In this document: positions 1-64,000 of the stretch, one piece after another
Layout: every line of letters starts with the position of its first letter
How positions within the stretch are numbered: position 1 is the first letter of the stretch
Source: an uncultured Verrucomicrobiae bacterium
GTDB taxonomy: Bacteria > Verrucomicrobiota > Verrucomicrobiia > Chthoniobacterales > Chthoniobacteraceae
Assembly: GCA_963769025.1 (NCBI GenBank)
Contig: CAVYKI010000003.1
Location: forward strand, 1 to 64,000
Direction: 5' to 3'
Length of the DNA stretch: 64,000 bases
Position numbers and translations under genes: made by a program
Notes under the pieces: model-generated
Database searches by the model: none
Told to the model about the DNA's origin: nothing
Seen by the model: the letters and a program-made list of their open reading frames with translations, nothing else

Positions 1-2
1 CC

Positions 3-2102
3 GGGCAGGTGACCATCGGCGATGACGCCGCGCTGGGCACGGGCACGCTCACGATGAATGGCGGCACGCTGTTTGTCTCCGGCATCCGGACGCTGAACAA
101 CGCCCTGAACGTCACCGCGGACAGCACGTTCAGCGGCATCAGCAGCGACGACTTTCATTTCAACAGCAACAGCATCTCGGGCTCCTCCGGGGTCACGCTG
201 ACGCTGACCGGCGGAAGCGCCACGACGGTGCTGAACTTCTACGGCGCCGGATTCACGTTCAACAGCAACATCGTCCTCGACACGTTCACCCGCGTGCGGA
301 TGAAAAACAGCTCCGGCACGGACACCTTCACGGGCGTCATTTCCGGCAGTGGTGATGACCTTTCCATCAACACGGGCGGTTTCGAAGTCTCGCAAGCCGG
401 CGGGACCACGGTGCTGACGGGGACGAACACTTTCACGAGCCGGACGCTGATCGCGGCCGGCACGCTGATCATCCAGAATAGCGCCGCCCTCGGCAGCACG
501 GCCGCCGGCACGCAGGTGGACGCCGGAGCCGACCTTCGCATGCAGGGCAACATCAGCGTGGGAGCCGAGGCATTGAGCCTGGCGGGCACGGGCATCGCCA
601 GCTCCGGCGCATTGCGCAACGTCAGCGGGAGCAATTCCTGGGCGGGAGATGTGACGCTCGCGGCCGCTTCCAGTATCGCCTCGGACGCCGGGACGCTCAC
701 CATTTCCGGCGGCTTCAGCGGCCCCACCTTTGGCCTCACCGTGGGCGGCGCGGGCAATACGATCCTCTCCGGAGCCATCGGCACGACCACGGGCACATTC
801 ACCAAGACGGGCACCGGCCGGGTGACCCTTTCCGGCGCGAATACCTACACCGGCGCGACCACCGTGAGCGCGGGCAGACTCGTGGTCACCGGCAGCCTGA
901 CTTCCGCCGTTACCGTGGCATCTGGCGCGAGCCTCTCCGGCCAGGGCACGACCAGCTCCACACTCGCGCTGAATGGAGGTTCCACGATCGTCGGCGTCGC
1001 ACAGGTGGCGGGTTCCGGAAATGCCTTCCGCGCCGCCGGTGCGGTGACCGCTGGCGCATCCGTGCTTATCTCGGGTTCCGATGGCAGCGCCACAGTGGGT
1101 GCCGGCCATAAGATCGACGTGGTGGGGTACGGCACGACGCCGGGCACGGCGAATTTCAGCACGGCGAACTACCGCTCGGCGACGGTCTCGGACGACACGG
1201 TGAACAAGAAAATCACCCTCACCTACACCAACTCGGGCCGGACATGGAATTCCGCCTCGAGCACCTGGGACGTCGGCACCACGTCGGCATGGCAGGAAGG
1301 CGACTTCAAGTTCTTCCAAGGCGACGCGGTGACCTTCAACGACACCGGCACCGGCGGCGGCGGCGCACGCACCGTCACGCTGAATTCCGCGGTCACTCCC
1401 GGCGGCGTCACCTTCGGCAACTCCACCAGCACCTATACCGTCACCGGCTCCGGCTCCATCGGCGGCGCGGCCGCGCTGACCAAGTCCGGCACCGGAACCG
1501 TGAACCTCGCCACGGCCAACACTTTCGCCGGGAACACGACGGTCAACGCCGGCACGCTCTCGGCGAACGCCGACGGCGCGCTCGGCAGCACGGCCAAGAT
1601 CACCATCAACACCGGCGGCACCGTGCTGCTCGGCGTGAGCACCGCGGCGAACGACCGCATCGGCAACGCCGCGGAAATCGCGCTCAACGGCGGCACATTC
1701 CACACCGGCGGCTTCACCGAGACCGTCGGCAAGGTGACGCTCACCGCCAACTCCACGCTCGATTTTGGCGCCGGCACCAGCCGCCTCACCTTCGACGGCG
1801 CCAGCAGCCTCGGCAGTTCCACGCTCACGGTCCTCAATTGGACAGGCACCGCCTTCACCGCCGGCGGGACCGACCAGCTCATCTTTACCAATTCATCCTT
1901 CACCGCCGGGTCCGGCACCAGCCAGGTCCAGTTCAACATCGGCGGCACCTTTTACGGCGGCACCTTCATCAGCCTCGGAGGCACCAGCCTGGAGCTCGTC
2001 CCCGTCCCCGAGCCCGCCACCCTCTTCGGCGCCGGCGCCCTCGTGCTCGCCCTCGGCTGGCGCGAGCGCAGGCGCTTCGCACGGCTGGTGTCGAAGGCTT
2101 GA
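3..2102 (+). CDS. PEP-CTERM-sorted surface protein with autotransporter-associated beta-strand repeats (5' partial)
   Basis: Repeated LTKxGxGTLxLSGxNTYTGxTTVxxGxL motifs. C-terminus VPEPATLFGAGALVLALGWRERRR (PEP, TM helix, basic tail). Frame is open to the window edge. Confidence 0.9.
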   Translation, partial: GQVTIGDDAALGTGTLTMNGGTLFVSGIRTLNNALNVTADSTFSGISSDDFHFNSNSISGSSGVTLTLTGGSATTVLNFYGAGFTFNSNIVLDTFTRVRMKNSSGTDTFTGVISGSGDDLSINTGGFEVSQAGGTTVLTGTNTFTSRTLIAAGTLIIQNSAALGSTAAGTQVDAGADLRMQGNISVGAEALSLAGTGIASSGALRNVSGSNSWAGDVTLAAASSIASDAGTLTISGGFSGPTFGLTVGGAGNTILSGAIGTTTGTFTKTGTGRVTLSGANTYTGATTVSAGRLVVTGSLTSAVTVASGASLSGQGTTSSTLALNGGSTIVGVAQVAGSGNAFRAAGAVTAGASVLISGSDGSATVGAGHKIDVVGYGTTPGTANFSTANYRSATVSDDTVNKKITLTYTNSGRTWNSASSTWDVGTTSAWQEGDFKFFQGDAVTFNDTGTGGGGARTVTLNSAVTPGGVTFGNSTSTYTVTGSGSIGGAAALTKSGTGTVNLATANTFAGNTTVNAGTLSANADGALGSTAKITINTGGTVLLGVSTAANDRIGNAAEIALNGGTFHTGGFTETVGKVTLTANSTLDFGAGTSRLTFDGASSLGSSTLTVLNWTGTAFTAGGTDQLIFTNSSFTAGSGTSQVQFNIGGTFYGGTFISLGGTSLELVPVPEPATLFGAGALVLALGWRERRRFARLVSKA

Positions 2103-2201
2103 GGTCATCAGAGGCGGGTGGCCCGCAGTACCCCCTTAAAGCCCTATAGTGTCGAGATATACGACACCGACGTTGGCATCCCCGGTGCTCATGTTCCGTC
2201 C

Positions 2202-3350
2202 ATGCCCTCACTACCCCATCCCCGCTTTCACTTTGACCACACCGTCGATGCCCAATGGATCGCCATGGAAAAGCTGGTCACCCATCTCGAACAGGAGATT
2301 GGCGATTGGCGCAGCGAACTCGAACTCCGCGCCGGGCAGCGCATGGCGGGTCAATCCGCCGCCGCCCTCGTCCCGGCGGGCGCCGAGGCTCCCTGTGCCG
2401 ACCGGGTGATTTTGCAAATGCCCCTCCCCACGGTGGCCTCTCCGCGGCCTGTCGCCGGGCCGCTGGCTGAAGTCTTCCCCGCCGAGGTCGAAATCCCGGA
2501 CGCGGAGCCGGAAGCGGAAGCAGAACCGATTTTCGACGCGACGGAGGCCGAGACTTCCGCGGGGCGGGACGGAGAATTTCGCGAGGAAGGACTGCGGCTC
2601 CTGAAGCAGGCTGGCGGCCCCCTCGCGACAGCGAGCGACCTGATGATGGCCGGAGAAAATTTCCACCATGCCTACGCGGACGCCCGCGAAGGCGCGCTCA
2701 AAGCCAGCGACATCGCCAATTGCGGCATCACGTTGTGGTTTGCCGCACTGGCCTTCTTCCGCCTCGGCGCGCAGTTGAACCTCCGCGGCTGCAAATCCGG
2801 CGCTCCGGACGAACTCTTCCTCACCATGGCCCTCAGGCCCGCCGAATTTCCCGGTGGCGACGTGGGCAGCCGGATGCGGAGCGCATTGAATCCCGAGCAT
2901 ATCAATCAGCTCGTGCGACTGGTCGAACTCGCGATGGTCTGCTTCCGGAAAAGCGTGCAACTCGACCCAAAGGGCATCGGCTCCATGTGGCAGCTCATCC
3001 TCAATCGGGGCATCGGCAATTTCTCGGAATGCATCGCGCTCGCGAACACCGCCGCCACGGAAGCCGGACCCGCCACGGAAGCCTTTTTGAAAGGCATCCC
3101 GGCCTATCAGGCCGATTTCGCGCGCCTCATCTGCGCCCCTTGCAACGCGCACGTTCCCGAGAGCGACTGGCTGAACCGCACCATCCTCCATTCCATGGCC
3201 CCCATCTGCCAGCTCCTCGAAGCCGACGCCTCGCTGGCCCCGGTGAGGAACAATCACCCCCGGCTGCTCAGCAGCGCGGAAGGGATCACCCTCGCCACCT
3301 GCGCGACGGACCAGCGCGCCACCCGCGCCCGCCACGGAGCTGCCGCGTAA
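2202..3350 (+). CDS. Hypothetical protein with an acidic/Pro-rich linker and possible TPR-like helices
   Basis: Long ORF with normal-looking codon usage. AMVCFRKSVQLDPK resembles a TPR helix B. Start uncertain (2118-2265). Confidence 0.6.
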   Translation: MPSLPHPRFHFDHTVDAQWIAMEKLVTHLEQEIGDWRSELELRAGQRMAGQSAAALVPAGAEAPCADRVILQMPLPTVASPRPVAGPLAEVFPAEVEIPDAEPEAEAEPIFDATEAETSAGRDGEFREEGLRLLKQAGGPLATASDLMMAGENFHHAYADAREGALKASDIANCGITLWFAALAFFRLGAQLNLRGCKSGAPDELFLTMALRPAEFPGGDVGSRMRSALNPEHINQLVRLVELAMVCFRKSVQLDPKGIGSMWQLILNRGIGNFSECIALANTAATEAGPATEAFLKGIPAYQADFARLICAPCNAHVPESDWLNRTILHSMAPICQLLEADASLAPVRNNHPRLLSSAEGITLATCATDQRATRARHGAAA

Positions 3351-3487
3351 GCGCTCCACGGACGGACGGCCTTTTGCCGGCCGCCGCGCACGCATCGTCC
3401 CGCGAATTCCCCTGTTCGCGCTCGGCGGCTTGCGCTACACCCGGGGGACCGGGTTTTTGCGCTCGATTTCCCGCTGCCCGCCGCCTT

Positions 3488-3493
3488 TAGGAT
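3488..3493 (+). promoter_or_regulatory. Possible -10 box (TAGGAT) for a leaderless transcript of the HTH gene
   Basis: TAGGAT ends 7 nt before ATG 3501. No Shine-Dalgarno sequence visible. Confidence 0.3.
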
Positions 3494-3500
3494 GCGGGGC

Positions 3501-3767
3501 ATGGCTTGGCACCATGGATGTCCCCCGGAGGATTACCCGCGCTGGATCAATGAACGCATCGGGGCGGAAGTGCGGGAGCGGCGGGAGGCGCTGGGCCTCA
3601 GTGCGTATGCGCTGGGCAGGGCGGCCGGGGTGAGCGACCAGACGATCCTGAACATCGAGCAGGGATTCAACCCGAACGGCTGCTGGACGGGGACGCTGGC
3701 GCGGATTTGCGTGAAATTCGGCACGACGCTGCCGGTACTGACGGGGGCGGCACAGGCGCGCCCGTGA
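3501..3767 (+). CDS. XRE/Cro-C1 family helix-turn-helix regulator
   Basis: IGAEVRERREALGLSAYALGRAAGVSDQTILNIEQG ... TLARICVKFG is a typical HTH_3 pattern. Confidence 0.85.
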   Translation: MAWHHGCPPEDYPRWINERIGAEVRERREALGLSAYALGRAAGVSDQTILNIEQGFNPNGCWTGTLARICVKFGTTLPVLTGAAQARP

Positions 3768-3851
3768 GCGGGCGGGTTAGCCAATTCCTATTGGCTACCG
3801 CACTTTCCGGGTTCTGTGCTGGTATCGCGGGCGTCCCTCACGACTCCTGCG

Positions 3852-4280
3852 ATGAAAGCCTTCCCAGCAAAGACCGCCTGTTTCCCGATGCCGGGAGGCC
3901 GCTTTTACCGCTCAAGTCGCGGTTTCGGGCCGAAAGTGGCCGTTTTCGCGGTCCCGATGCCGCCCCCGGCCGCGCCGGGGTGCTCCATGGGCGTCCCGGG
4001 GTGCCCATTCGCGGCGGCGGGGTGCCCCATCGCGGAGCCATGGACGCCGGCCTTGCCGCCGGGGTGCTCCATGGGCGCGGCGGGGTGCTCATTCCGGGGT
4101 CCGGGGGGACGCCCCGCGCCGGCGAGTGGACACCCCGGCTGTCCCAGTGGGGATCCCCGCCCGCGCATGGGGCACCCCGGCTTTCGGAATGGCCACCCCG
4201 CGCGCCGCACCCGGCACCCCGGGACGCAGGGTGCTGGCGCCGTAACCGGGAAATGGAGGCCGCGGACGCGGGAGCCATGA
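3852..4280 (+). CDS. Possible heptad-repeat ORF read through the 21-bp array (142 aa)
   Basis: Phe every 7 aa (positions 4, 11, 18, 25, 32), then PGC/AGC and HPG heptads. Stop overlaps the next ATG (ATGA 4277-4280). May be a by-product of the DNA repeat. Confidence 0.3.
   Translation: MKAFPAKTACFPMPGGRFYRSSRGFGPKVAVFAVPMPPPAAPGCSMGVPGCPFAAAGCPIAEPWTPALPPGCSMGAAGCSFRGPGGRPAPASGHPGCPSGDPRPRMGHPGFRNGHPARRTRHPGTQGAGAVTGKWRPRTREP
3858..4221. repeat. Degenerate 21-bp tandem array whose core reverses orientation at ~4109
   Basis: CGGGGTG at 3976, 3997, 4018, 4060, 4081 (variant at 4102). CACCCCG at 4131, 4173, 4194, 4215 (variants at 4110, ~4152). T-tracts at ~21-bp spacing over 3861-3946. Confidence 0.85.
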
Positions 4281-5090
4281 ACTGGGATTCCGGCACATGG
4301 GACTCCGGGACGTGGGACAGCGGCACCCCGGCCGGGCAGACCCCCTCCGCCTATTTTCAACGACAACCCAAAACCAAAACCAAAATGAAACGCACCAACT
4401 ACTACCCCAGCCGCATCGGAGACCAGGCCAACTGGCTCGATAACTTTTCCAACAAGCTGCCCATCCACGGCCCGACGCTCGGCGTGATCGCCGGGGACAT
4501 CACCGCCGGCGTGAACGACGCGAAGTGGGGCCACTATGTCCTGGGCACGTGGCTCACGAATGTGCGCGCCTTTGCCCCCTCGACCACGGATGCCGTGGAT
4601 GACGTGCTGACCGGCGAAGGCGGGAGCGCCATCGGTACTGCCCACCTTTGTCGCGCCTGCGCTGCCTGCGGGGGTGACGGCGGCGCTGCCCGGCGCGCTC
4701 ACGCGCATCTTTGCGCTCGTGGCCAGGATGAAGCTCTCGGGTGCCTATACCGACGCCATCGGCACGGACCTCGGCATCGTGGGCTCCGAGGACACCGGGT
4801 CGCAGACGGTGCCGAAATTCCTCATCGCAATCGAGCAGGGCGACGGGTGCCAGTGCGCGCGGCTGACCTTTTACAAATACGGCCACATGGGCGTGTACAT
4901 CGAAAGCCGCCGCGGAGCGTCTGCGCTGTTCGAGTTCCTCGCGATCGACACGGAGAGCCCCTACGAGGACAAGCGCCCGCTGCTGGTCGCCGGCCAGCCC
5001 GAGGTGCGCGAATACCGGATGCGCTTCTGGGACAAAGGCACGCCGAACGGCGACTGGACCGACGTGCAGAGGGTGACGGTCTCGCCGTGA
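4277..5090 (+). CDS. Hypothetical protein: (WDSGT)3 leader, helical middle, C-terminal Fn3-like beta-sandwich; apparent +1 frameshift near 4634
   Basis: MNWDSGTWDSGTWDSGT...MKRTNYYPSRIGDQANWLDNF joins VLPTFVAPALPAGVTAALPGALTRIF...EVREYRMRFWDKGTPNGDWTDVQRVTVSP if one base is removed at atcggtactg. Alternative start at 4385. Confidence 0.7.
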
Positions 5091-5096
5091 TTCCAG

Positions 5097-5196
5097 ACGG
5101 GGAGACCGGGGGACTTGGAGAAGAGGAGACTGCAATCCATTCCAAGCCCCCCATCTCCCAGTCTCCTTCTCTCCCAGTCTCCCAGTCTTTCTCCCA
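5097..5196. repeat. 8-bp-periodic imperfect inverted repeat (GGAGAC.. / TCTCCCAG)
   Basis: Purine-rich arm ggggagaccgggggacttggagaagaggagactg, then pyrimidine-rich arm tctcccagtctccttctctcccagtctcccagtctttctccca. Confidence 0.65.
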
Positions 5197-5781
5197 ATGC
5201 CCTTCGACCCCTCCCTCCCCGCCACCGGTTCGCCGGATTCCTCCGCCGAAATGCGGGGGCAGCTCAACGGACTGAAGGAACTCATCGACGCCGTGCAGGG
5301 CATCACCTCCGCGCAGGTGGATACGGTGGCCACCGCCGGACCCGGCGACCCCGCGGCCGTCTCGCTCGTGATCGTCGGGAATGTGATGCACCTGAGCTTT
5401 GTCATCCCGCGCGGGAATGACGGCGTGGCCGGCCCGCCGGGCCAGCAGGGGCCGGCCTTTGCGAATGCCGTGATCGACAGCGTGGGGACGCTGAATCCCG
5501 GGGAGAATGCGACGGTGTCGGTGTCGTTCGACGGGAGCAGCGTGCATTTCAGCTTTGGCATCCCGCGCGGTGCGACGGGCGAGCCGGGCACGCAAGGGCA
5601 GCCGGGCGAGGTGACGAACTCGGACCTGGCGAGTGCCATCAACGGAGTGCTCGCGCAGACCTCCAACACCTCGAATGGCGTGGCCTTGCTCGGCATGACG
5701 GTGAGCGACCCGCCGACGCAGGCGGAAGTGCAGGCGGTGGCCACCAAGCTCGACGAACTGATCACGGCGCTTCGCCGGTAG
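5197..5781 (+). CDS. Collagen-like (GXY) repeat protein resembling phage fibre proteins
   Basis: Two tandem units end in FxIPRG followed by GXY runs (GNDGVAGPPGQQGP, GATGEPGTQGQPGE). C-terminal helix PTQAEVQAVATKLDELITALRR. Confidence 0.75.
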   Translation: MPFDPSLPATGSPDSSAEMRGQLNGLKELIDAVQGITSAQVDTVATAGPGDPAAVSLVIVGNVMHLSFVIPRGNDGVAGPPGQQGPAFANAVIDSVGTLNPGENATVSVSFDGSSVHFSFGIPRGATGEPGTQGQPGEVTNSDLASAINGVLAQTSNTSNGVALLGMTVSDPPTQAEVQAVATKLDELITALRR

Positions 5782-5788
5782 GCGGAGC

Positions 5789-5928
5789 CCCTGGACTGCG
5801 GAGGCTCGCCTCCGCTTTCCGCTTCGAGGCTTGCCGAGAAGTGGGCGACCTCCGGGATCCCGGATGCCCCGCCGCGCTCGCCCTGGCTCGTCCACCACAA
5901 AGCGGAGGCGAGCCTCCGCAGTCCAGGG
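5789..5928. repeat. REP-like doublet: perfect 30-bp inverted repeat, each arm itself a hairpin
   Basis: ccctggactgcggaggctcgcctccgcttt (5789-5818) is the exact reverse complement of 5899-5928. Confidence 0.85.
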
Positions 5929-6036
5929 CTGCGCGTCTTCGCGAGCACGCCCGGGCCGGGCTTTACGCGGGGGTTAAAGTTCAAAGCGGAAAAAGATCCG
6001 GACCGTGTCGGCACTCGGCGTGCTACCTGCAGGGGA

Positions 6037-9000
6037 ATGTCTGCGCCCTGCCCATCTCGAAACCGGCTTGCCGGGGTGCTTCTTGCACTTCTGCTGCTGT
6101 GCGGAGGCCACAGGGCACAGGCGGCGACGATCACCTGGGACGGCGGGGGTACGAACGTCAAATGGGACACCCTTCTAAACTGGGACACTGACGCACTGCC
6201 CCTGACCACCGACACCGTGCAATTCGGCTCGGGATTTGCCTCCGGCACGGCCATCGATCTGAACGGAAACCGGACTGCGGACAGCCTGATCATCAGCACC
6301 ACGACCGGGATCAGCATTACCAACAACAACCTGACCCTCTCCACGGGGAACATCACGCGAAACGATGTCGCGGGCACGGAGGCCGACCAGACCATTTCCA
6401 GCAAAGTCGTCTTGGGAGCCAATGGGACCTGGAGCATCGCCGGGAGTGGAAGCCTCATTGTCAGCGGAGTGGTCAGCGGCTCGTTTTCGCTGACGAAGAC
6501 GGATGTCGGCACTCTGTTTCTCTCAGGCGTCAACACGTACACAGGGGGGACGGTGATCAATGCCGGCACGGTGGCCGTCAACAACATCTCCAGTCTCGGC
6601 AACACCTCCGGCGGCCTCACGATCAATGCCGGCACGCTGCAAGTCATCACCGGCTTCACCTCGACCCGGGTGATCACCCTGGGTGACGTTGCCAGCACGA
6701 TCCTCGTGGATCCGGCGCAAACCTACACGGTCTCCAGCGCCATCGGCGGCGCCGGAACCCTCAACAAGACCGGCACCGGAACGCTGACCCTCACCGGGAC
6801 CAACACCTACACCGGTGGGACGGTGATCAACGACGGTACCGTGGCGGTCAACAGCAGCGCCAGCCTTGGCAATACCTCCGGCGGCCTCACGATCAATGCC
6901 GGCACGCTGCAAGTCACCACGGGCTTCACCTCGACCCGAGTGATCACGCTGGGGGACGCCGCCAGCACCATCCTCGTCAACGCATCCCAAACCTACACCG
7001 TCTCCAGCGCCATCGGCGGCACCGGCACGCTCAATAAGACCGGCACCGGCACACTGACCCTCACCGGCACGAACACCTACACCGGCGGCACGGTGATCAA
7101 TGCCGGCACCGTGGCGGTCAACAGCAGCACCAGCCTCGGCAACACCTCCGGCGGCCTCACGATCAATGCGGGCACGCTGCAAGTCACCACGGGCTTCACC
7201 TCCACCCGTTTGATCACGCTGGGTGACGCCGCCAGCACGATTCAAGTCGATCCCTCGCAGACGTACTCGATGAGCGGCGCCATCGGTGGCACAGGCACCC
7301 TGAACAAGACCGGCACAGGCACTTTGAATCTTTCCGGCAACAACACTTTCTCCGGCGGCGTGACGTTGAGCACCGGCACCGTGGGCATCGGCCATAACGC
7401 CGCGCTGGGCACGGGAACGCTCACGCTCACCGGCGGCATCACCATCCAGGCCAGCGGCGGCGCACGGACAGTCAGCAACGCGGTGACCCTCGCGGGCAAC
7501 TTCTCGATCGGAGGCAGCAACGACCTTACCTTCGGCGGGGCCGCGACCCTGACCGGGAACCGTACGATCACCGTGGACAGCACGGGCACCACCACGTTTT
7601 CCGGGGCAATCGGCCAGAACGCCGCCGGGCGCAGTCTGACCAAGGCCGGCACCGGCACGCTCGTGCTTTCGGGTTCAAACTCCTATTCCGGCGCGACGAC
7701 GATCAACGCCGGGGTGGTGAACATCCGCAATGCCAATGGACTCGGCACGACCGCCGGGGGTGCCACCGTGGCCAGCGGCGCGGCGCTCGAACTGCAAGGC
7801 GGCATCGCCGTGGGCGCGCAGGCCCTCACGCTCAACGGCACCGGCATCGCCGGCGGCGGCGCCCTGCGCAATGTCAGCGGGGATAATTCGTGGGCGGGCA
7901 CCGTGACCTTGGGCTCTTCATTCACGATCAGCTCGGATGCCGGCACGTTGACCATCAGTGGCACTGTCAACACGGGCGGCAGCGCTGCCAACACGGTGAC
8001 CTACGGCGGCGCGGGCAACCATATTTCCAGCGGGGTAATCACCAATTCGGGCGGGGTGACGAAAATCGGGACTGGCACGCTCACGCTGACCGGGAGCACC
8101 GCCAACACCTACACGGGCGATACCGCAGTGAACGAAGGAATTCTGTTCCTGGACGTGAGCGCGATTAATGGGGCCATTGTGGACACGCTGACGATCGGCG
8201 ACGGCATCGGCGGGGAGAAGGCCGACGTGGTCCGCTATCTGCGCAACACCCAAATCAACAGCGGCGGCGGGACGGGGATCGTCTTGAAGAGTTCCGGCTG
8301 GCTGGACCTGAACGACTATTCCGACACCGTCAAGTTCACCAGTCTGGACGGGGGTTGGATCACGACCGGCACCGGCACGCTGACGCTTGCGAGCAACCTC
8401 ACTGTCCTGGGAACTGCCGGCATGACGACGTACATCACCGGTAAACTCAACCTGGGTGGCAATCGCACGTTTACCGTCAATGACGGAGCGGCCGACGTGG
8501 ACATGCTGGTTTCGGCCGTGGTCTCGGGCGCCAACTCGCTCAACAAATCAGGCGCGGGCACCCTGGTGCTTTCCGGCGCGAATACGTATAGCGGTCAGTT
8601 GACCCTCACCTCAGGGACCCTCGTGTTGGGTCACGATTCGGCCACGGGCACGGGAATCTTCAAAATCGGCGCAGGAACCATTCTGGCAACCGGCGGAGCG
8701 CGCACCATCAGCAATACGCTGGATTTGGACCAGAATTTCATTCTTGGCGGCTCGCTGGACCTCACTTTTTCCGGAAACGCCGTCCTCGGTCGCGACATCA
8801 TCATCACGACGACCAATACCGGTACCAGCACGTTCTCCGGGGCAATCAGCGGTGGGTTGAAACTCTACAAAGACGGGCCGGGCATGCTCATTCTTTCCGG
8901 GGCCAACAGTCAGGCCGAAACCTACGTCAACGCTGGCGTCCTCAATATTCGGAGCGTCGGCGCCTTGGGCAGCAACAAGAAAACCGTTGTCTACAGCGGC

Positions 9001-10170
9001 GGGGCACTCGAACTCCAAGGAGGGCTCGCCATGGGTGCGGAAACGCTGGAGCTTTACGGCAGCGGCATCAGCGGCGGCGGCGCATTCCGCAATGTGAGCG
9101 GCAACAACTCGTGGGCTGGCAACGTCACGCTCAAGGCCGCCGCCACCATCGCCAGCGATTCCGGCACCCTGACGATCGGCGGCAACATCAACACCGGCGT
9201 CTTTGCCGGGACTTTCTCCGGCGCAGGCGATGTCACCGCCAGCGGGGTGGTCAGCGGCACCGGCAGCCTGACCAAGAGCGGCGCGGGCATCCTGACCTTG
9301 TCGGGGGTGAACACCTTCAGCGGCGGCGCGACGATCAATGGCGGCACCGTCGCCGTGAACAGCGCCAGCAGCCTCGGCGCGGCCGGCGTGGCGGCCACCA
9401 TCAACTCCGGCACGCTGCGGGCCACCGAGACCTTCACCACGTCGCGCAATCTCACCCTCGGCTCAGCCGGCAGCACCATCGAGGCGGACGCCACCAAGAC
9501 GCTCACCGCGACCGGCGTGCTGAGCGGCTCGGGCGGCCTGACCAAGACGGGCGCTGGCACGCTCACGCTCAGTGGCGCGGCGGCGAACACCTTCAACGGA
9601 GCCACAACCGTCAGCGCAGGCACCCTCTCGGCGAATGCCGACGGCGCATTGGGCAGCACGACAAAGGTCACCATCAACACCGGCGGCACGGTGCTGATGG
9701 GCGTGAGCACTCCCGGCAGCAACCGCATCAGCGACACCGCGGAGATTGCGCTCGCCGGCGGCACGTTCAACACCGGCGGCTTCAGCGAGACCGTCGGGAA
9801 GATGACGCTCAGCGGCAATTCCACGTTCGATTTTGGCGCAGGGGCCAGCCAGATGACCTTCGATGGCGCCAGCAGCCTCGGCAGTTCCACGCTCACGGTG
9901 CTGAACTGGACCGGCACTCCCCTCACCTCTGGCGGAACGGACCGGCTGATTTTCAACAACTCGTCGTTCACCGCCGGAACCGGCACCAGCCAAGTGCAGT
10001 TCAACATCGGCGGCAGCTTTTACAGCGGCACCTTCATCAGCCTCGGCGGCACCAGCCTGGAGCTTGTCCCCGTCCCCGAGCCCGCCACCCTCTTCGGCGC
10101 CGGCGCCCTCGTGCTCGCCATCGCATGGCGCGAGCGCAGGCTCTTCGCCCGGCTGTTGCAGAGGGTCTGA
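6037..10170 (+). CDS. PEP-CTERM surface protein with autotransporter-associated beta-strand repeats
   Basis: Signal peptide (..AQA-ATITWDGGG), many beta-strand repeats, C-terminal VPEPATLFGAGALVLAIAWRERR. Confidence 0.92.
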   Translation: MSAPCPSRNRLAGVLLALLLLCGGHRAQAATITWDGGGTNVKWDTLLNWDTDALPLTTDTVQFGSGFASGTAIDLNGNRTADSLIISTTTGISITNNNLTLSTGNITRNDVAGTEADQTISSKVVLGANGTWSIAGSGSLIVSGVVSGSFSLTKTDVGTLFLSGVNTYTGGTVINAGTVAVNNISSLGNTSGGLTINAGTLQVITGFTSTRVITLGDVASTILVDPAQTYTVSSAIGGAGTLNKTGTGTLTLTGTNTYTGGTVINDGTVAVNSSASLGNTSGGLTINAGTLQVTTGFTSTRVITLGDAASTILVNASQTYTVSSAIGGTGTLNKTGTGTLTLTGTNTYTGGTVINAGTVAVNSSTSLGNTSGGLTINAGTLQVTTGFTSTRLITLGDAASTIQVDPSQTYSMSGAIGGTGTLNKTGTGTLNLSGNNTFSGGVTLSTGTVGIGHNAALGTGTLTLTGGITIQASGGARTVSNAVTLAGNFSIGGSNDLTFGGAATLTGNRTITVDSTGTTTFSGAIGQNAAGRSLTKAGTGTLVLSGSNSYSGATTINAGVVNIRNANGLGTTAGGATVASGAALELQGGIAVGAQALTLNGTGIAGGGALRNVSGDNSWAGTVTLGSSFTISSDAGTLTISGTVNTGGSAANTVTYGGAGNHISSGVITNSGGVTKIGTGTLTLTGSTANTYTGDTAVNEGILFLDVSAINGAIVDTLTIGDGIGGEKADVVRYLRNTQINSGGGTGIVLKSSGWLDLNDYSDTVKFTSLDGGWITTGTGTLTLASNLTVLGTAGMTTYITGKLNLGGNRTFTVNDGAADVDMLVSAVVSGANSLNKSGAGTLVLSGANTYSGQLTLTSGTLVLGHDSATGTGIFKIGAGTILATGGARTISNTLDLDQNFILGGSLDLTFSGNAVLGRDIIITTTNTGTSTFSGAISGGLKLYKDGPGMLILSGANSQAETYVNAGVLNIRSVGALGSNKKTVVYSGGALELQGGLAMGAETLELYGSGISGGGAFRNVSGNNSWAGNVTLKAAATIASDSGTLTIGGNINTGVFAGTFSGAGDVTASGVVSGTGSLTKSGAGILTLSGVNTFSGGATINGGTVAVNSASSLGAAGVAATINSGTLRATETFTTSRNLTLGSAGSTIEADATKTLTATGVLSGSGGLTKTGAGTLTLSGAAANTFNGATTVSAGTLSANADGALGSTTKVTINTGGTVLMGVSTPGSNRISDTAEIALAGGTFNTGGFSETVGKMTLSGNSTFDFGAGASQMTFDGASSLGSSTLTVLNWTGTPLTSGGTDRLIFNNSSFTAGTGTSQVQFNIGGSFYSGTFISLGGTSLELVPVPEPATLFGAGALVLAIAWRERRLFARLLQRV
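6526..7335 (+). repeat. Three near-identical 270-bp intragenic tandem repeats
   Basis: aacacctccggcggcctcacgatcaatgc recurs at 6601, 6871 (one mismatch) and 7141. Confidence 0.9.
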
Positions 10171-10370
10171 CGGTCGCACGCGCAGACCCATGCCACTGAA
10201 GCAGGAATGGCTGATCGGCGCCTATTTAAGGTACGCGGTGTGCTTTCCTGGAATTATGATGGACGTGCGTCCGACATCCCAAATCCCTGCAAGCACCGCT
10301 GCTCCCTTCCCCGCAGCCGCGCGAAATTTTCTTTCCGATCCAGACGGTAGACCGAAAGGCATGGAAGGCC

Positions 10371-13300
10371 ATGAACGCGGCTGACGGCGTTTTTCACCGC
10401 CTCGCCCCGCGCTCATGGAGGCGGGCGAGGCAGCGATCGATGGCATTCGGGATTCTGGTGCTTTCGCTCGTCGCCGCGCCAGTCGCCCCGGCGACGGATC
10501 GGTTTTGGACGGGGGCCGCGGGCACCGACTGGGGCACCAATGGGAACTGGGACACCGGCTCACCGTCGGCGGACGACGTCGGAGTTTTCAACAGCACGTT
10601 CACCAACCAGCCGAGTCTCGGCAATAACAAGAGTGCCGGCGGCGTGTGGATGACCGACGGCATCGGCCAGAACGTGAGCGTTTCCGGAACCTTCCAGCTA
10701 TCGTTGAGCGGCACCTCGATCAACGGGACCGCGGGCCTCGGAATCCTCGTGGATAACGCCAACGCCTACACGCTTTCGTTCAATGGTCCCACCATCAAGG
10801 TCGCCGGGGACCAGGCTTGGCGGAACAATTCCGGCAACCTTCTCACGATCGGCGGCGCAGGTGTGGACATCAATGGCAAGGCGCTCACGATCGACGGCAC
10901 CGGAAACACGCTGGTGACCGCCGTCCTGAGCAATTCCGGTGCGTTCACCAAGGCCGGCACCGGCACGCTCACACTGAGCGGCACCAACACCTACACCGGC
11001 ACGACCACGGTAAGCGCGGGAGTCCTGAACATTCAAAACGCAGGTGCGCTCGGCGTTGCCGCCGCGGGCACGACCGTGGGCAGCGGGGCGACCTTGCAAC
11101 TGCAGGGAGGAATCACCGTGGGTGCCGAGGCGCTGAACATCACCGGCACCGGCGCGGGCGGCCAGACCGGCGCGCTCGTGAACGTGAGCGGCACGAACAA
11201 CTACGGAGGGCTGCTGACGCTGGCTGGCGCGACGACGCTATCCTCCGACAGCGGCACGCTGAACCTCACCAACGCCGGCACGATCACCGGCGCGACTTTC
11301 GGGCTGACGCTGGCCGGGGCCGGCAATGGAACCATCTCCGGCATCATCGGCACGACCAGCGGCACCCTCACGAAGGCCGGCGCGGGAACGTGGACAATTT
11401 CCGCGGCGAACACCTACACGGGCCTTACCACCGTGAACGCCGGAACACTGCGGTATGGCGCGAGCAACGTCATCAGTTCCGGGGCGGTCACCGTCAATGG
11501 CGCGACCGCGAACCTGGATCTTGTCGCCAACCAGACCGACACCGTCGGCACGGTGACGCTGGCCGGAGGCGGCAGCATCACCGGCACGGGCACGTCGGCA
11601 CTCACAAGCACCGGCACGTTTGAAATGCAGAGCGGATCGGCCAGCGCGATCCTCACCGGCACGGGCATCGTCCTGAACAAGACGACCACCGGGACCGTCA
11701 CGCTTTCCGGGGCGAATGGTTACACCGGCGCGACCGCCATCAGCGCAGGCATCCTGAACATTCAAAACGGCACGGGCTTGGGGACGACGGCGGCAGGCAC
11801 GACCGTGAGCAGCGGAGCGACCTTGCAACTGCAGGGCGGAATCACCGTGGGTGCCGAAGCGCTGAACATCAACGGCAGCGGAGCGGGCGGCCAGACCGGC
11901 GCGCTCGTGAACGTGGGCGGCACGAACAACTACGGAGGCCTGATCACGCTGGCGGGTGCGACCATGGTTTCCTCCGACAGCGGCACGCTGAACCTCACCA
12001 ACGCCGGCACCATCTCCGGCGCGACTTTCGGGCTGACGCTGGCTGGCGCGGGCAATGGAACCGTCTCAGGCATCATCGGCACGACGAGCGGCACCCTCAC
12101 GAAGACCGGCGCGGGGACGTGGACACTTTCCGTGGCAAATACCTATACCGGCGCGACGACGGTTTCTGGGGGCATCCTCGCGGTCGGTGTGAATGACGCA
12201 TTGGGCACCGCCGCGAGCGGCACGACCGTGAACAGCGGCGGCACGCTGCGCCTGCAGGCCGGCCTCAATTACACCACGGCGGAGGCATTGGCGATCCACG
12301 GCACCGGCTCCGGGGGCGTCGGCGCGCTGACCACCTCGGGCGCGGGCACGACGACGTTTGCCGGGCAGGTCACGGTGGCCACGCATGCGCTCATCAGCTC
12401 CGGCGGCGGCACGCTGAATCTGAATGGCGGCGTGGTGAAAAACGGCACGACTGCGACCTTCACCGGCGGCGGCATCATCCACATCAACACGGTCGGGATC
12501 AGCGGCAGCAGCGCGAATTCCGATCTGGTCGTGGACGGCACCACGCTGGTGCTCAATGTCGCCAACTCCTACAACGGCCCGACGACCGTGCTGAACAGCG
12601 GCGTGCTGCAACTCGGCGCATCGAATGTGTTGCCCACGTCCCCGCAGACGGCCCTCACGCTCAATTCCAGCGGCGTCTTTGATCTGGCGTCCTTCAACGA
12701 CTCCGTGGCCTCGCTCGCCGGCGAGGCGACCGGCTTGGTCCGGAACAGCACGGCGAGCACCACCAGCACGCTGACGGTCAATCCCGCCAGCGGCTCGACG
12801 ACCTTTGCCGGAACCATCGCCGGCACGGGCGGCGGCAACGGCGACATCACGCTGATCAAGACCGGCGCGGGGACACTTTCACTCTCCGGAACGAACACGT
12901 ACTCCGGCACGACCACCGTCAACGCGGGCATCCTGCAGACGGCGGGCACCGGCGCGTTCAACGGCACGGCGGGCTTGCTCATCCAGACCGGCGGTGCGGT
13001 GCAGAACACCTCGGGCAACCACTACGGCGCGGGCTTCTATTCCGGCTCCAGCCGCACGGCCACGGTGACCGGCAGCGGCTCGCAATGGACGAGCACCACC
13101 GCGCTCTACGTCGGCGGCACGGGCACCGGGAACCAGCTCGTGGTCAGCAGCGGTGGCGGAGTCGTCACCGCAGGCGCGGGGCTGGGCTTTTCCGCGGGCG
13201 GTAACGGAAATACAGCGCTCATCACGGGCACCGGCTCGCTTTGGACGAACACCGGCTCATTTTACGTCGGCATCAGCGGGTCCACGAATTCGCTGACCAT

Positions 13301-14979
13301 CTCCAACGGAGGACAGACTTTCAAACAGCGGCACGTCGCACATCGGCTTTCAAAGTGTCGCCAGCGGCAACACGGCGCTGGTGGATGGCACCGGCTCGCT
13401 GTGGAGCATGGGGCTCGACGTATTTGTCGGCAATGCGGGCGGCGGCAGCCAGCTCACCGTTTCCAATGGCGGCCAGGTCACCAACCGCGACGGCTGGATC
13501 GGTGCCGGGTCATTGAGCGTGGGTAACACCGTCACCGTCACCGGCACCGGTTCGCTCTGGACGAACAGCCGCGACATTCTCGTGGGCTCCTCCGGCACGA
13601 ACAACCAACTGACGATCAGCAGCGGCGGCTCCGTCTCTGCCGCCGGAACATTGTACGTCGGTCAGAATGCCGGTTCGGGCAACGTGCTGACCGTGACGAA
13701 CGGCACGCTGACGGTGACCAACGGCGGCGGCACCGGCGTGATGGACGTCCGCCGCGGCGACGTCATTTTCAATAGCGGAACCATCACCGCCGACTCGCTG
13801 CTCGTGAATACCGGGGCGACCGGCACGTTCACTTTCAATGGCGGCACGCTGACCACCGGCGCCACCACCGTGGCGAACGGCTCGGCCTTTGCCGTGGGCA
13901 ATGGCACGTCCGGCGCGGTCTTCAACGTCGGCGGCTCCGGCGCGCACAGTTTCGCGAACGGACTGACCGTCAGCAACAACGCGCGCGCGGTGCTGACGAA
14001 CGGCAACGTCTCCGCGGCACCGGGCGTCGCCGTGAATTCCGGCGGCGCGGTCGAATTGCAAAACAACATTTCCGTGTCAGCCGCGCTGATGCTGAACGGC
14101 ACGGGCATTTCCGGCGGCGGCGCGTTGCGCAACATCAGCGGGAACAACACGTGGAGCGGCGCGACCACACTCGGCTCCGCGGGCACCATCGCCTCCGATG
14201 CCGGCACGCTCACGCACAGCGGCACGCTGGCGAACGGCGGCTTCACTGCGACATACACCGGCGCGGGAAACGTCACGGCAACTGGCGTCATCAGCGGCAG
14301 CGGCGGCGTGGCCAAGACCGGAGCCGGCACGTTCACCCTCGACGGCGCCTCGGCCAACACCTTCACCGGAAACACCACCGTGAGCGGCGGCACGCTCGCC
14401 GCAAACGCCGACGGCGCGCTCGGCAGCACGGCAATGGTCACCATCAACACTGGCGGCACGGTGCTGATGGGGGTGAGCACGGCCGGCAGCAATCGCATCG
14501 GCAACGCCACGGAGATCGCGCTCGCCGGAGGCACGTTCAACACCGGCGGCTTCAGCGAGACCGTCGGGAAGATGACGCTCAGCGCAAACTCGACATTCGA
14601 TTTCGGCGCAGGCACGAGCCATTTCACCTTCGACGGTGCCAGCAGCCTCGGCAGTTCCACGCTCACGGTGCTCAACTGGACGGGCGTCAAAAACCAGAGC
14701 GGCGGGACGGACCAGTTGATCTTCACCAACTCGTCGTTCACCGCCGGGAGCACCACCAGCCAGGTCCAGTTCAATATCGGCGGCACCTTTTACGGCGGCA
14801 CCTTCATCAGCCTCGGCGGCACGAGTCTGGAACTGGTCCCCGTCCCCGAACCGGCCACCATCTTCGGCGCGAGCCTTCTCGTGATCGCAATCGGCTGGCG
14901 CGAGCGCCGGCGCCTCTCACCGCTGCTTCGGAAAGTCGCCGGCAGCCCTGCCCCGGGGGCTTCAGCGATCCGGGACTGA
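10371..14979 (+). CDS. PEP-CTERM surface protein with autotransporter-associated and T5SS/PEP-CTERM-associated repeats; apparent +1 frameshift near 13320
   Basis: ORFs 10371..13526 and 13381..14979 join (GGQT-SNSGTSHIGFQSVASGNTALVDGTGSLW) if one base is removed at cagactttcaaac. C-terminal VPEPATIFGASLLVIAIGWRERRR. Start may be 10440. Confidence 0.85.
10970..12150 (+). repeat. Intragenic duplication of ~450 bp with a 729-bp offset
   Basis: ccttgcaactgcaggg.ggaatcaccgtgggtgccga at 11092 and 11821. Confidence 0.8.
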
Positions 14980-16884
14980 CATTCCCGGCGACGGCGCTCG
15001 CGGTACGAACCGCGGATCGAGTTCCCGGGCACGGTGTTCAAACGCGCTGCGCCGTGCCGCGTCGCACTCCGCGGCGGCGGGCGCGATGCCGGCGATGCGC
15101 TCGCGGGCCTCGGCGGCGGGCGCGCGCAGGAACCAATCCACCTGGAGCGCCGGGCGGAGCGCCGCGAGTTCGAGCAGGCGTGCGCGAAACGCCGGGTCGC
15201 CGGACCGCGCGCCCAGCATCGTCGAATAATGACCCGCGACATCGGGTCCGTCCGCACGCTCCAGTGCGTCGCTCCACGCCGCGAGCGCGAGCTCGGGCTG
15301 CGTCCGCACCCAGAACCACCCTTCCGCCATCGGTATGGCGACGAAATGCGGCTCGAGCATCCGAGCGCGGCGGAAGTCCGCGACGGCCTCCACGAGGTGC
15401 CCGGTGTTCGCGAGCGCTCCGGCTCGCGTGAAATACGGACGCCATGCGAGCGGCGCACGTTCGATCGCGCGCGTCGCACGCGCCGCGGCTTCGGCGAACT
15501 TCCCCCGCCCTGCCAGTTCCTCCGCGCGCGACGCATGATCCGGCACATTCATCCACCACGCCGCGCACGCCACGAGCGCGAGCCCGGTGGCGCGCCAGAG
15601 GATCGGTGCGACGCGTGATTCCGCGGCCTCGTCCCGATCGCGCCGCGCGAGCACCAGCACATACGTCGCGGCGAGCACGGAGCCGAGCCGGTGCCCGGGC
15701 ACATCGACGAACCCGTGAATCACCGCGGCCACCGCTGCCGCGGCCGCCGCGCTGCGAAGACGGCGTTGCGAATTGCGTTCGAGCGGCAGCGCGCCCGCGA
15801 GCGCGATCCCCACGGCCAGCAACGCCAGCGCCGCACCGGCCCAGCCGGCCTCCGCCACGAGCCAGAGCCAGTCGCTTTCCGGATGAATCACCACCGACTG
15901 CGTGATCGATTCCGCACGGAAAAACGGGAAGAGCGACTGGAAGTTTCCGAGCCCCGCGCCGCACCATGGCGAATCGGAAGCGAGCGCAAACGTGTCGGCC
16001 CAGATGCGAAACCGGAAATCCCCCGCCAGGATCGATCCGCTGGCGAATCGCCCCGCAATCGCGCCCCCCCAGATGAGGACACCCGACGCCGTGAGCACGA
16101 GCGCCGCCACTCCGAGCAGCAGGATTTTCCACGAGCGCCGGCTCCATGCGACCGCGGCATTCCAGAACACCAGCGCTCCGAAGAACATCAGCACCCCGCC
16201 GCGCGAGTAGCTCGCCGCGAGCCCCGCGAGGATGACGGCCGCCATGAGGATCCACGGCACCGTGCGCAGCTTGCTCCGCCGTGCCGCGTCGGCGGCGCAT
16301 CCCACGGCGAGCACGCCGCCAAGCGCGAGGACATGCGCGGTGTGGTTTCGGTTTGGAAACGGCCCGAGCCCCGAGTCCCCCAGCCACCCCGGCATCCGCC
16401 ACCCGGTGAACCATTCGACGACGACGAGGATCGCCAGCACGGCGACGCCGCCCACGAGGCAGCGCGCACCGATCCGCCGGGTCGCATCGCCCCACGGGCT
16501 CGCCATCAGCCAGCCGGTCCACGCGATGCCCGCTGCGAGCAAAAGCAACGCTTCGAGAGTCAGCCGCGGCTGTGGTGAGAGTGTCGCCGGCAACGCGATG
16601 CCTGCGATCTCGACCGGCGCGCGCCATGAGGGGACGCCAAATTTGTCCGCCGGGAAAAAACCCGCGGCACCGAGCATGAGCAGCCCCAGCGCCGCGACGC
16701 ACCAGCCTCGCCCAGGCAGCACCGGTGGCGGCGAGAGCAGCAGCAGCATGCCGATCACCGCGATGACGAGCGCCTGCGCGAAGCGTTCCGTCGCCCCACC
16801 CGCCAGCACCGCGGCGAGCACGAGGAGCGGCACGAACGCAGGAGCCCGCACCACGGGGAACGAGGCTGTGCGTGCGTCTTGCAT
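14962..16884 (-). CDS. O-antigen ligase (Wzy_C) family membrane protein with C-terminal TPRs
   Basis: Multiple TM helices; motifs GPFPNRNH, SYSRGG, RFRIW...PWCGAGLGNF, HPESDWL; TPR-like C-terminus. Confidence 0.88.
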   Translation of the reverse strand: MQDARTASFPVVRAPAFVPLLVLAAVLAGGATERFAQALVIAVIGMLLLLSPPPVLPGRGWCVAALGLLMLGAAGFFPADKFGVPSWRAPVEIAGIALPATLSPQPRLTLEALLLLAAGIAWTGWLMASPWGDATRRIGARCLVGGVAVLAILVVVEWFTGWRMPGWLGDSGLGPFPNRNHTAHVLALGGVLAVGCAADAARRSKLRTVPWILMAAVILAGLAASYSRGGVLMFFGALVFWNAAVAWSRRSWKILLLGVAALVLTASGVLIWGGAIAGRFASGSILAGDFRFRIWADTFALASDSPWCGAGLGNFQSLFPFFRAESITQSVVIHPESDWLWLVAEAGWAGAALALLAVGIALAGALPLERNSQRRLRSAAAAAAVAAVIHGFVDVPGHRLGSVLAATYVLVLARRDRDEAAESRVAPILWRATGLALVACAAWWMNVPDHASRAEELAGRGKFAEAAARATRAIERAPLAWRPYFTRAGALANTGHLVEAVADFRRARMLEPHFVAIPMAEGWFWVRTQPELALAAWSDALERADGPDVAGHYSTMLGARSGDPAFRARLLELAALRPALQVDWFLRAPAAEARERIAGIAPAAAECDAARRSAFEHRARELDPRFVPRAPSPGMSVPDR

Positions 16885-16958
16885 GGTTGCCCGGGACTCA
16901 ACCACAGCGGGCGCTCGCAACACCACCCGCAATTCGCAAAACCGCCGCGGCCGCCGCC

Positions 16959-19900
16959 TCAGTAACCGCCGGGCGCACCCTGCGCGCCGAGCAGTTCGCC
17001 GCCGTATTTCACGTTGCCGAGGATCAGCGGATTGCGCATGCCGAGATCGCCGAGCAGCGGCGCGGCCTCGCTCTCGCGGATGTTTTTCACCTCCTCGAAG
17101 AAGAAATGGCCCGCACTGAGCGCAGGCGCGAAATAGGTGCGCAGGTTGTGTCCGACCGGATCGGACAGACTGTAGAAGGCGCTCGATTGCGTGATCTGCA
17201 CGCTGTTCGGGTAGTCGCGGATCACGGTCGTCGGGAATGTGGCGAGCCAGTTTCCGCCCGCATCCACGATGACGGTCTGCGTGCCGATCATCTCGCCGTT
17301 CGCATTGTAGAGCGAGAGGACGAGCGTGGAGCCGGGGTCCGCTTCGCCGCTGTAAATCGGCGCGAGCGGGAGCAGGGGCAGACGGTAAGGATCCGTGCCG
17401 TGGACGATGTAGTTCTCCAGATCCGATCGATCCTTGGTCGCGAAGTTGTTGAACGAATCGAATGCAAAGGTGAACGGCTTCAGCCTGACCTCGTCGCGCA
17501 GTTCGTAATCATTCAGGCCGCCACCGCCGTAGAGGCTGTCGCCGGCGCGCCGCTCCACCGGTGAATCACCGGGCAGGCTGGTCCACGTCACATCGGCTGC
17601 GTTCACGAGCGTGCCGCCATTCCCGGCGCCGGCGGTCACCTTCACCCGGTAGGTGATGACGATCTCCCCGCCGACCGGGATGTCGAACTGCCCGCTGAGC
17701 GCGCCATTCGCATCCGATGTCGCGGCCTGCGTGATGACCGCGCCGCCGGTCGCACCCGTAGTGATGCTCTCGATTTGCAGCCCCGCTGGCAGAACGTCCG
17801 AGAAAACGGTTTCCCACGCGGTCGCATTGCTGCCGGTCGCGTGGCCGATCGTGACGGTGAATGTGAGGATGTCGTCTTGCGCGGGAGTCGTGGAGCCGCT
17901 GACGAGTTGCTTGTCGAGGAACAGGATCGGCTCGGCGACGGCCGCCTGCGCGGGATTCGAGACGATGTCCACCGGCGGCGGTTCGGGCGTGCCGTTGCCA
18001 TCGAGGTCGAAGAGCAGCCGGAATGTGTTGTCGAGCGGCGTGCCGAGGCGGTTCGCGGGGATGTTCTCCACGCGCGCGTTGAACTCGATCACGGCGTACT
18101 GGCCGCCGGGGACGTTCGTCTCGGTGTTCGTGAGATTGCCGAGTTTGAAATACACATCCGTGCCGCTCCCGTATGCGTCCACGTCGCTGAGGAGATTCGA
18201 GGAGATCGCCGAACCGGGCAGCACGAAGGTCGGCGCTGCGGCGGAACTGGTGCCGCCGAGGCCGGGGCCCGCGAGCGTGCTCGATGTGACCGCGCTGCCG
18301 CTGAGCGACACCAGCGAGACCGTCGCGGTGCCGTCATTGAGGAACACGAGACCCGCGGGCAGCACGTCCTGGAGGACCGTGCTCGGCAGCGTGCCATCCG
18401 GCAGCGACACGATGAGGTGGTAGCGCACCACTTCACCGATGCTCAGGTTGGATCCCGCCGTGCCCGGATTGCTCGTCGAGGCGATCGTCTTCGCGGGATC
18501 AAACGGGAAGATTTCCGCAAACGTGTAGCCCGCCGCATTCGTGCCGGAGCCGACGGTAATGCCGCCGATCACGTCATTCGCCGCGAGCGTGCCGCCTGCG
18601 CTGCCGACGGTTTCATCCCCGTCGTCGTAGCCGGATGGCTGCGTCTCGGTGACGACGTAGGTGCCCGGGCGCAGCGCGCCGAAGGAATACATGCCGGCGC
18701 CGTTCGTCGTCGTGGCGACGTTCACCGTTCCACCGAGATCATCGGTGCCGGTGAGCGTTACCGTCACACCGATGAGGCCGGAGTCGGAGCCGTTGAAAGA
18801 GCCGTCGAGATTGAAATCCTGGAACACCAATCCACTGATGCTCGCCGGCTGCAATTCGCCAAAGTTGTATCCCGCAGCCGTGGTATTCGCATTCAGCAGC
18901 ACCACGCCGGTGATCACGTCGCTCGGCGGATTGTTCACCGTCGTCCCGCCCGCGGTGCCGACGGCATTTTTGCCATCGAGCAAACCCGCCGGCTGCGTCT
19001 CCGTGACCGTGTAACCCGCGCCATTGCTCGGACGCAGCCCGAGGAAGCCGTAACTGCCGTCGCCGAGCGTGAGCGTCGTGAGATTCACGGCAGCGCCCAG
19101 ATCGTCGATGCCCGTGAGCGCGACAGTCACGCCGCCCTGTCCGCTTTCGCCAAGGTCAAAGATCCCGTCGTTGTCGGTGTCGATGAACACGAATCCGCTC
19201 AACGACGAAGGCACCAGTTCACCGAAGGTGTAGCCGGTTCCATTCTGCGCGGGTGCCACGTTGATGGCGCTGATCACATCGTTCACCGCCGTGCTTCCGC
19301 CGAGCGTGCCCGCCGTGTCGATGCCGTCGAGGAATGCCCCCGGCTGCGTCTCGGTGATCGTGTAGGTGCCGGGCCGCAGCGTGCCGAAGCTGTACGAGCC
19401 ATCGCCGAGCGTCACCGTGGTCAAGTTGACCGCAGTGCTCAGATCATCCGTGCCACTGAGTGTCACCGTCACAACGCCAACGCCCGCCTCCCCTACGCCC
19501 TGCGCGCCGTCATTGTTCAGGTCGCTGAAGACCACGCCGCTGAGCGAGGAAGGCGTGAGTTCGCCGAAGCGATTGTCCGCCCCGGACTGCCCCGCGCCGA
19601 GCACGATGCCGCTGATGACATCATTAACCACCGTGCTGCCGCCGAGCGTGCCTGCCGTGTCGATGCCGTCGAGGAAGCCCGCAGGCGTCGTCTCCGTGAT
19701 CGTGTAAGTGCCGGGCCGAAGATTGCCGAAGCTGAAAGTCCCATCCGCCAGCGTCGAGAGCGTCGCGCTCAAGGCATTTCCGCGATCGTCGGTGCCGCTG
19801 AGCGCCACGGTGGCATTCAAAATCCCGCTCTCGCCGGGGTCCACATTGCCGTCGTTGTCGCGGTCGTCGAAGACGATTCCGTTCAGCGCAGCCGGCGCGA

Positions 19901-22900
19901 GTTCCCCGAAGTTGTTCCCCGCCCCGTCCACGCCTTGCGTGAGTGCGATGGCTGAGATCGTGTTGCTGTCCGCCGTGTTGTTCACGGTGCCGCTGCCCTG
20001 AGATCCGACAGTCTCCAACCCGTCGAAATATCCCACCGGCTGCGTCTCGGTGATCGTGTAGGTGCCGGGCCGCAGATTCGCCGCGCTGTATGCCCCGCCG
20101 ACCGTCGTCGTGGAAATGGAAACCGCCTGCCCGAGGAAATCGATCCCGGTGATATCCACCGCCACGCCGTCGAGCAGCGCCTCGGTGATCTGCACGATGC
20201 CGTCGTTGTTCGCATCGGAATACACGAAGCCGCTGAGCGACGAAGGGAGCACCTCGCCGAAATTGTAGTCCGTGCCCGTGTTGTTTCCGACCGGAATGAC
20301 GATCCCCGTGATCGTGTTGCTGCCGGGCGCATCGCTCACAGCGCCGCCGAGCGTGCCCGCAGTCTCCGCCGCGTCCACAAGCCCCACAGGCTGCACCTCC
20401 GTGATCGTGTAGCCCGTCGCATCGCTGCGCGGCACGTTCGTGAACGTGTAGATCCCCGTCGTGGCATCCGCCGTCACCGTCTGCGTGTACGGCGCACCAA
20501 AGAACGTCGTCCCGCTCAGCGTCACCTGCACGCCCACGCCCACACCGGCCTCCGCGCCGTTGAGCGTCCCGCTCGCGTCCGCGTCCTCATACACCACGCC
20601 GCTGATCGTGCTGCCGTTCACCGTCACGCGGACGGTGTCCTGCGCGGGGTCGTCCACTCCGGGCGTTGGCGCTTCGATGTAGAGCGGCGTCGCGCCAAAG
20701 TCGCGGTCCTCATCGCCGTCCGGTCCGCCATTGAGCACGATGTTTGTGCCCGTGTCCGCAGGCGTCGTGTCCCAGTGGAGGCGCACGTTGTTGTCCTGTT
20801 CCGTCCCGCCGAGCGCCGCCGCAGTGCCAACCGTCGCTGTGTAGGTGATCGTGATCGTGCCGCCGACTGCAAACTGGTCGATCGTCAGCGCAAGCTGCGT
20901 CGCCGTGCTCGTGTCCGTCGCAATCGCGCCGCCCACGATCCCGATCGTTCCCGTGTCCAGCGTGAAGCCGCTCGGGATCGCGTCCTGGAGGATCAAATCG
21001 TACGCAGTCGCCGTGCTGCTCGCAGTGTGGTCGATCGTCAGCGTGTACGTCAGCACCTGGCCGAGGTCCGCCGTCGGATCATCCACGCCCTTCGTGATCA
21101 CGAGGCGCGGCTCGTTCACCGTCACATCAACCGGTGGCGGCGTGAAAGGAGGGATGCCGGGTCCGTCGAACGTCGCGCTGTTGGAGAGCACCGTCTGCGG
21201 CGTCACGCCGCTGTTCGCAGGCACGTCCGTCACCACCGCGGTCACCAAAATCACGAACGTGTTGTTCGTTCCCACGTTGTCCGCGTCGGTCGTGATCGCG
21301 CCGAATGCAAAGTTCACATCGTCGCCGTCCGTCGCGCCGCCGGTGATCACCGGCGCGGGCACGGTGCCGCCGAAGTTCGCCGTCAGCGGATTGCCGGGAC
21401 CGGCCACCGTCTCGACGCTCGCACCCACGTAGCGCAGCCCCGCGGGCAGCGTGTCGAGCACATTGAACGATCCCGTCGTCCCCTCGGGCAGCGTGACCGA
21501 CAGCGCGTACGTCACCGTCTCGCCGACCGTCACATTGCCGCCCAGCGTCGTCGCGTCGCTCGTCGCGAACAGCGTCTTGCTGAACGCCGGAGCCGCGCCC
21601 GTCGTCGTCGCGTCCGCCGTCCTGCGGAAGTCATTGAGCGAGCCGTCGCCGAAGATGTTCGCGGGATCGCCATAGCGTTCGTTTGCATCCGGCGAGGTCG
21701 AATTGCCGCCATTCAGCGAAGTCCACGTCAGCACCGCCGCGTTCGTCACCGAGCCGTTCGTCGGGAACCCAACCTGCACCGTCGCCGTGTAAACGATCGT
21801 CACCGACCCGCCCGCCGGGATGTCATACTGCCCGCTCAGCCCCGCGCCGCCGCCGGTGATCGCCGCCGCGCTGTCCGCGCTCGCGCCGCCGCCGAAGGCC
21901 GTGCTCGTGATCCCCGTCACCAGCAGGTTCGCGGGCATCGTGTCCGTGACCAGCGCGTCGAATGCCGTCGAGTCGTTCACCCCGCCCGGGTTCGTGATCG
22001 TGAGCGTGTAGGTGATCACGTCGCCCGCATCCACGTTCGTCGTGATGTCCGCGCCCTTCGCAAATGTGAGCACCGGCGACACCACCGTCGTCGTCACCGG
22101 CGGCGGCGGCAGCGGATTCGGATCGGGGTCGGGCCCCGGCGTGCCGTCGCGCTCGTAGAGGATGCCGAAGCTGTTCGTCAGCACCGTACCCGCAGTGTTC
22201 GCGAGCTCGTTCACCACGCGCGCGTCGAACTCGATCACGATCGCCTCGACCGCCGCCGTCGTGTCCGTGTTCACGAGGTTCCCAAATTTGAAGAACACAT
22301 CCGTCCCGCTCACGTACCCGTCGCTGTTCGCCAGCGCGTTGTCCGACACGTCCGCGTCCAGCAGCGTGTACACCGGCGTCGCGCCGATGCCCGCCAGCGG
22401 CGCCGCCACCGTGCTGCTCGTCACCGCGCCCACGAGTCCCGCGCGCGCGCTGCCATTCACATACACGTAGCCCGCGGGCAGGAGATCCCGCACCTGGAAG
22501 TCCGTGAGCGATCCCGCCGGGATCGTCACCACGAGACGGAACGTCGCCACTTCGCCGACCGCCACGCTGCTGCCCGGCGTGCCCGCCTCGCTCGTGCCCG
22601 CGAGCGACTTGGTCAGCGTGAAGTTCGGCTGCTCGCCAAAGTTGTTCCCCGTCCCGCTCGTCCCCGCAGTCAGCACCACCGCGCTGAACACGTCGTTCAC
22701 CGCCGCGTTGCCGCCCTGCGTGCCGATCGTGTCCGCACCGTCCGTGTAATCCGCAGGCTGCGTCTCCGTGATCGTGTAGCCGGTCGCGTCGCTCGGACGG
22801 ATGTTCGCGAACGAATACAGCCCGCTGGCATTCGTCGTCACCGTGAGGTTCACTGGCGTGCCCTGATCGTCCGTCCCCGTCAGCGTGATGCTCACGCCCG

Positions 22901-25900
22901 GCACGCCGCGCTCGAACGCGTCGAACACGCCGTCGTTGTCCAGGTCCGCATACACGCTGCCGCTCAGCGACGACCCGTTGATCTCGCCAAAGTTGTACCC
23001 CGTCCCCGACTGGTTCTGCGCCACGGTCACATTGATCGCATCGAACTTCGGACCCGCGCCGCTCACCGCGCCGCCCAGCGTTCCCGGCGTGTCGATGCCG
23101 TCAAAGTACGTCCCCGGCACCACCGCCGCATCGTTCTCCGTGATCGTGTAGCCCGAGCCGTTGCTCGGCCGCAGCCCGGCGAACGAATACGCGCCCGTCA
23201 CCGCATCGCTCGTCCCGCTCAGCGTCACCGCCTGGCCGAATGCATCCGTCCCTGTCAGCGTCACCGGCAGCGCCGCGCCCAGCCCGGCTTCGCCGCCCTG
23301 CTTGATGCCGTCGTTGTTCGCATCCAGATACGTGAAGCCGCTGATCCCGCTGCCCAGCAGTTCGCCAAAGTGGTAGCCCGTCCCGCTGCTGCTGCCCGCA
23401 GGCACGATCACGCCCGTGATCACGTCCACGCCGAGCGCGTTGTTCGTCGCGCCGCCCAGCGTCCCCGTCGTCTCGATCCCGTCCACAAATCCGCCCGGCT
23501 GCACCTCCGTGATCGTATATCCCGTCGCATCGCTGCGCGGCACATTGGTGAACGTGTAGATCCCCGTCACCGAATCCGCCGTCACCGTCTGCGAGTACGG
23601 CCCGCCGAAGAACGTCGTCCCGCTCAGCGTCACCTGCACGCCGACGCCCACGCCAGCCTCCGCGCCGTTGAGCGTCCCGCTCGCATCCGCATCCGCATAC
23701 ACCACGCCGCTGATCGTGCTGCCGTTCACCACGAGCCGCTCGGTGTCCTGCGCGTCCTGCGTGTCCGCGTTGAAAATTTCGTCCGCACCAGTCGCGCCGT
23801 AGTCGCGATCACCGTCGCCATCCGCCACGCCGGTCAGCACCGCGTTCGCACTCTCGCCGGGCTGCGAGTCCCAGTAGATGCGCGCGTTGTTGTCAATGCT
23901 CGCGCCCGCGAATGCCGCTGCGCTGCTCACCACCGCGTCGAATTCCACCGTCACCACCGCGCCGAACGCGATTTGATCGAGCTTGAGATCGAGCACGGTA
24001 CCCGTGGAACTGTTCGTGTCGATCGCCGCGCCGATCACCGTGATGCCCGTGATCCCGGAGAGTCCGCGCGGGCAGCGTGTCGCGCACGAGGATGTCGTAC
24101 GCGGCAGCGCCATTCGCCACGGCGAGGTTCTGAATCGTGAGCGTGAAATGCACCGTCTGACCGAGATCCGGCGTCGCGTCGTCCGCGGCCTTCGTCACCT
24201 TGAGCCGCGGCTCGGTCACCGTCGCCGGCACTGATGTCGGAGGCGGCGGCGGCACTCCGGTTCCGGTGCCGGTGAGATTGTTCGTGAGCAGCGTGCCCGC
24301 GGCATTTCCGACCACGTCGTTCACGAGCGCCTGATACGTGATCGTGAAGCTGTCGCTGTCCGTCGCCGCGGCGTTGTCCACGTTGCCGGGGTTCACGACG
24401 CTCGTCGCGCCGATCGTCAGCACGTTGCCGGCTTCGTTTGCGGTGAAGCCGTTCACCGTCATCCCGTTTGCATTGCTCACCACCGCGCTGCCGGGGACGT
24501 AAGTCATGCCGGCGGGCAGCGTGTCGCTCAGGGAAATATTTTGCGTCGTGCCTTCCACGAGCGTGACCGTGACCTGGTACGTCACCGTGTCGCCGATGAG
24601 CACGTTGCCGCCCACGGGCGAAGTGATGCCCTTGGTCACGTTGAACACCGCCGGCACCGGCAGCGTCGCCGTGTCCGACACCGGCCCGTAATTGCGCTCG
24701 CCGATCACGATGCCCGGCTGCGAACTCGCCACCGAGCTCGCGGTGTTGCCGAGCACCTCGCTCGGGTTCACGCTGTCGGCGAGCACCACGGAGAAAATGA
24801 ACGTCTCGCTCGTGCCCGCCGCGATCGTGCCGCCGCCGAAGGTCACCGTGCCCGCCGCATTGTTGAACGTGAAACCCGCCGGTGTCGTCACTGCGGTGAT
24901 GCTTCCGAATTTCGCAAGGTTCACCACGTCGGTCACCAGCACGTCGTGCGCGGGGCCGTTGCCCGTGTTGTTCACGACGATTGATATCTGCACCGTGTCG
25001 CCCGCATCCGCGCTCGCGGCGTTGAACGTCTTCGCAATCGCGAGCACCGGCTCGATGACCGTCAACGTCACGGGAGGCGGCGTGAACGGCGGGACGCCGT
25101 CGCCGGGAATGTCGAACTGCGCGGAATTCGCGAGCGAAGTCTGCCCCGGCAGGATGCCTTCGTTTGCGGGGATGTCCGTCACGCGCACCGTCAGCAGCAC
25201 GAGGAAGCGGTTGTTGGCGGGATTGCCGTCCGCGTTCGCGGTGATCGCGCCGAAATCAATGTTCACGTCGTCCCCGTCGCTCGCGCCGCCGGTCACGACG
25301 GGCGCGGGCACGGTGCCGTTGAAATTTTGGGTGAGCAGCCCGTTGCTGCCCGCGACGGTCATCACGACGGAGGCGGAGCCCGCGACGTACTGCAGGCCCA
25401 CCGGCAGCGTGTCCACGATCGAAAGCGACGGCGCACTCCCCGCGGGAACATTCACCACGAGCGCATACGTCACCGTTTCGCCGATGGCCACGCTGCTGCC
25501 CGGAGTCGCCGCGTCGCCCGTGTTGAAGAGCTGCTTGTCGAAAGTGGCCGTCGCGACGGTGATCGTCTGGCTGCCGACGAGTCGGTAGTCGTTCAGCGAG
25601 CCGTCGCCGAGGAGCACGCCCGGTGCTCCGAAGCGCTCATTGGCATCGGGCGCGAGCGAGTTGCCGCCGTTGCGCGAGGTCCATGTGAGTTCGGCGTTGT
25701 TCGTCTGTGCGCTCCCGGAGGTCGCGGTGAGCTGCAAGGTCCCCGTGTAGGTGATGGTGACGCTGCCGCCGACCGGCAGATCGAACTGCCCGCTGAGCCC
25801 CGTGCCGCCGCCGGTAATCGCCGCCGCGTTGTCCGCCGTCGCACCGCCGGCGAGCACCGTGCTGTCGATGCTTGTGATGAGGATGTCCGCCGGCATCGTG

Positions 25901-28900
25901 TCGCGCACGAGCGCGTCGAATGCGTTGGCCGCATTCGCGCCCGCGGGATTTGTGAAAGTGAGCGTGTAGGTGACCGGATCGCCTGCACCGACGGGTCCGC
26001 CGGTCGTCGCGTTCTTGGAGAAAGTGAGCGTCGGCTCGCGGAGCGTGACGCTCGTGGTGCCCGGAGGCGGAGGCGGGAGGCTGGTCGCCACGACGCTGGC
26101 GCTGTTGCCCTCCATGTCGCCCGCCTGATTCGTGAGGACGTTCGTGACGAGCACCTGGTACGTGAGCACGACGGTGTCCGCGCCCGCGCCAGTCGGGACG
26201 ACCGCGGTGCCGAGCGTGAACGTGAGCACGTTGCCCGTTCCGCCGCTGACCACCGGAACCGCGCTGCCGCTGATGCTGCTGCCCGCCGTGCCGAAGCTGA
26301 CCGCCGCGCTGCCGGGAACAAATTGCAGGTCGCCGGTCACGGGCAGCGTGTCGGTGACGACGATGCCGTTCGTCGTGCCTTCGTTCAGCGTGAGCGTGAC
26401 GGTGTACGTGAGCACGTCGCCGATGCTCGGCGTCGAGTTGTCCACGCCTTTCGCGACCGCGAGCACGCCGCCGGTGGCAATCTGCGCCGTGTCCTGAAGC
26501 CGGTAATCGTTCAGCGAACCGTCGCCCTGGATGTTTGGCGAAGAGCCCACGCGTTCACCCGTCGCCGTGCCCTGGCCGAGCGCGGTGCCGTCCACGCTGC
26601 TGAAAGTCACAGTCGCCGTGTTGATGAAATTCGTGTTCGGCGTGACGGAATTTTGCAGCGTCGCCGTGTGGAGGATCGTGATGCTGCCGCCGACGGGGAT
26701 CGTGTATTCGCCCGTGAGCGTCGCGGTGCCGGTGCCGGCGGTCGCGGTGTCCACGCTCGCGCCGCCCGCGGGCGTGGTGCTGTTGATCGTGGTGACGAGC
26801 AGCCCGGCGGGCAGCGCGTCGCTCAGCAGCACTTCGTTCGCGGTCGCGGTGCCGGTGTTCGTGATGACGATCTGGAACTGCGCCGTGTCGCCCGCGTCGA
26901 ATCCGGTGCTCGCGCCGACGACCGACTTGTCGAGCGTGAGCGCGGGCTCGACGACGGTGATGTTCACGTTCGGCGTCGGGTCAACGACCGTCGTCGCGCC
27001 GAGCGTGCCGTCGTTGTAGGCGAGCGTCGCGGTGTTCGTGAGCGTGACGGCATTCTGGTTGCCGATGACGTTTGCGACGCGCGCGGTGACGCGGACGAGG
27101 AACGAATTGTTGTTCGCGACATTGTCGCCCGCGGTGGTCGTGCTGCCGAAGGTGAACGTGTAGCTGTTGCCGGCATTCGACTGCGCGAACGCGGGCACGG
27201 TTCCGTTGAAGGCATTCGCCAGCGCGCCGCCCGCGGCGGTCTGCACGGCGGCGCTCACAAAATCAAGGCCCGCGGGCAGGTTGTCCGTGATCGCGAGGCC
27301 CAGCGTGTCGCCTTCGGGCAGCGTGACGAGGATGTCGTACGTGACTGTCTCGCCGATCGAGTATGTCGTATCGGCGGGCGTGAGCTTGTCCACCGTCGGT
27401 CGCGCGAGTGTGAAGGTGCCCGAGGCCGCGGCGCCCGTGTAATCATTGATGCCGCCGCCGCCGTTGCGCTCGCCGGGATTCGCGCCGGGCGTGCTGGTCC
27501 ACGTCACCGTCGTGCTGTTGCCGATCGTGCTGCCGACGGGCGCGGTCGAGGCGACCGTGGCGTTGATCGTGATCGTCGCGCTTGCTCCCGCGGCGATCGT
27601 GTCGAGCACGATGTTGATGTTGTTCCCCGCCGTCGTGTTCGTCGTGATCGTCGCACCGCTCGCGCTCACGGAGACGAACGTCAGCGTGCTCGCGAGCACG
27701 TCGGTGAGATTGATGTCGTAAGCCGCCGCATTGTTCCCGCCGGCATTCGTGATCGTCACGGTGTATTGCACCGCGTCGCCCGCGTCGTTGCCCGCGACGG
27801 CGACCGCCTTTGTGATGCCGAGCACGGGCTCGACGACCGTGCCCGTGACGGTGTTCGACGCGGCGCCATGCACCTCCGGGCCGGCGACGCCGTTTTTCTC
27901 GAACAGCGCGGTGAAATTGTTCGGCAGTGAAGTCGCCGCCTGGTTCGCGACTTCGTTCACGACGACCGCTTGGAATTCGATGACGACCGACTCCGTCGTC
28001 GCGCCGCTCGTGTCGGTGTTGATGAGAGTGCCGAGTTTGAAAAACACGTCGGTCCCGCTCACGTAAACGTCGCTGTCCGTCACCGAGTTGTCCGACACCG
28101 CCGCACCGGGCATCGCGAACGTCGGCGTGCCGATGCTGGTCTGTGCGAGTCCCGCACCTGCGAGCGTGCTCGAAGTGAGCTGCCCCGCGGAGGAGACCAG
28201 CGACACGCGGGCGCTGCCATTCACAAACTGGAAACCATTCGGCAGCGCGTCCTGGATCTGGAAATCCGTGTAGCCGCCCGTGGGGACGGACACCACGAGC
28301 CGGAAGGTCGCCGTCTCGCCGATCGCGAGGTTCGATCCGATCGTGCCCGCGACGCCCGTGGCTTCCAGCGTCTTGGTGAGCGCAAAATTGGGGATTTCGC
28401 CGAAGGTGTTCGTCGTGCTGGTCCCGCCGGACGCCAGGACGATCGGCGGCGTGATGGCGTCGGTCGCATTGCTCCCGCCGATCACCACTCCCTGCCGTGC
28501 ATCGAGTCCGTCGGTGTGGCCGGTCGGATGCGTCTCGGTGATCGTGTAGCCGGTCGCGTTGCTGGCACGCACGCTGCCAAAGGAATAGTTGCCGTTTGCA
28601 TCGGTGACCGTGCTCACATTCACCGGATTGCCGGCGACGTCGGTGCCCGTCAGCGTCACCGTCACGCCGATGATTCCCAGCTCCCAGGCCTGCTGCGTGC
28701 CGTTGTTGCTTGCGTCCACGTACACGGTGCCGGTGATCGTCCCGCCCAGCTCGCCGAAGTTGTTGTTCGTGTCATTTTCACCCGGCATCACGGCGATGGT
28801 GTTGATCACATTCGGCCCGCCGCCGCTCCCGGGGATGACGGTTCCTCCGCGCGCCTCGAGCCCGTCGGTGTAGCCGGTGGGCTGGGTCTGCGTCACCGTG

Positions 28901-31728
28901 TAGCCGGCGCCGTTGCTCTCCCGGAGATCGGTGAAAACGTAGCGCCCGAGCGAATCGGTCGTCGTCACTTTGCTGACCGCGTTGCCGAGGATGTCCGTGC
29001 CGGTCAGCGTCAGCGTCACTCCGGCGATGCCCTCTTCGCCGACATTCTGCGTGCCGTTGTTGTTGCGGTCCACGTAGGTCGTGCCCGTCACGGTGCCGCG
29101 GAGCGCGGCGCTGTTCACCGCGGGGAGATTGTAGATCTGGTACGCGAGACGTCCGGTGTTGTACACCTCCGAGATGCCCGAGGGCAGGCTGCCATTCACG
29201 CTCACGTCGAAGGTCACGCTCGTCGTGTTGCCGGGGCTCAGGTTCAGGATCGTGTAGCCGCCTTCGTCGAGGGGAAACGCCGTCGCGCCGCCGTCGGCGA
29301 TCGCAATCGGACCGACGCCCTGGTCAATGAACGTGCTGTTGCTGATGTAGGTGACGAGGGAGGTCGGCAGCGCGTCGGTGATGGCCGAGTTGCTGACGGG
29401 CTGCGTGCCGATGTTCCGGATGCGGAGCGTGTACCGCAGCGTGTCGCCGGAGTTGAAGTAGCCGTCGCCATTCGCATCGCCGCCGGGGGCGAAATCCACG
29501 GTCTTATAAAACTCCGGGACCGGAAGAGCGGGCACCGTCGTGCCGGCATCGAATCCCGGGCTGCCCGCAGGCGCCGCGGTGTCCTCGCCCCACGCCACGC
29601 TGATGAGCGTGCCGTCGTTGGTGAAAAGCCGCATGCCCGAGTTGTCCTGATCGCCGCCGGTCGTGTCGGTGACCCGCTGCGTCTGGAGCTTGGCCAGGGC
29701 GAAAGACTGATCGTACCGGCTCCCCGTGACCGGATCGAGGAACAGCCCCGTGGTGGGATTGCCGTCGTTGTCCACATACACAGTGGTCGCGACGAGCGGC
29801 GTCACCCAGATCGGGCTGACGTTGATGCCTCCGGCTGAGGGCGGATTGGTGCTGTTGCCCACGCCGAGGCCGACGACAGCGAACTGCGAAAGATTGGCCG
29901 TCGGCTGCATGCTGAAGCCCCAGTCATGCGCCGAGCCCACTCCATTCGTATCATGGGCACCCAGCGCCGCGAACACCTGGCCGCCCGCGGTGAAAAGCCG
30001 CGTCCCCGTATCCGCCGGGACGACGAAAAACCCGGTCGCTCCCGCTGCAATCACCGGGAGTGTTCCCGAGGTGGTCCGCGTCTCGAAGCTGACCGTGATG
30101 GCGGCCGCATTCGGGTTATAGACAAAGAGCACCACATCGTCGCCACTGTCGCCCACGGGGGTGAAGTAGTCGTTCGTCAGTTGCGCATTCGGCACCAGCG
30201 AGTAGGAGCGGGTCGCAAACGAGGCGGCGTCATTTCCCGTGAAGAGATTCGTCTGCACAGGCTTGTTGGCAACGACGCGCCCCCCCTGCTGGACGTTCGT
30301 CGTGGAGACGACGGTCTGGCCCTCATTCAGCACCACCGTCTGCTCGAACGCACCGTTGTTATCCGCATCAATCTGGACGGTCGTGTTGTCCTGCGACGCC
30401 ATCACGTACAGGAAATTGTCGGAGAACAACGTGCCAACGCCAACGGGCCTCGGCGTATTCTCGCCCACCGGGGCGATGTAGGTCGTATCAAAATAGCGCG
30501 TGTCGTGGACCTCCACCGCGCTGGAAATCACCGAACCGGTCGGCAGCGGGATCTGCGCACGCGAGATCGAAATGGTCTTGCTCGCACCGATCTTGTCACC
30601 GCCGTCGAAGAAGACATTCGAGGAAACGCGGGGGAGCGGCACGGTGTTGCGCAGCGTGATGATCGTGCCGGCATTGATGACCGGGTCCGTCCCTGGCGCG
30701 GCTCCGGGAGGCGCACCGTTGGTCGCATCGCCGTCGCCCCAGATCTGCGTCCGCGCAGTGCCCGCAATCTGCGTCGGCACGGCGAGGTTGGATTCGTAGC
30801 CATTTTCCCACTGATCGTAATAGATGATCGTGTTGTTCTCCGTCGCCGTGATGACGATGATGCTGTCCATCCCCCCGGTTCCGTTCACGGTGCCGTTGAT
30901 GGCCTGCATCGAGGCAAGCATCGCCTGCTCGGGATTCGGGATGTAGAAGAATTGCACCGGCGGCGGCGCCAGCAGCCCGCTCCACTGCTCCTGTGCCAGC
31001 GTGCTCACGACTACGCCGGCCTCGATCGGCCCGGTCTGTGCTTCCAGCATCCAGTCGCCGCCCAGCGAGGCGCTCCCGGTGGGATTCGTCGAGGACGCCA
31101 CATCGGCACCGGTCAGCCGTGCGAGTGTCTCCGAGGCGAGAAGGCCGTCCGCGTCCTTGCCAAAATTGCACCCGTAAATCAGCAAGTCGCCATCCTCGGT
31201 CAGCGACTGCCCGATGGTCGCCAGGAGCGAGGAATACTGCCCCTCCATGTTCGCGTTTGTCAGCGTCGTGCTGCCGAGCGTCAGCGACGCCTCGGTCCCG
31301 TGCGAAATAAGATGGATCGCCGCGATTCCCTGCCTCCCCGCCAAGTGATCCGCGATCTGCCGAAGCCCGTCCTCGTTGCCGTTCAGGAGGACGACCTCCA
31401 CGGCCGGATCCATGCCGCCCAGCAACGCCTGATAACCCGGCACCGACGTATCGACAAAAACAATCTCCGTCCTGGCCGCGGCCGTCTGAGCGGAAGCGGC
31501 CGGTGATTGGGTTGCGCCAGCAGGTGCCAAAACGGCGGGATCCGCGGCGGTGGCGCTGGGAACACTCGCGAGCGTCGCAGCCGCCGGCGCAGGCTGCGGA
31601 TCGAGCGCCGGCGCTGGGTCCACGGTCGCGCTGCAAAGGATCCGATCCTCCATGGTTTCCAAGAGCAGCCGCTTTCGGGTGTTCCGGCGTGGGAGCGGCT
31701 TCTGCGGAGACGACCGTTTTATGGGCAT
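16959..31728 (-). CDS. Giant (~4,920 aa) surface adhesin: LEPR-like N-motif, DUF4347, IgGFc-binding-like region, DUF11/isopeptide (fimbrial D2-like) and SdrD-B-like repeats; apparent +1 frameshift near 24067
   Basis: RLLLETMEDRILCS; EIVFVD..IHLISHG..LLIYGC..GDWMLE (DUF4347); repeated IGETVTY, DTLPAGL and SISGxVYxDxNNDG units. The two ORFs join as DTLPA-GLSGITGI if one base is removed. Confidence 0.87.
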
Positions 31729-31973
31729 AATTTTGGGCGGGTATCCTGAGTGCATGGCGCGATCCAAGGTTCACTGCGAAGGCATGGCGCGAGCATGGTT
31801 CCGCGAGGCTTTTACGGATCGCAGCCCGCGATGCAATCCTAAAACCATCAAACCCGACCCCAAACCACAACCCAAAGTGGTCCGGGGCCGTAGCCGCATA
31901 CAATACAATGGATTTAAGTGTTTACATGGCACCGGGACTCCGGTTCACAGTTCCCGAAGTTTATCCTTCGCTT

Positions 31974-33785
31974 ATGCACCTCCTCCTGCCCGCCGCTCTC
32001 GCGATTCTTGCGCTTTCGCCCCTTTCCGCGGGCCGACTGTCGGCGGCGGAGACCGAGCCTCCGCTCCCCGACCGCTGGCAGCCGAATGAAAGCGAGCGCG
32101 CTCTGCTCGGGGATTTCGAGGGCGAGGCCGCGAGGATCAGTCCCAAACCGCGGCGCTTTCCCACCACGCCCGCTCCGGAACGCATCCCGGGCGACTTTTC
32201 GCCGTGGTGGCTCCGCGGCCAGACGAACAGCATCGGCAACAGGACCAACCGCCAGAATGTGACGCTGGAGGACCTCTACCTCAGCGCGATCCGCAACTCG
32301 ACGCAGATCCGCGTTTTCGGCGACCTCCCGGTGATCCGCGAGACGGGCATCCGCGAGGCGAAGGGCGCGTTTGACACGAATGCGTTCATCCAGACGCAAT
32401 TCGAGCGCACGAACGATCCGGTCGGCAACATCCTCACCACCGGCGGCGCCGACCGGTTCAAGCAGGACGAGTGGTCCATCGAGGCCGGCCTGAAGAAGAA
32501 GCTCGTCACCGGCACCGAGGTGCAGCTCACGCAAAAGCTCGGCCAGGTGAAGAACAACTCGATCTACTATTCCCCGAATCCCCAATCGACGGCGAAGCTC
32601 GAACTGAGCATCACGCAGCCGCTGCTGAAAGGCGCGGGCACCGGCTACAATCGCGCGATCATCGAAATCGCGAAGGTGGATTCCGAGGTCGCGATGGCCG
32701 AATTCATCCGCCAGACCGAAAGCCACCTCCAGGAAATCGCGCGCACCTACTGGACGCTCTACGCGGCGCGCGTCACCTACCTGCAAAAGCTGAAACTCCT
32801 CGAGGAAACCGGCAAGCTCGCCGACGAGGTGAAGGGGCGTTCCAAGATCGACGCGCAGGGCTCGCAGCTTTTCCGCGCGCAGAGCGCCGTCGCTTCGCGA
32901 AAGGCGGATCTCATCCGTTCCGAGGCCGCCATCCGCAACGCGCAGGATCGCCTCCGCGCACTCACCAGCGACCCGCGGCTCTCGTCGGGCGCGGACGTCG
33001 AACTCATCCCGCGCGACCGCCTCGTGCTGAATGGCGAGATGGTGAACGCCCAGCAGGCCGCCCAGACCGCACTCGGCGCGCGGCCCGAGATCAACCAGGC
33101 CTTCAACCAGCTCCGCGCCGCGACCATCCGCGAAAAGATGAGCAAGAACGAGCTGCTGCCCGAGCTGAACCTCTTCCTCAAAGGCAGCCTCGGCGGGCTC
33201 GACAACGGCGACTTTGGCTCCGCCTACGGCCGCGAATACACCACCGGAAGCCCCGGATGGACCGCCGGCATCATGCTCAGCATCCCGCTGGAGCATAACA
33301 CCGCCCGCGCCCGCCATGAGCGCCGCCGGCTCGAAGTCCGCCAGCAGGTGGACCAGGTCCGGACGACGGTGGACAGCGTGCTGCTCGAAGTGAAAATCAG
33401 CGTCCGCGAAGTCGGCACCTCCTACCGCGAGGCGCTCGCAAAATACGCCGCCGTCAACGCCTACGCCGAGGACATCGCGACCCTCGACGCACGCCGCAGC
33501 GTGCAGCCGTTCGACAATCAGATCCAGACCACCGACTACATCGACCGCATGCTCGACGCGCAGGATCGCCGAGCGCGCGCCGAGGAGGAATTCATCCAGG
33601 CCGCCGCCGAATACCAGGTCTCGCTCGTCAATCTCCAGCGCTCAAAGGGCATGCTGCTCAGCTACGAAGGCATCCGCGTCGTCCGCGACCGCGACGAAAA
33701 CAACCTGCCGCTCCTCCGCCTCGAAAAGGGCGCCGGCGAAGGCAAGGCCGTCAACGACGGAAAGCGACTCATCCAACGCGACTGA
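31974..33785 (+). CDS. TolC-family outer membrane efflux protein
   Basis: Signal peptide; two OEP-like halves (ITQPLLKGAG, IARTYWTL, ALGARPEI, LLPELNL, LSIPL). Confidence 0.88.
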   Translation: MHLLLPAALAILALSPLSAGRLSAAETEPPLPDRWQPNESERALLGDFEGEAARISPKPRRFPTTPAPERIPGDFSPWWLRGQTNSIGNRTNRQNVTLEDLYLSAIRNSTQIRVFGDLPVIRETGIREAKGAFDTNAFIQTQFERTNDPVGNILTTGGADRFKQDEWSIEAGLKKKLVTGTEVQLTQKLGQVKNNSIYYSPNPQSTAKLELSITQPLLKGAGTGYNRAIIEIAKVDSEVAMAEFIRQTESHLQEIARTYWTLYAARVTYLQKLKLLEETGKLADEVKGRSKIDAQGSQLFRAQSAVASRKADLIRSEAAIRNAQDRLRALTSDPRLSSGADVELIPRDRLVLNGEMVNAQQAAQTALGARPEINQAFNQLRAATIREKMSKNELLPELNLFLKGSLGGLDNGDFGSAYGREYTTGSPGWTAGIMLSIPLEHNTARARHERRRLEVRQQVDQVRTTVDSVLLEVKISVREVGTSYREALAKYAAVNAYAEDIATLDARRSVQPFDNQIQTTDYIDRMLDAQDRRARAEEEFIQAAAEYQVSLVNLQRSKGMLLSYEGIRVVRDRDENNLPLLRLEKGAGEGKAVNDGKRLIQRD

Positions 33786-33919
33786 CGGCCCGCAGCGCAG
33801 CCCTCCCATAGCTGCGATCCGTCGGCGACACAGCCTCGGGCGCCTGCGAAGATCGCGACGGGTGGCGGAAAACCGGCCTTTCCTCCGCATCGAAAACCGC
33901 ATCACCTCCGAGCTTTCCC

Positions 33920-35820
33920 GTGTTCCACCTCGCCGGCATTTTCTCCCACGGCTCCAGCGCTTCCTCGACGCGCCGCCATTTCTCCGCCGCGGTGGAATCG
34001 ATCGGTCGCGCGGCAGCGCTCCACTCCGGCGAAAGTGACACGCGCCTGCGCGAAACCGCGGAGGCACTCCGCAAGGAAGCCCGCAGCCGCACGCCTGCGA
34101 AGGATTTCCCCATCCGCGCCATCGCGTTGATCTCCGAGTCCATCCGCCGCACGCGCGCACTGTCCACGTACGACTGCCAGTTCATGGCCGCCCTCGCGCT
34201 CACCGAAGGACACATCGCCGAAATGGCCACCGGCGAAGGCAAGACACTCGTCGCATTGCTGCCCGCATTCGTCTTCGCACTGCAAGGCCGCGGCGCGCAC
34301 ATCTCGACGGTGAACCCCTACCTCGCCGCGCGCGACCGCGAGTTCGCGCTGCCCGCATTTGAACTGCTCGGCATCAGCGTCGGCCTGGTCGAAGAACGCG
34401 CCGGCAAATCCGCAAAGCGCGCGGCGTACGCAGCCGACGTGACATACGGCGTCGGCACGGAGTTTGGCTTCGACTACCTCCGCGACCAACTCGCAATCCG
34501 CGATGCAGGCTCCGCGCGGCATCCCTCCTTTCACGAAATCCTCCTCGGCGCCCCACGACCAAAACCCGACACCGTCCAGCGCGGACACGCCTTCGCGATC
34601 ATCGATGAGGCCGACAGCATCCTCATCGATGAAGCCCGCAGCCCGCTCATCATCTCCCTCGGTGAAAGCCGCCCCTGCTCCGAGCCCGCCCCCTACCTCC
34701 TCGCCGACCGCCTCGCGACCACGCTGCGCGCAGGCGAGAATTTCGAAGCGCCATCCCCCGGCGCTCGCTTGACCCTCACCGACTCCGGCCGCGGCCGCGC
34801 GTACTCCGCGCTCACCGAGGAAGCGCTCCCTCACCTGCGCCGCGTGTGGACGCATTACGTCGAGCAGGCGCTCCACGCGCGGCACCGCCTCCAGCGCGAT
34901 GTCCACTACATCGTCGCTGACGGGAAAGTGATCATCGTGGATGAATTCACCGGACGTCCCTGCCCGGATCGCACGTGGCGCGAAGGCCTGCACCAGGCCG
35001 TCGAGACGTCCGCCGCCGCGGAGATCACCGAGGAGAATGCAAGCGAGGCGACCATCACGCGCCCCGCGTATTACCGCATCTACAATCACGTCTGCGGCAT
35101 GACCGGCACCGCATCCGAAGCCGCCCCGGAACTCCGCGAGGCCTACCACCTCGGCGTCCGCGTCGTCCCGCTCAACGTCCCGTGCCACCGCACGGAACTG
35201 CCCGATCGCGTTTTTACGGATCGCAAATCCAAGCTCATCGCCGTCGTCGAGGACATCGCCGCGCGGCAGCGGAAAGGCCAGCCCGTCCTCGTCGGCACGC
35301 GCACCGTGGCAAACAGCGAGGAACTCGCCGCGCTGCTCGCTGCGCAAAATTTTCCAGCGCGACTCCTCAACGCAAAGCAGGACGCAGACGAGGCCGAAAT
35401 CATCGCGCAGGCCGGCGCACCAGGCACCGTGACCATCGCGACCAACATGGCCGGGCGCGGCGCGCACATCCCGCTCCCCGCGGAAAGCGAACGCGCCGGC
35501 GGCCTCCACGTGATCGGCCTCGAACGCCACGAGAGCGCGCGCATTGACCGCCAGCTCATCGGCCGCGCCGCACGCCAGGGCCAGCCCGGCAGCGCACAGT
35601 TTTTCCTCTCACTCGAAGACGACCTGCTCCATCGCCACGCACCTTCCGTCGCCGCGAAACTCACACGCACCCGCGCCACACCATCCGGCGAACTGCCCGC
35701 CGAAACCGCCGTGCATTTTCTCCGCGTACGCAACGCAAGGTGGAGCAAATGGATCGCATCAACCGCCGCGCCCTCGCCGCATACGACAAATGGCTCGATG
35801 AACTCAAAACGGCTCTCTGA
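33920..35820 (+). CDS. secA2: Accessory, C-terminally truncated SecA (SecA_DEAD) ATPase; apparent frameshift near 35725
   Basis: AEMATGEGKT, IIDEADSILIDEARSPLIIS, GMTGTA, IATNMAGRG, RIDRQLIGRAARQGQPG. The shifted frame gives SecA-like QRKVEQMDRINRRALAAYDKWLDELKTAL* ending at 35820. Confidence 0.85.
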
Positions 35821-36514
35821 AATCCTTGCGTTCGCGCTCGCATTGCTGCCCGCCACCGCACACGCCGACGTGCCCGGCTATACGGAGCCTTACAAGACGA
35901 TCACCGTCAGCGCAGCCGAGGCCGGTGTCATCGCCGAACTGCCCGTCGAGGAAGGCACGCAGGTGAAGAAAGGCCAGATCCTCGCGAGGCTCGATGTCGC
36001 GCAGCTCGAAGCCGAGCTGGAGATCGCAAAAATCCAGTCCGAGCTTCAGCGCACCAAGGCCGAGCGTATCGAGGAACTCGCACGCAGCCAGCGTGCCGCC
36101 CGTGAAGAGCTGGAGCGCGCCCGCGCCGACATCAAAATCCGCGATGCGGAAATCCGGAAAATCCAGGCCGGCATCGACACGCGCACGATGCGCAGCCCCG
36201 TGGACGGCATCGTCACCGAACTCAAGCGCCACCCGAGTGAGGCCGTCTCGCTGTCGAATCCTCACGTCCTTACCGTGGTGCAAATTGACCGCCTCATCGT
36301 GAATCTTTTCCTCCCGCCCAAGCGCGTGGAGAAGCTCACAGTCGGCAGCAGCGCCATCCTCGCACTCGGAGAGAATCCGCAGCGCGTCCCCGCCACCGTC
36401 GAGTTCATCTCACCCGTCACCGACGCCGCTAGCGGCACCGTCCGCGTGAAATTCGTGCTCGATAACTCCGCCGGAAAACTCCGCAGCGGAGTCACCGTCC
36501 TGCTCGCGGATTAG
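35798..36514 (+). CDS. Short HlyD/RND-type periplasmic adaptor (membrane fusion protein)
   Basis: Own signal peptide MNSKRLSEILAFALALLPATAHA; lipoyl half-motifs GVIAELPVEEGTQVKKGQILARLD and MRSPVDGIV; FISPVTDAASGTVRV. Confidence 0.85.
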   Translation: MNSKRLSEILAFALALLPATAHADVPGYTEPYKTITVSAAEAGVIAELPVEEGTQVKKGQILARLDVAQLEAELEIAKIQSELQRTKAERIEELARSQRAAREELERARADIKIRDAEIRKIQAGIDTRTMRSPVDGIVTELKRHPSEAVSLSNPHVLTVVQIDRLIVNLFLPPKRVEKLTVGSSAILALGENPQRVPATVEFISPVTDAASGTVRVKFVLDNSAGKLRSGVTVLLAD

Positions 36515-36589
36515 AACCTGTCTTTCATTTTGGCAGCACAGCCCGCATAGGGCCAAAGGCCCGCCCATGGGGCATGACAGGCTTTTGGC

Positions 36590-39500
36590 TCAGGGGGTGA
36601 GGTTGCGGAAGTAGATGGTGCGGAAGCGCACTTCGTCGTCCTCGGGCTCGGGGGTGCCGCGGTTGTCGTGGTAACGCTCGACGACGGCCTGCTGGCGCTG
36701 CTCGGCGGTTACGATGAACTGGCCGTTCGGCGTCTGGCGGAGGGCCTGGCCGATAGTGTAGACGCCGAAGACATTGCCACGCGCAGTGATGAGGCTGGCG
36801 ACGTCGCGCACGAGGTCCTCGCTTTTCTCTCCGGCATCGGCGACGCCCTTGATCTCGCAGATCTCGCCGGGGGTGTCGAAGGCGTTGGGCTCGGTCGCGG
36901 TCGGGCTCACTTTCCACGGGTAGCCGTACACCTTTCCCTTGTTCGAGCCGGTGGCGAGGGTGCGGCTGAAAATGTTCGCGGCGATGGTCTCGGCGATCGC
37001 GGCAGTCCCGGGCGCAGGGAGATTGGAGGATCCGGTGAAGAGCGCCACCAGCCCGCGGTTGCGGATGAGCGTGGGGAACGGATCCACGTGGGAATTGACA
37101 TTGATGCGCCCGCCGACGGCGGTGCCGTGCGGGGTGAAGATGGCCTCGGGACCCGTCACGCCGGCGCTCGGCGCGGCGAAGAGATCCATGAATGCCCAGT
37201 CGGGCAGCGTCTTGGCGTCGGGATAGTTGTTCGGCTGGAGGCGGATGGTTCGCCACGGGATGCTGCCGACCTTGGCGTCGTTGCCGGTGTGGATGTAGCC
37301 GAGCTCGGCGATGGACGTGACGCGGCCGTTGTCGTGCGTGGGGTCGTTGCTCCCGATGCCCTTCGGCGGCGGCATGTAGAGGCTGTAGTCGGAGACCTTG
37401 CCATTTTCGTCGGTGTCCTGCTGCGGCTTTCCGGCGGGCGACTTTGTCGGCGCGAGACCGATGGTGGAGACGGAGTTCAGGCTGCCAAAGGTGTTCCTGC
37501 CATTCTTGTTCAGGACCCAGTCGCTCGGGTGGATGTTGCACCGCGGGTCATCCACTTCGATGGACACCATGTTGTCGATGGTCGTGCTGGCGGGGTCGCT
37601 GGTCTTGTAGTTGATGTTGCCGACCTGCGTGCCGATGTTCACGCGGGGCCAGCGGTTCAGGTCGCCGGCGAGCAGGCCGTCGGAACCGGTGAGGCCGTTG
37701 TAGAGCGCGCCGCGGGTGGCGATGGTCGTGCGGTCGGCGTACTTTTTGTCGCGGTAAAAGGTCGCGGTGACGGTGACGTATTTGCCGGCATTGAGCGTGG
37801 TGCCGTTCGGCCCCTCCCCGCCCTGCACGTCGGCCTTGAAGATGCGCACCGCGTTCGTGCCGTGATTTTCCATGAGCACCATCTGGCCGTTCGGGCTCTT
37901 GTAATAGTACTTCGCCGACTTCGGATCGCGCGTCTCGGTGGCGGTGATGAACCAGCCCGTGGAGGTGGTCGCGGGCTTCGCGATCAGGTCGGGCACGAGG
38001 TCGATACCGACATTTTCAAAGCCATACTTCGGCGGGAGGTAGAGCTCGGTCTTGAAGTAGCACTTGTAGAGCTGCGCCGGCGCGCCGCTGGAGTCATTCG
38101 GCCAGCCGGGGGGCTTCGGAGTGGGCGGGTCGGAAGCATTGGCTTCGATCCAGAATCCCATCTCGGTGATGTATGGCGCGCGGCAGATGCCCTGGTAGGA
38201 GTTCGCCGCGCCGTAGGTGTAGCTGGGATGCAGCGTGAACTTGTCCTTGTTGTCGCCCGAGGCATTCGGCGGCCCGATGGCAAAGCGCAGCGGGGCGATG
38301 ATCTGCGTCTGCGATTCCTTGGCGCGGACGTAGTCGATGATGTTCACCGCGATCTGCCCGAGGCGGCCGTCGGAGTCCGGCGTGCCGGGGTAGTATTTGT
38401 CCTTGAAGCTGACGCCCGGCGCGAGCGGCCAGTTCTTGCGGCTGATGTAGTCCATGAGCATGCGGACGACGGCATCGAGCTTGTTCGGGACGAGCGGGGC
38501 TTTGCTCAGGACGCCGTTCGCATTTGTCCAGTCCGGCTGCCCGCCGGCGAGATGCTCGAGGATGCCGGGGTCGGGGTTTGCGGGCGCATTCGGATCGCTC
38601 GCGCCTTTCTCCCGCACGATGTCGAGGAACTTGCGGGCATAGGTGCCGTCGGCGTTCTTCGGCACGAGTTTGGGATTCATCGTGAGGAGGATGCGGTCTT
38701 CGCCGAAGAACGTGGTGTCCGGGTCGTGGTTGAAATGGGTGAGCTCGAATTTGTTGTAGTCGAGCACGCGCGCGATTTCGGGGCTCACCTGCCGCGCGTC
38801 GGCGAAGGAATTGAAGAAGCGGCCGGGCGTCTTCGCGGTCCAGTTATGCAGCGAGTCCGCGAGGAACTCCGTGAGCGGCGCGCCCGTGCTGACCGTGAGC
38901 GCCATGAGATTGATGCGGCTCGGGTGCGCCGCCGGGGCGTCGTTGGAGTTCGACGCGATGGTGCTCGCGGTGTTCCGCTTCCACGCGAGGTTGTAGTTGA
39001 TCCGGCTGCTCTCGTCGTCGGTCCAGTAGGCGAAGCGCCCGACGATGGGGTTGGCCTTGTTGGTGCGGCTTGGCGTTTCGATGGGCAGGCCGCTGGCATC
39101 GAGGTCGGTGCCGCCGTTCTTGCGCACGTAGATCCAGCGCAGCTTCATCTGCGCCGGAGCGCCGGTCGTGGCATCGCGACGGTCGGTGATCAGGTAAGTC
39201 GGCGGGTTCTGATCCGTCAGCGTCTGCACATTCAGCTCGGCAGGCTCGAGGTCCAGCCGTGCGTCCTGCGTGGCGAGAAAGCTCGTGCTCGGCGCGCCGC
39301 TCGAGAGCGGGATCTGCCTGCGCAATTGCTTCGGATCGGCGGGCGGCGGGTCCGGCACGATCAATGCGCCGGGCTGGCTGCTCCAGTTGCGGTCCGGGTC
39401 CGTCGTCTCGCGCCGGAGGATGGCGACGACGCTCTCGACGCCGTCGCGAGCCAGCGCCGTCGCGCGCATGCGCTCAAAGTGACTGCCCGCGGTGCTGCGC

Positions 39501-39613
39501 TCGGTCCGCGCGCTGCCGAGATAGCCGAGTGTGACGACGGAAATCAGCACGACGAAGAACAGCGCGATGATGAGCGCGGCACCGCGTTTCCGAGGATGGC
39601 GGGAGGGATTCAT
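36590..39613 (-). CDS. Verru_Chthon cassette protein A-like (large PilX-like pilin-associated protein), copy 2
   Basis: RKRGAALIIALFFVVLISVV, WSSQPG, GRFAYWTDDESSRINYN, PWRTIRLQP, PDWAFMDLF, GRINVN. Confidence 0.8.
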   Translation of the reverse strand: MNPSRHPRKRGAALIIALFFVVLISVVTLGYLGSARTERSTAGSHFERMRATALARDGVESVVAILRRETTDPDRNWSSQPGALIVPDPPPADPKQLRRQIPLSSGAPSTSFLATQDARLDLEPAELNVQTLTDQNPPTYLITDRRDATTGAPAQMKLRWIYVRKNGGTDLDASGLPIETPSRTNKANPIVGRFAYWTDDESSRINYNLAWKRNTASTIASNSNDAPAAHPSRINLMALTVSTGAPLTEFLADSLHNWTAKTPGRFFNSFADARQVSPEIARVLDYNKFELTHFNHDPDTTFFGEDRILLTMNPKLVPKNADGTYARKFLDIVREKGASDPNAPANPDPGILEHLAGGQPDWTNANGVLSKAPLVPNKLDAVVRMLMDYISRKNWPLAPGVSFKDKYYPGTPDSDGRLGQIAVNIIDYVRAKESQTQIIAPLRFAIGPPNASGDNKDKFTLHPSYTYGAANSYQGICRAPYITEMGFWIEANASDPPTPKPPGWPNDSSGAPAQLYKCYFKTELYLPPKYGFENVGIDLVPDLIAKPATTSTGWFITATETRDPKSAKYYYKSPNGQMVLMENHGTNAVRIFKADVQGGEGPNGTTLNAGKYVTVTATFYRDKKYADRTTIATRGALYNGLTGSDGLLAGDLNRWPRVNIGTQVGNINYKTSDPASTTIDNMVSIEVDDPRCNIHPSDWVLNKNGRNTFGSLNSVSTIGLAPTKSPAGKPQQDTDENGKVSDYSLYMPPPKGIGSNDPTHDNGRVTSIAELGYIHTGNDAKVGSIPWRTIRLQPNNYPDAKTLPDWAFMDLFAAPSAGVTGPEAIFTPHGTAVGGRINVNSHVDPFPTLIRNRGLVALFTGSSNLPAPGTAAIAETIAANIFSRTLATGSNKGKVYGYPWKVSPTATEPNAFDTPGEICEIKGVADAGEKSEDLVRDVASLITARGNVFGVYTIGQALRQTPNGQFIVTAEQRQQAVVERYHDNRGTPEPEDDEVRFRTIYFRNLTP

Positions 39614-39677
39614 CGCCCGTTGAGAAGCACGGTGAGCCCCCTCCCGCTCGGGCGGCGGACAATGGCCGGGGGCGGGT

Positions 39678-42527
39678 TCATGGCGTCAGATTCCGTGAAT
39701 AGATCGTCCGGAATCGCACCTCGTCGTCCGTCGGGTCCGGCGTGCCACGATTGTCGTGGTAGCGCTCGACGACCGCCTGCTGGCGCTGCTCAGCGGTCAC
39801 GATCAAGCGGCCGTTCGGCGTCTGCTTCAACGCCTGCCCCACGGTGTAGATGCTGAAGACATTGCCCCGTGAGGTGACGAGGTTGGCGACTTGGCGGACA
39901 AGTTCCTCGCTCGCCTCGCCGCCATCCGCCACGCCGCTGATTTCCACGATCTCGCCCGGTGAATCATAACCGCCCGCATATCCGTAGACCTTGCCTTTGG
40001 ACGCCAGAGTCCGTGCGTAAATGGCGTGGGCGATCGACTTCGCTTCGCTCGCGCTGACGGTTTTCGCGGGGTCGCGGGAGTCCTTCGCAGCGTCCTGAAA
40101 AACGGCGGCGAGGGGCAGGATACGGTCGAGCGCGAACGGCTCGGGCTTCGCATTCATGTTCACCCGCCCGCCGGTGGCGGTCTTGTGCGGCGCGAAGATC
40201 GGCTCGCCGGCAGCCGGCACGTTCACCGGGACGGTGAAAAGATCCATGAACGCCCAGTCCGGAACGACGGAGGTCGCCTGCTGGTTGGGCTGCAAGCGGA
40301 TGGTGCGCCACGGGACGCCGCCCGTAGCGGCGGTGCTCGAAATCTCGACGCCCGTGTGGATGAATCCAAGCTCGCCCGGCGAGAGCACCAAGCCGTTCGG
40401 ATTGGTGCTGTGTCCCTTTTTATGAGGCATCCGCATGCCGGCGTCCGTGATCTGCCCGCTCAGGTCGGTGTCCTGCTCGGGAACGGCGGCGGACGCTTTT
40501 CCGAGGGTGCTCCGCTTGTTCTTCACGCCGAAGCTGTTCTTGGCCTGCGCCACAGAATTCCAGTCCTTGGGGACGCTGTTGATCCGCGGGTCATTCACCT
40601 CAAAGGAAGTAATGTCCTGTTCCCCCACGGCGGCGGCATCGACCGTGTACTTGAGGGTCACGCCATTGCCGGCATCGGCCACGGGTGACACTTCCAGGCG
40701 CGCGGTTCCGGGGTCGGAGGGGATCGCGCCAGTATCGGGACCTATGACGAGCGCAGTGCGCAGGTTCACGCTAGCCGGGCGGCTGGCACGGTATGCGGTG
40801 ATGGCGACCGTGGCGTAACCGCCTTTCGACAAAGTCGTGTTGCCGCCGACGATATTCGTCGCATCCACGCGAAACCACTTGCCGTTCAAACCGGAGCCCG
40901 TCTCGGAATAGTAGTTCGACGTGCCGGTGGTTTCGTAAGTGTACAGATACATCCGCTTTCCATCGATGCTGTTAAAGTCGATCGAATCGATTCCGCCAGC
41001 CTCCGGGAGGTGAATTTCATTGTAAAACTTGCACCGATAGCGGCCGTTGTTTGCCCCGGAGGTTTCCGCCGTGCCCTTCACCCACACTCCCATCTCGGTG
41101 ACGAACAGGCTTCGCGTCAGCCCCTTGTAGGTATTGTCCTTCCCGCGGATCGAGGAATCGCTGTAGGGGGGCGTATTGCTGAAGTCTCCCACGAAGTAAT
41201 CCTTCCCCGAGGTGTCCTTCCGAATGATGCCTCGGATCGGTTCTACAAGCGTCATGGCCGATTCGGCGCTCCGCACATAATCAATGAGATTGAGGGCAAG
41301 CTCGGTGAGCCGGACGATGCTTGTGCTCGTGCCGTAGTACTTCTGCTGAAAACTGCTGCTTCCATTGACCATCGGCCAATCCGTGCGCTTCAAATAATCG
41401 AGCAGACCCTTTTGTCCCGTGGCAGGGTTGCCCACGATTACATAGTTGAGCTTCACCGGATCAATGTTGGCAACGGCTCCGGGATCGACAGTGGGATTGC
41501 TGGATTGCAGCAGCGAATTCTTGAGAATGTCCAAGAAAGGACGGCCACCCGACCAAGTCTTCGATGTGGCATTATAGGTCGCCCCGGCCCAATTCGGCAG
41601 CGTGGTGAGAACGATGCGCGATTCGTTGAAAAAGGTGGTGTCGGGATCGTGGTTGAAGTGGGTCAGCTCAAATTTGTTGGCGAGCAGGACATCATACGCG
41701 GCGGGCACGGCCCCGCGCACATCGGATGGCGTGTTAAAGAAGCGATTGGCGATCTTCTCGTAATCCAGCTTGTTGCCGGAGGTGCCGTCCGGCTTCGTGA
41801 TGAATTGATGGATTTGATTCGCGATGGGGTCGGTCATGCCCGTCAGCGCCTTGAGAGTCACCCGCGTAGGATGCGCTGGCGGGTTCGTGTTCACGCTGCT
41901 CCGAGTCCACGCAAGATTGTAGTTGATCTTGCTGCTCTCATCGTCCGCCCAGTAGGCGAAGCGGCCCACGATCGGGTTGGCTTTATCGGTCCGGTCGGGC
42001 GCCTCGACAGGCAGCCCCGAAGCATCGATGAGCTGGCTGCCGTCGCTGCGGACGTAGATCCATCGCAGCTTCATCTGCGTCGGGCCGCCCGTGGCATTGA
42101 GCCGGTCGGTGATCAGGTACGTGGGCGGACTCTGGTCGGCCAGCGTCTGAACATTCAAGTCCGGTGGCTCGAAGTCCAGCAGTGCGTCCTCCGTGGCGAG
42201 GAACCCCGCGCTCGGCACGCCGGTCGAGAGCGCCACCTGCTTTTGAAGCCGCTTCGGATCCGCGTCCGGCACGATCAGCGCGCCGGGCTGGCTGACCCAA
42301 TTGCGATTCGGATCGGTCGTCTCGCGCTGCAGGATCGCGACGACGCTCTCGACGCCATCGCGTGCCAGCGCCGTGGCGCGCATGCGCTCAAAATGGCTGC
42401 CGGCGGTGCTGCGCTCGATGCGCGCGCTGCCGAGGTAGCCGAGCGTGACGACGGAAATCAGCACGACAAAGAACAGCGCGATGATGAGCGCGGTGCCGCG
42501 TTTCCGAGGATGGAGGGAGGGATTCAT
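39678..42527 (-). CDS. Verru_Chthon cassette protein A-like, copy 1
   Basis: Same conserved blocks (GRFAYWADDESSKINYN, PDWAFMDLF). Start overlaps the upstream stop (ATGA). Confidence 0.8.
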   Translation of the reverse strand: MNPSLHPRKRGTALIIALFFVVLISVVTLGYLGSARIERSTAGSHFERMRATALARDGVESVVAILQRETTDPNRNWVSQPGALIVPDADPKRLQKQVALSTGVPSAGFLATEDALLDFEPPDLNVQTLADQSPPTYLITDRLNATGGPTQMKLRWIYVRSDGSQLIDASGLPVEAPDRTDKANPIVGRFAYWADDESSKINYNLAWTRSSVNTNPPAHPTRVTLKALTGMTDPIANQIHQFITKPDGTSGNKLDYEKIANRFFNTPSDVRGAVPAAYDVLLANKFELTHFNHDPDTTFFNESRIVLTTLPNWAGATYNATSKTWSGGRPFLDILKNSLLQSSNPTVDPGAVANIDPVKLNYVIVGNPATGQKGLLDYLKRTDWPMVNGSSSFQQKYYGTSTSIVRLTELALNLIDYVRSAESAMTLVEPIRGIIRKDTSGKDYFVGDFSNTPPYSDSSIRGKDNTYKGLTRSLFVTEMGVWVKGTAETSGANNGRYRCKFYNEIHLPEAGGIDSIDFNSIDGKRMYLYTYETTGTSNYYSETGSGLNGKWFRVDATNIVGGNTTLSKGGYATVAITAYRASRPASVNLRTALVIGPDTGAIPSDPGTARLEVSPVADAGNGVTLKYTVDAAAVGEQDITSFEVNDPRINSVPKDWNSVAQAKNSFGVKNKRSTLGKASAAVPEQDTDLSGQITDAGMRMPHKKGHSTNPNGLVLSPGELGFIHTGVEISSTAATGGVPWRTIRLQPNQQATSVVPDWAFMDLFTVPVNVPAAGEPIFAPHKTATGGRVNMNAKPEPFALDRILPLAAVFQDAAKDSRDPAKTVSASEAKSIAHAIYARTLASKGKVYGYAGGYDSPGEIVEISGVADGGEASEELVRQVANLVTSRGNVFSIYTVGQALKQTPNGRLIVTAEQRQQAVVERYHDNRGTPDPTDDEVRFRTIYSRNLTP

Positions 42528-43492
42528 CGCCCGTTGATGAGCTGGATCTGCGTTGTATAGGTCCGCAGTCCGCCGAGCAAGGGCCGCAGGCCGGGATTCG
42601 ACCCGGCCTCCTGCTGCATCCGGCTGACGAATTCCGCCGAATCACGCACGGAGGGGTCCTTCACGAGCGCCTGCACGTCCTGCCACACATTGTCCATGCG
42701 GGGCGCGAGCCGGGAATCCACCTGAGCGACGGAGACGGTGACGACCGCCGGGAGGTAGCGCTTCTCGGTCCGGGTCTGCTTCGTGCCGGCGGCGTCGGTG
42801 TATTGCACCTTGAAGTCATAGCCCTTGCGCGAGTCGAACACCTTCGGCAGTTCGACGCCATCCAGCCCGGTGCAGCGGAACCACACGCCCACGACATTCT
42901 CGGCAAACAATCCCACGTAGCCCGACGCCTTGTCCGCCGGAGCGACTTTCTCCAGCAGGCTGCCGCTGAGCCAACCGTTGACGCTCGTGTAGATGAGGAA
43001 ATCGGGATTCCGGACGAATGCGCCGGACGAGTCCTGCACCGAGGGATTCACGAAGAACCGGCACAGCACCGGCCTGCGCACCGCGGCGTCCGCCGTCGGG
43101 AACCATTTCACAAAATACCCGACTTCCGCGACTTCACCAAAGCTCGTCTCCGTCGCGATGGGTGCCTGCCAGAACGCCGCGTCGGCATTGCGAAAGTCGT
43201 CGGGCACCTGGCTCGCCGGCGGGTTGATGAGGAACTGCAGGTTGCTCTGCCCGGGCTTGCTCACATTCTCGACCGGCAGCAGCGCGCCCTGCAATTCGAC
43301 GGCGATGAAGTCGGCGAGCGAGCGGGCATTGCGCCGGCGCTCATTGCGCCCCTCGCCCTTCTGCCACGCGCGGGTGACTTCGCTGAAAATGGAGCTGAGC
43401 ATCGCGACGATGACCAGCAGGATGCTCACTGCAACGAGCACCTCGATGAGCGTGAATCCGCGTCGCGATCTAATAACGGGCGATGCTCGCAT
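42524..43492 (-). CDS. Prepilin-type N-methylation protein, Verru_Chthon cassette C-like (PilW/GspJ-like)
   Basis: RRG-FTLIEVLVAVSIL class III signal peptide; FWQAP and VGYFVKW motifs. Confidence 0.8.
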   Translation of the reverse strand: MRASPVIRSRRGFTLIEVLVAVSILLVIVAMLSSIFSEVTRAWQKGEGRNERRRNARSLADFIAVELQGALLPVENVSKPGQSNLQFLINPPASQVPDDFRNADAAFWQAPIATETSFGEVAEVGYFVKWFPTADAAVRRPVLCRFFVNPSVQDSSGAFVRNPDFLIYTSVNGWLSGSLLEKVAPADKASGYVGLFAENVVGVWFRCTGLDGVELPKVFDSRKGYDFKVQYTDAAGTKQTRTEKRYLPAVVTVSVAQVDSRLAPRMDNVWQDVQALVKDPSVRDSAEFVSRMQQEAGSNPGLRPLLGGLRTYTTQIQLINGR

Positions 43493-44000
43493 GGAGGATT
43501 TGGAGATTCGGACGCGCGGAGGCGCTGGTCGCGGCGGAGATCGGCCAGCTGAACTCCAGCGTGAGCATCACGCGGTTGTAGGGTGCGGTGGGCACCGCGC
43601 GCGACTTGTCGTCCGGCAGCTTTTTCACGACGCACCGGAAGAGCGCCTCGGGCGGCACGGCAGTCCCCGTGCCCGCGAGCAGCGTGCCATCATCGGAAAA
43701 ATACCAGGTCGTGTCGATTGGCGCGCTGGCGCCGGGGGCCGCGGGATTCGGCGTCGCCGTGGGGTCGGCCAGCCAGAGAGCGTCGAAGGGCACCGCGCGC
43801 ATGCGGTTCAGCACCTGCGCGCTCATCGACACCAGCACAGTGTCGCGGCCGGCCATGCGGTCCGAATCGAGCGCCATGCCGAGCATGCTGATCAGCGACA
43901 CCGCCACGATGGCGATGACGACCAAAGTCAGCGCGACTTCCATGAGCGTGAAGCCGCGCTTTCCGCGCGGGACCGGCATCATTTTCGGCGCATCTGGCAT
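43470..44000 (-). CDS. Prepilin-type protein, Verru_Chthon cassette B-like (PilV/GspI-like)
   Basis: KRG-FTLMEVALTLVVIAIV; WYFSDDGT motif. Confidence 0.8.
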   Translation of the reverse strand: MPDAPKMMPVPRGKRGFTLMEVALTLVVIAIVAVSLISMLGMALDSDRMAGRDTVLVSMSAQVLNRMRAVPFDALWLADPTATPNPAAPGASAPIDTTWYFSDDGTLLAGTGTAVPPEALFRCVVKKLPDDKSRAVPTAPYNRVMLTLEFSWPISAATSASARPNLQILHASIARY

Positions 44001-44003
44001 CGG

Positions 44004-44657
44004 CTACGGGCGGCTGATTTTCGTCGCGCCGGTCGCGCCGACGATGGCGATGTCGAAGTAGTTCGCCGGTTTCCCCGCATCGTTGCGGTTCGAGTAGTGG
44101 ACCGCGCCACCCTCCACGCGCCCCTCGACCAGCCGGATCTGCGCGGGAACGGCGGGATTCTGCAACCCGCCGCCGGGCGTGAAGATCCGCGCGGCATACC
44201 CGTCCGGGTTGCGGATCGGCGCGCTTTGGAAAGTGATCGGCGGATTGGCTTGGTTCGTCGCGGACAGGAAGGGGAACGGATTTGGCGAGCGCAAAAGGAA
44301 GCTGGATTCCAGCGTGTCGCCCGCATCGACGGTGATGCCCATGGGCAAAATCTGCCATTCGCCGACCTGGCTCCAGCCGGTCGTGTGCTTGAATTCCATC
44401 ACCGCGATCGCCCGGTAATCCGTGTCCGTGCCCTGGTTCGCGAGCACCAGCAGCGCGGTCAGCGTGTTGCGCGACATCGCGTGCTGCCGGGCGAGCGCGG
44501 CCATGTTGTTGACCGTGTTGCCCGCAGTCACCAGCGCCGTGCCCCGACCCATCCCGGACAGCGCCGGCACCACAAACCCCATGATGATGCCGAGGAGGGC
44601 GATCACCGTCAACAATTCGACCAGGCTGAATGCGGCACGAAAGGTTTTGGGTGACAT
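44004..44657 (-). CDS. Prepilin-type protein, Verru_Chthon cassette D-like (FimT/GspH-like)
   Basis: RAA-FSLVELLTVIALLGII; LARQHAMSRN; IFTPGG. Confidence 0.8.
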   Translation of the reverse strand: MSPKTFRAAFSLVELLTVIALLGIIMGFVVPALSGMGRGTALVTAGNTVNNMAALARQHAMSRNTLTALLVLANQGTDTDYRAIAVMEFKHTTGWSQVGEWQILPMGITVDAGDTLESSFLLRSPNPFPFLSATNQANPPITFQSAPIRNPDGYAARIFTPGGGLQNPAVPAQIRLVEGRVEGGAVHYSNRNDAGKPANYFDIAIVGATGATKISRP

Positions 44658-44823
44658 CGGGTTGGGGAACGCAGCCACTGCCGGAATCTGCACGGGCGCA
44701 CAGGACAGCGATGCGTCCACGAAAATTACCGCTCATCCCCGGGATTCCCAGCAATATCCCGCGCAACACCACGCCGCGGCGCACCGCGGCTATTGCGCCC
44801 GCGCGCAGCGGCGTGATAGATGG

Positions 44824-46083
44824 GTGCTCTTGCGATACCTCAAGGTCACATTCCTCATCGGGGCCCTCACCGCGCTGCTTGCGGCGGGACTCTTTGAATT
44901 GCACGTGTTCGCCGGCCTCGACGCCGCCCTCGCGACTTTCCTCGCGCGTCCTTCGCCGCCCGTCGTCGAACGCGGGCTGCAATATTTTCTCATCCTGGTT
45001 TTCGCCTTTGGCATCACGTGGACGACGATCGATCTCAACCGCATCCCGGTGAAGCTCGGCATCGTCCTCGCGGCGCTGGCGGAGACGGTGACGGCGGTGT
45101 GGGCGGCGAATCTGCACGGCGCGTATTTCTCCCCGTTCGCGGGCATCACCGCCATCATCGTGGCGGCGGCGGCGGCATTCGCGTATTCCCAGACGGCCGT
45201 GGGGCGCAGGAAACGCACGCTCCAGCAGCTCCTCGGCGACCGGGTCTCCCAGGGCACCTTCCGGCGCATGGTGGATGGCAACGCGCCGCTGCACTTCGAC
45301 GGCGACGTGCGCGAAGCCACGGTGCTCGTGTGCGAAATCTTCAACCACGAGGAACTGCTCGCGACGCTGCGCACGGACAACTACGTGGCGATGACGAATT
45401 CCTTCCTGCAAAACGCCGCCGACTTCCTCGTCGAACGCGGAGCCTACCTCGACGAATGCGACGGGGAAAACCTGCGCGTCATCTTCGGCGCCCCGCTGCC
45501 CGAGGCCGGCCACGCCGCCAGCGCGTGCGAGGCGGCGCTCGAACTTTCCACGAGGCTCGAAGGCGTGAATGGCGAATGCATGGCCAAGTGGGGAAAGGCG
45601 TTCGACTACCGCATCGGCATCAACAGCGGTGAAGTCATCGTCGCGGCGTACGGCTCGCGCCGGCTCGGCGCGCTGGGCGTATCGGGCGAGCCGGTCGAGT
45701 TTGCACGGCGGCTCTGCGCGGCGAATTCCATCTACGGCACGCGCACGCTGATCGGCGCGCGGACGTTCGCGCTCGCCGAGGAATCCATCGAGGTCCGGCC
45801 CATGGAGCTGATCCAGCGGAAGCCGGACGAAAACGGCCGCGAGGAAGTGTACGAACTCATCACCCGGAAGGACGGCCTCTCCGAGCCGCAGCGCGCACGG
45901 CGCGACCTTTACTGGAAGGGCGTCGTGTATTTCCGCGAACAGCTCCTCGACCACGCGCTCGCCACCTTCCAGGAGACGCGGGAAAAGTACGGCGCGGATG
46001 GCGCGGTGGACTTCTACATCCGCCGCATCGAGCACATGCAGCGCGGCCTGCCCGTGCTCGAGTGGGGAACCGCCCGGCTGTGA
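44824..46083 (+). CDS. Membrane-bound class III adenylate/guanylate cyclase-like protein with degenerate active site
   Basis: About four N-terminal TM helices; REATVLVCEI, IFGAP, HAASACEAAL, RIGINSGEVIV, GEPVEFARRL; C-terminal TPR-like helix. GTG start inferred. Confidence 0.8.
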   Translation: MLLRYLKVTFLIGALTALLAAGLFELHVFAGLDAALATFLARPSPPVVERGLQYFLILVFAFGITWTTIDLNRIPVKLGIVLAALAETVTAVWAANLHGAYFSPFAGITAIIVAAAAAFAYSQTAVGRRKRTLQQLLGDRVSQGTFRRMVDGNAPLHFDGDVREATVLVCEIFNHEELLATLRTDNYVAMTNSFLQNAADFLVERGAYLDECDGENLRVIFGAPLPEAGHAASACEAALELSTRLEGVNGECMAKWGKAFDYRIGINSGEVIVAAYGSRRLGALGVSGEPVEFARRLCAANSIYGTRTLIGARTFALAEESIEVRPMELIQRKPDENGREEVYELITRKDGLSEPQRARRDLYWKGVVYFREQLLDHALATFQETREKYGADGAVDFYIRRIEHMQRGLPVLEWGTARL

Positions 46084-46698
46084 AACGCGTCGAGTATCCC
46101 GCGCCGATCCGCGCGCTCATCGCGGAGCTGAAACGCATGCCCGGCGTCGGCCCGCGCAGCGCCGAGCGCATCGCGCTCTGGATGGTGCAGGCGCGCGACG
46201 CCCGGCCCCGTGACATCGCCACAGCCACGATCGCGGTCTGCGAGCAGATCAAGGCGTGCCCGCAGTGCGGGTTTTTCACCTCGGAACCGCTCTGCGAATT
46301 TTGCGCAGCGCCGGATCGCGACGATGCGCTGCTCTGCGTCGTCGAGCAGCCCACCGACATCCTTCCGCTCGAACGCACCGGCGTCTTCCGCGGCCGCTAC
46401 CACGCGCTCGGCGGACGCATCTCGCCGCTCGAGCACGTCGGCCCGGACGATCTGCGCATCGCCTCGCTCATCGCCCGCGTGCAGGACGGGCATCCCTGCC
46501 GAGGTCATCCTCGCGCTCGGCACGGATGTCGAGGGCGACGCGACATCGAACTACATCGCGGAGCTTCTCCAGCCGTTCCCCGTCACCGTCTCGCGCATCG
46601 CGCAGGGCCTGCCCGCCGGCGGCGGACTGGAGCATGCCGACGAACTGACGCTGAACCGCGCGCTCGCCGGCCGCATCCGGCACGGAAAGACGCCGTAA
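46080..46698 (+). CDS. recR: Recombination mediator RecR; apparent +1 frameshift near 46489
   Basis: [14 protein letters not shown]4 zinc finger, [20 protein letters not shown], then in the shifted frame [40 protein letters not shown]. Confidence 0.93.
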
Positions 46699-46744
46699 GT
46701 CCGGGCAACCGCGGCCGCCGCACCGGCGTATGGTTCAGAGCCCC

Positions 46745-48214
46745 ATGAGCACCGCCATCCATTGGTTTCGCCGCGATCTCCGGCTCACCGACAACACCGC
46801 GCTGAACGCCGCGCTCGCCGCGCACGACCAGATCGTCCCGGTGTACATCGCGAGCGACTGGACCGGCACGCACCACTGGTGCGGAGCGCCGCGGCAGGAG
46901 TTTCTCTGCGGCTCGCTGGCGTCGCTCCACAGGAATCTCGAAGCAAAAGGCGCGCGCCTGATCATCCGCAGCGGACGCGCGGACAAGGCGCTCGAACAGC
47001 TCGTCCGTGAAACCGGCGCGTGTGCGATCTATTTCAACCGCGACCCCGATCCGTTTGGCCGGGCGATGGAGCAGACGGTCGCGACAATGGCGGCAAGGCT
47101 GGGCATCACAGCCCACGCGCTGAAGGACGTCGCGATCCGCGAGCGCGACGAAGTGCTCACCGGCGAGGGGCGCCCGTTCCGTGTCTTCACGCCCTACGCC
47201 CGGGCATGGAGCAAGCTGCCCGACACAAACGTCGGCAAGTCCGCGACGCGAATCACCGTTCCGGACGGCGTGAAGAGCGAACCGCTCCCGACACTCGAGC
47301 GGTGGAAGCTCACGAGCAGCGCGAAAATCATCCAGCCCGGCGAGGCCGCCGCGCGCAAACGACTCGGCCGGTTTCTCGACGGGCCGATTTTCCTCTACGG
47401 ACAAAGGCGCGACCTGCCCGAGGAGGACGGCACCTCGCGGCTCTCCCAGGATCTCCGGCACGGCCTGCTCTCCATCCGCGAAGTCCTGCGCGATTGCCGG
47501 CACGCAAACGCGGAGGCGACGACGAGCGCCGACAAGAAGGGCGTCGCCACATTCATCAACGAACTCATCTGGCGAGAGTTCTACTTTCAGGTGCTCTGGA
47601 ATTGGCCGGAGGTCTTGGACCACGAATTTCAGGAGGACACGCGCAGCCTGCCGTGGCGCGCCCATTGGCGTCCGGAAGACGAACGCGCGTGGAGCCGCGA
47701 ACCGGAGGCGCGCGAGCACTTCGACGCATGGCGCGAGGGCCGCACCGGTTTCCCGATCGTGGACGCCGGCATGCGCGAACTCGCCGCCACCGGCCACATG
47801 CACAACCGCGTCCGCATGATCACCGCCATGTTCCTCGCGAAGGATCTCCGCATCTGGTGGATGCACGGCGAGAGCCATTTCATGCGCCTGCTGGTGGACG
47901 GAGAAATCGCGAGCAACAACGGCGGCTGGCAATGGAGCGCCAGCACCGGCACCGACGCTGCGCCCTACTTTCGCATCCAGAATCCCTGGTCGCAGACGAA
48001 GCGCTTCGACCGCGACGGCGCCTACATCCGCCGCTGGGTGCCGGAACTCCGCGACGTGCCCGCCGCGCAATTTTGCGAGCCACCCGCCGCCGGACATCCC
48101 GTTGCAAAAGACTACCCGCTTCCCATCGTGGATCATGCGGCCGCCCGCGAAGCGGTCCTCGAAATGTTCAAGACCGGAAAGGCTGAGGGCGGGAAATCCA
48201 CCAAGGCGCGCTGA
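46745..48214 (+). CDS. phrB: Deoxyribodipyrimidine photolyase (CPD class I/III)
   Basis: WFRRDLRLTDN, TSRLS, ELIWREFY, GRTGFPIVDAGMREL, MHNRVRM, NNGGWQWSASTGTDAAPYFRI. Confidence 0.93.
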   Translation: MSTAIHWFRRDLRLTDNTALNAALAAHDQIVPVYIASDWTGTHHWCGAPRQEFLCGSLASLHRNLEAKGARLIIRSGRADKALEQLVRETGACAIYFNRDPDPFGRAMEQTVATMAARLGITAHALKDVAIRERDEVLTGEGRPFRVFTPYARAWSKLPDTNVGKSATRITVPDGVKSEPLPTLERWKLTSSAKIIQPGEAAARKRLGRFLDGPIFLYGQRRDLPEEDGTSRLSQDLRHGLLSIREVLRDCRHANAEATTSADKKGVATFINELIWREFYFQVLWNWPEVLDHEFQEDTRSLPWRAHWRPEDERAWSREPEAREHFDAWREGRTGFPIVDAGMRELAATGHMHNRVRMITAMFLAKDLRIWWMHGESHFMRLLVDGEIASNNGGWQWSASTGTDAAPYFRIQNPWSQTKRFDRDGAYIRRWVPELRDVPAAQFCEPPAAGHPVAKDYPLPIVDHAAAREAVLEMFKTGKAEGGKSTKAR

Positions 48215-48271
48215 ACGCTGGTCCCGCTAAGAACGGCCCCCACCGAGGGTCTTTCCAGAAGCCCCTCGCCG

Positions 48272-49918
48272 ATGCGCTCGCAGCTTTCGACCGCCCTCAT
48301 TTTCCTCGCAGCCGCACTGGCGTGCGCGGGCATCTCTGCCCGGGCCGAGTCGTTGTCGCAGCGAATCGATACGCTGATCGCGGCCAAGGCGAAGGCCGCC
48401 GCACAGCCTCTCGCAGCTCCCGCGGAAGACGCGGAATTTTTTCGCCGCGCGTGGCTCGACTTCAATGGGAGCATCCCGCTCGCGGAGGAGACGCGGAAGT
48501 TCCTGGCCGATTCCGCGCCGGACAAACGGTCGAAACTGATCGACCGGCTTTTCGCTGCGCCGGAGTTCGCTGGCCGGATGGCAGAGGTGTTCAACATCCA
48601 GCTCATGGAGCGCAACGGCGACAACGAGGAGTGGCGGCGTTACCTCATGGATTCGTTTCGCGAGAACAAGCCATGGGACCGGATGGTGCGGGAGATGGTC
48701 AGCCCGGATTTCAAGGACGAGAAGCTGCGGGGTGCGGGCCATTTCATCACGCGCCGGCTGGAAAAAGTCGGGCAGCAGGACACGGATTACCCCGGGCTCA
48801 CGCGCGACACGGGGCGGCTCTTCATGGGCGTGGACCTCCAGTGCTGCCAGTGCCACAAGCATCTTACGGTAAACGATTACAAGCAGGTGGACTTCAGCGG
48901 CCTGTTCGTCGCGTTCCAGAATGCGAAGCTCCAGCCTGCGGGAGGCGATTACAAGTCGGCATGGCTTTCCGAGGGGCTGCTGGCGAAGAAGTATGAATTC
49001 GTCTCGGTGCTCAGCAGCGCGAAGGGCGCAACCGGCCCGCGCGTGCCGCTCGGCGCCGAGGTGGATATTCCCGCGCTGCCGGAGAGCGAGCAATGGATCG
49101 AGCCGCCGGACAAAAAGAAGCGCGCGCTCGGCGTGCCGCGCTTCAGCCCGCTCAAGGAACTCGGCCAGCGTCTCGCATCGGGCGAGAATCCCTACTTCGC
49201 ACGCAACATTGCAAACCGCGTCTGGTTCCTCGCGATGGGCCGCGGCCTCGTCGAGCCACTCGATCTGATCCACAGCGAAAACCCGGCGTCGCATCCCGAA
49301 CTGCTCGACCTTCTCGCGAAGGAAATCACCGGCCACAAGTTCGACATCAAATGGCTGCTGCGTGAACTCGCGCTCACGCAAACCTACGCCCGCTCCAGCA
49401 TCCTCCCCGCCGATGCGAAGGACGCGCCGGAGGAACTGTTCACGGTCGCCAAGGAGCGTCCTCTTGCCGCCGAGCAGCTCGCGCGCGCATTTCTCACCGC
49501 GACCGGCGAGCAGGATCGCGTTCTCGGCGGCGAGGGCTGGGACGGCATCGAGGGGAAGAAGGTGGAGCGGAAGGAATTTGAGAGGGCGTTTACCGCTGCG
49601 TTCGCAAATGCTGCGAAAGAGCCGGAGTTGTCCGTCAATCCGACGCTGCGTGCGGCGCTCTTCCTGCGAAACAACGATCTCGTGCTCTGGGCGCTCCAGA
49701 GGCGGAAAGGCAACCTGATGGACCGCGTCGCCGCGATGAGCGACGCCGGCCAGATTGCGGACGAGCTCTACGTTTCCATCCTCACGCGCCCGCCGACGGC
49801 GGAAGAAAAAACGGAGGTGGCGACGTTCCTCGCAAAGCATCACGCCACCCGCGAAAAGGCGCTCGGTCACTACTCTTGGGCCATGCTGTCCTCGATGGAG
49901 TTTTTTGTGAATCACTGA
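48272..49918 (+). CDS. DUF1549/DUF1553 (PSCyt2/PSD1) domain protein
   Basis: Signal peptide; FFRRAWLD, KRSKLIDRL, NKPWDRMVRE, CCQCHKH, NRVW..MGRGLVEP, HPELLDLLA. Confidence 0.88.
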   Translation: MRSQLSTALIFLAAALACAGISARAESLSQRIDTLIAAKAKAAAQPLAAPAEDAEFFRRAWLDFNGSIPLAEETRKFLADSAPDKRSKLIDRLFAAPEFAGRMAEVFNIQLMERNGDNEEWRRYLMDSFRENKPWDRMVREMVSPDFKDEKLRGAGHFITRRLEKVGQQDTDYPGLTRDTGRLFMGVDLQCCQCHKHLTVNDYKQVDFSGLFVAFQNAKLQPAGGDYKSAWLSEGLLAKKYEFVSVLSSAKGATGPRVPLGAEVDIPALPESEQWIEPPDKKKRALGVPRFSPLKELGQRLASGENPYFARNIANRVWFLAMGRGLVEPLDLIHSENPASHPELLDLLAKEITGHKFDIKWLLRELALTQTYARSSILPADAKDAPEELFTVAKERPLAAEQLARAFLTATGEQDRVLGGEGWDGIEGKKVERKEFERAFTAAFANAAKEPELSVNPTLRAALFLRNNDLVLWALQRRKGNLMDRVAAMSDAGQIADELYVSILTRPPTAEEKTEVATFLAKHHATREKALGHYSWAMLSSMEFFVNH

Positions 49919-49931
49919 ACACTCGCCGCCA

Positions 49932-51212
49932 ATGAATCCCCTTTGCAAACCTTGGGAGCACGCCGTTTCCCGCCGCCAGTTCCTCGGTGCATCTGCGGGC
50001 GCGTTTGCGTTTGGCGCGCTCGGCGGAATTGCCAGCGCCCAGGCCGCGGAGGCGATGCGCAAGAAGGAGAAGCAGGTTCTCTTCGTCTGGCTCGACGGCG
50101 GGATCAGCCAGCTCGAGAGCTGGGATCCGAAGCCGAACACGCAATTCGGCGGGCCGTTCCGCGCAATCCCGACGAGCGTGCCGGGCGTTCATTTCTCCGA
50201 ACTCATGCAGAAATCGGCGAAGCAGGCGCACCGGCTCTGCGTCGTGCGCAGCCTCTGCACGCAGGACAACGCGCACTCGTCCGGCGTCGCGCGCATCCAG
50301 CGCGGCGATCCGAAAAACCGCGGCGTCGCGTATCCGTATTTCGGCTCGGCAATTTCGAAGCTCATGGGGCCGACTGCGACGAAGCTCCCCGCCTACGTGT
50401 GGATCAAGCCCGACAGCGGCGGCTTCAAGACGGAGGACGCCGGTTTCCTCGGGCCAAAATACGGCTCGCTCGCATTCGGCGACGGCAAGCCGCCGGAGGA
50501 CTTGCTGCGCCACGCATCGCTCGCCGCGGACGAGGACGAGGAACGCAATGAACTGCGCGAGATGCTGAACAAACGCTACGCCGCGCGGCGCCGCACGAAT
50601 TTCACCGAGGCGAGCAGCTTTGTCTTCGACACCGCACGGGAGCTGATGAAGCGCTCGGAGATCTTCGACACGAGCAAGCTGCCGCCGAAGGATCTCGACC
50701 GGTACGGGCGGACGCAGATCGGACAGCACATGCTCATCGCGCGCAACATGCTCGAAGCCGGCGTGCGCTTCGTGAAGGTCACCAACTACGGCTGGGACAC
50801 ACACGGCGACAATTTCAACGGCCACGCCTCGCTCGTGCCGAAGTTTGATCGCGCCTTCGCCGCCATCGTCGAAGATCTCGCGGCGACCGGCCTGCTGGAG
50901 CACACGCTGGTCGTGGCAATGAGCGAATTCGGCCGGACGCCGCGCATCAACGGCCACGTCGGCCGTGACCATTGGCCCGAGGCGTGGAGCCTCGCGATGG
51001 CCGGCTGCGGCGTGAAACCCGGCTGTGTCGTCGGCGCGACGAACGACAAGGGCACCTTCGTGAAGGACAACGGCTACGACATCGGCTCGGTCTTCCACAC
51101 GTGGTTCAACGCGCTCGGCATCGATTCGAGGATCGAGGAATACGACAATCACGGACAGCCGCTGCCGATCGCACACGAGGATATGAAGCCCATCAAGGAG
51201 GCACTCGCATGA
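49932..51212 (+). CDS. DUF1501 domain protein with Tat-like N-terminus
   Basis: SRRQFLG, WLDGGISQLESWDPKP, GWDTH, SEFGRTP, GRDHWP. Confidence 0.9.
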   Translation: MNPLCKPWEHAVSRRQFLGASAGAFAFGALGGIASAQAAEAMRKKEKQVLFVWLDGGISQLESWDPKPNTQFGGPFRAIPTSVPGVHFSELMQKSAKQAHRLCVVRSLCTQDNAHSSGVARIQRGDPKNRGVAYPYFGSAISKLMGPTATKLPAYVWIKPDSGGFKTEDAGFLGPKYGSLAFGDGKPPEDLLRHASLAADEDEERNELREMLNKRYAARRRTNFTEASSFVFDTARELMKRSEIFDTSKLPPKDLDRYGRTQIGQHMLIARNMLEAGVRFVKVTNYGWDTHGDNFNGHASLVPKFDRAFAAIVEDLAATGLLEHTLVVAMSEFGRTPRINGHVGRDHWPEAWSLAMAGCGVKPGCVVGATNDKGTFVKDNGYDIGSVFHTWFNALGIDSRIEEYDNHGQPLPIAHEDMKPIKEALA

Positions 51213-52342
51213 CTGCCGAACCGAAGGAACTGAAGACCTTCCCCTCCGACCGCCAGCTTCTCTCTGCGCGCTTCAGCCCGTGCGGAAACGTGCTCGCCTC
51301 GGGTGCGATGGATCGCGTGGTGATGCGCTGGAGCGTCGTGGAAAAGAAAACGGCCCCCGGCGTCGTCCCTCCCGACGATGCCCTGGGGAAGCCCGCGCCC
51401 AAGCCCGCAAAGACCGCCAAACCCGAGTCCCCCGTCGAACTCGTCCCGCTGCCGCCGCTCGGTGGATTCAACGGCTGGGTGCAGAGCATCGCGTTTCACC
51501 CGACCGACAAGCTGCTCTTCGCCTCGGACAGTTGGGGCAAACTCGCCTGCACGCCGTACGAGGGCGACGCCCCCAAGCCGATTTGGGAGCACGCCGCCGC
51601 GCACGACGGCGCGATCCGCCGCATCGCAATCTCCGCGGACGGCAAGCTCATCGCGACGTGCGGTGCCGACCAGTTCGTGCGCGTCTGGAATTCCGCCGAC
51701 GGCAAGCCCGTCGCGAAGCACGGGCACACGAGCGACATCTTTGCGCTGACGTTCACGCCGGACGGCACGCAGATCGTGTTCGGCGATTTGTTCGCCAAGT
51801 TGTCGGTGCTGGATTTCAAGGCGGATAAAGTCGTCCGGCAGCTTGAAGCCGAGCCGCTTTACAAACTCTCGCGCATGCAGGATGTGGCGGGCCTGCGCGT
51901 GCTCACTTTCCTCGACGGAGGCCGCACGCTGCTTGCCGCCGGCTGCAATCCGGAAGGCGGCGGGTTCGTGCAAGGCGTGCCGGTGTTGCTGGAATTCGAC
52001 TTCGCCACCGGAAAGCCATCACGTGAGGTGCGGCTCGGTGCGACGAAGGAAGGATTCGTCCACGATGTCGCGTGGCATCCGGACGGCTTCCTCATCGCCA
52101 TCACGGGAGGGCAGCCCGGTTCGGGAAAGCTGGTGTATCTGCGTCCCGGAGAGAACGAGCCGTCCTACACGCGCACCGCCGGGCTCGCGAACTGCCACTC
52201 CGTGGCGCTGCATCCGGACAAGCGCCGCTTTGTGGTGACCTCGACGAACGCCAACAGCAACGGCAATGGACGAAGGCTCACCGCCGACGGCGACTATCCC
52301 GGCAACACGTCACCGCTGCACCTCTTCGAGATCCCGGCGTGA
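51209..52342 (+). CDS. WD40 repeat protein
   Basis: ARFSPCG, AHDGAIRRIAISADGKLIATCGADQFVRVWN, FTPDG repeats. ATGA overlap with the upstream gene. Confidence 0.85.
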   Translation: MTAEPKELKTFPSDRQLLSARFSPCGNVLASGAMDRVVMRWSVVEKKTAPGVVPPDDALGKPAPKPAKTAKPESPVELVPLPPLGGFNGWVQSIAFHPTDKLLFASDSWGKLACTPYEGDAPKPIWEHAAAHDGAIRRIAISADGKLIATCGADQFVRVWNSADGKPVAKHGHTSDIFALTFTPDGTQIVFGDLFAKLSVLDFKADKVVRQLEAEPLYKLSRMQDVAGLRVLTFLDGGRTLLAAGCNPEGGGFVQGVPVLLEFDFATGKPSREVRLGATKEGFVHDVAWHPDGFLIAITGGQPGSGKLVYLRPGENEPSYTRTAGLANCHSVALHPDKRRFVVTSTNANSNGNGRRLTADGDYPGNTSPLHLFEIPA

Positions 52343-52374
52343 TGTCCACCCGGTCGCCAAAGGGGACGCACTGA

Positions 52375-54222
52375 CTACCGGCCCTTTACAGCCCGTTCGA
52401 CCAGGAGCGCGGCGAGGTGCTGGGTCGCGTCATCCAGCGCGGCGACCGCCTTCTTCAGCGGTTGCGCGGCACCCGTGGCGATGGCGGCTTCGACTTCCGC
52501 GACGCGGCTCGCGATTGCCTGCCGTTCGTCGGAGGAAAGTTCGCCACCGACCTGCGCCAGCGCGATGCGGACGGCGGGGAGCATCTCGCCCGCTTTCAAA
52601 TTCGCCTCGGTGAAGGCGCGGTCGTTCATGTCCTCGAAGGCGTGCTCCAGCGAATCCTCCAGCATTTTCTCCACGGCCTCGTCGCTCACGTCCACGGCGC
52701 TCGACACCTCGACGGTGCGCTCGCTGCCGGTTTTCGTGTCGCGGGCGAGGACACGCAGGATGCCGTTCGCATCGATCTCGAACTGCACGCCGACGCGCGC
52801 GTGTCCCTTCGGCGCCTGCTCGAATTCCAGGTCGAATTTCCCGAGCTCCCAGTTGTCCTTCGCAAGTTCGCGCTCGCCCTGCAGCACGCGCACGAGCATC
52901 GAACGCTGGCCGCTCACGGCGTTCGTGAACATCTCGCCGCGCTTGATGGGAATGGTGGAGTTGCGCGGGATGATGACGTTCATCAGCCCGCCGAACGTCT
53001 CGATGCCGAGCGAGAGCGGCGTGATGTCGAGCAGCACGACATTCTGCACCGCGCCGCTGAGGATGCCCGCCTGGATGACCGCGCCGATGGCCACGGCCTC
53101 GTCGGGATTCTGCGAGGTGTTTGCGGCCTTTCCAAAAATCTCCGCGACCGACCGCCGCACCATCGGCATGCGCGTCTGTCCGCCGACGAGGATGATCTCG
53201 TCGAGTTCCTCGGGTTTCAGCTTCGCATCCGCGAGCGCGCGCAGGCAGTGGGCGCGCGTCCTTTCCACGATGGGCGCGGCGAGCCGCTCCAGGTCCGCGC
53301 GGGTCAGGGAAAGTGAAACGCTCCCGTGCCCTTCGACAAACGGAAGCTCGACGGCGGTCTCTTCCATTTCCGAGAGCCGGTGTTTCGCCTCGACCGCCGC
53401 CTCCCGCAGGCGCGCGAGGAGTCCGGGCGGCAGGGACGGGTCCCCGAGCCGTCCCACTTGCAACCTGCTTGAGTCGTCCGTGCGATCAGACCCCGGAAAA
53501 TTGGGGACGTTTCGGCGAAACGTCCCTACCAAGGACTCCACGAGCGCGGCGTCGATGTCGTCGCCGCCGAGTCGCGTGTTGCCATTCGTGGAGAGGACGT
53601 GGAAGACGCCGGCGGTCAGTTCGAGGATCGAGATGTCGAATGTCCCGCCGCCGAGGTCATACACGGCGATCTTTGAACGTTCGCGCAGGCGGTCGAGACC
53701 GTATGCCAGTGCGGCGGCGGTCGGCTCATTCACGATGCGCTCGACGGTCAGCCCCGCGAGTTCCCCTGCCCGCTTGGTCGCGTTGCGCTGCGCGTCGTTG
53801 AAATACGCGGGCACGGTGATCACCGCGCGCGTGACCGGCTCTCCCATGGCGCGCTCCGCGTCGGCGCGGAGCTTTTTCAGCACCTCCGCGGCGATTTCCT
53901 CGGGCGCGCGGTCCACACCGCGTGCCTGGATCGTGACCGGCTCACCCCTTTCACCCGCGAGACGGTAAGCCACATCATCCGCCTCCTCGCCCACACGTCT
54001 GCCGATGAAGCGCTTCGCCGAGTAAATCGTATTCTCCGGATCCACCGCGCGCATGCGGGCGGCGGCTCGCCCGACGATCGGTGCACCGCCGGCCGGGAAA
54101 TGCACGACGGACGGGGTGAGCCGCTCGCCGTCCGCGTCGGCCAGCAGCACGGGGAAGCCCGCCTCCATCACGCCGACGAGCGAGTTCGTGGTTCCGAGAT
54201 CGATTCCGACAATGACTGACAT
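52375..54222 (-). CDS. Hsp70 family chaperone (DnaK/HscA-like paralogue)
   Basis: GIDLGTTNS, TVPAYFNDAQR, NEPTAAALAYG, YDLGGGTFDIS, LVGGQTRMP, DITPLSLGIET. Confidence 0.92.
   Translation of the reverse strand: MSVIVGIDLGTTNSLVGVMEAGFPVLLADADGERLTPSVVHFPAGGAPIVGRAAARMRAVDPENTIYSAKRFIGRRVGEEADDVAYRLAGERGEPVTIQARGVDRAPEEIAAEVLKKLRADAERAMGEPVTRAVITVPAYFNDAQRNATKRAGELAGLTVERIVNEPTAAALAYGLDRLRERSKIAVYDLGGGTFDISILELTAGVFHVLSTNGNTRLGGDDIDAALVESLVGTFRRNVPNFPGSDRTDDSSRLQVGRLGDPSLPPGLLARLREAAVEAKHRLSEMEETAVELPFVEGHGSVSLSLTRADLERLAAPIVERTRAHCLRALADAKLKPEELDEIILVGGQTRMPMVRRSVAEIFGKAANTSQNPDEAVAIGAVIQAGILSGAVQNVVLLDITPLSLGIETFGGLMNVIIPRNSTIPIKRGEMFTNAVSGQRSMLVRVLQGERELAKDNWELGKFDLEFEQAPKGHARVGVQFEIDANGILRVLARDTKTGSERTVEVSSAVDVSDEAVEKMLEDSLEHAFEDMNDRAFTEANLKAGEMLPAVRIALAQVGGELSSDERQAIASRVAEVEAAIATGAAQPLKKAVAALDDATQHLAALLVERAVKGR
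53429..53530. repeat. GTAG-type REP doublet inserted in frame in the Hsp70 gene
   Basis: ggcagggacgggtccccgagccgtccc (53429-53455) and gggacgtttcggcgaaacgtccctacc (53504-53530) are inverted, and each is a hairpin. The span is 102 bp. Confidence 0.75.
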
Positions 54223-54313
54223 CGCGCGGACGATGCCGCCGCTCCGCCCGTCTGAGAAGCGCGATGTTTTCGCTTTGCCGCGCGGGGCCGTTCAGACTGA
54301 ATCGCACGCGTTC

Positions 54314-55474
54314 ATGCGAATCCTCGACCGATACGTCCTGCGAAGCTTTCTGGAGCCGTTCCTGCTCTGCTTTTTCGGCTTTCTCGGGATCCTCATCATC
54401 TTCGATCTGTTCGACAACTCGAACGACTTCATCGCGGGAAAGTCGCGCATCCTTCTCATCGGCATCTACTACGCGCACCAGATCCCGCACTTCATCCTGC
54501 TCTGCATGCCGGTCGGCATCCTGCTCGCGCTGCTCTACAGCCTCAGCAAGCTTTCGCGCTCAAACGAAATCATCTCGATGCTCACCGCCGGGCGCAGCGT
54601 CCCCCGCATCCTCGTCCCGCTTTTCATTTTCTGCGCAGGCATTGCCGGACTCTGCACGTGGCTGAACTACGAACTCGCCCCGCGCGCCGACGCGCTGCGC
54701 CGCGAGGATATCGGGCGGATCCGTTTCGGAGAGGGGGAAATGGAGAAGTTCAAGTTCGTCGTGGGACATCTCTCGAAGGATCGGATGACCAACCGGCTGT
54801 GGTTCGGCGCCGTCTGGCGTCCGAATGTCGACGCGCTCGACGAGGTGCACATCACGCAGCTCGATGCCACCGGCCAGCCGATCACCCGCTGGTACGCCCG
54901 CGAGGCCACCTACGACGCCCGTACCGGCAAGTGGATTCTCGCGCAGGGCAAGCAGGTCGGCTTCGACGCGGAAGGGAACATCTCCGGCACCACCGAGGAC
55001 TGGACGCGCAGCTACGGGGCGGATGCCACGCGCACGATCGACGGCTGGAGCGAAACGCCGTTCCGCATCGCCAGTTCGCGCATGGAAGCGGAGCAGCTCA
55101 GCGTGCCCGACCTGCAGGAGTACCTCGCCTCGAACGCCGACCTTCCGGATCGGCAGCTCGCGGCCTTTCGCACACACCTCCAGCATCGCTGGGCGCTGCC
55201 ATTCACATGCTTCGCCATCACCTTCATCGCGGCGCCGCTCGGCATCGTATATTCACGCCGGGCGGTCCTCGCATCGGTCGCTGCGAGCATCTTCATCTTC
55301 TTCGTCTTCCTCTTTCTCATGTTCTTTTTCCTCGCGCTGGGAAAAGGCCACCACGTCTCACCCGCTGTCGCCGCGTGGACTCCCAATGCCGCGCTCGTCG
55401 TGATCGGCTGCTATCTCCTTTACCTCCGCTCGACCAATCGCGAGGCATTCCGATTCTCCTTCCGTAAAAAATGA
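54314..55474 (+). CDS. LptF/LptG family LPS export permease
   Basis: MRILDRYVLRSFL, LSRSNEIISMLTAGRS, periplasmic beta region, RWALPF, AAWTPN. Confidence 0.88.
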   Translation: MRILDRYVLRSFLEPFLLCFFGFLGILIIFDLFDNSNDFIAGKSRILLIGIYYAHQIPHFILLCMPVGILLALLYSLSKLSRSNEIISMLTAGRSVPRILVPLFIFCAGIAGLCTWLNYELAPRADALRREDIGRIRFGEGEMEKFKFVVGHLSKDRMTNRLWFGAVWRPNVDALDEVHITQLDATGQPITRWYAREATYDARTGKWILAQGKQVGFDAEGNISGTTEDWTRSYGADATRTIDGWSETPFRIASSRMEAEQLSVPDLQEYLASNADLPDRQLAAFRTHLQHRWALPFTCFAITFIAAPLGIVYSRRAVLASVAASIFIFFVFLFLMFFFLALGKGHHVSPAVAAWTPNAALVVIGCYLLYLRSTNREAFRFSFRKK

Positions 55475-56031
55475 CCAACGACTGGACCATCCAAAGCCGA
55501 GCCCCCCACTGCGCCGCCACCGGCGTCGCATTTGCCGACGGCGAATATTTCTACACCCTTCTCTTCCATGAAAAGGACGGCTTCCGTCGCGAGGACCTGT
55601 GCGAGGAGGCGTTCAGGAACCGCGCCGAAAGCCCCGCTCCGTTTTCGTTCTGGAAATCGAAATTCGAGCCGCCGCTGGCCGCGCCACCGGAAGCCGTGAG
55701 CAAGCAGACCGCCGAGGATCTCCTGCGCAGCTACATGCTGGAGTCCGGCATCGAGCACGCAAACGCCCGCTACATCCTCGCGCTCATGCTGGAGCGCAAA
55801 CGCCTGCTGCGGGAGATCGAGGCAAAGCACGGCGACGACGGCTCGCTCACGCGCATCTACGAGCACGTGAAGACCGGCGAGGTTTTCGTGGTGCCCGACC
55901 CGCAGCTGCGCCTCGACCAGGTCGAGCAGGTGCAGCTGCAAGTCGCCGGTCTTCTCGGTGCCCCCGCGCCGAATGCACCTGTTGCGACACCCGTTCCGGC
56001 CGCGCCAGACGAGGTCTCGTCGCCGTCGTAA
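55471..56031 (+). CDS. Hypothetical protein
   Basis: ATGA-coupled to the upstream gene; globular-looking sequence (CAATG..F, RREDLC, SFWKS, RYILALMLERKRLL). Confidence 0.75.
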   Translation: MTNDWTIQSRAPHCAATGVAFADGEYFYTLLFHEKDGFRREDLCEEAFRNRAESPAPFSFWKSKFEPPLAAPPEAVSKQTAEDLLRSYMLESGIEHANARYILALMLERKRLLREIEAKHGDDGSLTRIYEHVKTGEVFVVPDPQLRLDQVEQVQLQVAGLLGAPAPNAPVATPVPAAPDEVSSPS

Positions 56032-56033
56032 TA

Positions 56034-56090
56034 GCGCGGACAATCCTGTCCGCCGTGTCGCACTTCCGCGGAAAGGATTGTCCACGTTAC
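56034..56090. repeat. REP-like inverted doublet or bidirectional terminator between convergent genes
   Basis: gcgcggacaatcctgtccgc ... gcggaaaggattgtccacgttac are imperfect inverted copies. Confidence 0.6.
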
Positions 56091-58834
56091 AACATCCCGA
56101 ATCGCTTCCGCAAAATCCACTCGATGGTGAGCAGCAGCACAATCGGGAGAAACCACCACCAGCTCTGCCAGAGAACGGTGTCGCTCTCGATCACCTGGCC
56201 CGTGCTCAGCGGTGCGAGCCGTTCGATGAGCGTGTCGCTCTGCTCCTCGCGCAGATATTCCCCGCCGCCCGCGAGGCTCACCTGCCGGAGGATGTCCTCG
56301 TTCAGACTGAGCAGCGTGCGCTCGACATTCTCGCGCGCGGTGACTCCGAACTGCGTGCGGGCCTTGAGCTGATCGGATGGCACAGCCGCGGTGTCGATTG
56401 CGAGCTCGTAGGCTCCGCTGTCGAGCGCAGCGGTCCGGCCGCGGTAGAGGCCACCCTCGTCCGGTGAAAGCGTAATCGACGCGACCTTCTGTCCGTCGCG
56501 GTAGAGCACGGCGTTCACCGAGGCATCGGAGACCGGGCGGCCCTCCGCATCGCGGAGGCGCGCGCGGATGTCCGCCTGATCGCCCGGCTGGTAGGTGAGC
56601 TGGCCCGCGTCGAGCTGCACAAATTTGTCGCGCGCAGCAAAGGGAGTCTCGCCGATGTAGTCGCCAAGCTGGTTCCAAAAGCGCACGTGGTAGAGATCCG
56701 CGACCTCGTAACGCCACCGCCACGAGTCATCGAATGCCTGGTAATACACGCGGCCAGCGCCGAACGGCCGCAGCACCGCGGCCGGCATGCGCGTGCCGGC
56801 GACCGCTTCGAGCAGCACCTCCGCGCCGGGCAGCGGCTTCACCTGCGCGACGAAATGAGGCGGCGGCAGCTTCGCCCATGTGTCGGCGTTGACGGACGAA
56901 TCGGTGCCGAGCATGAACGCCCCGATGCTCTGCGCGCGTCCCGCGAGGGCGAGCGACTTCACGCCGTCGCGCACGCCCGGCCCGGTCCACTCCACGGGAA
57001 ACAGCGGGGCCAGCGCCGTGCCCTCGTACCCGCGGAGCGCACCTCGCGAACCGTCGATGAATGCAATCGCGCCGCCGCGCCTGCCCACGAATTCCGCGAG
57101 CCACTTCAGCTCCTCGTCCTTGAAAACGCCGCGCGGCACTTCCCCGAAGATGATGAGGTCATACCCATCCAGCGCCTTCTGCGTCGCGGGAAACGTGCCG
57201 GCCTTGTCCCCGCGGATGAAGCCCGTGTCCGAAGTCGCGCCTGCCATGACGGCGTTGACCTCCCATTTTTCGTCGCGGTCAAAAAGATTCCGCAGGTAGC
57301 GCGTCTCCCATCGCGGACGGCCGTCGAGGATGAGGATTTTCCGCTTCTGCGTGACGGCGCGGAAACGGAGCGGCGCGGAGTTGTTGGAAAGTTCGCGATC
57401 GCCGTCCACGTTGCTGACCTCGGCGGTGAGCTGCAGCGGCGCGCCGGCAATCTCGTAGCCCTGCTGCTGCTGCTTCATCCGGGCATCCGCGAGCTCCTTG
57501 ATGGGAAACTCGAACGGCACACGCCGAACACCCTTGCCGAGCGAGACGAGCGGTTTTTCCCACACGATCTTGCCGCCGTCCTTCACGGAAACGGTGAATG
57601 CCTCGCCGGGCGGGACTTCCTCCTTGATGTGGATTTCGCCCCGCACGCGGTCCTCGAAGAACACGGAATCCGGCGCCACGACGCGGAGCACGGCGATGTC
57701 GCGCGGCGGCACCTGGCTGCCGAATCCGATGGAAAATACGCCGGTCTTGCGCCCAGCGAGAATGCGCGCTGCATCGAGCGGGGATTCGCCGGCATTGTGC
57801 TGGCCGTCAGTGAGCAGGACGACGGCGCTCTTCTCCGCCCCGCCCGCGGCCTCGCCGGCAAATTTCAGTCCGGCAGTGAGGCTCGTGGATTGCGAGACGG
57901 GTTTCGGCAGCCCGGCGGGCGGCGCGGAACCTCCCGCGCTGGAATGCCAGAGCATTTTCGCCTCGTTCCCATCGAGCAGGACGAGCTGGACGTCGTGTTT
58001 TTCCGCGAGGCGTGTGAGAATTCGTTTCTCCGCCGGGCCTTCGAGGAGCAGCGCCTGCACCCGCTGCCAGCGGGGAAGTGCGTCGAACTTCGCAAGCGCC
58101 GCGCGGAGCGGCGCGGCCGCGGGATCGCCGTCGATCTGCTTTTCAAACAGTGCGGAAATCTTGAGCGAGAAACGCCCGGCAGTTTCGCCGAGGCGGGTGA
58201 GATCGCCGGAGGCGCGGATGCGATCGTCCACGGCGACGAATTGCCGCGCCGCCAGCTCGCGCGCTGGCTCCGCGACATCGGTGCGGAGGCGAGCGATTTC
58301 GTCGCTGCCGGGCAAACCCTTGGCGAGGAATTTGGCGGCGTCAGCAGCCTTGGCTGCGAACTCGGAGGAGAGCTTGCGCCATATTTCGTCGTCAAGCGCC
58401 TCGACTGGCGGCAGACGGTCGGCGATGCCGCGCGCGTCGGCCAGCGCCGCGGCGGCCTGGGGAAGATCGAGCGCGACGTCCGCCCCCTCGAGGAGGCCGA
58501 GCCTGCGCGCGATGGCGATTTTCCGCCCGGCGTCCATCGCGGGATCCGCGAGCTGCATGGACTCGGAGGCGTCGATGCACAGGAAGAGGCGCGCGAGCTG
58601 GCCGATGACCTTGCGGTGGTGCAGCACCGGCCCGCTGAGCATGAGCACGATGAGGATGACTGCCAGGCCGCGCAGCGTGGGAAGCAGCACACGCACCCAG
58701 CGGTTGTGCGAATGCGTGTCCCGTCGGTAGAGCATCCACGCGATGCCGGCGAGCAGCAAGGCGACGCCGACGCCGGCATACCAGGGCCAGTCGCCCGTCC
58801 ATCGCAGCGTGGTGGTGACGTGCTCGCGGTTCAT
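56087..58834 (-). CDS. Membrane-anchored vWA plus glutamine-amidotransferase-like domain protein
   Basis: N-terminal TMs; DASESM and LLTDG (MIDAS); PRWETRYLRN; DDSWRWR; C-terminal TM EWILRKRFG. Confidence 0.8.
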   Translation of the reverse strand: MNREHVTTTLRWTGDWPWYAGVGVALLLAGIAWMLYRRDTHSHNRWVRVLLPTLRGLAVILIVLMLSGPVLHHRKVIGQLARLFLCIDASESMQLADPAMDAGRKIAIARRLGLLEGADVALDLPQAAAALADARGIADRLPPVEALDDEIWRKLSSEFAAKAADAAKFLAKGLPGSDEIARLRTDVAEPARELAARQFVAVDDRIRASGDLTRLGETAGRFSLKISALFEKQIDGDPAAAPLRAALAKFDALPRWQRVQALLLEGPAEKRILTRLAEKHDVQLVLLDGNEAKMLWHSSAGGSAPPAGLPKPVSQSTSLTAGLKFAGEAAGGAEKSAVVLLTDGQHNAGESPLDAARILAGRKTGVFSIGFGSQVPPRDIAVLRVVAPDSVFFEDRVRGEIHIKEEVPPGEAFTVSVKDGGKIVWEKPLVSLGKGVRRVPFEFPIKELADARMKQQQQGYEIAGAPLQLTAEVSNVDGDRELSNNSAPLRFRAVTQKRKILILDGRPRWETRYLRNLFDRDEKWEVNAVMAGATSDTGFIRGDKAGTFPATQKALDGYDLIIFGEVPRGVFKDEELKWLAEFVGRRGGAIAFIDGSRGALRGYEGTALAPLFPVEWTGPGVRDGVKSLALAGRAQSIGAFMLGTDSSVNADTWAKLPPPHFVAQVKPLPGAEVLLEAVAGTRMPAAVLRPFGAGRVYYQAFDDSWRWRYEVADLYHVRFWNQLGDYIGETPFAARDKFVQLDAGQLTYQPGDQADIRARLRDAEGRPVSDASVNAVLYRDGQKVASITLSPDEGGLYRGRTAALDSGAYELAIDTAAVPSDQLKARTQFGVTARENVERTLLSLNEDILRQVSLAGGGEYLREEQSDTLIERLAPLSTGQVIESDTVLWQSWWWFLPIVLLLTIEWILRKRFGML

Positions 58835-60996
58835 AGTTTGGTGCGCACTCCGGCGAATTTCCGCTCAAGAAAGAGCTCGAGGAAGATGAGCGCCAGCAGG
58901 CCGAGGAGCGCCCATTTCCAGAGTTCCTCACCGAAGCGCTGACGATGCTCCATGTCGCGATATTCCGTCGCGTTGTGGACGACGGCCACGCCATGCACCT
59001 TCCCGAACTCGGCAATCTCCGTGTCGCTCAGCCGCGCGAGATCGGACTCACGGCGATCCGCGTTCACCACGTAATGGATCGGCTGCCCGCCCGGCGGCTG
59101 CAGCGTGTAGAGGCCCGGCTGGTAAAGCGGCGCGGTCTCGACGACCCCGCGCTCTTCCTTCTTCACGATCGGCACTTCGATGGGGGTCCCGTCCGGCCCG
59201 CTGAGCAGCGCCTTTTTCCCGGCGGTTTCGACAGGCAAAAATGAAATGAGCGCGCGACCGACCTCGAGATTGCGCGGCGGATTCACCGTCGAGGCGAGAT
59301 GCACGCAGAGCCGCTGCACGAGCGGGAGGTAAAATGGGCGCGCGGGGAGATTCCCCCAGTCGGCGTCCGCGGCCGTGGCGCAGGCGATCACGCGGCCGTG
59401 CCCGACGGCGCGCTCGACGAGAAATGGATCCCCGGAGTCGAGCCGCGCGAGGACGACCGGCGCGAGCGGATCGCCGGAGTCGGCGGGCGCGCGCATTTTG
59501 AACCAGACCTTGATCGCAGCCTCGGTCATCGAGCCGTTGCGCGGGTCGTTGAAAAGTTCGAGTGCGGGATTTTCAAAACGCTGGGCCGCGATGCCGACGC
59601 CCTGCGCGCCGTCCTTCAGTTCGCCGGAGATGCCCGCGAGCGGCACCGGGGCGAGCGGGGCAAAGGGACCGTTCCACCACGCGGTGTCCGTGCGGTCACC
59701 GGGGAAGATGAGCAGGCCGCCGCCATTTTTCACGAAGTCCGTCAGGACGCGCACCTGCTCGGGAGTGAGCTTGCGCACGTTCGCGAGGACGATGGCAGCG
59801 GCGTCGCCGAGGCTCTTCGCGCTGAACGAATCCGCAGTGACGACGGTCGGCCGGATGAGGTCGCTGAGTTCCACTTTGCCCGCGGCGAATGGCGACAGGG
59901 CGATCTGCAGATAGGCGGTCTCGGAGGCGATGTCCTCGGGCGTCGGCCCGGGAGCGCCGTCCACGAGCAAGACCGGGATGCGGTCGCGCACGGGGATGCT
60001 CGCGAGAAAGGTGTTGTCGGCCGCGAGGACATCGGGCTCGATGGAAACCTCGACGACATGCGAGCCCGCGGCGTCGAATGCGTGTGTGAAGAGCACCTGC
60101 GCCTTCGCGTGGGGCCCGAGCGCGACTTGCGACGCGGCCTTGTCCTTGCCGTCCACTTTCAAGGTCACGCGCAGGTCGCCATGGTTGGCGTCGCCGAAGT
60201 TGCGAAGGTTCGCGCGGATTTGCACTTTCTGCCCGACGCCGACCATGAGCCGCGAAAAATCGAGCGACTCGACGGCGACGTTTTCCTTCACCTCCTGGCC
60301 GACGTCCCAGAACGTGACGTTCGGCACCGCGGGCTGTTTGCGGATCCGCTGCACCGCGCGGCCGATGAGCGCGTCCTCCGTCGCGGGAAAACTCACGCGC
60401 TGGAAATCCGTAAGCACCACGATCTGCCGCGCGCTCTCGTGCATTTTCTCCAGCGTGCCGGCCGCGAGATCGAGGGCGGCTGGAATGCGCGCCGTGCCGA
60501 ATCCCGCCGTGGCCTTCGACAACGCCTGCGTGACGCGGGAGAGATCGTAGGTCGGCGCATCGAGGACGCCGCGTCCGCCTTCACCCATGAGGATCGCGTG
60601 GACTTCCGAGCCCTGGCGCAGTTCGTTGATGAGGCGCAGCGTCTCGTCCTTCGCGATGCCAAAGCCCGTGGTGCCCGCACGCGAGGCGTCCATCGAATAG
60701 CTGTTGTCCAGCAGCACCACGGTGGATGTCTTTGCCTCGCCGAGCAGCGACTGCGCGCCCTTCCAGAGCGGCCGCGCCATTGCGAGCGCGAGGAGAACCG
60801 GGATGGCGCAGCGGATCGCGAGCAGTATCCATTGTTCGATTTGGATGCGGCGGCGATTGGTCTTCAGGACCGCTTCGAGCAGGTGCATCGCGCCCCATTT
60901 CACCACCTTGAACCGGCTCTTGTGAAAGAGGTGGATGAGAATCGGTATCGCGAGCGCGGCGGCTCCGCCGAGGAGGGCGATGTTGAGGAAGTTCAT
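58831..60996 (-). CDS. BatA N-terminal double-TM plus vWA plus Ig-like (CARDB-like) domain protein
   Basis: MNFLN..PILIHL..WGAMHLL..LAMARP; LDNSYSM; VLTDFQ; C-terminal TM. Confidence 0.85.
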
Positions 60997-61898
60997 CCCC
61001 GCGCCAGCCTCCGGCTCAGGTATGCGGCGAGCGCCTTCGCGTAGGGTTCGTCTGTCGTGAATGGCACGAGATCCACCTTGTGCCGGCGGCATCCGCGTGT
61101 GAGTTCGGTGCGGAATTTTTCGAGGTTCGCGAGGTAGGCCTGCCGCAGGATCGCGGGGTCGAGCAGGTGCTTCACGCCATCGCGCTCCATGCATTCGAAC
61201 TGCGTCCAGCCCTTGAACCGAAATGCGAGTTCATCCGGGTGCCAGATTTGGAAGACGAGGATCTCGTGCCGCGCGTGGCGGAAGTGCGCGAGCGCCTTGA
61301 GGAAATTTGCGACCTCGCCGAAGCAGTCCGAGATGATGACGAGCAGGCCGCGCCGGTGGAGCTTCGGCACGAGATCGTGAAAGACCTTGCCGAGTTCCGT
61401 CTCGCCGCCGGGCTTTCCGCTTTCGAGTTCGTTCAAAATCATCCGCAGGTGGCTCACGCGCGAACGCGGCGGGATGTAGCGGCGGATTTGCGTGTCGAAT
61501 GTGACGAGCCCGACGCCGTCGGACTGCTGGAGCATGAGGTAGGAGAGACACGCGGCGAGCTTCGTCGCGTATTCGAACTTGCTCACCTGCCCCGGCTGGC
61601 CGCCGCCGTAGTCCATCGAGCCGCTGCGGTCGAGGATGATGGTCGCACGGAGGTTCGTCTCCTCCTCGTATTCGCGGATGTAGTAGCGGTCGCTGCGCGC
61701 GAAGACGCGCCAGTCGATGTGGCGGATTTCATCGCCGGGCACGTACTGCCGGTGCTGCTTGAACTCGACGCTGAAGCCCTTGTGCGGCGAGCGGTGCATG
61801 CCGGTGGTAAAGCCCTCGACGACCTGCCGCGCAAAAACCTGCAGGTTCGAGATGCGCTGGAGGTCGGACGGAGTGAGGAAGTCCGAGACGTGGGCCAT
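60993..61898 (-). CDS. DUF58 domain protein (MoxR partner)
   Basis: [43 protein letters not shown]. Confidence 0.92.
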
Positions 61899-61925
61899 GC
61901 CGTGCGGAGGGTCGGAATTCCGGAA

Positions 61926-62960
61926 TTACAGGGCGCGTTTCGCCTCGCCGCGCGGCACGTGCTTCAGGATGCGCCGGACGATTTCGTCCACGCTCACCCC
62001 TTCGGCCTCGGCATTGAACGTGGGCACGATGCGGTGCCGCAGCACCGGAAGCGCGAGCGCCTCGATGTCGTCGATCGTCACATGGAAGCGGCCCTGCAGC
62101 ACCGCGCGTACTTTTCCGGCGAGCACGAGGTTCTGGCACGCACGCGGGCCGGCGCCCCAGCTGATGAGCTCCTTCACGAACGCCGGAGCGTCCGGCTCGT
62201 TCGGCCGCGAGATGCGGACGACATCGAGCACGAAATCCATCACGTGATCCGGCACGGGCACTTTGCGCACGACTTTCTGGAGCTCCAGAATCTGCTGTCC
62301 GCTGAGCACCGTCTGCACGTCGGAAATAAACGTGCCCGTCGTGCGTGTCACGATTTGCCGCTCCTCGTCGCGACTCGGGTAGTCGACATTGACGAGAAAG
62401 ATGAAGCGGTCGCGCTGCGCTTCGGGCAGCGGATAGGTGCCTTCCTGCTCGATCGGATTTTGCGTCGCGAGGACGAAGAACGGCTGGTCGAGTTCGAAGG
62501 TCTTGCCGCCGATGGTCACGTGCTTTTCCTGCATCGCCTCGAGCAGCGCGGCCTGCGTCTTGGGCGGCGTGCGGTTGATTTCATCCGCCAGCAGCATCTG
62601 GGTGAAAATCGGGCCTTTCTGGAAGACGAACTGGCGATGTCCCGTGGAGGATTCCTGAATGATGTCCGTGCCCGTGATGTCCGAGGGCATGAGGTCGGGA
62701 GTGAACTGGATTCGCCGGAAGCCCATATTCAGCGCCTGCGAGAGCGTGCGGACCATCGCGGTCTTCGCCAGCCCCGGAACGCCTTCGAGCAGGCAGTGGC
62801 CGCCGGCGAGCACGGCGATGAGCAGTTGCTCGATGACCTCCTTTTGCCCGACGATGAATTTCGCCATTTCGCGCGTGATTTTTTCGTACGCGTCCACGAG
62901 CAGCGCGGCGGCTGCCTTGTCGTCGAGTTCAGTCTTGGGAGGGTTGTCAGTGGTGGTCAT
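61926..62960 (-). CDS. moxR: MoxR family AAA+ ATPase
   Basis: [67 protein letters not shown]. Confidence 0.93.
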
Positions 62961-63061
62961 GTCGTTTGGGAAAATGGGTCTATGGCAAAGAAAACGCCGT
63001 TCGGCGAGAAACGTCGAACGGCGTCAAATTCCAGTCAGCCTGGAGCAGTCGCGCGTCGTGC

Positions 63062-63619
63062 TTACATCTCTGCGATCTCAGGCAGCGGCATGTCCACCCA
63101 GACAGGCGGCGTGCAGATGGCTGGCTGTGCGGCAAACTGCCACTCGGGTTCCACCGCCGTGCTCGAAATTTTCTCAAGCCGGCTGCGGAACTCCTCGACA
63201 CTGCGTGCAAAGCCTTTCTCCTGTACATCGGCGACCATGCCCTGAACGGCCTGCCCCGCCGAGGCGAGCTTGTCGGCGGTGACACCGCCATTTTGCCAGA
63301 AACCGGGCCGGGTCGCAGTGTAGGCGGTGCCCACGGAAAGTAGGAGGATCGCGGCTGCCTTTTGCAAAAATCCGCGCCAGTGCCATGCGGGCACCTCAAG
63401 CACCTTCGAGCGCTGCTCGTCGCTCAGCGCAAGGGCCTCGATCTCGCCGCGCTGTTCCATGCCTTCCTTCAGCAGTTCGCCGATTTCCAGCATCTTGTAG
63501 ATGTCGTTACGGCATTCCTCGGAGATCCCGAGCATGCTTTCGACGTAGAGGCGCTCGTCCGGGGGGAGTTCGTTGAGCGCGTAATCGGTTAGGTCTTGTT
63601 CTGACAGTCTCCCTCTCAT
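63062..63619 (-). CDS. Putative anti-sigma factor (single TM)
   Basis: Directly downstream of the ECF sigma; LTDYALNELPPDER..ECR N-terminal pattern; one TM helix. Confidence 0.65.
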   Translation of the reverse strand: MRGRLSEQDLTDYALNELPPDERLYVESMLGISEECRNDIYKMLEIGELLKEGMEQRGEIEALALSDEQRSKVLEVPAWHWRGFLQKAAAILLLSVGTAYTATRPGFWQNGGVTADKLASAGQAVQGMVADVQEKGFARSVEEFRSRLEKISSTAVEPEWQFAAQPAICTPPVWVDMPLPEIAEM

Positions 63620-63628
63620 TGGTGTATT

Positions 63629-64000
63629 TTACGAAGCGGCCCGTTTGGCCAGATAGATGATTTTCTCGTCCTTGTCGTCGCGTTCCATTTTACCGCGCAA
63701 ATTGCGCATGGCGGCGTTCAAAATAAATCCGACATTCCCCACGCTCAGCCCGGTGATCTGGCTGATTTCCTGATAGGAATGGCTCCCGTGGAAGCGCAGG
63801 CGAACGACCTCCTGCTGGTTCTTCGGCAAAGCCTTCACGTGCTCCATGAGCCGCTCGACGGTCTCGCGGCGCGCCATGTCCTGCAGAGGGGTGATGCTGT
63901 CCACCCGGCGGTGCTCAAACTCCTCGTGCTCGACATAAATGTAGCGGTCTTCCTTCTTCAGCGACTTCAGCGCGCAGTTACGGCAAACGGTGAAGAGCCA
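63629..64000 (-). CDS. ECF-type RNA polymerase sigma factor (5' partial)
   Basis: Region 2 WLFTVCRN; region 4 LPKNQQEVVRLRF..SYQEISQITGLSVGNV. Confidence 0.9.
   Translation of the reverse strand, partial: WLFTVCRNCALKSLKKEDRYIYVEHEEFEHRRVDSITPLQDMARRETVERLMEHVKALPKNQQEVVRLRFHGSHSYQEISQITGLSVGNVGFILNAAMRNLRGKMERDDKDEKIIYLAKRAAS

What the first reader, a model, noticed from the sequence alone, without database searches (positions are those of the whole stretch)
3501..5928. Candidate undescribed cassette: XRE HTH, mirror 21-bp array, (WDSGT)3/Fn3-like protein, collagen fibre-like protein
Seen: co-oriented elements packed into ~2.4 kb between two tandem PEP-CTERM paralogues and closed by a perfect 30-bp REP-like inverted repeat. 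Neither structural-looking protein has an obvious signal peptide, and no integrase, transposase or phage core gene is adjacent. Established: XRE proteins bind repeated operators, and GXY repeats form trimers. Inference: a self-contained regulated module in which the array is a protein-loading site or structured RNA and the two proteins form a filament or fibre. I recognise no named system with this layout.
Basis: partly seen in the sequence, partly recalled or inferred. Interest (0 to 1): 0.8.

Follow-up and report, generated by a model that had tools for sequence, protein, structure and literature searches.

The report
Repeat-lattice cassette with matching protein code
A gene cassette found at many different sites in Verrucomicrobia genomes carries a row of DNA motifs spaced two helical turns apart whose sequence changes together with two amino acids of the neighbouring protein, which therefore likely coats its own repeats and likely carries a phage-like fibre, offering a testable partner for the unexplained 21-base repeats of bacteria.

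Summary
Confirmed and extended. HTH, 21-bp array, helical/Fn3 gene and fibre gene recur in this order at unrelated sites in Verrucomicrobia, often several per genome. 63 of 64 loci have the 21/42 period.

1. The array lies inside an open leader ORF (3852-4280) whose stop overlaps the Fn3 start. It is stop-free in 53 of 55 loci but neutral as protein (dN/dS 1.02 versus 0.11).
2. The HTH helix tracks a separate palindrome (3778-3797), not the array.
3. The array motif tracks two residues in the Fn3 protein's MKRxxYYP arm (TN 15/15, QD 14/14, QT/QV 18/18). Independent events are few, and QN is mixed.
4. The Trp leader and the fibre gene co-occur (49 both, 17 neither, 0 fibre alone).

Best model: the Fn3 protein coats its own double-stranded lattice, tethers trimeric fibres and throttles its own expression. 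Binding, purpose and mobility route are untested. The 30-bp repeat is a dispersed REP-like family, not a terminus, and the frameshift is probably an assembly error. Nine paper searches found no description. This scan noted array-plus-helix/Fn3 gene pairs on other DNA before.

The parts
3488..3493 (+). -10-like hexamer 7 nt before the HTH start codon; a leaderless transcript is inferred
   Evidence: sequence; no full sigma-70 consensus found, so inference only
3501..3767 (+). XRE-family HTH protein (recognition helix DQTILN class)
   Evidence: PF13560 E 2e-8; HTH found in 49 of 58 loci with >1 kb upstream, window included
3778..3797 (.). 8-4-8 palindrome, likely operator of the HTH
   Evidence: co-varies with the recognition helix: DQTILN with CCAA-N6-TTGG 9/9, RDTISR with GTCC-N8-GGAC 13/13, REY/RQY with GTCA-N8-TGAC 8/8
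3815..3825 (+). conserved promoter-like motif; the leader ATG lies at a fixed distance from it
   Evidence: ATG at +31 from the motif core in 41 loci
3852..4280 (+). open leader ORF (142 codons) spanning the array; its stop overlaps the next start (ATGA)
   Evidence: frame stop-free in 53 of 55 loci; 38 of 41 coupled; dN/dS 1.02
3851..4240 (.). 21-bp lattice: 12-bp quasi-dyad plus 9 variable bases; strong units GGGGTG (3977-4093) and mirror CACCC (4124-4219)
4277..4384 (+). Trp-repeat leader plus basic linker; disordered in the homolog model; likely fibre-binding tag
   Evidence: pLDDT <50; co-occurrence with the fibre gene; only part shared with another partner family (hhalign E 3e-5)
4385..4408 (+). 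arm MKRTNYYP; TN (4394-4399) tracks the array motif
4277..5090 (+). partner gene: Trp leader, four-helix-bundle-like domain, Fn3 domain; one extra base near 4635 in this assembly
   Evidence: 458 homologs; models; Fn3 Z 11.1; helical domain best Z 7.6, generic; indel
5095..5188 (.). 8-nt-repeat hairpin of a separate repeat family; passenger
   Evidence: same family flanks a four-helix-bundle gene in the C13 copy
5197..5781 (+). fibre-like protein: conserved N- and C-terminal helical segments, optional beta repeats and short GXY runs; trimer inferred
   Evidence: PHROGs tail protein E 5e-6 and virion structural protein E 0.005; phage tail fibre 7z47_D E 0.016; alignment
5789..5928 (.). REP-like 30-bp inverted repeat; genome-specific passenger enriched beside these cassettes
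   Evidence: 24 elements in the genome; 6 of 7 fibre loci have one within 3.5 kb versus 2.3% by chance; 1 of 80 related loci

Best explanation
This is a multi-copy cassette found at many unrelated sites, in which the helical/Fn3 protein likely binds its own 21-bp lattice as double-stranded DNA through its N-terminal arm, likely tethers the trimeric fibre through its tryptophan leader, and would thereby throttle its own expression. Steps: (1) Shown: conserved order and period, an open neutral leader, and three co-variation rules (HTH helix with palindrome, arm dipeptide with array motif, Trp leader with fibre gene). (2) Inferred: the HTH controls the array promoter from its own operator. (3) Inferred: ribosomes must cross the transcribed array and restart at the ATGA overlap, which is why the frame stays open while the peptide drifts. 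(4) Inferred: one protein unit sits on each 12-bp quasi-dyad, every two helical turns, on one face of the DNA; the coat blocks further transcription. (5) Inferred, weakest: the fibre-decorated nucleoprotein serves the cassette's own spread. No recombinase is encoded, so movement would need help in trans.
For: Period 21/42 is the top lag in 63 of 64 loci. Dyad centres fall on a 10.5-nt ladder from the leader ATG in 37 of 39 leaders. Other partner families use periods of 22, 41 and 44 with no open leader, which fits helical phase rather than codons. Leader: 2 stops in its frame against 63-169 in each other frame over 55 loci; dN/dS 1.02 against 0.11 in 9 disjoint pairs, and leader dS (0.05-0.23) at or below Fn3 dS (0.15-0.42). 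Arm: the top column by mutual information, 1.17 against 0.65 next. TN goes with CACCCC 15/15, QD with GCCCCC 14/14, and QT/QV with the GGTA/GGGA/GGGT-type half-sites 18/18. Array similarity is 0.64-0.78 for the same dipeptide and 0.03-0.15 for different ones in all bands >=70% identity; this holds when leader and downstream identity are controlled. Metagenome loci of the near clade: QD 9 of 11, QT 1 of 1, QV 3 of 3. Trp leader and fibre gene: 49 both, 17 neither, 2 leader only, 0 fibre only of 68; 15/6/2/0 of 23. All 7 fibre genes of this genome have a 21/22/42 array within 2.6 kb upstream. 54 upstream flanks form 49 clusters and 69 downstream flanks form 62.
Against: No binding or expression data. 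Phylogenetically independent contrasts are few: 1, 2 and 2 pairs on well-supported branches, never in the opposite direction, but none can reach significance. QN goes with three motif classes (3, 3 and 1 of 7). The code weakens in distant clades, where QD loci L218, L225, L226, L227, L230 and L233 show other top motifs. Some metagenome loci appear to duplicate genome loci, so that test is not fully held out. Arm and array are only about 100-150 nt apart, so block recombination cannot be excluded. The helical domain resembles no known DNA-binding fold. Orphan copies of the same array and promoter lie before an aldehyde dehydrogenase gene (C9, C11), one paralog lacks an array (C6), and one locus (L075) lacks the period. 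No exact empty-site junction was found.
Confidence: 0.55

Rival explanations
1. The lattice acts as RNA: the partner protein coats its own mRNA leader, blocks the ribosome that must cross it (autogenous translational control), and may package the transcript for RNA-based spread.
For: The array is downstream of the promoter-like motif and inside the coupled leader. It folds well (z -3.6). Cassette ends lie close to the HTH start and the fibre stop, as for copies of a transcript.
Against: No G-U excess on the sense strand (156 observed vs 151 expected; A-C 179 vs 170). The best pairing register is barely better than registers shifted by 21. The antisense strand folds as well as the sense strand. 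Purely direct arrays exist. Helical-only families carry the array downstream of the gene. No Rfam match at a gathering score.
Confidence: 0.2
2. The array is a self-homogenising minisatellite with no protein partner. The correlations come from linkage and block recombination, and the frame stays open only to keep the next gene translated.
For: Array type follows the Fn3 tree (5 changes, minimum 4). Few independent contrasts. Orphan arrays exist.
Against: The intervening Trp-leader sequence is closer to the array yet predicts it far worse than the dipeptide does. TN needs 4 and QD 6 changes on the tree, and the motif follows each time. Degenerate mirror arrays keep their phase from the ATG. Leader dS is not above gene dS.
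Confidence: 0.1
3. It is a host-domesticated adhesin or decoy module built from phage fibre parts and released by lysis. The array only tunes expression, and the many sites reflect ordinary gene shuffling.
For: Fibre segments match phage tail and virion families weakly. Fn3 domains are common on phage and cell surfaces (established knowledge). The window lies among surface PEP-CTERM genes.
Against: No relatives in IMG/VR, INPHARED or PLSDB. Patchy, multi-copy distribution (4 of 301 phylum genomes; up to 7 matches in one genome). It does not explain the arm-array rule.
Confidence: 0.1
4. The array is the repeated operator of the XRE protein.
For: The HTH lies directly upstream in 49 of 58 loci, and the units are quasi-palindromic.
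Against: One helix class (DQTILN) accompanies at least four array classes, and one array class has at least four helix classes. Mutual information is 0.59 bits with the array against 1.83 with the separate palindrome, over 45 loci (a few helix labels were mis-parsed).
Confidence: 0.04

Closest known systems
Bacterial tandem repeats of constant 20-21 nt length and variable sequence (Subirana and Messeguer, PMC8161180; passages read)
   Same: Constant two-turn period, sequence unrelated between families, several families per genome. The authors propose an unknown protein that polymerises on the DNA.
   Different: There they are described as generally non-coding and no partner gene is named in the passages read. 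Here the array sits in a fixed cassette, inside an open coupled leader, next to a protein whose residues track the motif.
Plasmid iteron-Rep arrays and centromere-adaptor pairs (parC-ParR, tubC-TubR, sopC-SopB; recalled)
   Same: Helically phased repeat array beside the gene of its likely binder; autoregulation; an adaptor tail that recruits a second protein.
   Different: No winged-helix or ribbon-helix-helix family hit, no NTPase or Rep gene, chromosomal multi-copy location, and no hit in PLSDB.
XRE controller (C) proteins and their palindromic boxes (recalled)
   Same: Small XRE protein with a co-varying palindrome just upstream of a promoter-like motif.
   Different: No restriction-modification genes in the cassette, and the operator lies downstream of the HTH gene.
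BrickBuilt MITE of Porphyromonas gingivalis (PMC4596501; passages read)
   Same: Dispersed element with internal repeats of about two turns (23 nt) and promoter activity at its ends.
   Different: BrickBuilt is a non-coding element with terminal repeats. This unit encodes three proteins and has no conserved terminal repeat.
Phage head and tail fibres with Fn3/Ig decoration proteins
   Same: Fibre repeats and C-terminal segment match phage virion families weakly; Fn3 fold.
   Different: No phage core genes are in the cassette and no relatives were found in viral collections.

Membership tests
Constant-length 20-21 nt bacterial tandem repeats | constant unit length with sequence that differs between families | tested here: met
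   63 of 64 loci, at least eight motif classes
Constant-length 20-21 nt bacterial tandem repeats | generally not in a reading frame | tested here: not met
   open coupled leader in 53 of 55 loci; the peptide is neutral
Iteron-Rep replicon | repeats phased at about 21-22 bp | tested here: met
Iteron-Rep replicon | winged-helix Rep initiator encoded beside the array | tested here: inconclusive
   no Pfam, NCBIfam or PHROG family for the partner; fold searches give only generic helix bundles
Iteron-Rep replicon | plasmid or phage location | tested here: not met
   no match in PLSDB, INPHARED or IMG/VR; copies on megabase contigs
Centromere-adaptor-NTPase partition system | ParA, ParM or TubZ NTPase gene in the unit | tested here: not met
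   the unit holds only HTH, leader, partner and fibre, and its neighbours differ from site to site
Centromere-adaptor-NTPase partition system | adaptor binds the array | not testable with these tools
   only co-variation
MITE / insertion sequence | conserved terminal inverted repeats | tested here: not met
   ends differ between loci; this inverted-repeat family is in 1 of 80 loci
MITE / insertion sequence | target-site duplication | tested here: inconclusive
   six relatives lack the cassette after the same gene, but their downstream genes differ, so there is no junction to read
MITE / insertion sequence | transposase or integrase in or beside the unit | tested here: not met
   Y1-transposase-like hit in 1 of 188 loci; one integron-integrase query matched only its own locus; this genome's recombinases lie far from the window
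CRISPR / TIGR-type guide arrays | cas or Tas gene, and spacers long enough to guide | tested here: not met
   variable part is 9 nt; no Rfam match at a gathering score; no such family hit
Controller-protein switch of restriction-modification systems | XRE protein with a co-varying palindrome by a promoter | tested here: met
Controller-protein switch of restriction-modification systems | linked restriction and methylase genes | tested here: not met
   cassette content
Integron gene cassette | attC site at the 3' end | not tested
   no attC model was run; by reading, the inverted repeat lacks the attC end motifs (motifs recalled)

The most novel reading that the evidence does not exclude
A minimal selfish element of a new class. 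A leader-gated operon makes a coat protein that reads its own 21-bp lattice through a two-residue code, so several specificity types can coexist in one genome. The coat assembles a fibre-tipped nucleoprotein particle that carries the cassette to new sites or cells without a transposase, capsid or polymerase of its own. Related array-plus-helical-gene modules would then explain many of the unexplained 20-21-nt repeats across bacteria.
Probability: 0.25. Interest if true: 0.95.

Novelty: categorically new. Interest (0 to 1): 0.82.

Why it matters
Constant-length 20-21-nt repeats with variable sequence occur in many bacterial groups, and their function is described as unknown; a polymerising protein was proposed but not named in the passages read (PMC8161180). 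This cassette names a candidate protein and the two residues that should set its specificity, so a single swap experiment tests the idea. It also shows a 120-170-codon leader kept open while its peptide drifts neutrally. If binding is confirmed, it gives a small programmable DNA-coating scaffold with a display domain and a fibre tag. It also points to an unrecognised way for gene cassettes to spread without a transposase.

Tried and rejected
Family libraries:
- The partner protein has no hit in Pfam, PHROGs (best E 0.04), NCBIfam or PDB sequences.
- The ESM Atlas returned only unnamed clusters.
- A recalled link to DUF6261/HagB found no support: no PF19775 match in this genome, and no relevant paper.

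Folds and complexes:
- The helical domain gave no fold above background (best Z 7.6; nothing in BFVD). This excludes no family.
- No profile similarity between the family-A helical domain and the helical-only family.
- The complex predictor was not available, so Trp-leader/fibre binding and oligomer state were not modelled.

Expression and RNA:
- No RNA holder was listed, so expression is untested.
- The sigma-70 scan found no consensus promoter.
- A unique RNA hairpin was rejected as unfavoured.
- A functional leader peptide was rejected (dN/dS 1.02).

Mobility:
- The inverted repeat as a terminus was rejected.
- RAYT or integrase as a regular companion was rejected.
- Empty-site searches: the window's left gene has one relative in 60 genomes, L006 had no genus relatives, and the L004 relatives lack synteny downstream.
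- Viral, phage and plasmid collections gave nothing.

Statistics: the independent-pair sign tests could not reach significance.
Full report
OBSERVATION. The period is not chance. It is the top lag in the window and in 63 of 64 related loci with enough upstream sequence. In 600 random windows of this genome, 60 had a top lag of 21 or 42 and only 2 reached 0.52. Homologs read IVLP at the break, and two near-identical public contigs lack the extra base at 4635. Other genes of this assembly also carry indels, so an assembly error is likely, though a recent mutation is not excluded. The left neighbour is an unknown gene, not the PEP-CTERM paralog.

DISTRIBUTION. The partner protein has 458 homologs at E <= 0.001 and 1321 representatives at 50% clustering. 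The genome scan found 121 relatives and kept the best 80, nearly all labelled Verrucomicrobiota, often several per genome (up to 7 matches in one genome). Only 4 of 301 genomes of the phylum match. The fibre gene is in 25 of 121 relatives, including 17 of 29 of the same genus. An HTH precedes the array in 49 of 58 loci with over 1 kb upstream. Flanks differ almost everywhere: 54 upstream flanks form 49 clusters and 69 downstream flanks form 62. The six closest homologs of the gene upstream of L004 have no cassette after it, but their downstream genes differ, so no junction could be read. In 8 close pairs, similarity ends 0-59 nt after the fibre stop. Nothing was found in viral contigs, phages or plasmids.

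A WIDER SET. In this genome all 7 fibre genes have a 21-, 22- or 42-nt array within 2.6 kb upstream, and 6 of 7 have a matched Trp-leader gene. Their partner genes belong to different families. In relatives, at least six helical or helical-plus-Fn3 families precede the fibre gene, most with a recognisable aromatic W/Y-D leader. Their arrays lie upstream (Fn3 forms) or downstream (helical-only forms), with periods of 21, 22, 41, 42 or 44. About a quarter of the fetched regions showed no such partner in my automatic read. Family A shares only the Trp leader with one of these families and nothing detectable with the helical-only family.

THE LEADER ORF. A conserved promoter-like motif is followed at a fixed distance by an ATG. 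The frame runs through the array and through inserted hairpin repeats, and it stops on the ATGA of the partner gene (window 3852-4280). Over the 420 nt upstream of 55 Trp-leader genes, that frame holds 2 stops, against 63-169 in each of the other five frames. 38 of 41 motif-anchored leaders are coupled, and 23 of 38 have a length of 2 modulo 7. The peptide is not under selection: dN/dS is 1.02 over 9 disjoint pairs against 0.11 for the partner gene, substitutions are spread over all codon positions, and leader dS is at or below gene dS. The constraint is therefore on the nucleotides and on an open frame. Distant clades without the Trp leader mostly keep a 21/42 array but have no open leader.

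THE LATTICE. Each unit is a 12-bp quasi-dyad plus 9 variable bases. The best-pairing phase starts one base before the leader ATG (0.39 against 0.23-0.35 for other phases). Dyad centres lie on a 10.5-nt ladder from the ATG in 37 of 39 leaders. There is no sense-strand G-U excess, shifted registers pair nearly as well, and the antisense strand folds as well as the sense strand. Together with periods of 22, 41 and 44 elsewhere, this favours helically phased sites on double-stranded DNA over a unique RNA structure. That step is inference.

THREE CO-VARIATION RULES. (1) The HTH recognition helix tracks the palindrome upstream of the promoter motif: 9/9, 13/13 and 8/8 for three classes. It does not track the array (1.83 against 0.59 bits, 45 loci, a few labels mis-parsed). 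(2) The array motif tracks the two variable residues of the arm M-K/R-R-x-x-Y-Y/F-P. This is the top column. TN goes with CACCCC 15/15, QD with GCCCCC 14/14 and QT/QV with their half-site class 18/18, among 64 loci; one of 65 loci was dropped for lacking a period. The effect persists across identity bands and after controlling for the sequence on either side. Against it: QN is mixed; independent contrasts number only 1, 2 and 2 on well-supported branches, and although none runs the other way none is significant; in 39 metagenome loci the near clade fits (QD 9 of 11, QT 1 of 1, QV 3 of 3) but distant clades fit poorly, and some of those loci appear to repeat earlier ones. (3) The Trp leader and the fibre gene occur together: 49 both, 17 neither, 2 leader only and 0 fibre only among 68 loci, and 15/6/2/0 among 23. 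Kin are not independent in these counts, but the same pairing recurs in unrelated partner families.

PROTEINS. The model of homolog P0002 (pLDDT 79.8) has a disordered leader, a helical domain and a beta sandwich. The sandwich is Fn3 (Z 11.1, rmsd 2.4, 84 residues). The helical domain alone (pLDDT 91.4) matches only generic four-helix bundles. The fibre has conserved N- and C-terminal helical segments. Its beta repeats and C-terminus match phage tail and virion families weakly, and its GXY runs are dispensable. A trimer is inferred from these features, not modelled, because the complex predictor was not available. Neither protein shows a hydrophobic signal stretch on reading; no predictor was run.

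PASSENGERS. The 30-bp inverted repeat belongs to a family of 24 elements in this genome. It lies near 6 of 7 fibre loci (2.3% by chance) but in only 1 of 80 related loci. 31 of 52 related cassettes contain some perfect inverted repeat of 12 bp or more, against 2 of 40 flanking controls. Hairpin repeats gather in these cassettes but do not define their ends.

MECHANISM. Most likely the HTH sets the promoter, ribosomes cross the leader and restart on the partner gene, and the partner coats the lattice through its arm. The coat would then damp further expression and display Fn3 domains and tethered fibres (confidence 0.55). RNA-level action (0.2), pure linkage (0.1), a domesticated adhesin or decoy (0.1) and an XRE operator array (0.04) are the rivals. 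The purpose and the route of movement are unknown; selfish spread is the best guess from the patchy, multi-copy, many-site pattern.

LITERATURE AND EARLIER NOTES. Nine searches found no description of this cassette; the library lacks most subscription journals. I read passages of PMC8161180 (abstract, introduction, sections 3.2, 3.3, 4.1, 4.2), PMC6749651 (no mention of Verrucomicrobia) and PMC4596501. I opened no supplements, and the repeat catalogues in them could list such arrays. The earlier survey cited as reference 3 in PMC8161180 was not read. Iteron, centromere, controller-protein and attC features are recalled. This scan's unchecked notes already record 21-bp arrays in this genome and array-plus-helix/Fn3 gene pairs in other bacteria; the few lines shown do not mention the open neutral leader or the three co-variation rules.

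VERDICT. A real, conserved, apparently undescribed cassette that fails the tested membership criteria of its nearest known systems. Interest 0.82.

Noticed in passing
G000:C9:1277175-1277610 and C11:21378-21803: Orphan copies of the window's promoter-like motif and mirror array sit directly before an aldehyde dehydrogenase gene, with no HTH, partner or fibre. The two regions are about 97% identical over the gene and may be strain duplicates.
   Followed up: partly
G000:C13:19200-23300 (minus): A paralog cassette has a near-perfect direct 21-nt array of unrelated sequence, and a four-helix-bundle-like gene with 8-nt repeat arms inserted in reverse between partner and fibre.
   Followed up: partly
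L137:980-1969 and upstream of the array in L141: An integron-integrase-like gene (L137), or fragments of one (L141), lies just upstream of 22/44-nt arrays in place of the HTH.
   Followed up: partly
G000:C9:555357-555686: The genome's only Y1 transposase match (PF01797) lies about 2 kb upstream of one cassette, on the same strand.
   Followed up: partly
G000:C13:27848-36524 and C10:512847-521540: Clusters of six or seven copies of the 30-bp inverted-repeat element punctuate what looks like a polysaccharide-type operon; some appear to be read in frame at gene starts.
   Followed up: no
G000:C9:148042, C10:155187, C12:519539: 21/42-nt arrays beside further unnamed helical gene families, with no fibre gene nearby.
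   Followed up: partly
L018 and L049; L005, L020 and L026: The same upstream site holds cassettes of different array types, which suggests replacement by recombination between copies.
   Followed up: no
window 2118-3350: Unknown 382-410-aa gene with no Pfam hit and a single relative among 60 related genomes.
   Followed up: partly
window 9-2102, 6037-10170, 10371-14979: Tandem PEP-CTERM / passenger-associated-repeat genes; the third appears split by a frameshift near 13500.
   Followed up: no
L053, G000:C9:551344-553335: In some copies the array-spanning leader is in frame with the partner gene instead of overlapping its start.
   Followed up: no
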